In this document: positions 1 through 64,000 of the stretch, piece by piece
Position numbering within the stretch: position 1 is the stretch's first letter
Layout of the letters: each line of letters begins with the position of its first letter
Origin: Mobula hypostoma
Taxonomy: Eukaryota
Assembly: GCF_963921235.1 (NCBI RefSeq)
Contig: NC_086097.1
Span: 10,044,001 to 10,108,000, forward strand
Reading direction: 5' to 3'
Length of the DNA stretch: 64,000 nucleotides
Translations under genes and position numbers: made by a program
The notes under the pieces: generated by a model
The model's input: only the letters and a program-made list of their open reading frames with translations
The model's database searches: none
Told to the model about the DNA's origin: nothing

Positions 1-519
1 GCCACTGGAAGCATTTAATAGGTAGTGGGAGCTTATCCCTCCCACCTTCCCTGACTATGACAACCTTAAGGAACCAGGAGTAGGGGGAATGTAACAATGA
101 TCGTCACGCACACACACACACAACTGCTAATATGAACATCCATCAAGTTTTAAATAACCTGTATGCAGATTACTCAATTAGCCTGACAAAGTTCAACCCT
201 GGAAGTTAAAAATTCATGCTCACAGTATGTCAGTACATGACTGCACTTCCAGGGAAGCAGTCTGCTGAACAACATGAAACTTTAATTGAGGGTAGATTGT
301 TCCCTTACCAAGTTTCAAACTAACTGTGGACCCTGGGCTTGTTGTCTGAATTTTACAAGGTTTTGACAAGAAAGTTATGAAATCAATTAGAATTACTTCT
401 AATAACTTAAAACTCATTCCAAATTAACTCTTACTTTAAATGGAGAATGTGGTTAAGCAAAGAGCACTGTACAATGAGATTTACAGGAAGATGTTTCCTT
501 CTTGACATTGCTACCTGCC

Positions 520-925
520 GCATCTCCAACACTGTCCTTAAGTCAGCTGTGGGGTCATTAGCCGGGAAACGCTGTTCATTGGTGTTTCGCTCCCTTGGCC
601 CTGGAACAACTCATGGTGGCGGAGCATCTCCCGGTCGCAAGCTGCAGTTTTGAATGGGGTTAGTTGGTCCCCAACCTCTATCCTTCCTTCACAGCCACAG
701 CCAAACACTGCCCTCTTCTGCCTCTTCAGGCAACTTCCTGGTGGCCTTCCTGAGCCTCGTTCCAGTCGCTGCTGTATCAAAGAGTAATGTCATCGTTGTT
801 GCACCAACAAAGCCCTGGTATCATACCTCAACAAGGTAGATGATGGTACACCAGCCAGCTTCCTTACACTCACCTGCCAGGTCTGAGTACGTCAGCCTCT
901 TCCATTTGTGGGCAACCTCCGCTCC
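520..925 (-). mobile_element. 3' fragment of an RLE-type non-LTR retrotransposon (HERO-like)
   Basis: Minus strand reads EVAHKWKRLTYSDLAGECKEAGWCTIIYLVEV*YQGFVG, matching the end of the restriction-like endonuclease domain (KY..L...C...GW.....VEVG.RGF); followed by a 3' UTR-like segment. Confidence 0.65.
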
Positions 926-1089
926 TTCATGCATTACCATATTCAATATTATGTTTTTTTCTAGTTATTCGTTGTAATGATTTGAAAGTAGCAAACTCCT
1001 GTGATTATAATAAAAAAAAAGTAGTGAGGGTATGGATGAACATTAGTCCATAATATTGGGGGAACAATTTACATATTCACCATATAGGT

Positions 1090-1385
1090 TGTCATGGTAG
1101 CATAGCATTTAAAGCAATGCTTTTACAGCTTGGTGCATCAGAGTTCAGAGTTCAACTCTAATATGCTTGGCAAGAAAGTTTGTACATCCTCCCTGTGATT
1201 GTATTGGTTTCCTCTGGGTGCTCTGGTTTCCTCCCACAGTTTCAAGACATAGGGGTTAGTAGGTTAATTGGTGATTGTAAATTGTACAGTGATTAGGCTA
1301 GGATTAAATAGGTGGGTTGCTGGGCTGTATGGCCCATTGGGCCAGAAGTGCCTGTTCTGCTCTGTATCTCCAAATAAAATTTAAA
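1090..1385 (+). mobile_element. V-domain tRNA-derived SINE (HE1-like), degenerate
   Basis: Decayed A/B boxes, V-core gtttcctctgggtgctctggtttcctcccacagt, CR1-like tail ending in an A-rich run. Confidence 0.75.
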
Positions 1386-2993
1386 AAAAAATTAAAATCT
1401 GCAACTTTTTTTGTTAGCTGCTATTATTCCCACGCTCACTCCACAGCGGAACTTAGCCAATCAGGAAGCGAAGGGTATATTTTGCTATTCCAGACCATGC
1501 CAAACTCCAGTCACATGACCAGGTGCGAGGCGTCAAATCCAGTGTGTTCCACTGGGGGTGGTGTGGCACGGTGACCAGGCTGGCATCGATGCTGCCCTCA
1601 TAATACTCGGCAAAAAACGAGCTGTGTTGTGGTCGTCTGCTGATCTCCGCAGCATTCACGGACTCAGGGCCTCAAGGTGCTGCTTTGCCTGTTTACAGCC
1701 ACCAGGAGAGAGGCGGTGATGCATGGTGCCGTCCCCAGGTGTTTGTGTGGCTCCATTTTACTGACACGTACTTGCTATCTTGAATATGCTTGGTGCTGTT
1801 GTCACAGTGCTTTGCACATTGGCCCTATAGTAATACTGTATCATTTAGCTGTATTCATGTATGGCTGAATGACAATTAAACTTGTATTGAATTAAAAAAA
1901 ACAGAACTGAATTGGGTATCAGTGACACTCCCAATGTACTTAGTGAGTCAGGCCCTTAGTTGTCAAAAAAAAAGACGTCCATTATATGACTAAAATTCAG
2001 AAACTTTTGAAACTGTTTACAATGAAATGAATAATCAACTGTTTGTAGTTACGAATAATAACCTCCAAATTAATAAATCTAAAGCACCAATGAATAACTA
2101 AAGCAAAATGATTAGAGCAAATTAGCTTAATAGTTCTTTTGACTTGTTACAATCTCTATTGCAGATTCATCACTAGTTCTAACGTGGCATGGGATTCAAG
2201 TGTGTCTTCCCCAGCAAGAGAACCTCAGCAAGAATTGCCACTGAGGAATGAAAATTCTGTGTGCTGAAGGTCCATTTAAATTGTAAGGCGGTATACTGCC
2301 ATTCAGCAATTCAACAGAACACAGTAACTGACTTAGTGTGATGCAGAGGACTGCCTTTCAGCCCATCAGTTCGTATCTGGGTGCCAGCAGAACAAGCTTA
2401 TCATCCCACTCACTCTTTCTTTGATTCCCTGTAGCTCTGTCATAGAGTTATAGAAGGGTACAGCACAGAAACAGGCCCTTCAGCCCATCTAGTCCATGCC
2501 AAACCCTTTAAATTGCTTACTCCCATTGACTGCCCCTGCACTCTGCTACTTAGTCTTTCACATACCCATAATCTCTTTCAGATTGTTTAACACTTTACTA
2601 CACTGAGGACAGTGACAGCGGCCAGTTATTGGATTCTGATGTTTTTTTTATTCCAAGGTTCTTTCAAAAGTCAAGAAAGGCACAGAACTTGCTTCATGAT
2701 CATTTTACTAAGTGCTAATAGAACTAAAGGAATTGGAAACAGAACATACATAGAATAGTACAGCACAATACAGGCCCTTTGGCCCACAATGTTGTGCCGA
2801 CCTTCAAACTCTGCCTCCCATATAACCCCCCCACCATAAATTCCTCCGTATACCTGTCCAGTAGTCTCTTAAACTTAATGGGGGAGAGTGAGAGTCTAAG
2901 AACAAAGGAAAAGAAGGGAAAGCATAAAGATGGTTAGGCAACATTGTCGGCTCTCCTTATACACCACAGATAAGAGGCAGTCCATTCATACAC

Positions 2994-3270
2994 AGTATGG
3001 TAGCATAGTGGTTAGCACAATGCTTTGCAATACAGGAGATCCAGGTTCAATTCCCACCACTGCCTGTACGGAGTTTGTACATTTTCCCCATGACCATGTG
3101 AATTTCCTCTGGTGCTCCAGTTTCCTCCCTAAGTCCAAAGGCATACTGGATGGTATGTTAATTGGTTATTGTAAATTGTTCTGTGATTAGGCTAGAATTA
3201 AATTGGGGGATTGCTGGGCATAGCTTGAAGGGCCTATTCCACGCTGCATCGCAATAAATAAATAACTAAA
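2994..3270 (+). mobile_element. V-domain tRNA-derived SINE (HE1-like)
   Basis: A box tagcatagtgg, B box ggttcaattcc, V-core ggtgctccagtttcctcc, (aaat)n tail. Confidence 0.8.
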
Positions 3271-3754
3271 TGAAATGTGTAGATAAGAGTTAACCAATCA
3301 TATAGCCCCTATTCAAAAAATGCAATACCAAGAAGCTTCCAGAAAAAGCAGATGTGTAACCAGAGAATAAATTGAACAATTGCATATGCATACTGTGACC
3401 ACTGGGAAACATACTAAAAAGTTACATGCATACAGGCAGTTATGTAAAGTACAAACTGGCGTAAATTCTTAAAGTGCTGAGAAAATATTAATTATACAGC
3501 CTAATCCCATAAAGTTAACCTATCAGCATGACTTTAGGATGTAGGTGGAAACCACGTCATCTTGAAAAATATACAAACTCAACACAGAATATTGCCAAAT
3601 CCAGCTCACTCTAGGTGTAAAGCAGAAGCACTAGCTAACCTGCAGTAGAATTTCCTTCCGATCAAGTACTGGGAAGACCAAACCTATTGTTCTCAGTCCT
3701 TCCTACAAACACTCACCTTCCATCTGCCTATAACCTGAAAGCTGTTCAGTGGAA

Positions 3755-3995
3755 GGAGAATTCAATATTCATGCCATCAAGTGGGAAGCTACCCAGATGG
3801 AATATAAGTTGTTGATTTTCCAACCTGAGGGTGGCCTCAATTTGGCACAAGCTGAGGCCTTGGATCAACGCATAGGAATGGGAATGGAATAGGAATTAAA
3901 ATGGTTGGCCATCGGGAAATCCTGCTTGTGGCGGATAGTGTGGAGGTGCTTGACGAAGTGACCCCCTAATTTATGACTATTCTCACCAATGTAGA
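3755..3995 (-). mobile_element. Penelope-like element GIY-YIG C-terminal fragment, degenerate
   Basis: Similar to the GIY-YIG end of the element at 47630-47890 (GMNIEF terminus; HF.SYSIPIP region). Confidence 0.7.
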
Positions 3996-4974
3996 GAAAG
4001 ATGATGATGACATTATTCCATAAATAATTTATTCTGTGTGTTCAGCAAGCAAGTACAAGTTCAAGGTCAAGTTTATTGTCAACTAATGGTACATCTATAC
4101 ATCCCAATGAAACAATGTTCCTCTGGAGCATGATGTACCCACAATATATGTATTATTCACAGCTGATAAAACGTGTGGTCAGTGCCAATATCTACATACT
4201 TCCCCTGAAGTTCAAATTCAAGCATATTGTCATCTGACTGTACATACATATAGAACAAAATGAAACAATAGTGCACCCACCATACATATATCACACACAA
4301 AACATAAAACAAAATATTAGCACAATAAGTTAATGAAACATAATTCAAAATGCATGTAGTGTGGCCACTCCCAAACACAACCAAAGTACTTGATCTGCAT
4401 TTTTCTTTAGATTGTTATATTTATCACATTTCAATGCACTCATAGTCTCCATAAATGCCATCTGCACCTTTATTGTGTGAGTGAGCTGAGGTAATCTTTT
4501 CTACTGTTGTAATTCATGTGGTCTGCTGGTTGTCTGACCATTACTGCAGCTGGGTGTTGACCTTAATCCATCAACCCTGACTGGGAGTACAAACTTTGCA
4601 GTGTTGCAAGGAAACTAGCTCATGCAGCTCTCCACTTCAGTCTGCCCCATCTGGTTGGTGAATCACAGGTTTATTTTAGTGATAAGCAGTAATAGAAGTA
4701 TAAGAATTTCAAATGACATCCTTTTGGCAAGGATGAAAGTGCGAGCATTACTCAGTTTCTCTCAATCTGCTGAAATAAAGGTATTTGCTATGTCAACAGA
4801 TTTGGTTTTATCATCTTCATTACGCCAAATGCTACAGAAAGCGATGTTGGCAGAATGAGTAGGAGCTGGTAATTGAGAATCTGTGTTTACTGCAAAAAAA
4901 AAGTTTCTATTAGGTTGGTTATGGGAATACCATATACACTCAGTTGTCAACTTTTGTACCTAAAAGTGGCCACA

Positions 4975-5065
4975 AAGTGTATGTTTGTGGTCTTCTGCTT
5001 CTGTAGCCCATCCAATTCAAGGTTCAATGTGTTATGTGTGATGCTGTTCTGTACACCACTATTGT
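4975..5065. mobile_element. Short Tc1/mariner-like transposon fragment
   Basis: tggtcttctgcttctgtagcccatccaattcaaggttcaatgtgtt resembles a segment of fish Tc1-like elements (recognition from memory). Confidence 0.45.
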
Positions 5066-6940
5066 GAAACAACAGAAAGCAACTGAAAAAGTCATTAAAA
5101 AGGTAAAGATTGAATATGAGAGTAAGTTAGCCAATAATATTAAGAAGGATACCATAAGTTTCTTCAGATACAAGAAGTGTAAAAGAGAGGCGAGAGTGGA
5201 TATCGGACCACTGGAAAACGATGCTGGAGAGGTAGTAATGGGGAACAAGGAAATGATGGATGAACTGAATAAGTATTTTGCATCAGTCTTCACTGTTGGC
5301 ATCATAAAATGAATGAAGCTACCATAACTAGAGTGAAGGCTCTTGGGAAACTGAAGGTCTAAATGTCGATCAGTCACCAGGACCAGATGGTGTACAACCC
5401 AAAGTTCTGAAAGAGGTGTCTGAAGAGATTGTGGAGGCATTAATAATGATCATCCAAGAATCACTAGAATCTGGAATGATTCTGGAAGGATGGAAAATTG
5501 CAAATCTCACTCTGCTCTACAAGAATGGAGAGAGGCAGAAGAAAGGAAGATACAGGCCAGTTAGTCTGACTCAGTGTTTGGGAATATTTTGGAGATAATT
5601 ATTCAGGATGAGGTCTCGGTAATTGGAGGCACAAAATAAAATAGGCTATAGTCAGCATCGTTTCCTCAAGGGAAAGTCTTGGCTGACAAATCTTTTGCAA
5701 TTCTTTGAAGAAATAACAAGTAGGACAGGCAAAGGAGAATCAGTTTATGCTGTTTACTTGGAGTTTCAGAAGGTGTTTGACAAAGTAGCACACATGAGGC
5801 TGCTTGACAAGCTACACCTTTGGTATTACAGAAAAAATGTTAGTATGGATAAAGCAGAGGCTGATTGGCAGGATGCAAATGGCAGAGCAGTTTCAATGGG
5901 CCAAAAGACTTAATTCTGCTGCTATATCAATGTGGGAATAAACGGAGCCTTTTCTGGTTGGCTGCCGGTGACTAGTCTGTGTTGGGACCGATTCTTTTTA
6001 CGTTATATGTCAATGATGTGGATGATGGAATCAATGGCTTTGATGCCAAGTTTGCAGATGATATGAAAATGGGTGGAGGGTAAGTAGTTTTGAGGAAGTA
6101 GGGAGGCTATAGAAGGACATAGACAGACTAGGAGAATAGGCACAGAAGTGACAGATGGAATATCGTGTCAAGAAGTGTATGGTAATACCATTTGGTAGAA
6201 GAAATCAAAGGGTTGACAATTTCTAAATGGAGAAGAAAATACAAAAACTGAGGTGCAAGGGAACTTGGGAGTCCTTGTATAGGATTCCCTAAAGGTTAAT
6301 TTGCAGGTTGAGTCTGTGGTGAAGAAGACAAAAGCGATGTTCACACTCATTTCAAGAGGACTAGAATATAACTGCAAGGATGCAATGTTGAGACTTTATA
6401 AAACAGTGGGGAGGCCTCACTTGGAGTATTCTGAGCAGGATCTTAGAAAGGAAGCGCTGAAACTTGAGCGGATTCAAAGGAGTTTCACAAAAGTGATTCT
6501 AGGTTTGAACAGCTTGTCATATGAAGAGCGTTTGATGACTCTGCGTTTGTTCAGAAGAATGAGGGGTGACCTATTGAATGGTGAAAGGCTTTGACAGAGT
6601 GGATATGGATAGGATGTTTCCTATGGTGGCAGAGTCTAAGACCAAGAAACATTGCCTCAGAATAGAGGTGTGTCCTTTTAGATCAGAGATAAGGAGGAAA
6701 TTCTTTAGTTGAGTAGTGGATCTGTGGAATTCAATGCCACAGGCAGATGTGGAAGCCTAGTTTTTATGTATATTTAAGGCAGAGGTTGAGCGATTCTCAA
6801 TTGGTTAGAGCATAAAGCGATATGGGGAAAAGGCAGGAGATTTGGGTTGAAAGGAAAATTGGATTAGCTGTGATGAAATGGCAGAGGAGTTTGGATGGGC
6901 CAAATAGCTCAATTCTGCTCCTATATCCTATGGCCTTATG
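5066..6940 (+). mobile_element. 5'-truncated degenerate CR1 (HER1-like) LINE, ORF2 RT and 3' UTR
   Basis: YRPVSLT, KGKSWLTNLLQFFEEIT, YLEFQKVFDKV, KFADD, RPHLEY; 3' end gatgggccaaatagctcaattctgctcctatatcc. Confidence 0.9.
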
Positions 6941-7839
6941 GAACTGCACCATTAGGTTTAGGAAACACATTTGAAGACAATTATGGGTTTTTAAGCAAAC
7001 AGTTGCAACAAATGTGTGACAATCTCCCATTAATTTCAAAGAGCCCACCCTGTACCTGCTAGGTTAGCCTTGCAAAGATTCAGCGGATAGACTTCTTAGC
7101 CAGGAAGTTGGCTAATTGATAGAGATTTATGCTGCTCTGTCAGATTCCATGAAGTTCTCATTTAAGCACAGATGCACCTTGGCTGATGCCCTGTTCAACC
7201 AGAGATTTTGCCACAGCTTATGCTAGAGAAAAGCCTAGCTAGTCATATTTTGGGCGTCTGGGTGTAGCTACATTTCCACCAAAGGCACTCTTTTCTAGCC
7301 TGCAGGTCACCTTTGGCAAGGTGTAGCACCTGCTTAGCCCACCACCCCCACCGCCTTCTGATCCAGGTCACAAGAAACCATGGAGCAGGTGGTTTGATGG
7401 TCATATGAGCAGCTGATGCATGTCGCAAGTCCTGGTTATGCAAACACTAATGCCAGGCAGGCAGTCTCTGAAATGTCTGGTTAATGGCCGACATCTCTTG
7501 TCTGGTAAAGACTATGCCCAGGAGAAGGCAATGACAAACAACTTCTGTAGAAAAATCTGCCAAGAACAATCATGGTCAGATTCCCTTCATCAAGACTACT
7601 GAAGGGTCTCAGTTTAAAACATTGACTGCTTACTCATTTCCATAGAGGCTGCTTGACTTGCTGAGTTCCTCCAGCATTTTGTGTGTGTTGTTTGGATTTC
7701 CAGCATCTGCAGATTTTCTCATCCTATTCATATTTGGCAGATGATTCATATGGATCTAGGTGGTACAGTCAGAATCAGAATCTGGTTTAATATTACTGGA
7801 ATATGTGGTGAAATTTGTTGTTTTGCTAAGATATCCAGC

Positions 7840-8075
7840 ATGTATTTATTGAGATATACAGTGTGGGATAGGCCCTACCTGCCCTTCGAGCCATGATGCC
7901 TAGCAACTCACGACAACCCTGATTTATCTCTTTTTACAATTTACAATGACCAGTTAACCTCCCCTGTGCATCTTTGAACTGTGGGAGGAAACTGGAGCAC
8001 CCAGGGAAAGACATGCAATCCATGAAGAGAGTGTACAGAGATTTCTTACAGACGATGCAGGAATTGAACTGGGGT
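7840..8075 (-). mobile_element. HE1-like SINE inserted in a Rex1 3' tail
   Basis: Reverse V-core gtgggaggaaactggagcacccagggaaag. Confidence 0.75.
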
Positions 8076-8079
8076 TCAC

Positions 8080-8690
8080 TGTCCATTCAGAAATTTAATA
8101 GACAGGGGAAGAAGCTGTTACTAAAATGTTGAATGTGTGACTTCAAGCAAGATGAGAAAATCTGCACCTCCTCCCTGATGGTAGCAATGAGAAGAAGTTG
8201 TGTCCTGAGTGATGAGGGCATATCCTGGATGAATGATGGATGTGCCTTCCTGAGGCATCTCCTTTTGAAGATGTTCCTGGATGCTGGGGCGGTTAGTGCC
8301 CTGATGGAGCTTGCTGAGTTTACAAATTTTTGTTGCTTTTTCTGATTCTGTGCAGTGGCTCTTCCACACCAGATAATGATGCAACCAGTTAGAATGCTCC
8401 CCGTGGTACAGCTGTAAAAATGTTCAAGTATCTTTGGCGACTTATCAATTCTCCTCAAACTCGTAAATAATATTACTACTGTTGTTCCTTTTTGTAATTG
8501 CATCGATATGTTGGGCCCAGGTGTTGACACCGAGGAACTTGAAAATGCTCACCCTTTCCACTTCTGCTCCCTCAATAAGGACTGGTGTGTGTTCCCTCAA
8601 TTTCACCTTCCTGAAATCCATTATCAATTCCTTGGTCTTGGTGACATTGAGTACAAGGTTGTTGCTGTGACACCGCTCATCCACATAGTC
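8080..8690 (-). mobile_element. Rex1/Babar LINE RT 3' fragment
   Basis: LNVTKTKELIMDFRK, FKFLGV, YSCTTGSILTGCIIIW, NSFFP motifs. Confidence 0.85.
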
Positions 8691-9305
8691 TTGTGCGAAG
8701 CATGGATCCTTGAGGTACAACAATATCAGAATACTGTGGTTATACTCTGATAATATTATGTAGTTCAGAACATAATGTTCTGAAATTACTCACTTTATTT
8801 CTGAATAATAAAAAACAAACAAATTTGAGAACAATCACTGGGAAACCTCTCACCAATTATATTTACTACAGGCAATAAAGTGCTTTATTATTTTACTTGT
8901 TACTGTGTGATTACAAAATGGAATTACTACAATTATTAGCAAACATTGAATAACATACTTAGACATTGTTAAGGACTTAGGAAAAGATTCTGAAGAAGAA
9001 TATCATCCCAACTCATTTTACTAATCATGCTTCATTATTATTTAACATTATCCTGTGACTAATGTTACAGTAGAAATGGTAATCCACACTAAGTTCAAGG
9101 TCAAATTCAAGTTCAGTTTATTCTCATTCAACCATACACATGTATACACCAAACAAAACAATGTCCTTCTGGACCATGCAGCACAAAACAGTGCATATAA
9201 TTTATATACACAACATGTAGGTAATATTACCAAAAATAACAGAAACGGGCAAGGTGAGGAAGGTTTGGTATTCATTTTTTGTTGTTATTTGAGGAGAGGA
9301 GCAGT

Positions 9306-10209
9306 ATGAGTGTGAGGGCGGTTTGTTGTTCTCGGTGTCGGATGTGGGAGGCCCTGGAGTCTCCAGGCCTCCCGGACGTCCACATCTGTGCCAGGTGCGC
9401 CGAGATGCAGCTCCTAAGGGACCACGTTAGGGAACTGGAGCTGCAGCTCGATGACCTTTGTCTGGTCAGGGAGAGTGAGAAGGTGATAGAGAGGAGTTAC
9501 AGGCAGGTGGTCACACCGGGGCCACGGGAGGCAGACAAGTGGGTCACGGTTAGGAAGGGGAAGGGGAAGAGTCAGGTAATAGAGAGTACCCCTGTGGCTG
9601 TGCCCCTTGACAATAAATACTCCTGTTTGAGTACTGTTGGGGGGGGACAGCTTACCTGGGGGAAGCAACAGTGACCGTGCCTCCGGCACAGAGTCTGGCC
9701 CTATAGCTCAGAAGCGTAGTGAAAGGAAGAGGAGGGCAGCTGTAATAGGGGACTCGATAGTAAAGGGGTCAGATAGGCGATTCTGTGGATGCAGTCCAGA
9801 GACCGGGATGGTAGTTTGCCTCCCTGGTGCCAGGGTCCGGGATATTTCTGATGATATCCTGAAGTGGGAGGGTGAGGAGCCAGAGGTCGTGGTACATATA
9901 GGTACCAATGACATAGGTAGGAAAAGGGAAGAGGTCCTGAAAGGAGAATATAGGGAGTTAGGAAGGGAGTTGAGAAAAAGGACCGCAAAGGTAGTAATCT
10001 CGGGATTACTGCCTGTGCCATGCGACAGTGAGAGTAGGAATGCAATGAGGTGGAGGATAAATGCGTGGCTGAGGGATTGGAGCAGGGGGCAGGGATTCAA
10101 GTTTTTGGATCATTGGGACTTCTTTTGGCGCAGGTGTGACCTGTACAAAAAGGATGGATTACACTTGAATCCCAGGGGGACCAATATCCTGGTTTGCGAG
10201 GGCTACTGA
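9306..10209 (+). pseudogene. CR1 ORF1 (CxxC...CxxC finger, leucine zipper, SGNH/GDSL esterase); frameshift at the G-run near 9640
   Basis: CSRCRMW...HICARC, LRDHVRELELQLDDL; esterase blocks VIGDSIV, VVVHIGTND, DGLHLN. Confidence 0.9.
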
Positions 10210-10449
10210 GGTGACTTTAGACTAGAATGGTTGGGGGGTGGGAATCAAATTAAAGAGACTAGGAGAGGGGAGGTTAGTTCAGAACGGGGGGATGGGAACC
10301 AGTGCAGAGAAACAAAGGGGTGTAAAATGAGGGTAGAAGCAAAAAGTAGTAGGGTGAAAAGTAAAAGTTGCAGGCCGGCAACTCCAGGGCAAAAATCAAA
10401 AAGGGCCACTTTTCAACATAATTGTATGAGGGCTAAGAGTGTTGTAAAA

Positions 10450-13258
10450 GCAAGCCCGAAGGCTTTGTGTGTCAATGCAAGGAGCATTCGTAACAAGGTG
10501 GATGAATTAAAAGTGCAGATTGTTATTAATGAATATGATATAGTTGGGATCACAGAGACATGGCTCCAGGGTGACCAAGGATGGGAGCTCAACGTTCATG
10601 GATATTCAATATTCAGGAGGGATAGACATGAAAGAAAAGGAGGTGGAGTAGCATTGCTGGTTAGAGAGGAGATTAACGCAATAGAAAGGAAGGACATAAG
10701 CCGGGAAGATGTGGAATCGATATGGGTAGAGCTGCATAACACTAAGGGGCAGAAAACACTGGTGGGAGTTGTGTACAGGCCACCTAACAGTAGTAGTGAG
10801 GTTGAGGATGGTATTAAACAGGAAATTAGAAATGTGTGCAATAAAGGAACAGCAGTTATAATGGGTGACTTCAATCTACATGTAGATTGGGTGAACCAAA
10901 TTGGTAAGGGTGCTGAGGAAGAGGATTTCTTGGAATGTATGCGGGATGGTTTTTTGAACCAACATGTGGAGGAACCGACTAGAGAGTGGGCCATTCTAGA
11001 CTGGGTATTGAGGAATGAGGAAGGGTTAATTAGCAATCTTGCTGTGAGAGGCCCCTTGGGTAAGAGTGACTATAATATGGTGGAATTCTTCATTAAGATG
11101 GAGAGTGACAAAGTTAATTCAGAAACAAAGGTTCTGAACTTTAAAAAAGGGTAACTTTGAAGGTATGAGACGTGAATTAGCTAAGATAGACTGGCAAATG
11201 ACATTTAAAGGATTGACGGTGGATATGCAATGGCAAGCATTTAAAGATCGCATGGATGAACTACAACAATTGTTCATCCCAGTTTGGCAAAAGAATAAAT
11301 CAAGGAAGGTGGTGTACCTGTGGCTGACAAGGGAAATTAGGGATAGTATCAATTCCAAAGAAGAAGCATACAAACAGAAAAAGTGGCTCATCTGAGGACT
11401 GGGAGAAATTCAGAGTCCAGCAGAGGAGGACAAAGGGCTTAATTAGGAAGGGCAAAAGCGATTATGAGAGAAAACTGGCAAGGAACATAAAGACTGACTG
11501 TAAAAGTTTTTATAGGTATGTAAAAAGAAAAAGATTGGTTAAGACAAATATAGGTCCCCTACAGACAGAAACAGGTGAATTGATTATGGGGAGCAAGGAC
11601 ATGGCAGACCAATTGAGTAACTACTTTGGTTCTGTCTTCACTGAGGAGGACATAAATAATCTTCCGGAAATCGTAGGGGTCAGAGGGTCCAGTGAGATGG
11701 AGGAACTGAGGGAAATGCATGTTAGTAGGGAAGTGGTGTTAGGTAAATTGAAGGGATTAAAGGCAGATAAATCCCCAGGGCCAGATGGTCTGCATCCTAG
11801 AGTGCTTAAGGAAGTAGCCCAAGAAATAGTGAATGCATTAGTAATAATTTTTCAAAACTCTTTCGATTCTGGACTAGCTCCTGAGGATTGGAGGGTGGTG
11901 AATGTAACCCCACTTTTTAAAAAAGGAGGGAGAGAGAAACCGGGGAATTATGGACCGGTTAGCCTAATGTCGGTGGTGGGGAAAATGCTAGAGTCAGTTA
12001 TCAAAGATGTGATAACAGCGCATTTGGAAAGCAGTGAAATCTTCAGACAAAGTCAGCATGGATTTGTGAAAGGAAAATCATGTCTGACGAATCTCATAGA
12101 ATTTTTTAAGGATGTAACTAGTAGAGTGGATAGGGGAGAACCAGTGGATGTGGTATACTTGGATTTTCAAAAGGCTTTTGATAAGGTCCCACACAGGAGA
12201 TTAATATGCAAACTTAAAGCACACAGTATTGGGAGTAAGGTATTGATGTGGAAAGAGAATTGGTTGGCAGACAGGAAACAACGAGTGGGAATGAACGGGA
12301 CCTTTTCAGAATGGCAGGCAGTGACTAGTCGGGTACCGCAAGGCTCAGTGCTGGGACCCCAGTTGTTTACAATATATATTAATGACTTAGATGAGGGAAT
12401 TAAATGCAGCATCTCCAAGTTTGAGAATGACACAAAGCTGGGCGGCAGTGTTAGCTGTGAGGAGGATGCTAAGAGGATGCAGGGTGACTTGGATAGGTTG
12501 GGTGAGTGGGCAAATTCATGGCAGATGCAATTTAATGTGGATAAATGTGAGGTTATCCACTTTGGTGGCAAAAACAGGAAACAGATTATTATCTGAATGG
12601 TGGCCGATTAGGAAAAGGGGAGGTGCAGCGAGACCTGGGTGTCATTATACACAAGTCATTGAAAGTGGGCATGCAGGTACAGCAGGCGGTGAAAAAGGCG
12701 AATGGTATGCTGGCATTTATAGCAAGAAGATTCGAGTACAGGAGCAGGGAGGTACTACTGCAGTTGTACAAGGCCTTGGTGAGACCACACATGGAGTACT
12801 GTGTGCAGTTTTGGTCCCCTAATCTGAGGAAAGACATCCTTGCCATAGAGGGAGTACAAAGAAGGTTCACCAGATTGATTCCTGGGATGGCAGGACTTTC
12901 ATATGATGAAAGACTGGATCAACTAGGCTTATACTCTCTGGAATTTAGAAGATTGAGGGCAGAAGTTATTGAAACGTATAAAATCCTAAAGGGATTGGAC
13001 AGGCTAGATGCAGGAAGATTGTTCCTGATGTTGGGGAAGTCCAGAATGAGGGGTCACAGTTTGAGGATAAAGGGGAAGCCTTTTAGGACCGAGATTAGGA
13101 AAAACTTCTTCACACAGAGAGTGGTGAATCTGTGGAATTCTCTGCCACAGGAAACAGTTGAGGCCAGTTCATTGGCTATATTTAAGAAGGAGTTAGATAT
13201 GGCCCTTGTGGCTAAAGGGATCAGGGGGTATGGGGGGAAGGCTGGTACAGGGTTCTGA
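10450..13258 (+). pseudogene. CR1 ORF2 (APE endonuclease + reverse transcriptase), several frameshifts
   Basis: [57 protein letters not shown] in place of FADD, RPHMEY; pieces 10231-11154, 11165-11395, 11535-12596, 12623-13258. Confidence 0.92.
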
Positions 13259-14992
13259 GTTGGATGATCAGCCATGATCATACTGAATGGCGGTGCAAGT
13301 TCGAAGGGCTGAATGGCCTACTCCTGCACCTATTTTCTATCTATCTATTTATAGCAAATAATAAGGTGCAATTACAACACGTTAAAAATAAACAAACAGT
13401 GTAACGTTACTGGTGTTCCATACATGATGAGACCTGGAAGTTCAGAAGTCTTAAGGCCTGGGCCAAGAAATTGTTTCCCATCCTAACATGTCTTGTCTTA
13501 ATGCAACAGCATCTTCTGCCTGATAGTGGGTCAAAGAGATGTTTGGGTGAATGGGAATGATCATTGCTTTAATGCTAAGGGCTGTACGTACTGATAAATG
13601 TCTCAGATGGAAGTGAGATCGTGATGAGCCCCTCAGCAGTCCCTGCAATTTTTTGTGGGGGTTTGCAGTCAGATGTCTCACAATTCCCGTACTGATCAAA
13701 TGTGATTATTGTTAAAAGAATATTAATGTATTTTATTCAAACAGGTCAATACCTACTAATACAATAGCTCAACTTCTTGATTCATCAGTTTACAGAAAAT
13801 AAAATAAGTCTTTCATTATGTTCATTATTTTACAGAAACAGCAATCTCATAAGTCATATATATCAAAATTATGTCATTTTCTTTATATTGTAAATGCTTT
13901 ATTATTATTCCATATCAATAGGTGTTTTTAAGGAATTTCCATTCTTCACGAAGTTTTACTTTTTTTTTTGCTCAGCTGTTTGCATGGGTCCTATCTTGAT
14001 TACCACACAAAATGTCAATCATTATTTACACCCAATGGTTAACGGTGACAGATGTAAAAAGTATCGCAAGCACCATCTGCACAGTTATATCACATTGCGG
14101 TGTTCATAACAGAAGCTATTAATGGAATAACTGATAAATGACACACTGAATAATAAATCTGTCAGAAATCTGATAACAAGACACCAAATCCAGCTGAGTC
14201 TCACTGTGAACAAGAATTCAGGTAATGGGAAGCACACAGCACAAGATGATTTTCTGATAACAAGCTATGGGTGTGCATCTGATTTCAGAAAATTACATGC
14301 AGACTAATTTGATCTCCAACCAAATTCCTGCATGCTATCTTCACCTTATGCAATAAGGCACTTTTGGCTCATTGAACTAACCTTCAGGAATATCAAATCA
14401 TAATTATATTCTCATGAATTCTTTATTACCTCAATATGTATGCTAATTTTACCAGGACAGTGTTGGTAAGCGAAAAAATTATTTATAGTGTCTTGAGGTG
14501 CTGCAACAGCATTCACCAGTGGGAAAATATCAATAACATTTTTCCATTTCATAAAAGCATAAGTTACATACTTATTTTTAAGCCTTAATTCTGAAAGTTT
14601 GTCTTGAAATGGGCCAAAACTTTTTTTTTTCCTGCTGTGGGTGAACAATGTAAAATCTCATCAGAGAGTCAATCTTCTGAAAGGAAATCTTCCTGCAAAG
14701 AAATGGACGCAAGCAATTGACTTGAAGCATGTTGAATGGTTTGGAATGAACTGCTCCTCTGCATAATTTAGGATGAGGATTTATTCTTTAAGCCAGCTCT
14801 CAAAATTTGAACAAATAGATCATTAATCAGCAATAGAAAGGTCCAATCTAAGATCAGATAGTCAGTCCACAACATTTGACTTTCAATACATCCTGTTGCT
14901 TAGATGGTTTGGATGCTGAATTGGTTCAAATGTTGTAATTAATCCCAACACCGTACTCTCACTGTTTTGCATGCTAGGAAGGTTTTTTTTTA

Positions 14993-15462
14993 CAGTGCTG
15001 TTCGAAAGCCTGAAGCACACATATATAGCTAAGGTGCCTGAGACGGGTTTGTGTTTGTCAACGTGGAGCGGTGAATGATCTGTAAATCTATTAGGAGCAA
15101 AGCATGGTGGGAATGGCAAGGGTGGAGTGCTGTGGGAGGGCTGGGGGATAGGTGGCAGAGAAGGAGTACCAGGGGTGGTGCTGCATGTGCAGACACACCC
15201 AACCCTGAGTCAACAGGCAAGGTAATTTGACTCCAAACACTTGGTTTCTTGATCAATATAGAATGTTCCTCCCCTCTCCCTTCCTCCTTTTCCAACCATA
15301 ATTTCCTCTTCCTGTCTCCTTCCCATCACTCACATATGTCATGTAATTTTTTTTGCAGTAGCAGTGCAGTGCAATACATAAAATTACTACAGTACTGCAC
15401 AAAGACATGAGGCTCTCCAGCTATATATATATATGTGTGTGACAGACTTTTGCATGACACTG
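14993..15462. mobile_element. Composite Tc1/mariner-type MITE
   Basis: TA-flanked; TIR-like cagtgctgttcgaaagcctgaagcac at left, second copy at 15390, inverted end gacttttgcatgacactg; related copy at 29820-30212. Confidence 0.55.
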
Positions 15463-15819
15463 TATATGCGAAGATGTTGTACTTTGTAATTGAGTAGATC
15501 AGACTGATATAAGATCAACAATGGACTCCAATATTATAGCAGGCCCCACATGTTCTATGGAGAACGATGGACCAAACTTTAACAGTAGGAAGGACAACCT
15601 ACCTTCAAGCCCCAGCTGCTTTGGTCAAGATAATGCTTCCTATATGAACATTAACCAGACAAGACTGCTATTCAGACGTAGGTTGGTTACACCAGAAGAT
15701 TTGTTGTGCAAAGCCAGGTATATGAGTCTTTCAGTTCTTACATAGAACACGTTGACTTGTATTCACAGCAAATGGCATAATTGAAATGCTTGTGATGTGA
15801 GAGTGTATAAAAACATACT

Positions 15820-16450
15820 GTATGGAGATGGGGAGACCTATTGGGGGAACACTTCATCATGCACCTCATTTCAATCCACCAAAAGTGGAACTTTACAATG
15901 GCTAAACATTTAAATTCCGATTCCTATTTCCGTTCCGATATGTTGGTCCAAGACCTCCTCTTATACCATGATGAGGCCACCCTCAGGATGGAGGAGCAAC
16001 ACCCTATATTCCGTCTGGGTATCCTCCAACCTGACGGTATGAATATTGAATTCTCTGTCCGGTAAAAACATTTTTCTCTCCCCCCTCCCCTCTTCTTCTA
16101 TTCTCCAATCTGGCCTTTCACCTCTTCTCAACTGCCTATCATATGCCCCGGGTCCATTCCTCCTTCTATTTCTCCTATGGTCCACTCTCCTCTCCTATCA
16201 GATTTGTTCTTTGCCAGCCCTTGATCTTTCCTACCCACCTGGCTTCACATATCATCTTCTAGCTAGTCCTCTTTCTGCTTCCTCCGCCTTTTAATTCTGG
16301 CTTCTTCCCCTTTCCTTTTCACTCCCGAAGAAGAATCCCAGCCTGAAACATTAACTGTTTATTAATTTCCATAGATACTGGCTGACCTGCTGAGTTCCTA
16401 CAGAATTTTGTGTGTGTTGCTCTGGATTTCCAGTATCTGCAGACTTGGTT
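15820..16450 (+). mobile_element. Penelope-like element 3' fragment (GIY-YIG end + pyrimidine-rich pLTR/3' UTR)
   Basis: HDEATLRMEEQHPIFRLGILQPDGMNIEFS; terminal ccagtatctgcagac; decayed hammerhead. Confidence 0.85.
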
Positions 16451-16759
16451 GTGATGGACTATATGGCAGTGCATAGAAACCACTCTTTTCACCATTCTGA
16501 AATGTATACTATGTCAACAGATTATTTCATACCATGGAAAGTGAGCTGCATTTTTGTTTGTGAAGCAGCTCAAAAATTACAGGATCATTTTATATCTAAC
16601 CCAGCAGAAAATATGGAGAGTCATAGACATGGAAATGGAGAAAATGCCATTGAGTTTTTTCTTTCATTGCAACTTCATTCCCTTTTGAAATTAGAATTTG
16701 TGTGACAAAATAAGTTTTGTGGTTAAATTAATAGTGAATTCTGTAAATGTTTTTTTTAA

Positions 16760-17035
16760 TTTGGAGATACAACATGGAACAGGCTGTTCTGGGCCAATGA
16801 GCCTTACTGCCCAGCAACCTATTTATTTACTCTTAACCTAATCAAAGGACAATTTACAATGACTAATTCGCCTACTAACTGGAACATCTTTGGACTGTGG
16901 GAGGAAACCATGGCAACCAGAAGACGCTCATGCGTGTGCAGGAAGAACATACAAACCTTCTTACAGAGTATGGTGGAATTGAAATCCAAACTCTGATGCC
17001 CCAAGTTGTAATAGCATTGTGCTAACTGCTATGCT
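16760..17035 (-). mobile_element. HE1-like SINE
   Basis: Reverse V-core tttggactgtgggaggaaacc. Confidence 0.75.
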
Positions 17036-17200
17036 AGTTATAGACCAGGCAGAATCTCTTGAATTATTTTTGTATACAGAATTGCAATGTGAATGGAAAT
17101 GGTGCTGTGAAATACTAAATAATTTTGTCCAATGCAAGCTACAAATTCAATTCAATTCAAGTTTAATTGTCATTCAACCATATGTGAATACTCCTGAGTA

Positions 17201-17280
17201 CAGGTGTCCCCTGCTTTTCGAACGTTCGCTTTACGAAACCTCACTGTTACGAAAGACCTACATTAGTACCCTGTTTTCCC
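17201..17280. mobile_element. Tigger/pogo-like DNA transposon end
   Basis: ta|caggtgtcccctgcttttcgaacgttcgctttacgaaa resembles a Tigger-type terminus with subterminal repeats. Confidence 0.45.
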
Positions 17281-17580
17281 TCTGTACCTACTTCCAAGCA
17301 CCTTAAAACTGTGCCCTCTCGTGCTAGCCATTCAGCCCTGGGAAAAAGCCTTTGACTATCCACAAGATCAATGCCTCTCATCATTTTATACACATCTATC
17401 AAGTTGCCTCTCATCCTCCGTCGCTCCAAGGAGAAAAGGCCAAGTTCACTCAACCTATTCTCATAATGCATGCTCCCCAATCCAGGCAACATCCTTGTAA
17501 ATCTCCTCTGCATCCTTTCTATAGTTTCCACATCCTTCCTGTAGTGAGGCGACCGGAACTGAGCACAGTACTCCAAGTGA
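17281..17580 (-). mobile_element. CR1 LINE ORF2 C-terminal fragment
   Basis: EYCAQFRSPHYRKDVETIERMQRRFTRMLPGL...LERRRMRG. Confidence 0.9.
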
Positions 17581-18015
17581 GAGTATCAGTAAAATACAAC
17601 TACGCAATATCTATGTATATAGTCCTGACCTGATTCCATCGTTCTGCTGAGCGAACACTGGGGGGGGGGGGGTGGAGGGTGGCACACCAACTCCAGCCTG
17701 AATCCTGCTGTACCACTCTGCCTCTGATGGAGCGAAATGGCCCCAATGCCTTTCTCCACATGGCTGCAAACAGTTGACACCTCGGCTTGAGGCCCTGAGT
17801 CCAAATGAATGACACCAAAATCTGCAGTCGACCACAATACATTTTGTTTTTCACCGAGAGAACATTCGGAGGGGAGGGCAGCACTGAGGCACTGAATCCA
17901 GTCTGGACACCACCTCCAGCGCAATACATTGGCTCTGACGTCTCTCTCCTGGCTGCTGTGGAGAGGTGACACCGTGCATCGGGGTTGGGGTTGGTAGTCA
18001 GAGAATATTAGCAAA

Positions 18016-18822
18016 GACTTATTTATACTTTATACTTTATTGTCGCCAAACAATTGGTACTAGAACGTACAATCATCACAGCGATATTTGATTCTGCGCT
18101 TCATATTCTCTGGATTACAAATATTAAATATTAAAAATAGTTAAAATTAGTAAATATTAAAAATTTAAATTATAAATCATAAATAGAAAATAGAAAAAAT
18201 GGAAAGTAAGGTAGTGCAAAAAAACCGAGAGACGGGTCCGGATATTTGGAGGGTACAGCCCAGATGCGGGTCAGGACCCGTTCAGCAGTCTTATCACAGT
18301 TGGAAAGAAGCTGTTCCCAATTATGGCCGTACGAGTCTTCAAGCTCCTGAGCCCTCTCCCGGAGCGAAGAGGGATGAAAGGTGTGTTGGCTGGGTGGGTC
18401 GTGTCCTTAATTATCCTGGCAGCACTGCTCCGACAGCAAGTGGTGCAAAGTGAGTCCAAGGACGGAAGATTGGTTTGTGCGATGTGCTGCGCCGTGTTCA
18501 CGATCTTCTGCAGCTTCTTTCAGTCTTGGACAGGACAACTTTCATACCAGGTTGTGATGCACCCTAGAAGAATGCTTTCTACGGTGCATTTATAAAAAAT
18601 AGTGAGGGTTTTAGGGGACAGGCCAAATTTCCTTAGTTTTCTCAGGAAGTAAAGGTGCTGGTGGGCCTTCTTGGCAGTGAACTCTGCTTGGCTGGACTAA
18701 GTCAGGTCATTTGTGATATTGACCCCGAGGAACTTTAAAGCTTTTGATGTGTTCCACTTGCGCACAACCAATATAAATTGGGTCGTGTGGTCCGCTACTC
18801 CTTCTGAAGTCAACAACCAATT
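18016..18822 (-). mobile_element. Rex1/Babar LINE 3' fragment
   Basis: VDFRRS, IIKDTTHPANTPFIPLRSGR, NSFFPTVIRLLN, 3' UTR and (aagtata)n-like tail. Confidence 0.88.
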
Positions 18823-20289
18823 TGCAAAACAGAAGCTGAAACATATGAATGGGATGGGAATTGCAGGTGTAAAGATTGTTTAAATTAGATGTTTTTATTG
18901 GTGTCTGTGTGATATTTACATAAAAACTTACAGAGAATATTATTGCACAGTCCAGCTCCTTCAGCCAACAATATTGTGCCAAACTTTTAACTTACTCTAA
19001 GGTCAATCTAACAACTTCCCTTCTATATAGCCCTGCATTTTTCTATCATCCATAATTCTGCTCAGACAGCTACACAAACATGATGTAAATCTTAATAGAA
19101 GCAGATGTGTATTTTTACAGAAAGACCTTACAGGGATAGATATATGGACAGGAAAGGAATGGAGGGTTATGGGCTGAGTGCAGGTCGGTGGGACTAGGTG
19201 AGAGTAAGGGTTTGGCACGGACTAGAAGGGCCGAGATGGCTGTTGCCGAGCTGTAATTGTTATATGGTTATATAGTTATATGGCTAAGGCAGATGCAAAT
19301 GGGTTGAAGCCAATTAAAGAGAAGTTAGAAGTAATCAAGAATCCACAAACATGGCAGAACATGCTGCAAGGTTGCCAAATCTCCAAGAATACTGACATCA
19401 TCTATCACTAAAGAAAAATAAACAAAAATGGAATTCGGACAGAGAATAACAAACGTCTTGTGCAATAAGAGCCTGGGGAGTGAATTTTTATTAGTTCACT
19501 ACAAAAATCTAAGTATTGAAATATACATCTGATGTTTAAAATTATCCATTAGGAGTTATAGTCATATAACTGATGGTCATGAAAAAGCATTGAGAAATAC
19601 AGTACTTTGCTGTGCTAAAGGCAACGTGAGAAAGAGGCATGGGAAACATATTGAAAAATTTAAAAAAAATAGATGTTTCAGATTCCTATTGGGTAGACTT
19701 TTCAGTTCACACACTAACAAACATTTTTTAAATTGGCAATTCTTGCTCCCAAAATCACAATGCCAACAATGCTTGTATCTATAATGTAACTTTCTTCGAT
19801 CACATTAATACATTATTGAATGTAAAGGTTTTTAAATCAGAATCAGTTTAATATCACTGGAATATGTTATAAAATATGTTATTTTGTAGAAGCAGTACAT
19901 TGCAATACATAGTAATAAAAGACTACAAATTACAATAAATTTATTTGAAATTTCTAAATTAAATTAAGTAAGTAGTGGAAAAAGATAACAAAAAATACTG
20001 AGGTAGATACACATGGGTTCATTTACCATTTAGAAATCTGATAGTAGAGGGGAAGAAGCTATTCCTAAAATGTTGAATGTGTGTCTTCAGGCTCCTGTAT
20101 CTCCCCTTGGTGGCGCCAATGAGAAGAAGGCAAGTCCTGGCTGACGGAGGCCCTTAATGATGGATGTTGCCTTTTTCGAGGCATCACTTTTTGAAGGTGT
20201 CCTCTTGAAAGATGGTTAAAAACTAAATGTTTTAAAGAATATGTTGTCAAGCTTGCCATACAAAAATTCAAAGATGGAGTGCAAAGTAA

Positions 20290-20970
20290 TGAAAGTCAAA
20301 GTTTGAAGGAACTTTTGTTACTGAAGTATATACATATATGTCACCATATATAACTCTGAGATTCCCTTTCTTGCTGGCAATCCCTGTAACTGCAATAGGC
20401 ACACTAGAATCAATCAAAATACCCAACAGTCTGGACAAAAAACCTATGTGCAAAAAAAAAACACCAACTGTGCAAGTACAAAAAGAAAAAGAAAATAATG
20501 ATAAATATTCAGAACATGAGATGAAGTGTTCTTGAAAGTGAGTTCAGTTCAGTGGGAAAAGTTCTGTGATGAATTGAGTGAAGTTATTCTCTCTGGTTCA
20601 AGAGCCTGAGAGCTGAGGAGTAACAACTGTTCCTGAACCTGGAGATGTGGGTCCTGAGGCCCCTGTGCTTTTTTCCTGATGACAGCAGCAAGGAGAGACC
20701 ATGACCTGGGTGGTGGGTGTTATTGATGATGGATGCTGCTTGCCAGCGACTGCACTCGTATAGATGTGCTCAATGGTGTGGAGGTCTTCACCTGTGATGG
20801 ACTGGGCTGTATCCAATATTCTTTGTAGGCTTTTCCTTTCAGGAGTACTGGTGTTTCTATGCCAGGCTGTGATGCAACAGCCAATATGGTCTCCAACACA
20901 TATCTTTAGAAGTTTGTCAGAGGTACTAGATGGCAAGTCAAATCTTCACAAATTTCTTAGAAAGTAGAGG
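20290..20970 (-). mobile_element. Rex1/Babar LINE 3' fragment (second tail fragment at 19835-20210)
   Basis: GCCITAWHRNTSTPERKSLQRILDTAQSITG; (tttgaac)-type tail. Confidence 0.85.
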
Positions 20971-21023
20971 AGAGATGATAAGGATCATCTTCTGCTCAAG
21001 TCAATGAAAATAGATGAGAATAT

Positions 21024-21938
21024 TGTTACGTACCCTGTAACTGGGTTGCCAAACCAGCAGAAATGGACCACTCAGTTGGAGTCTGGATTACTGGAACTAA
21101 GAAAGTTTTATTAGAGAAATAAGCAACACAGTACTCTAATAGTAAGGATATAAATGCAACAGGTTAGCAATGAATAAACACACATGTACACAGAACTAGG
21201 ATAATAGGATCAATCAAGCTCTATCGCAGTCTAGGGGTAAATGACCAGTTTCAAGTGACACAAAGTTCAGTTCAATTGAGTTGAGTTCAGTTCGCAGTAA
21301 TCACTGTTGTGCCGTTGGGCGGGGAAAAAGGAGAGAGAGCGAAAGCGAATGAATATTCAAAATGGATTCCACACAGACCTTCGATATTCCTCACAGTTAG
21401 CTTTCGGGCGAGTCCTTGGTAATGTCTTCTGAGGTCACCGACTGTGACCCCTCCATTCCAGACACGATCGTTCTTCAGTGGTGAACCCGGCACCCAGGCA
21501 AGGGCGGACACACACTAGCTTCCCGCCGACCAAATCTTTCCACCCTGTGCATCTATGCCTGGTCTCGCCATCAGACCTCCAAAACTCCCACCGACTTGTG
21601 GGGGTGCACCGCTTCCAGGGTCTCATTACCTCGTGGTGTTGTGTGTGGTGTCTTAGCGAACCTGCCCCCTTTTATCCCCCTGCTGGGGTATCGCCTGTCC
21701 ATCACACTTCAAACAGTTCAGGGTTCAAAAGGAGCCGGTCTTGACAATATTCAGACCGGTGTCTCCTTCCGTTAAACTCTCTCGTCTCTTCATTAACATT
21801 TCCAAATGCTGCTCCATTGTCTTACTTATCTCTCTCTCCTGAAAACAGGTGGCAAATCAACTGTTGATCCCACTGGTGCCAGCACAGGACAGTTAACATC
21901 TTAGTCTAGGTGTACTTTTGTATCCCTCTTTTGTCACA
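21024..21938 (-). mobile_element. Solo LTR (915 bp)
   Basis: TGTTAC...GTCACA termini, 4-bp TSD atat (21020-23 / 21939-42); AATAAA on minus strand near 21110. Confidence 0.8.
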
Positions 21939-24629
21939 ATATAGTATAAATACACTGATTTTAAAAGACACAGGTTTATGAGAACATTTTAATAAGATGA
22001 ACCAATGCAGCCAAATGCCCAGCAGAAGACGCTAATCTGTACTATAATCAATCACATAAATTGTCTACAGAGAAGGGTTATGTGAAATGCAGACACAGTT
22101 TTATCCTACCCATGTTATTGAGAAATGTACTTCAGAGATTTACACTTAAGATTCTGATATTGTAAGCATCAAGGTGATAAACAGATAGTTATTTATTGGC
22201 CTGAAATAGGAACAGAAGAGCTAGCAATATACTATCTGTCAGGACCACACAACCAAGACAGTAAAGACATCCTTGCAGAATTGAAAAAAAGTGCAATGAG
22301 ACGTTCATAAAATTAATGGCAATATGTGACTCAATAACTTTTACATACTGATAGATAGTTACTTGAAATAGATTGAACGGAAACATATTAAGGTTTTGTC
22401 TTGCAGTCTGCTGATGAATTTACTTAAACCGAGGTTTATCAGAAGTCGTTGTTTTGGATAACACCCCCCAGTTTGTTTATTTCTACTTGAACTTCATTTG
22501 GCACATGAAGGTATTTAGAACACACTGAGCTATGAGAGGAAAGTAAGAATTGTTGAAGGAGCTTTGAAAACTCAGATGTAACAGGGTGCTCAGTCTATCA
22601 GTGAGGCAATGGGAGGCACAGGAAGGTATATTGTAAGCAGCAGAATGATTAGGAGCATTGATGTACAGAGGGCTGTTGGGATATAAGTTCATAACTCCCT
22701 GAAAGTAGCAGTATAAGTAAAAAGGGTTGTTGTATCATCCATGTCTTCATCAGTCAGGATGTTGAGTATTAAAATTAGGAAAGGATTCTCCCAACATTTG
22801 TCAGGCTACAAATTGAGTCCCAGGTTGTCACGGTTGTTCATGGAATCAGTTCTCCAATGATCCAATGAAGCATATCCTAACTGATTGCAAAAAATCTGTG
22901 TCTGAGAGGCCTTATCACTAAGACAAAGTCCTGCTACCCACTAACATATGTAACTGAGGCTTTGATCTTATACCCTTCTCATTCTCCCGCCTTGAGAAGA
23001 GACATTTAAGTTCAATGTTCAATTTTAAAGTAAACATTATCGAAGAACATATATATCACTGCATACTTGCCTGACATTCATTTTCATGCAGGTAATCACA
23101 GTAGATTCAAAGAAACATAACCAAATCGATGGAAAAATATTTTGAGGATGCGACTAAACACACTGATGAAGGAAGAGCAGTAGATGGATTTCAGCAAGGC
23201 ATTTGATAAGGTACCCCATGCAAGGCTTATTGAGAAAGTAAGGAGGCATGGGATCCAGTGGAATCATTTCTATTAGCAGGAGTAGGTGCAAAGGCAGGTT
23301 ACTGGTGCTTGTTGGCCATGGTGGATTTCAAATATGGAAGAAAACATTGAACTTGAATATGTCAAGGACAATGGAAGCAGACAGATCAATTGTCTTTGTT
23401 CCCGCCATGTGCTTAGAAATGGAGTCAACCATTTTGTGGAACTGTTTCACATCCTCCATTTTGTGAGATGGAGTTGCTTTGCTTTGTGTTTTAAAGTGGA
23501 CATGATGCTTCAAGTAATCTGCTGAACAAGAGATCACTTCCAAATAAGAAATTATCTGTGAGGTGTTCTTTGATATAATATAGCATGCAGGATTGTGAAT
23601 GTTGGGGTTGGTGCTTGCCTGGAGTGATTGGACCTGGTTACTGAAAAGAACAAAAAGCCGTAAATTATTGACTGTCACTTGCTTGGAAGAGGGCAATAAA
23701 TGGATGCTGGTCTAGAAATGAGCCAATAAAAAGGTGTTAAAGGTCAATCAGATGACCGACAGCCAATAACAGCGGAATACAATATTTCAATTGGTAAGGA
23801 ATGAGTACCTGTATACTGCCTTTATAAGATCCTAATGCTAAGATGCTAAGATCCTCAAATGCTAAGAGCATTGAGCACTTCCAGAATATGATCTTTATAA
23901 GTGGATGCTTCTTCTGACTGCGATGGATGTAAAACTGTTTAAAGTTCTGAAGAAACAAATGAAGAATAATACATTTATAATACAATGAACAGAACAGAAA
24001 AACGATCTATTATTATTTAAACTGATCATAATCATTCATTGCTGGCGACAAAAAGAATTCACATATTTGCAATATATTTCTGAGTAAATTTTTATAGGAA
24101 GAGGCAGCAATATAATGTCAATATTCAGGATATTTAAAATAAGAATGTATAAAACTTACCACAAATCATCTTTCATTGATATTTACAGCTTTATATTGCT
24201 TATTTTATCTTTTTTTTTGTCCTTATACAGATAACGTCTGTTAGAATCTTTCTGATTCTCTTTCTATTTAGAGGTTCAAGGATCTGACCAAGTCTAACAA
24301 GCACACAGGTGGTAATGGCAATGATCTTATGTTTGTTTTGTTGGATTACTGATTGAAAAGAAATGGCTTTGCCACCTCAGTGGATCAATTAATTAAAACT
24401 AAATGAAAACGTATTATTATATAAAGTCTGGGCAACATACTCTCTCGCATACAACAATATTTCTGTAATGATGAAAGTGAATTTTATATAAAAACAAAGT
24501 CCAAAGTGGTCTTGTCTTGCAAATAATTATGCCATAATCTTGTGGGATGAAGAGTTACATTGTTAGAAAGCCATTTGGGCTGTTCCTTTTACACAGCATT
24601 GCTTAATGTTCCCTTTGGTGTTTTGTATC

Positions 24630-24795
24630 TTTTTGGTAGTGTAGTGGTTAGCATAATGCTAATACAGAGCCAGTAATACAGGTTCAATTCCCACCACTTT
24701 CTGTCAGGAGTTTGTACCACGCGGGTTTCCTTCGGAATCTCCGGTTTCCGCCCATAGTCCAAAGACGTACCGGTTAGTAGGTGAATTGTCATTTA
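24630..24795 (+). mobile_element. HE1-like SINE (partial)
   Basis: A box tagtgtagtgg, B box ggttcaattcc, V-core remnant. Confidence 0.75.
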
Positions 24796-25914
24796 CATGG
24801 CTGAGGGGGTGGAATAATAATGTAACAGATAGCGTGAAGCAATGACAGCGCCAGCACCAGTGTTTGTTCAATCATTATGTGCCGTGTTGTATAATGTGGG
24901 CGATCATGTTCTTTCCATGATCGTGATGGTTATCGGCAAAGTGTTACCAAGTGGTTTGCCATTAGCTTCTGCCATTCCCATGTTTAGGAGATGGGTGACC
25001 CCAGCCATTCTCAATAGCCTTCAGAGATTGTTTGCCTGGCGTCAGTGGTCACATAACAGGGACTTGTGTTATGCACGACCTGCTCCCACGGCTTCATGTG
25101 ACCCTGCCCCGGGGGCTAAGCGGGTGCTACACCTTAGCCAAGAGTGACCTGTAGGTGACCTGAAGAAGCATCTTATGCCTCCTTTGCTAGAGATGTATCT
25201 CCACCCCTCCACCCTGAGCAGAATGTGGGTAGAATAAAATTTAAAAACTTGTTTAATTGTCATTTAACCATACACATGGATACAGGCAAATGAAACAGCA
25301 GTCCTCTGGGGCCAAGGTGGAAGCACAGTATCAACAGTCACACACAGCACACACTGTATAGCAGAAAAAAATACAGTCACAAAAAGTATATCGTTCAAGT
25401 CCCTGAGTGTCTCTACTCTGCCACCAGTGACCTACGTTTAGTTCCCACCGCTGTCAGTAAGTAGTTTGTACATCCTCCCCATGACCTCGAGATTTTCCTC
25501 CACCCACAGTCAAAAGCCGTACAGTTTAGTATGTTATTTGGTCATTGTAAATTGCCCTGTGATTAAGCTAGGTCTAAATAGGTGGGTTGCTAGACAGCAC
25601 AGCTCATTTGGATGGAAGGTCTTGTTCTGCACTGAATCTCTAAATAGAGCTGCTGTATCTCTGAATCAGTCTGCAAAATTTGTTAGTATAGATTTTATTC
25701 TGCTTCTTTTCTGTTAAAGGACATTATATTAATGCAAGACTTTGAATGATCAATGTTTGATGAGGAAAGCAAGCAAGACATGAATATGTTTTTTTTTTGT
25801 TTAAGGTAGCTGGCAGATCAGGAGCAGTACCTAGTTCTTGTTTAATATTTGCATATTATCCTATCAATGTGCCATTACTAAGAAGGCATGCCAGCGCCTT
25901 TACATTCTTAGAAG

Positions 25915-26760
25915 TTTTCACAGATTCGCCACGTCATCTAAAACTTTGACAAACTTCTATAGATGCACAATGGAGAGCATCCTGACTGGTTTCATCATGT
26001 CCTAGTATGGCAACACCAATGTCCAGGAATGGAAAAACCTACAAAAAGTGATGGATACAGCCCAGTCCATCACAGGATAAACAATTGAGCATATCTACAA
26101 GGAGTACTGCCACAAGAAAGCAGCATCCATCATCAAGGAGCCCCACCATCTAGTCCACACCACCAGGTTCAGAAGCAATTACACACTTCATCAGTCTCCT
26201 GAACCAACATGGATAACTTCTCTCACCTCAACACAGATCTGGTCGTTAAACACAATATATGAACTCACTTACAGGAACTCTACAACCCATGGTCTCAGTA
26301 TTATTTATTTATTTATCTATTTGAAGAGGCACATACAGAACGCAGGAGGAACTCAGCAGGTCAGGCAGCATCGATGGAGAGGAGTAAAAGTTGATGTTTT
26401 AGGCTGAGACCATTCATCAGAACTGTTTACTCTTTTCCATAGATGCTGCCTGGTCTGCTGAGATCCTCGAGCATTCTGTGTGTGTTACTTTGGATTTCTG
26501 CATCTGCAGACTTTCTTGTGTTTGGTATCTATCTGTTTATTTTTTTACTTAGTTATTTACTTATTTATTATTTGTGTTATTTTATTATTTGCACAGTCTC
26601 ATTTTGCACATTGGTTATTTGTCAGCCATCATTTATGTGTATTCCTTATTGATTTTATTGTGTTTCTTTGTTTTACTGTGAATTCCCACAAGAAAATAAA
26701 TCTCATGGTCGTATATGGTGACATATATGTACTTTGATAATGAATTTACTTTGAACTTTA
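25915..26760 (+). mobile_element. Rex1/Babar LINE 3' fragment hosting a mini Penelope palindrome
   Basis: FYRCTMESILTG, KAASIIKEPHH; tail tactttgataatgaatttactttgaacttt. Confidence 0.8.
26330..26523. mobile_element. Palindromic mini element of two inverted PLE 3' tips
   Basis: 26330-26420 is the reverse complement of the PLE terminal motif found forward at 26421-26523. Confidence 0.7.
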
Positions 26761-26886
26761 GGTCTGTTAGTCTGGTAAGGTATGTAGAAAAGTAAATATA
26801 AAATAAAAAAAGAATTCTGCATCTTACTGTACAACTGCTGCCAGACCTGAGGAGTCTTGGAACATTTCTGTTTCTATTTTAGGTTT

Positions 26887-27142
26887 TGTTATGTTTTGTA
26901 ACTTGAAGACATTAAATAATTAAAAGGGAGACACGTGCGTTTGTGTTTACTTTAACTGAGGTACCCACATATCACATGTTAGTGTAATGATGCATGTAGT
27001 TCATGCATTTATACATATAATCTGTAAGGAATTTTTAAAATGAACGTGAAAGATTAATCAGCGCACGTGCACACACACACACACATACACAAACATATAT
27101 ACAAGATTACTCAAATAATCCTGAAACATTAAATAAACAACA
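26887..27142 (-). mobile_element. Probable short solo LTR
   Basis: TGTTA...CAACA termini; no TSD visible, as a CR1 abuts the right end. Confidence 0.4.
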
Positions 27143-28220
27143 GCAGTGGTTGGATGGGAGACGCCAGAGAGTGGTGGTGGATAAATGTTTGTCAGATTGG
27201 AGGCTGGTGACTAGTGGTGTGCCTCAGGGATCTGTACTGGGTCCAATGTTGTTTGTCATATATATTAGAGATCTGGATGATGGGGTGTAAATTGGATTAG
27301 TAAGTATGCAGATAATACTAAGAAAGGTGGAGTTGTGGATAATGAAGCAGGTTTTCAAAGCTTGCAGAGAGATTTAGGCCAGTTAGAAGAGTGGGCTGAA
27401 AGATGGCAGATGGAGTTTAATGCTGATAAATGTGAGATGCTACATTTTGGTAGGATTAATCAAAATAGGACATACATGGTAAATGGTAGGGCATTGAAGA
27501 ATGCAGTAGAACAGAGGGTTCTACGTATAATGGTGCATAGTTCCCCGAAGGTGGAATCTCATTTGGATAGGGTGGTGACGAAAGCTTTTAGTATGCTGGC
27601 CTTCATAAATCAGAGCATTGAGTACAGGAGTTGGGATGTAATGTTGAAATTGTACAAGGCATTGGTGAGGCCAAATTTGGAGTATTGTGTACAGTTCTGG
27701 TCACTGAATTATAGGAAAGTTGTCAACAAAATAGAGAGAGTACAGAGAAGATTTACTAGAATGTAACCTGAATTCATCACCTAAGTTACAGAGAAAGGTT
27801 GAACAAGTTGGGTCTTTATTCTTTGGAACGTAGAAGGTTGAGGGGGTACTTGATAGAGGTGTTTTAAATTATGAGGGGGATAGATAGAGTTGACGTGGAT
27901 AGGCTTTTTCCATGGGGGGGGGGAGATTCAAACAAGAGGACATGAGTTGAGAGTTAAAGGGCAAAAGTTTAGGGGTAACATGAGGGGGAACTTCTTTACT
28001 CAGAGAGTGGTAGCTGTGTGGAATGAGTTTCCAGCAGAAGTGGTTGAGGCAGGTTCGATGTTGTCATTTAAAGTTAAATTGGACAGCTATATGGACAGGA
28101 AAGGAATGGAGGGTTATGGGCTGAGTGCAGGTCGGTGAGACTAGGTGAGAGTAAGAGTTCAGCACGGACTAGAAGGGCGGAGATGGCCTGTTTCCATACT
28201 GTAATTGTTATATAGTTATA
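27143..28220 (+). mobile_element. 5'-truncated CR1 LINE
   Basis: [43 protein letters not shown]; same 3' end as 19135-19285 and 29600-29820. Confidence 0.92.
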
Positions 28221-28424
28221 AGGTTGACAGGTTTCCACAACTTGGCTTTAACAGTAAACATTTGATTTAAACGAAACCAGCCCTGCAAACTATGATATAC
28301 AGTACATATGCTAGAGAAGAGTCAGGCAATGGTCATATACTGTGAAATTGAATGGCATTACTCTCTCTGAACTGCCCACCATCAACACCTCAGAGTTACT
28401 ATTGACCTGACCGGAACCTGAAGC

Positions 28425-28685
28425 AGTTCATTTATTATTGAGAGATACAGCATGATAACAGGCCTTTCTAGCCCAACCAAGCCTGTTCTGCTTCATTACA
28501 CACTTCTCACCCATTAGCCTACTAACTGTACGTTTTTGAAATGCTGGAGAAAACCAGAGCACCCGGAGGAAACCCTCGCAGTCATGGGGAGAATGTTCAA
28601 GCTCCTTGCAGACAGTGCCGGAATTCAGCCAGGGTAACTGATTTTGTTGCTGTCATTGCTTTACACCACCATGCCACTACGCAGC
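28425..28685 (-). mobile_element. HE1-like SINE
   Basis: Reverse V-core aaaccagagcacccggaggaaaccc. Confidence 0.75.
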
Positions 28686-29391
28686 CATGTAAAGACTGCA
28701 GGTCAGAGTCTAATTATTCTATGCCGTTAATTCACCTTTTGACACTTCAAAGCTTTCCACCATCTCCAAGGCACAAGTCAGGAACTTGTCTGGATAACTG
28801 CAGCACCAATGACATTCAAAATGCTCAATGTATCCAGGAAAGCAGCCAATTAAACACATAGGCCCTACACCAGTATTACACAGAGGCTGCAATGCCTTCC
28901 ACTCCATTTACATGGAATGCACTGGCTAAGATTTCAAATTCTATGTAGTGAGGTATTTTAATTTAGCAGTTTTCTGTAAAATTAGTGTGTCATGCTGGTA
29001 AGAGTGTTTTGGATTCAGCTAAAGATAAGGAGCCATGTTGTCCAACTTAGGAATGCGAGCTGGGCCGAAAGTTTGCAGACCTTTTGGCTCCAATCGAGAA
29101 GCCCTCATCAGTATGCAGTTCAGGGTATTGTCTCCTCAGAATGCCAGCATACATACTCCTCCAGGATCCAAATGGATATTGATTGGACATCATGATCTGG
29201 TTGTCTGGACCTCAGAGGAATATATATACTGCATCGTTAGGGTCCTAAGACATTTACACAGTCCTGTATTTGTCAATGTGGAGTAGAGAGAATTTGTAAA
29301 TCTGGTGGTAACAAAAAAAAGGAAATTGCCTTTTAAACTCACGAGGGAGCATAGGCCATCAACTTTTAGCTGTTGATGTTTCTGTAGCAGG

Positions 29392-29535
29392 CAATTTCTT
29401 TTTTACGAGGTCGAGTTGCTAGCTCAACGCTCAACCCAGCACGGATGGAAAGCGTGCCAGGGGAGTCGGCTGGGTTTGAACTCGGGAGCCTTCGCTCCGA
29501 AGTCCAGCGCTGATGCCACTACGCCACCAGCCGGC
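29392..29535 (-). mobile_element. Short CpG-rich tRNA-derived SINE
   Basis: A box TGGCGTAGTGG, B box GAGTTCAAACC, anticodon-like CT-TCG-GA; body ends gagctagcaactcgacctcgtaaaaaa. Confidence 0.75.
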
Positions 29536-29599
29536 CTGGCGGGAACAAAAGATGTTGGGAATGGTGAGGGTGGAGCACCGTGGGAGAGGTGTGAGACAT

Positions 29600-29820
29600 A
29601 TAACCATATCACCATATACCAATTACAGCATGGAAACAGGCCATCTCGGCCCTTCTAGTCCGTGCCAAACTCCTACTCTCACCTAGTCCTACCGACCTGC
29701 ACTCAGTCCATAACCCTCCATTCCCTTCCTGTCCATATATCTATCCAATTTAACTTTAAACAACAACATCGAACCTGCCTCAACTACTTCTGCTGAAAGC
29801 TCGTTCCACACAGCCACCAC
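29600..29820 (-). mobile_element. CR1 3' terminal fragment
   Basis: VVAVWNELSAEVVEAG...GMEGYG, near-identical to 28010-28220. Confidence 0.9.
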
Positions 29821-30212
29821 ATGTGGCAGAAAAGGAGTGCCAGGAGTGGGGGGAGGGTGCAGGTGCAGATAGATAGATACCCCCAGCCCTGATACACCAG
29901 GCAAGGTCATTTGATTCCAAAAAGTTCATTTGTTGATCATTACAGAATGTCTCTCTGGTGCTTCCTGCTCCCTCCGCTCTCCCTTCACCTTTTCACATTC
30001 ATGATTTCCCTCTCCCTGTCCCCTTCCCACTCTCAGTCCACACTAGAGACTCATATTAGAATCGAGTTTATCATCATTCACATCTATCATGAAATTAGTT
30101 TTTTTTTCGCTGCAGCAGTACAGTGCAATACATAAAATTACTACAGTACTGAGCAAAAGTATTAGGTACCCTAGCTATATATATATATATCTAAGACTTT
30201 TGAACAGTATTG
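29821..30212. mobile_element. Second, left-truncated copy of the composite Tc1-type MITE
   Basis: Similar to 15150-15462; TA-flanked palindrome cagtactgagcaaaagtattagg...ctaagacttttgaacagtattg at 30144-30212. Confidence 0.6.
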
Positions 30213-30780
30213 TACATACAGTAATCTATAATATTCACATCTCCCAAACTTGCAACCACCCACCAGGATAAAGATAGCAGGTGAAAAGGGGAACTACCAG
30301 CTGAACATTTCCCTTCTGGGTATTTACCATCCATTACCATCTCGATTTTGAAATCCTGCCACTGTTCGTTTGTTCCTACTGAGTCTAAAATCTGGAATTC
30401 TCCAGTTAATAGAACTCTAGGAGTTCCTTCAACAGGGATCTCAGCATCAGAATTAGGTTTAATATGGAAGTGGTTCAAAATGGTGGCTCAGGGCCCATTT
30501 AACAAGGGCAGTTAGAGATGGGCTATAAACACTGGCACTGCCAAGAGCAACCACACTCCGAAAAGAAAAATGTGATCTAAGTACTATCTCTGATGAACAC
30601 ATACCACTGTGATTTTTTTTAAAGTTTAATTCAATTCAAGTTTAATTGTCATTTGACAATACATGAATGCTCATGAGTACAGCCAAACAAGACAGTGTTC
30701 TCTGGGGCCAAGGTGCAAATCACAGTGCCTGTAGTCACACAGCACAAAGCACACATAGCACCTACAAGATAGCAAGCACA

Positions 30781-32650
30781 TATTGGTATTAACTGGGTTA
30801 ACTGTCTGGACACACACCTCTGCTGATGGCCCCAGTGGCTCCTCCCACAGAGTCCTGTATAAAGTTGTTTCGCCTTGCCCCTCCCCCTCACTCCGGGGGC
30901 AGACACTCACCGTGGAGGTCGTATTGTACAACGAATAAAAGCCTTTCGGTATTTTACCTAACCTCAATCTTTTGGAGTTATTGAAGGGGCGGCAGTTGGC
31001 ATGGTGTTGGGTGGGACGTGCGGGTTGATGTGTGTGTGTGTGTGTGTGTGTGTGTGGTCAGTAGTGGGGTATGTGACGTATCCCTACAAAACTGGGGATT
31101 TACGACAGTAATTGGTGGGAGGGGCCCATCATACTTCATTGTCACGCTTTTCAGGTGGCTCTGGAAGTCGAGCCCCAATAGCACAGGGGCACACAATTGA
31201 GGCATAACCAGTAACGTAAAGTCTTGATAGTGCCCTGCACCACTAGCGTCGCTACACAACCCCCCGGATGTCTGTTGTATGCGACCCAGAAGTCATGGTG
31301 ACCCTCTGACTTACCGGCCGTATCACGAGTCCGCAATGCTGCACCGTGTCCGGGTGGATAAAACTCTCCATGCTGCCCGTGTCAAACAGGCAGCTTGTCC
31401 TGCGCCCCTCCACCAGGATGTCCATCATCGACCTTGCGAGCCGGTGGGGAGCGCTTTGGTCGAGGGTCACGGAGGCCACGGTTTAGCCGCTGCCTTGGTC
31501 CGGCGCGGTGAGGTGCCCCGTGAGTACCTGTTAGTCGTAGGCAGTGGGAGGTGGCGCCGACGAAGATGGCAGCCCCTATGTCTCGCACGTGGTGGCGGCG
31601 TGCAGGGAAAACGGCGGCACCCATGTTTCGCATGCGGCGCTGCTCGATCCCACTTGCAGTTTGGACTTACAGACCTTCGTAAAGTGGCCCTTCTTTCCGC
31701 AGCTGGAGCAGGTAACTTCTCAGGCCGAGCAGCGTTTCCAAGAGTGCTTCTCGCGTCCGCAGAAGTAGCACTTCGCGGACTCGCGACTGGTGGCAGCCGA
31801 GGTCGATTCACTGGCGGGTTGCGGGGTCTGCGGCGCCCACGAGGCTATCGGGGGGGATCGCGTGCCTGGAGAGCCTCAGAGTTACGCAGAGTGGTCTCCA
31901 GCATGTCGGCCTGCTCGATCGCCGAACTTAAGGTAAGATCGGCTTTTTCCAACAGCTGCTGGCGCACATACCCAGACCCGGTTCCCGTGACGAAGGCGTC
32001 TCTCACTAGGAGCTCTGCGTGCTGCGCCGCCGTCAGCTCCTGGCAATTGCAGGCCCGCATGAGCGTCTGTAGGGCTCAGATAAACTCAGAACTCGATTCC
32101 CCAGGCCGTTGTTGCCGTGTCGCTAAGCGGTGCCGAGCATAGATGCTGTTTATCGGTCGCAGGTATTGTACTTGGAGGGTGATCATCGCGCCGTCGTAGC
32201 TCGGCTGGTCTCTAATCAGCGAATAGACCCGTGGACTGACCCTGGAGAGTAGAACTCCACGCTTCGCTACGGGGTCAGTCGCTTTAATCTCCTCTAGGTA
32301 CGCTTCGAAGCAGGCCAGCCAGAGTTCGAAAGTGTTTCCAGCTTCAGATGTTTGCGGATCGAGGTCTAATTTGTCGGGTCTCAGTGTGTGTTCCATGCTT
32401 TAAAATGTATAGCGACTAAAATTGAAGCACCTTCAATAACTCCAAAAGACTGAGGTTAGGTAAAATACCGAAAGGCTTTTATTCGCTGTACAATACGACC
32501 TCCACGGTGAGTGTCTGCCCCCGGACTGAGAGGGAGGGGCAAGGTAAAACACCTTTATACAGGATTCTGTGGGAGGAGCCACAGGGGCAGTCAGCAGAGG
32601 GGCATGTCCAGACAGGTAACCGAGTTACAACATATATATGGTTTACCACA
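30781..32650 (-). mobile_element. Ty3/Gypsy LTR-gag-protease segment with inverted LTR copies
   Basis: Minus-strand LTR 32650-32422 (TGTGG...TTCA); gag MEHTLRPDKLDLDP; knuckles CYFCGREKHSWKRC and CSSCGKKGHFTKVC; protease LFDTGS...LLGLDF; plus-strand LTR copy 30781-30987. Confidence 0.9.
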
Positions 32651-32659
32651 CAGTCACAC

Positions 32660-33635
32660 AATAAAAGAGTCCAAACTCGAGCCATTAATCGACAGTCGGT
32701 CACAATAGAGCTTGTCTTCTGCTGATCGAACATAGGGGGCAGCACCACCTCTAGCCGGGACATCATGCCACATCATCCCGGTGGAGGACACCAGCCCCGA
32801 TGCCTCTCTCCCAGTGACAGTAAACAGGTGACACCAGTCTAATCCTCATATATACAAGATTACAAGAACACATACAATATCATTAAAATACAACCATGCA
32901 AAATATATACACTGTATAAAAATAGTCCAGAATCTTCAGTCTACCACCACAGAGATCGTCTTCTGCTGCGTGAAAACTGCGGGGGCAGCACTGATTCCAG
33001 TCCGGTTGCTGTGCCACACTGACTCGACGCCTCTTTCTAGGTGGCTGTGAACAGGCAACACTATATCTTGAGGCCCTGAGTCCATTTGAGTGCTGAAGAA
33101 ATCTGCAGTCAACCAGAACAGGGCCTCTCTTTAGCTGAGTGAACGTTGGGAAGGCAACACCAACTTCAGCCTCGCTGCTGGGGCTCATCATCCCCACTGG
33201 AGCACACCGGCTCGGATGCCTCTCTCTAGCAGCTGTAAACAGGTAACGCTGTGGTTTGAGGTCTAATCCTCACTACAATCAAGGCCACGGAACTCACCCG
33301 CCATCCGCCCCGATTTCCATCAATAAATCAGTCAATCAGACTTCCAGCGTACCACACTAACAATGTCCAAAAAGGTCTTGCGATCACAAGCAAAGCAACC
33401 AAGACAGTCACTCGCTAGTAGATTGTACGCCTGCATCTACTCAGACAGCATCTCAATGCGTAGCTCCTTCATTTTCCCCACCAGCGTGCAAACTATTCAG
33501 GGTGCAGACCTGCAGTACTTTAATTTCTTAGTGTAGAGCAGGATCTTGAGATCATTAAAGTATGTTTAAATAGGATCATAACACCTTTTGTTGACCCCAT
33601 AGAAGCCGCTCCTACCGAACATGCCGCCAATTTTG
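32660..33635 (-). mobile_element. Non-coding Rex1-associated repeat with internal duplication
   Basis: 32700-32850 resembles 33100-33270; similar to 17580-18015; minus 5' end aaattggcggc; its tail (30625-30780) lies across the Gypsy insertion. Confidence 0.45.
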
Positions 33636-34764
33636 CCGGGGCTTGCTGAGCTTGGCAATTATTTTGCAGACTGGTGATTATTTATCGCCAGTGGAGGTGG
33701 TACCACCAGTGCATAGTTGTTGGTGTTTCTCTCAGGGCGTGCTGCGCTTATACAATCCCCCTGTTTACTTGCCTCGGTCCTGATTAGCTACCGCTTCAGT
33801 TGACCTTAGAATTCTGTTGGCTCGGTTTCTTTGCTCTTAGCTGCTTTTTGATGCTGTCTATGTCTATATGCCTGTTTACGGAGTTATCAGAAGAGAACCA
33901 TTTTTCAGAGAGAAATTCGTCCAACTGCACACTGAGGATGTCACCGCGACTGGTGAAACAGCTGCAAGCTAATTGCCAAGCTCTGCGAACATCGCAAAAT
34001 CAAACTCCTCGGCCAGAGCTACCAACATTCACCTCTTTTCCATTGAGACAAACAAAACAAATTTCAGACTGTGCTCATTACGAGAACAATTTTCTATCAA
34101 TTTTCTTTGCTATTCATGGTTAAATAATGAATGCGATTAAATTGTAGACGGGAGTGGATCAATTACGCAGGGATGGGAAATTTAAAACTGCATCAATGTT
34201 ACAAGAGCTTACATCAGGTGCCTTTGTAACATGCGAACTACAGGGTCAAAGATGTTTCAATTATTCGTTCATTTGCTTTTTATTCATAAGTGCGCTTTTA
34301 TTTCACAAAATTATCAATTGAAGTGAACACTTTTTAAAAGGATCAGAAGGTGCAAAATCAGAAAGAATTTAATTATGGTTATACACCAACTATTATCAGA
34401 CTAGCAGAGAGAGCAATTTTCATTACAAAATTACTTGTGGTCAGAACTAAGTCAGAATCAGATTCAGAATTAGGTTTATTATCATTGATTTATACATCAT
34501 GAAATCTGTTTGCTTGCAGGAGCAGTACAGTGCAAACAATGAATTTATTAGAAATTACAAACTTTAAAATATAATGCAAAACAGGGAAAACTGTACCAGA
34601 GCCATGTTCCTTCCACAGTCTTGTGTAGGTCAAAACAATCTTGCCAAGCTGCCATCATTCCACACCATGAGCCTTTAGAAAACCCTCTGTATTTTCTTAC
34701 AAAGAAAGATCTCCTACCACGCCCTACTTCTTCAGTGTCACCAAGAGGTCATGGCCACAATCAT

Positions 34765-35035
34765 CATGAGGAAATGTTGAGTTGGACTGTACACGTGATG
34801 AGAAGTAAGGCCAACTCCATCATCAAGACAGCACTTCACTGGACCCCTGAAGGGCAGAGGAAGCACAGGAGACCAAAGGCAACTTGGCACCGTACTGCAG
34901 AAGCAGAAATGAGGATGCTGAACCACGCCTGGGGTACAATAGAGAAGATGGCAAGGACTGACAGAGATGGGGGACTTTCATTGCTGCCCTGAACACAAGC
35001 AGCACTGCAGGCCTGAGATGCATAAGTAAGTAGTG
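34765..35035 (+). mobile_element. RTE-group LINE 3' end
   Basis: HVMRSKANSIIKTALHWTPEGQRKHRRPKATWHRT; (gtaa)n tail. Confidence 0.75.
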
Positions 35036-35584
35036 TTCATTAGAATTCCGATGGCAGAGCTGATCCCAATTTGTTAAGAAAGGATAAATAGTCTAAGCCA
35101 TATTTCAAAGCAAAAAATTTGTAAATTTTGAGCCCATCTGGTCATTAAGGAAGCAGAAGTTTTCCTTCCACATGACATGATTTCTCCACAGGAACATTTG
35201 AGGACATTATGAAGTAGGTGAAGGGATCAATGATGAAATTAGTTCAACAACCCAACAATATAATCAGACACAGAAGCTGATAATGAAGAGTTATGAGTCA
35301 TATTAAGACACGGGAAAGGATTTAAGTTCCTGTTGAGAGCTGTGTTTACTCCCTATAAAAGGTATGAAGTGGCAGAGTGCGCGAGTGCAAAAATTAGGCA
35401 AACATAAAGGGAAGTAAGTTGAGGTCTTCATTTCTTGAACAATGTCCAATTCTTAAGGATTACCAGAACCACTATGCTCTGGAACCAATCAAAAGATATT
35501 GAATCTTGCATCTTCCAGAACAAAGTCAACTTCTTAAGAATTATCAGAATAGGCAGAACAGACCAAGAATATTGAATATCAAAG

Positions 35585-35880
35585 GACAATATAGAGTGGG
35601 TGTGAAAAGTCTGATTCCTTTTGTGGGGTAGTCTAGGACCAGAAGGCATAGCCTCAAAATAGAGGGACATCCATTTTGAACAGATATGAGGAGGAATTTA
35701 TTTAACCAGAGAGTGATGAATCTGTGGAATTTGTTGCCACGAGTGGCTGTGGAGTCCAGGTCACTGGGTGGATTGAAGGTGGAGGTTGAAAGGTTCTTGA
35801 TTAGTCAGAGAGTGAAAACTTACAAGGAGAAGGCAGGAGAGTGGGGTTGAGAGGGAAATGGATCAGCCAGGACTGATGGA
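35585..35880 (+). mobile_element. CR1 3' fragment
   Basis: RTRRHSLKIEGHPF, FNQRVMNLWNLLP. Confidence 0.85.
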
Positions 35881-36240
35881 TCAACCAACCACTCTGGCCT
35901 CTTATCTCTTCTCACCTGCCTATCACCTCCCCCTGAGTCCCCCTCCTACTTCCCTTCCTCTTGTGGCCTACTCTCCTCTCCTATCAGATTCCTTCCTCTT
36001 CTTCAGCCCTTTGCCTTTCCTACCCACTTAGTTTCACCTATCACCTTCTAGCGAGCCTCCTTCCCCTCCCCCACCTTTTTATTCTGGCGCCTTCCCCTTC
36101 CTTTCCAGTCCTGAAAAAGGGTCTCAGCCTAAAATGTGGACTATTTATTCATCTTCATAGGCACTGCCTGACCTGCTGGGTTCTTCCAGCATTTTGTGTG
36201 TGTTGCTTTGGATTTCCATTTGCAGTCTTTCTTATGTTTA
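35881..36240 (+). mobile_element. Penelope-like 3' UTR/pLTR fragment
   Basis: Pyrimidine-rich UTR as at 16100-16450; decayed hammerhead gtcctgaaaaagggtctcagcctaaaatgtggact. Confidence 0.75.
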
Positions 36241-36411
36241 TAGTTAAGTATGTTCTGTTATCTATTAATTTTTTTGGTCACTTTGTTGGATTGGATAATT
36301 GTGCATCTCAGTCTTTTTCAGAATCAGAATTAGATTTATTGTCTCTGGCATAGGTCATGAAAGTTGTTGTTTTGCGGCAGGAGTACAGTTCAGGCATAAC
36401 AAATTGCTGTA

Positions 36412-36714
36412 TAGGCATCCGTTAGTCTCGTGAGACCATGGATTTGCACCTTGGAAGGTTTCCAGGGCACAGGCCTGGGCAAGGTTGTATGGAAGACCAG
36501 CAGTTGCCCATGCTGCAAGTTTCCCCTCTCCACGCCACCGATGTTGTCCAAGGGAAGGGCACTAGGGCCGATACAGATTGGCACCAGTGTCGTCGCAGAG
36601 CAATGTATGGTTAAGTGCCTTGCTCAAGGACACAACACGCTGCCTCAGCTGAGGCTCAAACTAGCAACCTTCAGATCACTAGACCGATGTCTTAACCACT
36701 TGGCCACACGTCAA
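36412..36714 (-). mobile_element. tRNA-CORE SINE with RTE-like 3' end, inserted in a Rex1 tail
   Basis: A box TGGCCAAGTGG, CORE-like gtgtccttgagcaaggcacttaacc; TSD cataacaaattgctgta / cacaacaaattgctata. Confidence 0.75.
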
Positions 36715-36999
36715 CACAACAAATTGCTATAAGTTACGATATAGAAATAGACAGATACATGCAAAAGAGGAATAGCGAGGTGGTGTTCATGAATTACGGA
36801 CTGTCCATAAATCTGATGATGCAGAGGTAGAAACTGTTCATAACCTGTTGATTGAGGATCTTCAGGCTCCTGTAACTCCCCTCTGATGGTAGTAATAAGA
36901 AGAAGGAATGTCCTGGATGATCAGGATCCTTCATGATGGAGGCCATATTTTGAGGCACTGCTGGTTGAAGATTATAATATTCTTGATTGAGTCATAAGG

Positions 37000-37430
37000 A
37001 AAGATTGAATATATTAAGACTTTATTACTTGGAACATAGAAGACTGAGTGGAGATTTGATAGAGGTGTTCAAAATTATGAGGAGTATAAACAGGGTAAAT
37101 GTAAGGACACTTTTTCCACTGAGGTTGGGTGGGACTACAACCAGAGGTAAAGGGTTAAGGGGTTAAGGGTGAAAGGTGAAAAGTTGAAGGGGCAAATGAG
37201 GGGAAATGTCTTCACTCACAGGGGCATGAGAGCTTGGAACAAGGTGCCAAAACAGGTGGCTCATGCAAGCTAAACTTCAACCTTTAAACAAAGTTTGGAT
37301 AAAGAGGTGGATGGTTGGGGTATGGAGGGCTATGGTCCCAGTGCAGGCACTTTAAATGGTTCGACACAGACTGGATGGGCCGAAGGGCCTGTTTCTATTC
37401 TGTACTTAACTATGACTCTATGACTCCAAG
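37000..37430 (+). mobile_element. CR1 3' fragment
   Basis: RRLSGDLIEVFKIMRS; (ctatgact)n tail. Confidence 0.85.
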
Positions 37431-37469
37431 CCTCTAAAGTCTCTGAAGATCTTCTATATTGGAGTCTCT

Positions 37470-37990
37470 ATACCAAAATATGATGCAAGCAATCAGAATA
37501 ATCTCCACAGTAAGTCAGTAGAAATTTGCTGAAGTCTTTAGTAACATACCAAATCTCCTCAAACTCCCAATGAAGCAGAGCCACTGGCATGCTGTTATCA
37601 TGATGGCATCAATATGTTGGACACAGGCTAGATCCTCTGAGACGTGGATAACCCAGAACTTGAAGCTGCTCACCCTTTCCTGCACAGACCTCTCAATGAA
37701 GACTGGTGTATGTCTACTTCCTGAAGACAACAATCAGTTCTTTGATCTTGCTGACATTGAATGCAAGATTTTTACTGCAACATTACCTGTAGTCAGGTAT
37801 AGTCTATGTCACTATATGAGATTCTACCAGCAACAGCAGTGTCATTGGCGAATAGCTGACATTTGAGCTGTGCCCAGTCACACTGTCATGAGCAAAGAGG
37901 AAATAGAGCAGTTGTATGAAGGTGCACCTGTGCTAGTTGTCAACAAGAAGGATATGTTCTAATTGGATGTTCCAATCAAAAATGTTATAA
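37470..37990 (-). mobile_element. Rex1/Babar RT fragment
   Basis: ERVSSFKFWVIHVSEDL...QHIDAI...SLRRFGM. Confidence 0.8.
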
Positions 37991-38030
37991 GAAGAAGGCG
38001 TGCTGGTGAGAACTGAGGAGAGAAGCAGGG

Positions 38031-38031
38031 T

Positions 38032-38073
<42 letters not shown>
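38031..38073. repeat. (GT)n microsatellite
   Basis: About 20 GT units. Confidence 0.95.
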
Positions 38074-38075
<2 letters not shown>

Positions 38076-38974
38076 TGAGTGAGAGATTATAAGAGAATAA
38101 ACACACATGTGAGGTGGGAAGTTTGGGCTGCGAGGGAAACAGATCGGCCATGATGAAATAGTAGAGCAGACTCGATGAGCCAAAGAGTGTAATTCTGCTC
38201 CTATTTCTTATGCTCTTGAGGTTTTATGGTCTTGTTCTGGAGGGGTAATCAATGAAGAAGGCATCTTTCTGAATTTGCCATTGAGAATGAAATTTAAGAA
38301 GGGAAAAAGACAAAAGAAGAGGAAATTATCAACCAGTTAGCCTAACCTCAGTGGATGGGAAAGTGTTTGAGTCCATTATTAAAGATGAGTTATTGGGTCC
38401 ATGTCCATATACCATATTTAAGTTAAATATACAGTATATGTAACAAAAAGCAGTATAAAGCTGACTTTCATATAGTATACTAAACACTGCAGTGCACAAG
38501 AGTGGAAGCTATGCTAAATTACACAAAGCACCGGTTAAATTCACCTAAAGCAGAACAACAGAGTTCTGGACACTGCATTCCAAGAAGGAGTAATTGGCTT
38601 AGAAGGGAAAGCAATTTAGAAAATAGAACATAGAACAGTACAACACAGGAATAGTCCCTTTGGCTCACAATGTCATGGCAAACTAATTTAGTAATCCAAT
38701 GCTCAGATATAGACTAAACACATCTGCCTGTGCAGTGTCTGTATCTTTTCATTCCCTGTACTTTCGCATGTCTATCTATGAGCCTCTTGACTGTCTCTAT
38801 TGTACTTACCTCCACCACCACCCCAGGCAGCGCATACCAGGCAGACACAAATCTATGTGTAAAACCATGTCTTCTTTGTATTTGCTACCCTCATCTTAAA
38901 TGCCTGCCATCTGAAACAAGAGATTTCAATCTTAGGGAAAAGATACTGTCTAACCGACTGATGTCTCTTAATGT

Positions 38975-39496
38975 ACAAAGGTCAAAGTAAATTTATTATC
39001 AAAGTACATATACGTCATCATAAACAACCCTAAGATTTGCTTTCTTGTGGCATACACAGTAAATAGAGAAACACAACAGAATTAATGAAAGACTGCTAAA
39101 TTGCACAAAGCACTGGTTAGATTCACCTGAATTAATGAAGTTAATGGAAGACTGCACCCAATATGTCAGACAAACAATGTGTAAAGAACAACAAAATGCA
39201 AATACAGAAAAGAAAAAAAAAGAATAAATAAGTGATAAATATCAAGAACATGTGATGAAGAGTCCTTAAAAGTGAGTTCATGGATTGTGGGAACAGTTCA
39301 GTGCTGGGGCGAGTGAGATTAAGTGAAGTTATCCCCTTTGGTTTAAGAGCCTGATGGTTGAGGGGTAGTAACTCTTCCTGAACCTGGTGGTGTGTGTCTT
39401 GAGGTTACTGTACCTTCTTCCTGATGGTAACAGTGAGAACAGAGCCTGGCCTGAATGGTGGGGGTCGTTGATGATAGATGTTGCTTTCCTGCAGCA
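38975..39496 (-). mobile_element. Rex1/Babar 3' end (left half of the host of the Copia insertion)
   Basis: RKATSIINDPHHSGQALFSLLPSGRRY...YPSTIRLLN; continues at 50486. Confidence 0.88.
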
Positions 39497-39692
39497 TATT
39501 GAGTTCTGTTTATTTGGGCTACGCAAGTGTTTATTAGGGATGCGCGCTTTCCCTGTTATGCACATGCGCACCGGGGGAATCAGTGGCATTATGGGGATAA
39601 AAGGTGGTGGCCCTCGTGTATTGAACTGAGACATTGAAAGTAAAGTTGTTTAAACACAAGAAAAACTTGTCTTTGTCGTTTGAGCATTAACA
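39497..39692 (+). repeat. 5' LTR of the Copia element
   Basis: TATTGAG...TTAACA, similar to 50284-50485; followed by gtggt (possible PBS remnant). Confidence 0.88.
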
Positions 39693-39949
39693 GTGGTTTT
39701 GAATTATAGGATCTCACCAGATTTTGACGAGAGCAACCTTTACGAAAGCACGCAAAATTAAATTGGAATATAGACTCATGTTATAGAGCTTGAGAAGAAG
39801 AAGCAGGCTCTTGCAGTTGTACTGTCATTTTCCGGAAGATTGGGAGAGACTGGGATGGGAATTTCGGTTGAGGACTTGAACAAAGATGACGGTATGAATA
39901 TACCAATAAATACACTTGGACTCTATTTTTCCGAAGGAAGGAAAGGATC

Positions 39950-40765
39950 AGCAGATGGAGTTTAACCCAGTTAAGTGTGTGGTGGTTTATCTTGGTGGGT
40001 CAAATATAATGGTAGAATATAGCATTAATGGCAAGACTCTTGGCAGTGCGGAGGATCAGAGGGATCTTGGGGTCCAAGTCCATAGGACACTCAAAGCTGC
40101 TACGCAGGTTGACTTTGTGGTTAAGAAGGCATACGGTGCATTGGACTTCATCAGTCATCGGATTGAGTTTAGGAGCCGAGGGGTAATGATGTAGCTATAT
40201 AGGACCCTGGTCAGACCCCCACTTGGAGCACTGTGCTCAGTTCCGGTCGCCTCACTATAGGAAGGACGTAGAAACCATAGAAAGGATGCAGAGGAAATTT
40301 ACAAAGATGTTGCCTGCATTGGGGAGCATGCCTTATGAGAATAGGTTGAGTGAACTCGGCCTTTTCTCCTTGGAGCGATCGGAGGATCAGATGTGACCTG
40401 ATAGAGGTGTTCAACATAATGAGAGGCATTGATCGTGTGGATAGTCAGAGGCTTTTCCCCAAGGCTGAAATGGCTAGCACGAGAGGGCACAGTTTTAAGG
40501 TGCTTGCAAGTAGGTACAGAGGAGATATCAGGGGTAAGTTTTTTACGCAGAGTGGTAAGTGCGTGGAAAGGGCTGCTGGCGGCAGTGGTGGAGGTGGCAA
40601 TGATAGGGTCTTTTAAGAGACTCCTGGATGGCTACATGGAACGTAGAAAAATAGAGGGCTATGGGTAAAGCCTAGGTAGTTCTAAGGTAGGGACGTGTTC
40701 GACACAGCTTTGTGGGCCGAAGGGCCTGTACTGTGCTGTAGGTTTTCTATGTTTCTGTGTTTCTG
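39950..40765 (+). mobile_element. CR1 3' fragment inserted in Copia gag
   Basis: QMEFNPVKC, RDLGVQV, HLEHCAQF; (ttctgtgt)n tail; gag resumes after it. Confidence 0.9.
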
Positions 40766-43029
40766 TTAATGAGGCATATTCAAAGTTTGACAAAGTTTAC
40801 AGAGACGATTCTAAAAATATGGTTGATTATATTACTGATTTTGAACAAAAGTTCAGTTGCATGTGTAAATATAAAATGGAAATTCCTGATGCTGTGTAAG
40901 CTTTTAAATTGTTTGGATACTGCATAAAGGGTGGACAATTTGTCTTAACTGCATGTGCAGAACTTACACTTACTTCAAAGAAATCGACACTGAAGAAGAT
41001 TTTTGCAGAAAAGGCTGCTAGGACAACAGTCGGAATTAGTTTGAGTCCGGAAGTGGCACCCTTCACTGAGCAGAAACAAGAGTACAGCGAGCCAAGATCC
41101 CAGAGGGACCAGACATTACCTGGCACTAATCTAATTAGCAAATACGGCAGGAGATCCAAAAGTGAGGTTTGTCGAAGTATTTACCATTGGGCAGGAAATT
41201 GTTCACACAGAACCAAGCATGTTAGGCTAACTGAAAAAATAACAAATTTAAAAATTTAGTAGAGTGTCATATCACATTGTTTGCAAAGGAATCACTTACT
41301 AATGCAGGGATATCTGAGGCAGAGATTTTGATGATAGAATCTCTAGGGTCTGCTGCTATGACATGCACACACCCAGTGCGTGGAGAAAAACGACTTGAAA
41401 GCTATGTAAGTGAACCAAAAAATGAAATGCAGAAACTGGTGAACAAAACTAGCAACAGAGTATTGAAACTTGGAGATGGAAATATTAAACATCCCACCAA
41501 AAGTGTGAAAATCCCTGCAAAAGTAGGGCAGGCAAAATGTTACATTGAAATGGAGGTAGTACCAGTGAACATTCCATTACTCTTGAGTAAAACTCCCCTA
41601 AAGAAAGCAGGAGCATTACCGGATATGGAGAATGACCAAGTAATAACATTACAGCAATCAGTGTCTCTTGAGTTCACCAGCTCTGGACATTACTGTGTGA
41701 ACACTCTAGATAAAGACACTACTGAGAACCAATATGAGAATGAAGTACTAACTGTCACAGAAAACATGACCATAGATGAGAAATGCAAAGTGTTGCTCAA
41801 ACTTCATAAGCAGTTTGGACACACTTCAACTGAGAGAGTTCAGAAACTGCTCAGGAGTTCAGGAAACAAAGATGCAGATTATTTTTTTCCATTCTAAAGC
41901 AGATAATTGACAGCTGTGAGATGTGCCAAAGGTTTGGAAACCAAAGCCCAAGCTGGTTGGTCTGCCACTAGAATCTAAAAATAATGAGACAGTAGCCATA
42001 GACCTACATGAACTGGAGCAAGGAGCGTGGTATCTCCATATCATTGATGAGTTCACACATTTCAGTGCCAGTAGTAAAGAAAAGCAATGGCTGTGATTGG
42101 AAAACAGCCCTGGACTGGGTCCTTATAGCGACGATATCATGCACAATGTACATGGTTATGGCCCATATCAATTGGTGTTTGGCCAGAATCCAGACCTTCC
42201 CTCTGTACTGGTTGACAGATTACCTGCTCTAGAGGGTACTATAAGGAGTGAGTGGGTTGGAAAACGTATTTCAGCATTGCATGCATCAAGGAAGGCTTTC
42301 AGTGAAGCAGAGTGTTCAGAGAGAATTCCAAGAGCTCTGAGGACACAGGTCCATCCTACAAATGGCAAATACGATGCAGAGGACAAAGTCTATTACAAAA
42401 GTGTTGATTGTACAGAATGGAAAGGTCCTGGAGTTGTCATTGGTTAGGATGGTGCTGTGGGATTCATGAGGTATGGAGATAGATATGAGAGAGTGCATCA
42501 TTCCAGACTACGTAAAGCACAAAATGAAGACGATCAGAACTCTATGAAGAATGACATAAAAAAATGAGAAAGCACTTACCCGGTTCGTTGTCACATTGTC
42601 ACGTAGCAGAGACAGGGGTGAGGGAAGTGCAGCTAAGGACCCAACAGAGTTGCTCAACAATTGCCTAGACAGTGCTGAAGAGATTGCATTGGATCCTTAG
42701 TAGTGTTGGCTGAAGAGAGTGAAGTTGGGACTCAAAAGACTTGCCTGAACAGAAATCATCACAAGTACAAAGACAACATGGAAGTTTCAGTTTTAAAACA
42801 GGACAAACTGTGAGATTTATAGACAAATACACTGGTATCTCATACAAAACTGAAGCCTTAGGGTGAGCAGGCAAAGCCACAAGGAGAAACAAAAGTTGGT
42901 ACAACTTGAATTACCTGGAACCAATCACAGTTGCTGGCACTGCAGGGTTATTCCACATGTCGTGTGTAGACAGACTTTATATGGAATCAATTACAAATCA
43001 GGTTGGAACATCTGCAAAACACACCAGTC

Positions 43030-43982
43030 AGGATGACGCCGGCAAACAACGATACCTCGGGCGACATTTCCAGATAACAAATCTCTCGAATTATTTCACA
43101 TTTCTCTAAGGCTTCTGCTTGTTCTTTTTGTCTTGTTAGTGTTTCGGAAGCCTGCGACATACAGTTTGGATCTTGATCGAAGCTTCTGGTGCCATGCTGT
43201 GTCCGTTGAGCAGCCTCGTAGAAATTAGAGACAGGGAACCAAAAAAAGACCATGAACACAGCTGACTCACGGAAACAAACACAAAACAGGACATGTGGGC
43301 ATGTATGACTCCATCTCGAAGCGGCAAGGAAGATTGAAGCATCGAGGTGAATGTGGAGGGGGACAGCGATGGCTCCCAACGGTGACAGTCAACAGCCAGG
43401 TCGATGTGTTGGGCCCTGGATCTGTGGCTTTAGGATATGGGTCAGCAGTCACCCTTTACAGAAGGAATGAGTTCATACGGCTGCTCTCCTCATGTGCAAA
43501 CAAAAAGTTGCTTCCGAAATTCTGGGAATTATGTGATTATTTGTCTGTACCTTATATTGGTTCCCTTCAGATTTTTAGTGTTTTCTTTCTTGTGGCCGAT
43601 TGGTGGGTGGGTGGGAGAACTGTTGATTTTTTTTGTCTGTAATGGTGGGGGGGGGCGGTTTGGGAGTTTCGTGCCACTTAGATGCTCTTTCTGTGAGTGA
43701 GGAGGTCAGGGTATATTATTGTCACTGTTCTTTTCTGCGAATGAGAGGGTCGGGTCTGTTACTGTTGCTGTTTTTCGCTGTGGGGTTGGGGGATTTGGGG
43801 GTAAGCGAGTTGTTTCTTTTCTTTTTCATGCCAGGGGATGGGAGTTGATGTCTTTCTTTTTATCCACACCCATGGTCTTTCTGTATTTTAGTTGGTATCT
43901 GGAAAAGACAAATATCAGGGTTGTATTTTACATGCATACTTTGACAATAAAATCAAGCTCTGAATCTTTTTTGAAACTTTGA
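43030..43982 (+). mobile_element. Non-coding non-autonomous element with Rex1-type tail, inserted between Copia IN and RT
   Basis: Starts gatgacgccggc; ends tactttgacaataaa...ttgaaactttga; Copia pol resumes after it. Confidence 0.55.
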
Positions 43983-44895
43983 GAAATGTAAAGATGAAGA
44001 TGTCCTAATAACAAAGGATTTATCATTTGAACCGACAAAATAGGATGAAATCAGAAGTTGGAGAAATAGTGGAGTGTTTGAGGAAGCCAGAAACATTGGC
44101 CAAAAGACAGTGTCTCCAAGATGGGTGCGCACACTGAAAGAAACCCCAACAGTAATTATACCTGAAGCAGCCAGGTGGCTAGGGGTTTTGAGGAACTGAA
44201 CCTAAAAGAACTCCGAAAAGACTTGCCAACATGTGCATCAGAGTCTCTCCGACTACTTCTCTCGGTGATGTGTCAAAAGTATTAGCAACCCCGTGGCATG
44301 GACTTAAAATCTGCATTCTTACAAGGAACGGAGCCGTCATATGACAGTTACATTAAATCCCTCAGCCCTCAGCTGAAGTCAGTCTTTCAGATTGGACGGG
44401 AGGAACTTGACAGATTCTGCTATGTAGGGATAGACATCCTTGCTGTTGACAGAACAGTACATCAAGAAAGCTACATCAGGAATCTGCAGACAATCCACAT
44501 GGATTCCTCACTTACCAGACAACCAGATACACCTTCCAGTGAAGCTGAAGCGGAGCGATTTAGGTCAAAGATAGGTCTGATTCTATGGATCGTAAGACAG
44601 GGCAGACCTGAATTCATGGTTGCTGCCTGCAACTTGGCATCCAGCACAGAAAATTCCACAGTACAAGCTTTACATCAGGCAAACAAGATAGTGCACAGAA
44701 TTCAATCTGAAAACATAGTCTTAAAGTTTCAACAACTTGGAAAGTATGGCTCACTGAGGCTCGTTCTCTTCAGTGATGCCTCACTTCAAAATCATCTGGA
44801 AGAAGGTACTCAAGTGGGACATTTTATTGTACCAACGAGAGAAGAGGGAAGATTTTTACCAATCCATTAGCAATCAAAAAAGGATTGGGAGAGTT

Positions 44896-45545
44896 ATTAG
44901 ATTAGATTAGATTAGATTCAACTTTATTGTCATTGTGCCGAGTACAGATACAAAGCCAATGAAATTCATTTAGCATCGTACCAGCAATGCAAAGAATGGT
45001 GTTATTTACAAAATAACTGCGAATAAAAAAAGTGCTACAGCACACAAATATAAAAGTACTGAGACAGTACAATACGGATGTAATACTGCTTAGCACTGTG
45101 ATGAGAGGTTCAGCAGTGTCACAGCCTCAGGGAAGAAGCTCTTCCTGGGCCTGCTGGTGTGGGAGCAGAGGCTCCTGTAGTGCCTACCGAATGGAAGGAG
45201 AGTAAAAGGTCCATGGTTAGGGTGAGATGCATCCTTGATAATGCTTTTCACCCTGCCCAGGCAGCGTTTATGGTAGATGTTCTCAATGGTGGGCAATTGG
45301 GTGCCGAGAATCCGCTGGGCAGTTTTCACCACACGCTGGAGTGCTTTGTGGTCTGATATGGGACAATTGCCATACCACACTGAGATGCAGTTGGTGAGTA
45401 TGCTCTCAATGGTACGGTGGTAAAAGTTCGTCAGTATCCTGGGACAGAGGTGAGCTTTCTTCATGCTCCGCAGGAAATAAAGGCGCTGTTGTGCCTTTTT
45501 GCTCAGGATGGAGGAGTTCAGGGACCAGGTGAGATCCTCGGAAGT
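44896..45545 (-). mobile_element. Rex1/Babar 3' fragment inserted in Copia RNase H
   Basis: SEDLTWSLN..KKAQQRLYFLR, RTIESILTNCISVWYG; (tctaa)n tail. Confidence 0.92.
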
Positions 45546-45787
45546 ATGGAAGGCTGGCAGGAGAAACCTGTGCAATATCTGAAAGCATTGCTAATTCTCT
45601 TTTTCTGGCCACACTCTATTCTGAGCTTTTCCATGGTGACCGAATGAAGAACAATCTACAAATAACTTGTGTCACAGACAACTACTCTTTTTGATGCTAT
45701 CAAATCCAACAAATGAGTTACAGAGGAGAAGCTTTGTCTAGAGATAAGCAGCATCAAAGAACTTGTCCAAGCACAGAAAATTCATCC

Positions 45788-46060
45788 AACACAGGCAAAA
45801 TGCTGGAGGAACTCAGCAGGCCAGGCAGCATCTATGGAAAAGAGTAAACAGTGCAACAGAGCTGGGAAGTTGATTGGTGAAAGAGATACAGGGCAGGAGA
45901 AGCTGGAATCTGATAGGAGAGGACAGAAGGCCATGGACGAAAGAAAAGTGGGAGGAGAATTAGAGGGAGGTAATAGGGAGTTAAGGAGATAAGATATGAG
46001 AGGGAAATAGGGATTGGAATGGTGAAGGGGGGGAAACATTACATGAAGTTGGAGAAAATC
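45788..46060 (-). mobile_element. Penelope-like 3' UTR fragment inserted in Copia RNase H
   Basis: aaatgctggaggaactcagcaggccaggcagcatctatgg terminal motif. Confidence 0.75.
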
Positions 46061-47298
46061 AGGTTAATCACTTGCTGTGGTCAATTACAAAGGAATAACT
46101 AGCTGACTGTCTCAGAAAGAAGAGAGTGCCAGCTTTTGTGCAGTTAAAGGCACTGAGTGAAGGCATTTGGTACCTTAATAATTATATTAACATCAAGGGT
46201 TGGAAATAATTCTCATATACTAATGACATTTAAATTGTCTTGAAATTTTTAAAATTTTTTAAATATGTACATAAAAGAGGTAGCATTAGAGATTGTGGCC
46301 GCATTAGAAATGACTTGTCAAAAGTCATTGTACTCTGGCATGGTGCCAGAGGACTGGAAAATTGCAAATGTTATTCCACTCTTTAAAAAGTAGGAAGGCA
46401 GCAGAAAGGAAATTATAAACCAGTTAGCCTGACCTCAGTGGTTGGAAAGATGTTACCCGAGTCAATTGTTAAAGATGAGTACTTGGTTTCACAGGACAAG
46501 ACAGTACAAAGTCAACATGGTTTCCTTCAGGGAAATCCTGCCTGACGAACCTGTTGGAATTCTTTGAGGAGATTACAAGTAGGATAGGTAAAGAGGATGT
46601 AGTGGATGTTGCATATTTGGACTTCTAGAAGGCCTTTGACAAGGTACCACACGTGAGGCTGCTTACTAAGTTAAGAGGTATTACAGGAAAGTTACTTACA
46701 TGGTTAGAGGCTGATAGGTAGGAAGCAGGCGAGTGGGAATAAAAGGATCTTTTCTGGTTGGCTGCCAGTGAACAGTGGTGTTCCACAGGGGTCAGTGTTG
46801 AGACCACTTCTTTTTATGCTGTATATAAATGATTTAGATGATGGAATAGATGGCTTTGTTGCCAAGTTTGCAGATGATACTTGGTGGAGGGGCAGGTAGT
46901 GTTGAGGAAACATGTAGGATGCAGAAGGACTTAGACAGATTAGGAGAATGGGCAAGAAAGTGGCAAATAAAATACAATTTTGGAAAAAGGATGGTCATGC
47001 ACTTTGCCAGTAGAAATAAATGTGCAGATTATTTTCTAAATAGGGAGAAAATCCAGGAATCTGAGATGCAGAGGGACTTGGGAGTCCTTGTGCAGAACAC
47101 CCTAAAGGTTAACTTGCAGATTGAGTCAGTGGTGAGGAAGGCAAATGTCATGTTAGCATTCATTTCAAGAAATCTAGAATACAAGAGCAAGGATATGATG
47201 CTAACAACAGGAATTCTGCAGATGCTGGAAATTCAAGCAACACACATCAAAGTTGCTGGTGAACGCAGCAGGCCAAGCAGCATCTATAGGAAGAGGCG

Positions 47299-47336
47299 CA
47301 GTCGACGTTTCAGGCCGAGACCCTTCGTCAGGACTA
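47299..47336 (-). ncRNA. Minimal type I hammerhead ribozyme motif
   Basis: TAGTC-CTGACGA-AGG(gtctcgg)CCT-GAAAC-GTC-GACTG: intact core, stem I and stem II pairing. Confidence 0.8.
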
Positions 47337-49420
47337 ACTGAAGGAAGAGTGAGTAAGGGATTTGAAAGCTGGAGGGGGAGGGGGAGATGTAAAATGATAG
47401 GAGAAGACAGGAGGGGGAGGGATAGAGCCGAGAGCTGGACAGGTGATAGGCAGAAGGGGATACGAGAGGATCATGGGACAGGAGGTCCGGGAAGAAAGAC
47501 GGGGGGGGGGGTGACCCAGAGGATGGGCAAGAGGTATATTCAGAGGGACAGAGGGAGAAAAAGGAGAGTGAGAGAAAGAATGTGTGCATAAAAGAGAGTA
47601 ACAGATGGGGTACGAGGGGGAGGTGGGGCCTAGCGGAAGTTAGAGAAGTCAATGTTCATGCCATCAGGTTGGAGGCTACCCATACGGAATATAAGGTGTT
47701 GTTCCTCCAACCTGAGTGTGGCTTCATCTTTACAGTAGAGGAGGCCGTGGATAGACATGTCAGAATGGGAATGGGATGTGGAATTAAAATGTGTGGCCAC
47801 TGGGAGATCCTGCTTTCTCTGGCGGACAGAGCGTAGATGTTCAGCAAAGCGGTCTCCCAGTCTGCGTCGGGTCTCACCAATATATAAAAGGCCACATCGG
47901 GAGCACCGGACACAGTATATCACCCCAGTCGACTCACAGGTGAAGTGATGCCTCACCTGGAAGGACTGTTTGGGGCCCTGAATGGTGGTAAGGGAGGAAG
48001 TGTAAGGGCATGTGTAGCACTTGTTCTGCTTACACGGATAAGTGCCAGGAGGGAGATCAGTGGGGAGGGATGTGGGGGACGAATGGACAAGGGAGTTGTG
48101 TAGGGAGCGATCCCTGCGGAATGCAGAGAGAGGGGGAGGGAAAGATATGCTTAGTGGTGGGATCCCGTTGGAGGTGGCGGAAGTTACGGAGAATAATATG
48201 TTGGACCCGGAGGCTGGTGGGGTGGTAGGTGAGGACCAGGGGAACCCTATTCCTAGTGGGGTGGTGGGAGGATGGAGTGAGAGCAGATGTACGTGAAATG
48301 GGGGAGATGCGTTTAAGAGCAGAGTTGATAGTGGAGGAAGGGAAGCCCCTTTCTTTAAAAAATGAAGACATCTCCCTCGTCCTAGAATGAAAAGCCTCAT
48401 CCTGAGAGCAGATGCGGCGGAGACGGAGGAATTGCGAGAAGGGGATGGCGTTTTTGCAAGAGACAGGGTGAGAAGAGGAATAGTCCAGATAGCTGTGAGA
48501 GTCAGTAGGCTTATAGTAGACATCAGTGGATAAACTGTCTCCAGAGACAGAGACAGAAAGATCTAGAAAGGGGAGGGAGGTGTCGGAAATGGACCAGGTA
48601 AACTTGAGGGCAGGGTGAAAGTTGGAGGCAAAGTTAATAAAGTCAACGAGTTCTGCATGCGTGCAGGAAGCAGCGCCAATGCAGTCGTCGATGTAGCGAA
48701 GGAAAAGTGGGGGACAGATACCAGAATAGGCACGGAACATAGATTGTTCCACAAACCCAACAAAAAGGCAGGCATAGCTAGGACCCATACGGGTGCCCAT
48801 AGCTACACCTTTAGTTTGGAGGAAATGGGAGGAGCAAAAGGAGAAATTATTAAGAGTAAGGACTTTTTATACATTGGTGAGACCCGACGCAGACTGGGAG
48901 ACCGCTTTGCTGAACATCTACGCTCTGTCCACCAGAGAAAGCAGGATCTCCCAGTGGCCACACATTTTAATTCCACATCCCATTCCCATTCTGACATGTC
49001 TATCCACGGCCTCCTCTACTGTAAAGATGAAGCCACACTCAGGTTGGAGGAACAACACCTTATATTCCGTATGGGTAGCCTCCAACCTGATGGCATGAAT
49101 ATTGACTTCTCTAACTTCCGCTAGGCCCCACCTCCCCCTCGTACCCCATCTGTTACTCTTTTTTATGCACACATTCTTTCTCTCACTCTCCTTTTTCTCC
49201 CTCTGTCCCTCTGAATATACCTCTTGCCCATCCTCTGGGTCACCCCCCCGCCCCCCGTCTTTCTTCCCGGACCTCCTGTCCCATGATCCTCTCGTATCCC
49301 CTTCTGCCTATCACCTTTCCAGCTCTCGGCTCCATCCCTCCCCCTCCTGTCTTCTCCTATCATTTTGCATCTCCCCCTCCCCCTCCAGCTTTCAAATCCC
49401 TTACTCACTCTTCCTTCAGT

Positions 49421-49458
49421 TAGTCCTGACGAAGGGTCTCGGCCTGAAACGTCGACTG
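49421..49458 (+). ncRNA. Minimal type I hammerhead ribozyme motif
   Basis: Identical to 47299-47336, in the inverted arm. Confidence 0.8.
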
Positions 49459-49550
49459 CGCCTCTTCCTATAGATGCTGCTTGGCCTGCTGCGTTCACCA
49501 GCAACTTTGAAGGATATGATGCTGAGCCTTTATAAGGCACTGGTGAGGCC

Positions 49551-49944
49551 TGTTGTGGATAAGTCTCAGGAGCAGTACACAGAACAAATCAGGCCGACTC
49601 AGAGAATTGTTTCAGACTAAAGGACTTTAATTATAAATGACATCACCGAGATCACTGCACCTAAGACCGGTGTTTAGGGGCTCTGCTTAGCTTTCAGACA
49701 TGCTTCATTATATAGACACAGCATACGTAAATAAAAGCACTTAACAAGTGCATTGCCTGACCTTGAACTTAGAACTAGATTGCAACAAACAAGAACATTG
49801 CGTGACTTTGAACCTTGAACTAAATCACAACATTTTGGTTGCATTCCAGCCGGCGCCACAACCTCAGTTCTTGAAGGACTTTAGCTAAATCTCAGCAGCA
49901 TTCACAGGCGATTAGGTTAACCCCTACATATCCAAAGAGTTACA
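49551..49944 (-). mobile_element. Solo LTR (394 bp) inserted in CR1
   Basis: TGTTG...TTACA termini, 5-bp TSD aggcc (49546-50 / 49945-49); CR1 rejoins on removal; orientation tentative. Confidence 0.85.
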
Positions 49945-50283
49945 AGGCCTCACTTTGAGTATTGTGTACAGTTTTGGGCTCCTCATCTTAGAAGAGATGT
50001 GCTGGCATTGGAGAGGGTCCAGAGGAGGCTCACATGGATGATTCCAGGAATGAAATGATTATCATATGAGGAACATTTGATGGCTCTGGGTCTGTACTCG
50101 CTGGAATTTTGAAAGATGAGGGAGGATCTCATTGAAACCTTTCGAATATTGAAAGGCCTAGACAGAGTAGATGTGGAGGAGATTAAAAAAAAGGATCAAC
50201 CATGATTGAGTGGTGGATCTCGATGGGCCAGATGGCCTAATTCTGCTCCTATGTCTTATGGTCTTATAGAAATTAAGGGAGAT

Positions 50284-50485
50284 TGTTGAGTTCTGTTCAT
50301 TTGGGCTATGTATTTAGTAAGTATTTAGTAGCCATCCCACATCCCCTGATATGCACATGCAATCCGGGTGGAATGGGGTGTTTGCGGGGATAAAAGGTGG
50401 CGGCCCTCTGGTATTGAATGGAGACGTTGAAAGTAAAGTTGTTTAAATGAAAGAAAAACTTGTCTTTATTGTTTGAGCATTAACA
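50284..50485 (+). repeat. 3' LTR of the Copia element
   Basis: TGTTGAG...TTAACA preceded by purine-rich aattaagggagat (PPT-like). Confidence 0.88.
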
Positions 50486-51730
50486 TGACAGAACTCCCTG
50501 TACATGTGCTCAGTGGTATGGTGGGTACCTACGATGGACTGGACTGTATACTTTTTGCAGCAATTCCTATTCAAGTGCATTGGTACCTTCATTCCAGTCC
50601 ATGATGCAACCAGTCAATAAACTCTCCACACACATCCACAAATGTTTGTCAAAGTTTTAGATGTCATACCAAATCTTCACCAACTTCTAAGAGCTGGAGG
50701 TGCTGCCATGCTTTCGTCGTAATTGCTCTTACGTGCTGGTCTCAGGACAGCTGATAACATCAGGGAATTTAAAGCTGCTAACCTTCTCCACCTGTGTTCC
50801 TCCAATGAGTGTTGGCTCATGAACTTCTGGTTTCCTCCTCCTGAAGTCGATAATCATCTCCTTGGTCTTGCTGAGATTGAATGAAATGTCGTTGTTGTGG
50901 CTCCACTCAGCCAGATATCTAATCTCTCTCCTCTCTGCTGATTCATCATCACCTATGATTCAGTCAACAACAGCGGTGTCACCAGCAAACTTAAATATGG
51001 CTTTGGAGCTGTGCTTAGCCTCACAGTCATAAGTAGAAAGTGAATAGAGCAGGGAGCTAAGAGCTCAGTCCTGTGGTGCACATATGTTGATGGAGATCTT
51101 GGAGGAGATGTTGTTGCCAATCCAAGCAGACTGCGGTCTGCAGGTGAGGAAACTGAGGATGCAGTTGAATGAGGAGGTATTGAGGTCAATATCTAGAAGC
51201 TTGTTGATTAGTCTGGAGGGAAGGATAGGGTTGAGTGCTGAGATGCAGTTCAGACATTTCCGTCATCTCAGGGTTGAAGTGGCATCTGCTGTGGACCTGT
51301 TGTGCCAGTTGACAAAAGGAACAGATCAAAGTCACTTCTCAGGCAGAAGTTGATATATTTCATCAGTAACCTCTCAAAGCACTTCATCAGAGAGGTTGGC
51401 ATATTCTTCTTAAACACCAGTATAATTAAAGCCTTTTTAAAACAAGGGGGTGACTTAGGCTGCTGAAGTGAGAGATTAAGTATATCTGTGAACACTCCAG
51501 CCAGTTGAATAACACAAGTCTTTAATACTCAGCCAGGTACCCCATTGGGTCCAGATGATTTCCATGCGTTCATCCTTCTGAAGGATGCTGTCACATCAAC
51601 TTCAAAGCGTGAAATCACAGAGACACCAGCGACTGTGGGAGGTTGTGAAGGTTCCGCCATGTTTTGACGGTCAAAATGAGCTAGAAGGCATTGAGCTCAT
51701 CTGCGAGCAAAGCCTTGTTGTCAACTTGCA
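50486..51730 (-). mobile_element. Rex1/Babar RT (right half of the host of the Copia insertion)
   Basis: [34 protein letters not shown]-like region; joins 39496. Confidence 0.85.
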
Positions 51731-51739
51731 TAATCTTAT

Positions 51740-52450
51740 ATAAACCTTTATTGGATCCCTCACTCATCCAGAGAAAATAGCCCAAATTTACCCAACCTCT
51801 CCTTGTAGCATATGCCTCTAATCCAGGCAGCTTCTTGGTAAAACTCTTCTGCTCCCTGTACAAAGCCTTCACATCCTTCCTATAATGGGGTGACCACAAC
51901 TGAATGCAATAATCTAAATGCAGCCTACAAGAGTTTTATAAAGCTGCTACATAATTTCCTGACTCTTGAACTTAATAAAGGCAAGCATTCAATATACTTT
52001 CTTTACAATCCTATCAACATTTGTCGCCATTTTCAGAGAGCTAAGGACTTCAATCTTGAGGTCCCTCTGCATATTAACATTGTCGAGAGCCTTGAGATTA
52101 CTAGTGCACAGTCCCTTTACACTTGATTTCCCAAAGCACAATACTCCATATTTGGACGGATTGAAAACACGATTTACCACTTCTCCACCCATATCTGCAA
52201 CTGACCTATATGTCACTGCATCCCTTACTAGTGTTCTATGCTTTCCACAACATTGCCGATCTTCATATCATCAACAAAAGTACCAGTCCACCCATCTACA
52301 TGTTCTAACAGCAGATGACCCAGCACAGATACCTGCAGAACATCACTAGTCAGTGACCTCCAGCCGGAAAAAAAATCCCATAGATTGAAACCCTCTGTAT
52401 TGTCTGGACAAGCCAATTCTGAATTCAAATGGCCAATTCATTGTGGATCT
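51740..52450 (-). mobile_element. Degenerate CR1 ORF2 fragment
   Basis: WSPHYRKDVKAL, FVDDMKIG, FNPSK. Confidence 0.8.
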
Positions 52451-53194
52451 TCGGATTTTCAAACTGTTATCCAGATACCAAGAGTTAAGTTATGGGAAAA
52501 GTGTTTATAAAACTGTGCATCTTTCCATAGTGGGTTGAAAATTTTGAGTTGATAGAAGCTAATATTCAAGGGAATGAAATTGTTTTTGTGAGTATGATGG
52601 TGGACAATAAACCCTTGTTACACAAAATGAGCCTGACAAATTGTCAATATGGGTCTTGCTGAGTTAATATTCTAGTAAAACAGTTAGATTTGGGTCAGGA
52701 TGAATCAGATCTGAACTCTGGCTCAGAATTTTATGCAGTTGTTATGGCTGCATGTGTACTTCATTCTTCATCAACAATTGGTTTTTCATCCTCAAAGAGG
52801 TTAATTGCATGTTTGAGCCAACTACAGTTACAGCAATGGTAATTTTTGGTCAAGTGTGGGAAATTTTCCAAGACTTTCAGGGCCAGTGTAACAATTAGAA
52901 CCAGCCTTCATGAGTGAAAACAAAATTGAAAATGTCAGAAACACTCAGCAGGATAAACAGCATCTGTGGAACGAGAAGCAAATAATATTTCATGTCTGAC
53001 ACTCTTCATCTGAGTGATTCCAGTATTTTCTGTTTCTATTTCATGTTTCTGACAGCAGGAGAGCTTTTCTTTTTTTCAAGAGTTAGTTTGGGAAATACTT
53101 ATACATGCACAATGCGTAGACGTTTGAAGACACTTCCGCAATTAGGAATTGATGTCAGATTAATTGCCAATTTAAAATATGTTACCAATAGCAT

Positions 53195-55997
53195 GTAAAA
53201 GCAAAAGAGAGGGCATACAAGGAAGCCAGAACTAGTGGGAAGATAGAGGAGTTGGAAACTTTTAAAAACTTGCAGAATGAAACTAAGAATGTCATTAGGA
53301 AGGAAAAGAAGAATTATGAAAGGAAGCTGGCAACTAATATCAAAAAAGATACTAAAAGCTTTCTTAAGTATATAAAAGGTAAAAGAGAGTTGAGGGTAGA
53401 TGTAGGACCAATAGAAAATGATGCTGGAGATATTGTAATGAGAGATGCAGAGATGGCAGAGGAACTGAATGTGTATTTTGCATCAATCTTCACAGTGGAA
53501 GATGTCTGCAGTATATCGGACATTCAAGAGTGTCAGGGAAGTGAAGTTTGTGCAGTGAAAATTACAACTGAGAAGGTGCTCAGGAAGCTTAATGGTCTGA
53601 GGGTGGATAAATCTCCTGGACCTGACGGAGTGCACCCTTGGGTTCTGAAGGAAGTAGCTGAAGAGATTGTGGAAGCATTAACAATGATCTTTCAAAATTC
53701 TGGCATTGTACCGGATGACTGGAAAACAGCAAATGTTACTCCGTTATTTAAGAAGAATGGTAAACAGCAGAAAGGAAACTATAGACCTGTTAGCCTGTCA
53801 TCCAGTGATTGGAAAGTTATTGGAATGGATTGTTAAGGGTGAGCTTACAGAGTACCTGGAGGCACATGACAAGATAGACCAAAGGCAGCATGGTTTCCTG
53901 AAAGGAAAATCCTGCCCGCCAAACCTACTGAAATTCTTTGAGGAAATTACAAGCAGGGTCGACGAAGGAGATGCAGTAGACGTGGTGTACTGGATTTTCA
54001 GAGGGCCTTTAACCAGGTGCTGCACATGAGGCTGCTAGCAAGATAACAGCCCATGGAATCACAGGGAAGTTTCTAGCATGTGGAGCATTGGCTGGTCAGC
54101 AGAAAACAGAGAGTGGGAATAAAGGGATCCTATTCTGGCTAGCTGCTGGTTACCGGTGGAGTTCCACAGGGTCGGTGTTGGAACCACTGCTTTTTATGAT
54201 GTATGCCAATGATTTGGACTATGGTATTAATGGATTTGTGGCTAAATTTGCCAATGATACAAAGATAGGTGGAGGAGCGGGTAGTGTTTAGGAAACGGAG
54301 AGACTCAGATAGTTTAGGGGAATGGGCATTCATTTCTAGAGGTAAAGAATGTAAGAGCAGGGATGTGATGTTGAGGCTCTATAAGCCCCTTGTGAGACCA
54401 CCCTTGGAGTATTGTGTGCAGTTTTGGGCTCCTTATTTTAGAAAGGATATACTGACATTGGAGACTGTTCAGAAAAGATTCACAAGAATGATTCCAGGAA
54501 TGAAGGGGTTATCGTATGAGGAATGTCTGTCCGCTCTTGGGCTGTATTCCCTGGAGTTCATGAGAATGCGGGGGATCTCATTGTCACGATGGGGGGGGGG
54601 GGGCATTGATGGCAGACCCAAATGCAAGACAAAAACACTATGTGAGGTAAACTAAATTGAGCTTATTGCTCGTTGCAAGGAGAGCAAAGCAGAAGCGGGA
54701 AAAAGCATAATGGACAAGGAACAGGCCCTGGACTAAGGCTGGAACACAAGGACTGTGCTCAGGCTAAGACTAGGAAAGTGGGACCAGGTGAAGAAACTAG
54801 GAACTAGGAACCTGGACAAGTACTCCGAGCCGGAGCCTGGACAGGGACCCGGAACCTGGGTCTTGACTCGGGCTCGGACCCCAGATCCAGGCGAAGACAA
54901 GACATGGCTAGGCTACAGGACAAGGCACATGGACAGGACACAGACTAGGAGCAAGGACAGGAACACAGACTTGGGACGGGACAAGGAACTCAGGAACCAG
55001 ACATGGGCTTGATACTTGGAACCTCCGGGGCCAGGACTTGATAGTTGATACTTGGAGCCTCCGGAGCCTGGACACTTTTTATTCACGGGAGAGACTTAGA
55101 CACAGGACATAAAACACTGAGCCGGGAATCCTCCTTAGACACAGGACGGAGCCAGGACTCTTCTTGACACAGGGTCAGGACCCTTCCAAGGTGCAGGGCC
55201 GGGACCCCTTTTAGACGCAGGACATGGAAACAGAGACCACACAACGATGAACAGAACTACAACTGGGCACCAAGTACGCACCAAGTAGCGGCGAGCTCTT
55301 GACTAACCCCGGCGGGTTAACTTTGACCGACCTGCTCTGGCAAGGGAAGGCGGCTTGCAGGCACTTGCTTCGGGAAGAGACTAGGCTTGCTCCGGAAAGA
55401 ACTTAGTTGGCTCCGGCCTGATGACATTGGCACGCAACTACCTAGTGACTTCGTTAATGCTCTTGCGCCAAACGGCTGAAAGCTGGAGACTATAAACTGC
55501 CGGTTCAGCCAAGAGTAAATTGCCTCCAATCACCAAGCCCGAGGGACATGGGAACAGGGACCAAAGGGAAACAGGGAGTCAACGGTCCGGATCATAACAT
55601 AAACAGTAAAATTTAAATTTAAAGGGACCCCGATCCGGACCATGACACTCATAGAAACATTCCAAATGGTAAAAGGTCTGAACAAATTAGATATGACAAA
55701 GTTATTTCCAATGGTAAGGAACTCTAGGACAGGAGGGCATGACTTCAGGATTGAAGGACGTCCATTTAGAACTGAGATGCGGAGAAATTATTTTAGTCAG
55801 AGGCTGGTAATTCTGTGGAATCTTTTGCCATGTGCGGCTGTGGAGGCCAAGTCACTGGGTGCATTTAAGGCAGAGATAGATAGGTTCTTGATTATGCAGG
55901 GCATCAAAGGGTATAGGGTGAAGGCAGGGGAGTGGGGATGACTGGAAGAATTGGATCAGCCCAAGATGAATGGCGGAGCAGACTCGATGGGCCGAAT
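53195..55997 (+). mobile_element. 5'-truncated CR1 LINE interrupted by a solo LTR; last bases of the tail missing
   Basis: KSPGPDGVHP, NYRPVSL, KFAND, RPPLEYCVQFW, YFSQRLV; stops at gggccgaat. Confidence 0.92.
54582..55647. mobile_element. Solo LTR (1066 bp) with internal imperfect repeats
   Basis: TGTCACG...CATGACA inverted termini, 5-bp TSD ctcat (54577-81 / 55648-52). Confidence 0.85.
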
Positions 55998-56288
55998 ACA
56001 AGAGACTATAAACTTGAATGAAAAAGTCAAAATTTTAGAGGATGAAAAATTTCTCCTCAGGAAGAACTTGAAAATGTCCAGGAAATATCAGACAAAGTCA
56101 AGAGTGAGAGAGAGCACCTGGAGGCGGAAATACTAAAAAATGTCGATAAGATTGATCAATTAACTGAAGCACTAAAGACACTTCATGTGCAGAATAATTC
56201 ACTTGTCAATGAATTAGATTGCTTCAGAGAAGAGAAGCGTCATTTGACCAAAGAAAGAGAAGCCCAGGAAACAAAGGTGGTAAAAGAC
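55998..56288 (+). pseudogene. GOLGB1: Frameshifted fragment of a coiled-coil host gene, giantin/golgin B1-like
   Basis: With one base restored near 56057 reads QETINLNEKVKILEDEKFL/QEELENVQEISDKVKSEREHLEAEILKNVDKIDQLTEALKTLHVQNNSL...; resembles non-mammalian GOLGB1 from memory, not verified. Confidence 0.5.
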
Positions 56289-56795
56289 GACATTTTTTGG
56301 AGAGACTTAAACGGTTCTCAAAATAGCATACAGCATTGAATGTGGTTGCCCGGATCCAGCAACTAGCAAAGACAGCCAAAACAGCAAAACCCATAAATGT
56401 CGAAGACAGAAAAAAGGCCAGTCTTTTGCTTGTAAAATTGGCACAAAGGGGTGCTTTCAAAGAGGAAATGCGAATACTGAGTCATGGCAAACTGCCACAC
56501 AGCCGTCCATTGTTCTAACTTGACCCAGTATTGCAAGATGGTGTTCTCAGGGTGGGAGGGTGATTAAAGAAGGCTTCCTTACCTCTCGACTTGAAGCATC
56601 CAGTAATCCTCCCAAGAGATGGTGTGGTCACACGTCTGATCCTAGATTACTGCCATGGAAAAACTCAGCACCAAGGCAGAGGACAAACCCTTAATGAACT
56701 GAGAGGAAATGGTTACTACGTTGTTGGAGGCAGCAAAGTTGTGGCAAACTACATCAAACAATGTGTTACATGCAGGAAAGCTCGCAGGCAACAGA
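56289..56795 (+). mobile_element. BEL/Pao pol fragment (integrase N-terminal region)
   Basis: LDPVLQDGVLRVGG, KHPVILP, CHGKTQHQGR...CVTCRK (HHCC). Confidence 0.9.
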
Positions 56796-56914
56796 AACAC
56801 AAAAGATGCATCCTGGCTTATTTATACTGTTTTTATTGAATAAGTTATTCAGCGTGTACATGTTGTTGTCGCCGGGCAAAAAAAAATGCACAACTCAAGA
56901 TTTTTTGCACACGC

Positions 56915-57290
56915 TGGTCATTATAAATTAGAGGGAACATTGGCAGGTCGGCAGTGTTGGTGATGCATTGTGCAGTTTTGTCTACCTGTTGTAGAGCCTT
57001 CCTGTCTGCCCCAGTGCAGATTCCATACCATGCAGTAATGCACCTTGCTAGGATGCTTTCTACTGCGCATCTGTAGAATGACATAAGTTTAGATGTGCAT
57101 AGTCCAGCCTCCCTGGAAAGTAAAGGCATTGGTGAGCTTTCATGATTATGTTAAGTGTGTTCTGAGACCATGAGAGATTGTGCAAGATGAACACTCCCAA
57201 GAGTTTTAAACTGTTCACAGTTTCCTTTGCTGTGCTGCTGATGTAAATAGAGATGTGACCGGTGCAAGTTCTCCTTTGCAAATGAGTGAA
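56915..57290 (-). mobile_element. Rex1/Babar fragment
   Basis: FYRCAVESILARCITAWYG..DRKALQQV. Confidence 0.85.
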
Positions 57291-57832
57291 GGCAGTAAGC
57301 TAATATGAAATAATTAAGAAGAAACTGGTCACTTCCCATTGTTCAGGTCAAGAAAAAACAATATTGATTCAAACATAGGCCTGATCAGTGGGCATGAGAT
57401 GTGAGTGGGAAATTCAAGCAAGTTTGGTCTCTGTCATTAAACTCTATGTAGAATCTGGACACGGGATGGTGCGACTGATGTCAAGACACCAGTATCAATT
57501 GGTCCTGAGCTTTGAGTGGGTTTGCATTAAGTCAAGACTTGGCTGAATGCTGTTGGTTCCCCTTAGAAAAGACGGTGTTGGAAGGATCAGTACAGTAAGC
57601 CTGAACACACTGCATATAGCCTTAGCACATGGACATAACAATTCAGTTTTTGGAATTCAATGAAGCAGAGTAGCGCTGCTTAAAACCATACTCACATCCC
57701 TTAAAGAGAAAATGCTGATTGCCTGCTAATTGTAACAAATAATATTGAAAAGGGATTGGACATTTAGTGAGGCCGTGAGCAGACAGAGGGGCAAAGCTTG
57801 ATTACTGTCAGGAAGGAGGTTAAAAAGCATCA

Positions 57833-60479
57833 CTCACAACATGCTGGAGGAACTCAGCAGGTCAGGCAGCATCCGTGGAAACGATCAGTCAATGTTTCGG
57901 GCCGGAACCCTTCGTCAGGACTGAAGAGGGAAGGGGCAAATGCCCTATAAAGAAGGTGGGGGGAGGGTGGGAAGGAGAAGGCTGGTAGGTGTCAGGTGAA
58001 AAACCAGTAAGGGGAAAGATAAAGGGGTGGGGGAGGGGAAGCAGGGAGGTGATAGGCAGGAAAGGTGAAGAAGGAATAGGGGAAAACACAATGGGTAGTA
58101 GAAGGAGGCGGAACCATGAGGGAGGTGATAGGCAGCTGGGGGAGGGGGCAGAGTGAAATAAGGATAGGGGAAGGGAGGGGGGTGGACGGAATTACATCAA
58201 CCGTCTCAACTCCACCACTCCTCTCTTCTGTTCCAACCTCACTCCCTCTGAACACACTGCCCTCCACTCTGTCCGCACTAATCCTAACCTCACCATCAAA
58301 CCCGCTGACAAAGATGGTGCCGTAGTGGTCTGGCGGACGGACCTCTACCTCACTGAGGCCAAACAGCAGTTCTCTGACACTTCCTCTTACTTACCCCTGG
58401 AACAGGACTCCACCAAAAAACATCAAACCATTGTCTCCTGTACCATCACTGCCCTTATCAACTCCGGAGACCTTCCATCTTCAGCCGCTAAACTCATAAT
58501 TCCCACACCCCGTACCTCTCAGTTTTACCTCCTCTCCAAGACCCACAGTCCTGACTGTCCCAGTAGACCCATAGTTTCTGCCTGCTCCTGTCCCACCAAA
58601 CTTGTATCTGCCTACCTGGACTCCATTTTGTCACCCATAGTTCAGTCCCTCCCCACCAACATCCGGGATACATCCCATGCCCTCCACCTCTTCAATAACT
58701 TCCAGTTCCCAGGTCCCGACCGCTTCATTTTCACTATGGATGTCCAATCTTTATACACCTCCATTCCCCATCAAGAAGGCCTCAAAGCCCTCCGCTACTT
58801 TCTGGATAATAGACCTCACCAGTTCCCCACCACCACTACCCTCCTCCGGTTGGCGGAACTGGAACTCACACTTAATAACTTCCCTCTTGGCTCTTCCCAC
58901 TTTCTTTAGACCAAAGATGTAGCTATGGGAACTCGCATGGGCCCCAGCTATGCCTGCCTCTTCGTTGGTTATGTGGAACAGTCTGTGCTCCAAACCTATT
59001 CTGGTACTGCTCCCCAACTTTTCCTTCGGTACATTGACGTCTACATTGGTGCTGCTTCCTGCACCCATGCTGAGCTCGTCAATTTCATCGACTTTACTTC
59101 AAACTTCCACCCGGCCCTCAAATTCACTTGGTCTATCTCGGACACTTCTCTCCCCTTTCTCGATGTCTCGGTCTCCATCTCTGGAGACAGACTGTCCACT
59201 GACATCTTCTACAAGCCCACTGACTCTCATAAGTACCTCGACTATACTTCTTCCCACCCCACCACTTGCAAAAATGCCATTCCCTATTCCTAGTTCCTCC
59301 GTCTCCACTGCATCTGCTCCCAGGTTGAAGTTTTCCATTCCAGGACATCTCAAATATCCTCTTTCTTTAAGGATTGTGGGTTCCCTTCTGCCGCCATCAA
59401 TGAAGCCCTCACCCGCATCTCCTCCATTTCCCGCACTTCGGCCCTCACCCCATCCTCCCGCCACCACAACAGGGACAAAGTTTCCCTTGTCCTCACCTAC
59501 CACCCCACCAGCCTCTGGATCCAGCACATTATCCTCCGCAACTTCCGCCACCTTCAACAGGACCCCACGACTAAGCACATCTTTCCCTCTCCACCCCTCT
59601 CCACTTTCCGCAGGGATCGGTCCCTCCGCGATTCCCTGGTCCACATGTCCCTCCCCACGGATCTCCCACCCGGCACTTATCCCTGTAAGTGTAAGTGCTA
59701 CATCTGTCCCTACACCTCCTCTCTTGCCACCATTCAGGGCCCCAAACAGTCCTTCCAGGTGAGGCGACACTTCACTTGTGAGTCTGTTGGGGTCATTTAT
59801 TGCATCCAATGCTTCCAGTGTGGCCTCCTCTACGTCGGTGAAACCCGACGCAGATTGGGGGACCGCTTCATCGAGCACCTGCGCTCCGTCCGCCACCACA
59901 GACAGGATCTCCCAGTAGCCACCCACTTCAACTCTGCTTCCCATTCCCATTCGGATATGTCCATACATGGCTTCCTCTACTGCCATAATGAGGCTAAGCT
60001 CAGGTTAGAGGAGGAACACCTCATATACCATCTAGGTAGTCTCCAGCCCCTTGGTATGAACATAGAATTCTCCAACTTCCGGTAATTCCCTCCCCCTCCC
60101 TTCCCCCATCCTTGTTTCACTCTGCCCCCTCCCCCAGCTGCCTATCACCTCCCTCATGGTTCCACCTCCTTCTACTACCCATTGTATTGTCCCCTATTCC
60201 TTCTTCACCTTTCCTGCCTATCACCTCCCTGCTTCCCTCCCTCACCCCTTTATCTTTCCCCTTATTGGTTTTTCACCTGGAACCTACCAGCCTTCTCCTT
60301 CCTACCCTCCCCCTACCTTCTTTATAAGGCCTCTACCCCTTCCTTCTACAGTCCTGACGAAGGGTTCCGGCCCAAAATGTTGGCTGATCATTTCCATGGA
60401 TGCTGCCCGACCTGCTGAGTTCCTCCAGCATGTTGTGAGTGTTGCTTTGACCCCAGCATCTTCACAGTATTTTGTGTTT
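57833..60479 (+). mobile_element. Penelope-like element (RT + GIY-YIG, decayed) with inverted pLTR at its 5' side, inserted in a Rex1 tail
   Basis: KPADK, RPIVS, MDVQSLYT, MGTRMGP, RYIDV, GVIYC..LYVGET..GMN; inverted arm 57833-58195; TSD aggttaaaaagcatca / aggtacaaaagcatca. Confidence 0.93.
57886..57923 (-). ncRNA. Hammerhead ribozyme motif (variant)
   Basis: CAGTC-CTGACGA-AGGGttccggCCC-GAAAC-ATT-GACTG; partner copy at 60349-60386 has GAAA changed to AAAA. Confidence 0.6.
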
Positions 60480-60719
60480 AGGTACAAAAGCATCATGAGT
60501 AGGACTGCCAGACTGGGTAACAGCTTCTTTCCTCAGGCTGTGAGAGTAATGAATACCCTGCCACCACCGAGATCTCATCACTAGGACAGTTGGTGGTTTA
60601 CTGTGTTTACTGTGCTATGCATTTTGAATTATATTTTATTATCTTATTTATAGTATAGTATTTTGGCTTATGAGCTGTGTTGTGTGGTTGCACCATTGTC
60701 TGGAGGAATGTTATTTCAT

Positions 60720-60880
60720 TTGGTTTCCTCCTACAGTCCAGAGACATACTGGTTATTAGGTTAATTGGTCTTTGTAAATTGGCCCATTATTAGGTTAGAG
60801 TTAAATGAGTGGATAGCTGGTTGGTGCACTTAAAGGACCAGAAGGCTCTGTTGCTTGCAGTATCTCTAAGTAAGTAAATT
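60720..60880 (+). mobile_element. HE1-like SINE 3' half
   Basis: ggtttcctcctacagtccagagac...aggttaattggtc. Confidence 0.7.
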
Positions 60881-60936
60881 ACCCAGTGCATAACAACCTC
60901 TCAGCTATTCCTTTTCCCATAGTATATGGAACAAAA

Positions 60937-61184
60937 ACACGAGGAAATCTGCAGATGCTGGAAAATCAAACAACACACACAAAATGCTGGTGGAACGCAA
61001 CAGGCCAGGCAGCATGTATAGGAAGAAGCACAGTCGACGTTTCAGGCCAAGACCCTTCATCAGGACTAACTGCTTTTTTCAGTTAGTCCTAACAAAGTGT
61101 CTCGGCCTGAAACATCGACTGTGCTTCTTCCTGTAGATGCTGCCTGACCTGCTGCGTTCCACCAGCATTTTGTGTGTGTTGCTT
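60937..61184. mobile_element. Palindromic mini element of two inverted PLE 3' tips
   Basis: Arms 60968-61072 and 61080-61184; TSD gtatatggaacaaaa / gtatatgggataaaa; intact hammerhead motif on minus strand 61031-61068. Confidence 0.85.
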
Positions 61185-61733
61185 GTATATGGGATAAAAT
61201 TTGTTCTGATTCCAAGTTTCGAATCTATGGTACAAAAGTGCAATGAAAAGCACATCCAATGCATCTAAATAACATAGAATTCAAATCATGACTGCTGTGC
61301 AGATATATGGACATCTGCTTAAAACCAATAAAGGACAAAATATATTTAAATTTTCATTGGCTAAGAGTAAAGTGTAGCATTGCTGAGAAAATCTGAACGG
61401 CTTGTTGTAATGTAATGACTTAGCTAAAAATTGGATTTGGTCAGCGGAACATAATTACATTGTTCAAACAAAACTTCTCAATATCACACTGTCAGTGTAA
61501 TGCTACATAATTGTATGATCTCAGTGGGGAACAGGGCCATTAAATTTAAATGTGACAGATGTTAGACATTAAACCTTCCATCAAAACTCTGAGAAATTAG
61601 TCAATATTGTTAACTCTTCATCTGTTAAAGTTAGTAGAATGGGTACTTTCCTTAGCCTTTAACTCTACTAACATTCAAGCTATCCTAGTGAAGGCTAAGT
61701 TTATTACTGGAAGCTTTGGTAGTTGAATACTTT

Positions 61734-62260
61734 TGTCACCTGGGGAAAAAGTACACACTCAGGACAACGAGACTTTTTCGAGTTTTAATTCCTTTCTCGG
61801 TTTTCGATGTTTAAGTGCCAAAAGAGGGTCGCAAAACAAAACAAACTAATTTACAAGCAGATCTTGCCATTACAATCTCAGTTTAACTTCCGATTCACAC
61901 TCTTGTGTATGGACAGAATTGCGTATGCTGTATAAAAATACCAGAACTAATACGGTACAAATACGGTAGTGGCAATCCTACTTGGATGGTGAGGAATTTT
62001 GTATAAGCCACGCTATCCAGCGTTGATTCCTTCACTCGTGGAAATCTTTCCTCACCATGCCCAGCCTCGGGCAGAACTCAATTCCAACTCCCCAACACGT
62101 CTTCTGCAGAAAGCAAAATAGTCTCCCCACTATCCTGCGCGTGCGTAATGACATCACCATCTCCCTTAAAGGCACAGATAACTATTCTAGCATTACCCGG
62201 ATGGATGCCTAAGTACACTTTTAACGATCCTGAATAAGATCCAACTGTCAACCGGTTACA
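61734..62260. mobile_element. Solo LTR (527 bp)
   Basis: TGTCACC...GGTTACA termini, 4-bp TSD cttt (61730-33 / 62261-64). Confidence 0.8.
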
Positions 62261-62264
62261 CTTT

Positions 62265-63730
62265 GATGGCTGTCCGTTGTGTCCAATGATGAGAGAGAAC
62301 CTGTGCAGAAGAACTTATAAAGTGGAAAAGCTGTTACTCTGGGGCAGTTCCTCTCTCTCATCCTCGGATGTCCAGGTCCAGTGGTGTGAACAAACGTCAC
62401 AACTGAGGTCTTCCCTGGTTACAGAGGACGACCATGATTTCTCCTGTGCTTTGTCAAGCCCTTTGCTCTTCATGGAGCATTGCAAAGCCACCTTTGGATC
62501 TCATTTGTCCAGCCCGCTGGAGCTATCTTTGCTTACTCGACAAGCATGTCCCTGTCCTACTGGGGTTGAGGCCCACGAGATATCTTCACCTGGTTTAAGT
62601 CACATGACGCAGCTATGTACCATGGTATGGCCGTAGTCACATGCAAAAGGCTGCTTGGAGAGAGCTGAGTGTTTGGTGGGGACCAAAGGTGAGCGAGCTG
62701 CCCCAGGATTAACACAACAAGCCCATTCACAAGTGGTGCTACCCTCCCTAGACAACCCATACAACCCAAGGCATTCAGCTGGCATATAATTATATTATTA
62801 CCTAGAATTCGGATTTTACCTGTTTTTTGTGTTAGACTCATTCTGTAGTAGATCACTTGAATGCTCTTCTAAGATCGATGCTCTTCTAAGGGCTTATTCG
62901 CTCACTGGAGAACACCTGTGCATGACTTTGCTTAACATGGGGAGGAGATGTACGGACAGCCAGCCCACAGTCTTTGACCGATTGGGGTCATGGACAAGTG
63001 ACGTGGAACGCGAGATGACTGTGGACCCTTCACTGCTGCAGCCTTCCTCTGCCTTCACTCCCATTTTCATCATCTTTTGTCAGCCCAGCCGTTGAGCTTG
63101 GTTAGATAGCTCATTGTCTGGATGGTCCCTCTTGACCCTACCGTCCATGGGTGCACTACATCGAGCTAAGTTCCAGACAGCATCGCTCTCGGGATCTCAG
63201 GAACCCACAAACCTCTCCACCACAAGGTGATGATCCTTCAAGAAGAACTCAACATCCACGCCAACTCGGGTCTCCTTCAAAGTATCATGAAACTTACCAA
63301 AAAGGATATTTGGGATTTGGCTCAGTCCAGAGCAGTTGCTAACTTGTCGTACAGGAACAGCTTGCTCTCCACTAGACATTCAGCTCTCACCTGTGGCAAA
63401 TCGGCTAAACCAGGTGAGGGTAACCGGTGGCCTCATAGTCTGGTGAGATGGAGACATGCCTGTCCCAACATGTGAAGTAAGCTCCTGTAGACTGGGTGGA
63501 TGAGATGGCTGTACAATGCTTTGTGGAGAGTGAAGGGCATGATGAGGTACAGAAGACAAGCTAATTCACTGTAGCCAAGGAAGACCCCAGTTGGGGACAA
63601 CTACTCGTGCCACTAGTTCGGGACTTCCAAGATCAAGAGAGTGGAACTGCTCCAGTGCAACAGCTTTTTTCACTTTAGAAACTCTCCCACAGAGCTTTCT
63701 TGTCATCATCAGATATGACTGGCATCCAAT
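62265..63730. repeat. Two diverged inverted copies of an unclassified interspersed repeat (62265-62710 and 63290-63730)
   Basis: Reverse-complement blocks, e.g. aactgaggtcttccctggttacag vs ctgtagccaaggaagaccccagtt. Confidence 0.6.
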
Positions 63731-64000
63731 CACACTATGGCTGTAATGGAGAATAGGGAGGTTGTCGGTGAGAGAGAGAGAGAGCACCAAAACTAACCAA
63801 GTTCTAGCTAGTGAACTGAGTGCTAAGTCTTAGGAGGGGTGATACTATGGGAGGGAAGGGGAGGGATGTTAGAGGTTCACCACATTCCCACCATTGAACG
63901 TCCCTAGAGGGGTCATCTCAAAATGTCTCAGCACAGAATGGGAAGCCATGCACAGTGTCAGAAGACATGCCATGTCATAATAGGACTAATCAAAGCTGGC

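Follow-up and report, generated by a model that had tools for sequence, protein, structure and literature searches.

A dead Ty1/Copia copy, likely of the fish GalEa branch, split by five later inserts in a probable ray

GalEa elements described in fishes and sharks

Zeco1 of Danio rerio and Olco1 of Oryzias latipes are fish GalEa elements that form the 'Zeco1-like' subclade in the account given by Piednoel et al. 2013 (PMC3587641). In cartilaginous fishes, the screen of Klai et al. 2025 lists 719 Copia copies and 7 GalEa clusters for Scyliorhinus canicula (PMC11889832, Additional file 3), and 210 Copia copies and 3 GalEa clusters for Carcharodon carcharias (PMC11889832). For Pristis pectinata, the sole batoid in that screen, no Copia detection is given with LTRharvest at 80% LTR similarity (PMC11889832), and the table of the same work counts Copia copies in the thousands for snakes and in the hundreds for two sharks (PMC11889832).

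The window, which is the whole 64-kb stretch of DNA analysed here, quite probably contains a single dead Ty1/Copia copy, likely of the fish (Zeco1-like) GalEa branch, that would have arrived by one integration into an older LINE fragment, was later split by five inserts and now lacks its primer site together with several catalytic residues. The shark clusters resemble it as GalEa-type Copia in cartilaginous fish, a likeness of classification and not of compared sequences. The novelty is low because GalEa elements of cartilaginous fishes were already published (PMC11889832), so that the surprise implied by a preliminary description of this locus is not sustained, and its remark on the scarcity of Copia in vertebrates holds only in part in view of the snake and shark counts in that table. 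Since the only batoid screened had none, a family in rays would extend the range of GalEa slightly, from sharks to rays, and this gives the copy a modest interest. Its LTR similarity lies about at the 80% limit of that screen and illustrates how such a filter can miss old families; it offers neither a new mechanism nor any sign of function.

Coding remains and clade assignment

Searches by tblastn with intact relatives (E 1e-104 to 1e-5) mapped gag, protease, integrase (IN), reverse transcriptase (RT) and RNase H in this order on the plus strand, with matches that span nearly the whole length of intact relatives of 1437-1460 aa. Gag is found in two pieces, the first (39702..39951, 51-54% identity) holding a stop codon and the second (40765..41260) a decayed zinc knuckle. 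They are followed by the protease region (41244..41710), whose catalytic motif lacks the aspartate, and by the integrase (41790..42550), which keeps HHCC and the first aspartate, has lost about 80 core codons near 42070 and carries WKGPGVVIG in its C-terminal part. The IN-RT linker (42551..43030) contains AGKAT..WYN, and the first part of RT (43996..44357), with VARGFEE and DLKSAF, stops at another deletion of about 80 codons that removes the YxDD region. The end of RT and the start of RNase H (44358..44888, SDAS) form an unbroken frame that was used in the searches and the tree, and tblastn also located the middle piece of RNase H (45554..45775) and its end together with the end of pol (46054..46179, ADCL). 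Integrase lies upstream of RT-RNase H, as in Copia. The preliminary description had reported these peptides in the order IN-RT-RNase H, quoted motifs that were every one found again in the window, and considered the RT catalytic segment and part of the integrase core to be deleted, as the two deletions confirm.

None of the ten Copia-derived frames of the window gave a Copia match in Pfam, and Rfam gave no match in the window. The intact relatives match rve and RVT_2 (PF07727, 102-108 bits) and the window frames align to those relatives; therefore, both the Copia call and its RVT_2 component rest on the relatives. With the LTRs, the polypurine tract and the domain order described here, assignment to Ty1/Copia, as first proposed, is supported.

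The intact polyproteins P0001, P0002, P0004 (clusters with Pimephales, Cyprinus), P0014 (Xiphophorus) and P0005 (Coilia) are collinear with the copy over their whole length, at 46-52% identity in RT/RNase H and up to 75% in the C-terminal integrase frame; each is one open frame (1126-1460 aa), whereas the window copy is broken. The highest identity, 72% over 50 residues when compared to 68% for the next match, was to a Mobula birostris gene model, a slight indication that makes the cartilaginous host of the preliminary description plausible. Searches with the window frames returned no named elasmobranch polyprotein, the one named elasmobranch match being a piece of 50-70 residues in P0003. No relatives were among the 27 matches of an initial metagenome scan run with one protein or the 43 pattern matches of an IMG/VR scan with an alignment of the relatives, and a PDB search with a relative retrieved general integrase chains only.

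The closest intact relatives carry the GalEa motif set DT(G/A)C, D(49-54)D(35)E, KARLVA, D[IV]Kx AF/Y, [HY]VDD, [TS]RPD[IV], SDAS and ADCLTK. DTAC, DIK[SA]AF and HVDD are present in all 19 full-length fish-clade relatives and ADC[LF]TK in 18 of the 19, the integrase spacing of P0002 is D(54)D(35)E, and the set carried by these fish-clade relatives equals that listed for Zeco1/Olco1 in Additional file 5 of PMC5445492. DLKSAF, SDAS and ADCL remain in the window copy, KARLVA and TRPD are decayed, and DTAC, DDE and HVDD were struck by deletions; DIKSAF occurs in one of 77 non-fish relatives. Removal of the nested inserts, a check that had been suggested beforehand, leaves 4300 bp, and the two deletions of about 240 bp each (about 0.5 kb) have to be added, which together with LTRs of 196-202 bp gives a compact element within the published size of metazoan GalEa (under 5 kb).

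Trees were built from the two unbroken window frames and their relatives alone, and the clade was assigned by motifs and host range. Both frames cluster with intact elements among which all named members come from teleosts (support 100/99 and 92/95, the latter, unstarred, in the protease tree). The RT/RNase H branch of the window copy is long (0.98), and the AU test did not settle whether it nests inside the teleost elements (p 0.26). A tRNA-Met primer-binding site, expected directly after the 5' LTR (39693..39701, plus strand), is absent, gag codons beginning almost at once, and an 11-base GalEa primer motif is found in 15 of 54 related loci. The missing site is read as a lesion, and the copy is therefore called a GalEa-like remnant and not a formal member. 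GalEa membership is very likely, though not proven, from motifs, polypurine tract, size and relatives, and the trees show grouping with teleost relatives only; the GalEa call of the preliminary description is in this way well supported and can be narrowed to the fish (Zeco1-like) branch.

Fungal GalEa elements have no primer site, a conserved hairpin instead and the motifs KSRLVI, QTDD and CQPEA; a fungal type was rejected, since copy and relatives carry metazoan-type motifs and no palindrome was seen by eye after the LTR. KARLVA and ADxxTK are general features of Copia, a point that favours a Copia of another marine clade (Hydra, CoMol, CoMar), as do the lack of labelled GalEa references and of a non-GalEa Copia outgroup in the trees and the presence of Hydra also in teleosts. 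This origin is nevertheless improbable, because the closest relatives share the exact Zeco1/Olco1 motif set, the integrase spacing and the primer motif, the polypurine tract is the same as that of Zeco1, the relatives are spread over teleosts, molluscs and tunicates, which is the GalEa range, and both chondrichthyan sets classified in the work of Klai et al. are GalEa (PMC11889832).

Lesions, integration site and nested inserts

The copy lacks the primer site, the protease aspartate, two integrase core residues and the RT YxDD region, the first two of these lesions being additional to those in the preliminary description, and it is full of stops and frame breaks, where relatives have a single gag-pol ORF. 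It is dead and cannot move by itself, and the absence of the primer site makes copying in trans unlikely. In contigs of other organisms the matches end at the deletion and insert junctions and other sequence then continues, which indicates that the lesions are not family-wide. A non-autonomous subfamily that had lost its IN and RT cores beforehand and spread via intact partners, or that used a tRNA-free priming site, would account for two deletions of near-equal size that both strike catalytic cores, and the primer site is also missing in fungal GalEa; such an origin is very unlikely, however, as contigs X10-13 and X12-23 lose the match at the two deletion junctions and then run on, the 5' LTR is followed by gag codons with no palindrome visible by eye, and stops and frame breaks occur throughout the copy. 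Moreover, an 80-codon deletion would strike a catalytic residue by chance in 42% of cases, and both of two in 18%, values on which selection for targeted inactivation was rejected.

The two direct LTRs of about 200 bp noticed previously were found at 39497..39692 (196 bp, beginning with TA) and 50284..50485 (202 bp, with TG...CA ends), both on the plus strand, and differ at 34 of 194 aligned columns (17.5%; K2P 0.20 +/- 0.04). No third LTR copy exists within the 64-kb window, and similarity of the LTR to upstream sequence of 12 related loci was not above that of shuffles. The polypurine tract AGGGAGA (50276..50282, plus strand), also noticed previously, directly precedes the 3' LTR and equals the tract listed for Zeco1.

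The degenerate 5-bp target-site duplication that had been proposed, CAGCA (39492..39496) and TGACA (50486..50490), is identical at only two of five letters, so that the letters alone prove nothing; the geometry of the flanks, in contrast, agrees with it. An older host LINE fragment on the minus strand, which we take to be Rex1/L2-like, lies at 39183..39491 (left half, collinear with LINE copies at about 20.5k, 26.2k and 8.2k) and 50491..50726 (right half), and alignment to other copies of this LINE revealed that the flanks are collinear across the insertion site. When the flanks were aligned separately to three LINE copies, the gap was exactly 5 bases in one, about 4 in another and an uninformative 13 in the third. 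The flanks are thus the two directly adjoining halves of a single older LINE copy in which 5 bases are duplicated, which means one integration and supports the single old provirus under nested insertions that had been described. A chance arrangement, in which unrelated debris lies between two solo LTRs that belong to a common family and inserted independently, might be suggested by their 17.5% difference and the two matching target-site letters, and the preliminary description had itself considered it. It is refuted by this geometry and has a negligible probability, with every internal domain lying ordered on one strand between the repeats, the polypurine tract next to the right repeat and no further copy of the LTR within 64 kb.

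The element is split by five later inserts, which make up about 6.7 of the 11 kb. The first (39952..40764, plus strand) is a 3' fragment of an abundant LINE, presumably of CR1 type; the second (43030..43975, plus strand, 5' edge approximate) is non-coding with a LINE-like 3' tail; the third (44889..45545, minus strand) is a LINE 3' fragment with a microsatellite tail (Pfam PF09004, E 2e-19); and the fourth (45776..46053, no strand assigned) is a short piece related to a Penelope-like family of very high copy number. The fifth, a LINE RT fragment between the end of pol and the polypurine tract (46274..50268, plus strand), contains two younger inserts: a Penelope-like element (47203..49509, minus strand) with RT and GIY-YIG-like frames, inverted arms and a 14-bp target duplication, which is the youngest layer, and a solo LTR of a different family (49551..49944, no strand assigned) with TG...CA ends and a perfect 5-bp target duplication. 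Stacked in this way, the inserts allow the waves of repeats in this genome to be ordered in time relative to one another.

History of the copy and comparison with Zeco1 and Olco1

The LTR pair, the polypurine tract, the gag-PR-IN-RT-RH order, the collinear flanks, the nested inserts and the deletions are directly visible in the window, and from the relatives and textbook Copia biology we infer the life cycle of the parent. This would have been a single-ORF element of about 4.8 kb whose RNA was packaged in Gag particles and, primed by the host initiator-Met tRNA, copied by RT/RNase H; a DDE integrase would then have inserted the copy, with a 5-bp staggered cut, into the older LINE fragment, and neutral decay and the five inserts would have followed.

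The LTR divergence proposed earlier as a dating tool has been computed (K2P 0.20), but with the epaulette-shark pedigree rate of 7e-10 per generation quoted in PMC10587355 it would correspond to about 1.4e8 generations, an implausible age; absolute dating was rejected and only relative dating is used. Contigs of other organisms point to related copies numbering in the tens, and their sequences also suggest that the insertion may predate the split of species about 12% apart; the copy is likely to be useful mainly as an old, shared insertion marker. Horizontal transfer from teleosts is possible. A tentative scenario would make this the first record of a Copia family in rays: a teleost-branch GalEa passed horizontally between bony fishes and a batoid ancestor, multiplied to tens of copies and died out, leaving orthologous insertions that date the transfer before that split. 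Should the family prove more similar to teleost elements than host genes would permit, it would be another case of horizontal transfer in the sea, with a recipient group that is seldom implicated.

Compared to Zeco1 and Olco1, by published features and not by sequences, the window copy differs in being dead, in a probable ray and interrupted by five nested inserts, and in having neither primer site, protease aspartate, integrase core nor YxDD region. Like them, it has short LTRs with TGT...CA ends, a 5-bp target-site duplication, the tract AGGGAGA, the motifs DxKSAF, SDAS and ADCL and a size below 5 kb, with DTAC, D(54)D(35)E and HVDD found in the intact relatives closest to it.

Structure, domain order and single integration

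The element at 39497..50485 (+ strand) is real, the remains of a dead, GalEa-like copy of Copia that falls in the fish branch, the group of relatives similar to Zeco1 of Danio rerio. The two direct LTRs reported in the preliminary description were recovered as a repeat pair (39497-39692 and 50284-50485) with a K2P distance of 0.20 +/- 0.04 in a global alignment (17 transitions and 17 transversions over 194 columns), a value that may be an overestimate because the mismatches are concentrated in the badly aligned middle. The right LTR has TG...CA ends and is located directly after the purine tract AGGGAGA, previously described as PPT-like; the left LTR starts with TA. The 5-mers adjoining the LTRs (CAGCA and TGACA), formerly read as a degenerate target site duplication, have 2 of 5 letters in common, and this match by itself is no evidence; the duplication is supported by the geometry of the flanks. 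Flanks 39183-39492 and 50487-50692 match positions 20456-20747 and 20748-20961, respectively, of a second LINE copy in the window. When the flanks were aligned separately, with the 5-mers excluded, the gap between them was exactly 5 bases long in the LINE copy near 26 kb, about 4 bases in that near 20 kb and about 13 bases, an unreliable value, in that near 8 kb, and uninterrupted LINE copies show a single similar 5-mer at the insertion site. Therefore, an older LINE fragment was split by one integration. Against the alternative that the LTRs are independent solo copies stand these collinear LINE flanks and a lenient search of the 64 kb window, which found no third LTR copy.

In a search of longer proteins, the frame 44286-44870 (194 residues) matched 3 of 704 candidates. 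Two of these are polyproteins of 1460 and 1437 aa, both intact (E 2e-47), and the third is a gene model from Mobula birostris. A tblastn comparison of both polyproteins with the window revealed, in this order and on the + strand, gag (39702-39951 and 40765-41260), protease followed by integrase (to 42550), the linker between integrase and RT, RT (43996-44357, resuming about 44360) and RNase H (to 44882, 45554-45782 and 46048-46179), in agreement with the IN-RT-RH order initially noticed. In the intact proteins, the Pfam domain rve precedes RVT_2; a relevant Pfam family was matched by none of the 10 Copia-derived window frames. The Mobula birostris model is an NCF1 isoform whose N-terminal about 70 residues correspond to RT of the window's Copia family, and this Copia start either has been exonised or is an artefact of the gene annotation.

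The loss of the RT catalytic segment and part of the integrase core, also anticipated, was corroborated: about 80 codons are gone near 42070, with two of the three DDE residues, and about 80 near 44360, including the YxDD region, and in DNA comparison with related loci each deletion appeared as a gap of about 240 bases. By chance, a deletion of 80 codons includes one of the 11 catalytic positions in 42% of cases, so that no special cause is necessary for both large deletions being in catalytic cores. Their nearly equal size is probably due to chance; a 7-base tandem repeat is found at the RT deletion junction. In addition, the aspartate of the protease motif is absent, the zinc knuckle has decayed and the coding pieces contain several stops and frame breaks. 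The copy has also lost its primer-binding site: the gag codons begin within about ten bases of the 5' LTR, after which the published primer-binding motif was not matched at up to 2 mismatches. From its relatives and established Copia biology, the parent element would have been compact, with a single ORF and priming by initiator-Met tRNA, and may have inserted via a 5-bp staggered cut and then decayed neutrally.

Nested and neighboring elements

Of the 10,989 bp span, about 6,690 bp belong to five later inserts and 4,300 bp remain once these are subtracted (edges approximate). Insert 1 is a LINE 3' fragment in gag; insert 2 (43030-43975) is non-coding, located in the IN-RT linker, with a low, Copia-like depth in its body and a LINE-like 3' tail about six times deeper; insert 3, a LINE fragment (- strand, PF09004), and insert 4, a short Penelope-related piece, are both in RNase H. 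Insert 5, a fragment of LINE RT that separates pol from the purine tract, itself contains a Penelope-like element (47203-49509; inverted arms with K2P 0.011, 14-bp target duplication) and a solo LTR (49551-49944; 394 bp, TG...CA, perfect 5-bp target duplication). This Penelope-like element is young, with long RT and GIY-YIG-like frames, and an older related copy lies at 58.9-60.5 kb; the solo LTR includes a 45-bp tandem pair. Pfam support for the nested elements consisted only of RVT_1, PF09004 and a sub-threshold GIY-YIG, and the labels CR1, Rex1/L2 and Penelope for the LINE pieces and the Penelope-like element are those we presume to apply. Elsewhere in the window, a Gypsy-like gag and aspartyl-protease fragment (30774-32643, - strand) is flanked by two LTR-like arms in inverted instead of direct orientation (224 nt, 88% complementary), and a near-complete LINE (9631-13258) has long ORF1-like and RT frames with an RVT_1 match.

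Relatives and clade

With the RT/RH part of P0002, one of the intact polyproteins, as query, 872 proteins were found at E <= 0.001 among 8000 scored. The 11 matches with an organism name among the 120 listed (4 teleosts, 4 molluscs, 2 tunicates and 1 pycnogonid) reproduce the GalEa host range given by Piednoel et al. (PMC3587641). Full-length relatives of the fish group share DTAC, DIK[SA]AF and HVDD (19/19 each), ADC[LF]TK (18/19) and SDAS (12/19), with a spacing of 54/35 in P0002; DIKSAF was present in 1 of the 77 full-length relatives outside this group. The motifs highlighted in the preliminary description are frequent but not universal in the 96 full-length relatives (VARGFEE-type in 68, AGK..WYN in 69 and WxGPGxV in 72). 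An 11-base primer motif was found in 15 of 54 related metagenome loci, many of the remainder being partial, and the published primer 12-mer was exact in 6 of the 14 related loci listed. In six loci (L001, L002, L003, L016, L044 and L052) the gag start codon directly follows the primer site, with no 5' leader, and in six others it is 20-143 bases beyond.

A maximum likelihood RT/RH tree (169 unchanged residues of the window frame, 72 chosen relatives) placed this frame inside a 26-row clade with support 100/99, in which named members or cluster mates are only teleosts (Coilia, Xiphophorus, Sardina, Metynnis, Pimephales, Cyprinus, Cirrhinus, Cyprinodon and Poecilia); cartilaginous fishes may be among the unnamed members. 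In a tree with 36 relatives, the protease frame joined this group as well (92/95, unstarred). The window branches are long (0.98 for RT/RH, 0.56 for protease), and an AU test did not separate a position nested in teleost elements from one sister to them (p 0.26, 13 against 10 rows). From motifs and host range we infer that the copy is probably a GalEa member, the trees having comprised only relatives gathered by these searches.

Copies, age and known Copia in cartilaginous fishes

Part of 40760-43110 is present in 20 of the 24 listed sequencing runs. Contigs from four runs were compared with 39200-47180 at 80% likeness: those of organism A were identical to the window copy, organism B yielded five contigs with 1.6% pooled difference, two spanning insert junctions, and organism E one 1.3 kb contig, 12.7% different, crossing from the linker into insert 2. 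Because of these junction-crossing contigs and the single-copy depth at position 43021 in all four runs, it is likely that all of them carry the orthologous locus. In run X1, the summed depth of Copia-only bins was about 660-1,800 versus 14-19 for unique contigs among the matches listed, which suggests tens of related copies, the summed depth itself being no copy number. Several contigs, which may be orthologs or paralogs, match up to the two deletions or inserts 1 and 3; since they stop matching exactly there and run on into other sequence, these lesions are not family-wide. Over 50 residues, the Mobula birostris piece ranked first in identity among 229 aligned proteins (72% versus 68% for the next), its score not being the best, a weak indication of a ray host. 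The two LTRs are further apart (0.20) than the window copy is from organisms C and E (0.11-0.14), which agrees with an insertion older than the split from them, the dating being relative only.

No ray Copia family was found in titles of the literature on Copia in elasmobranchs, Chondrichthyes or Mobula, or on cartilaginous-fish transfer of Copia. What is new amounts at most to a ray family and a candidate transfer from bony fishes. The kind of element suggested, an old GalEa family in a cartilaginous fish, is a known one and has been reported in sharks before. According to Klai et al. 2025 (PMC11889832), eight chondrichthyan genomes were screened, and Pristis pectinata, the sole batoid, showed no Copia under an 80% LTR similarity filter; Copia was present in five genomes and classified in two, both as GalEa, with 719 copies in 7 clusters in Scyliorhinus canicula and 210 copies in 3 clusters in Carcharodon carcharias.
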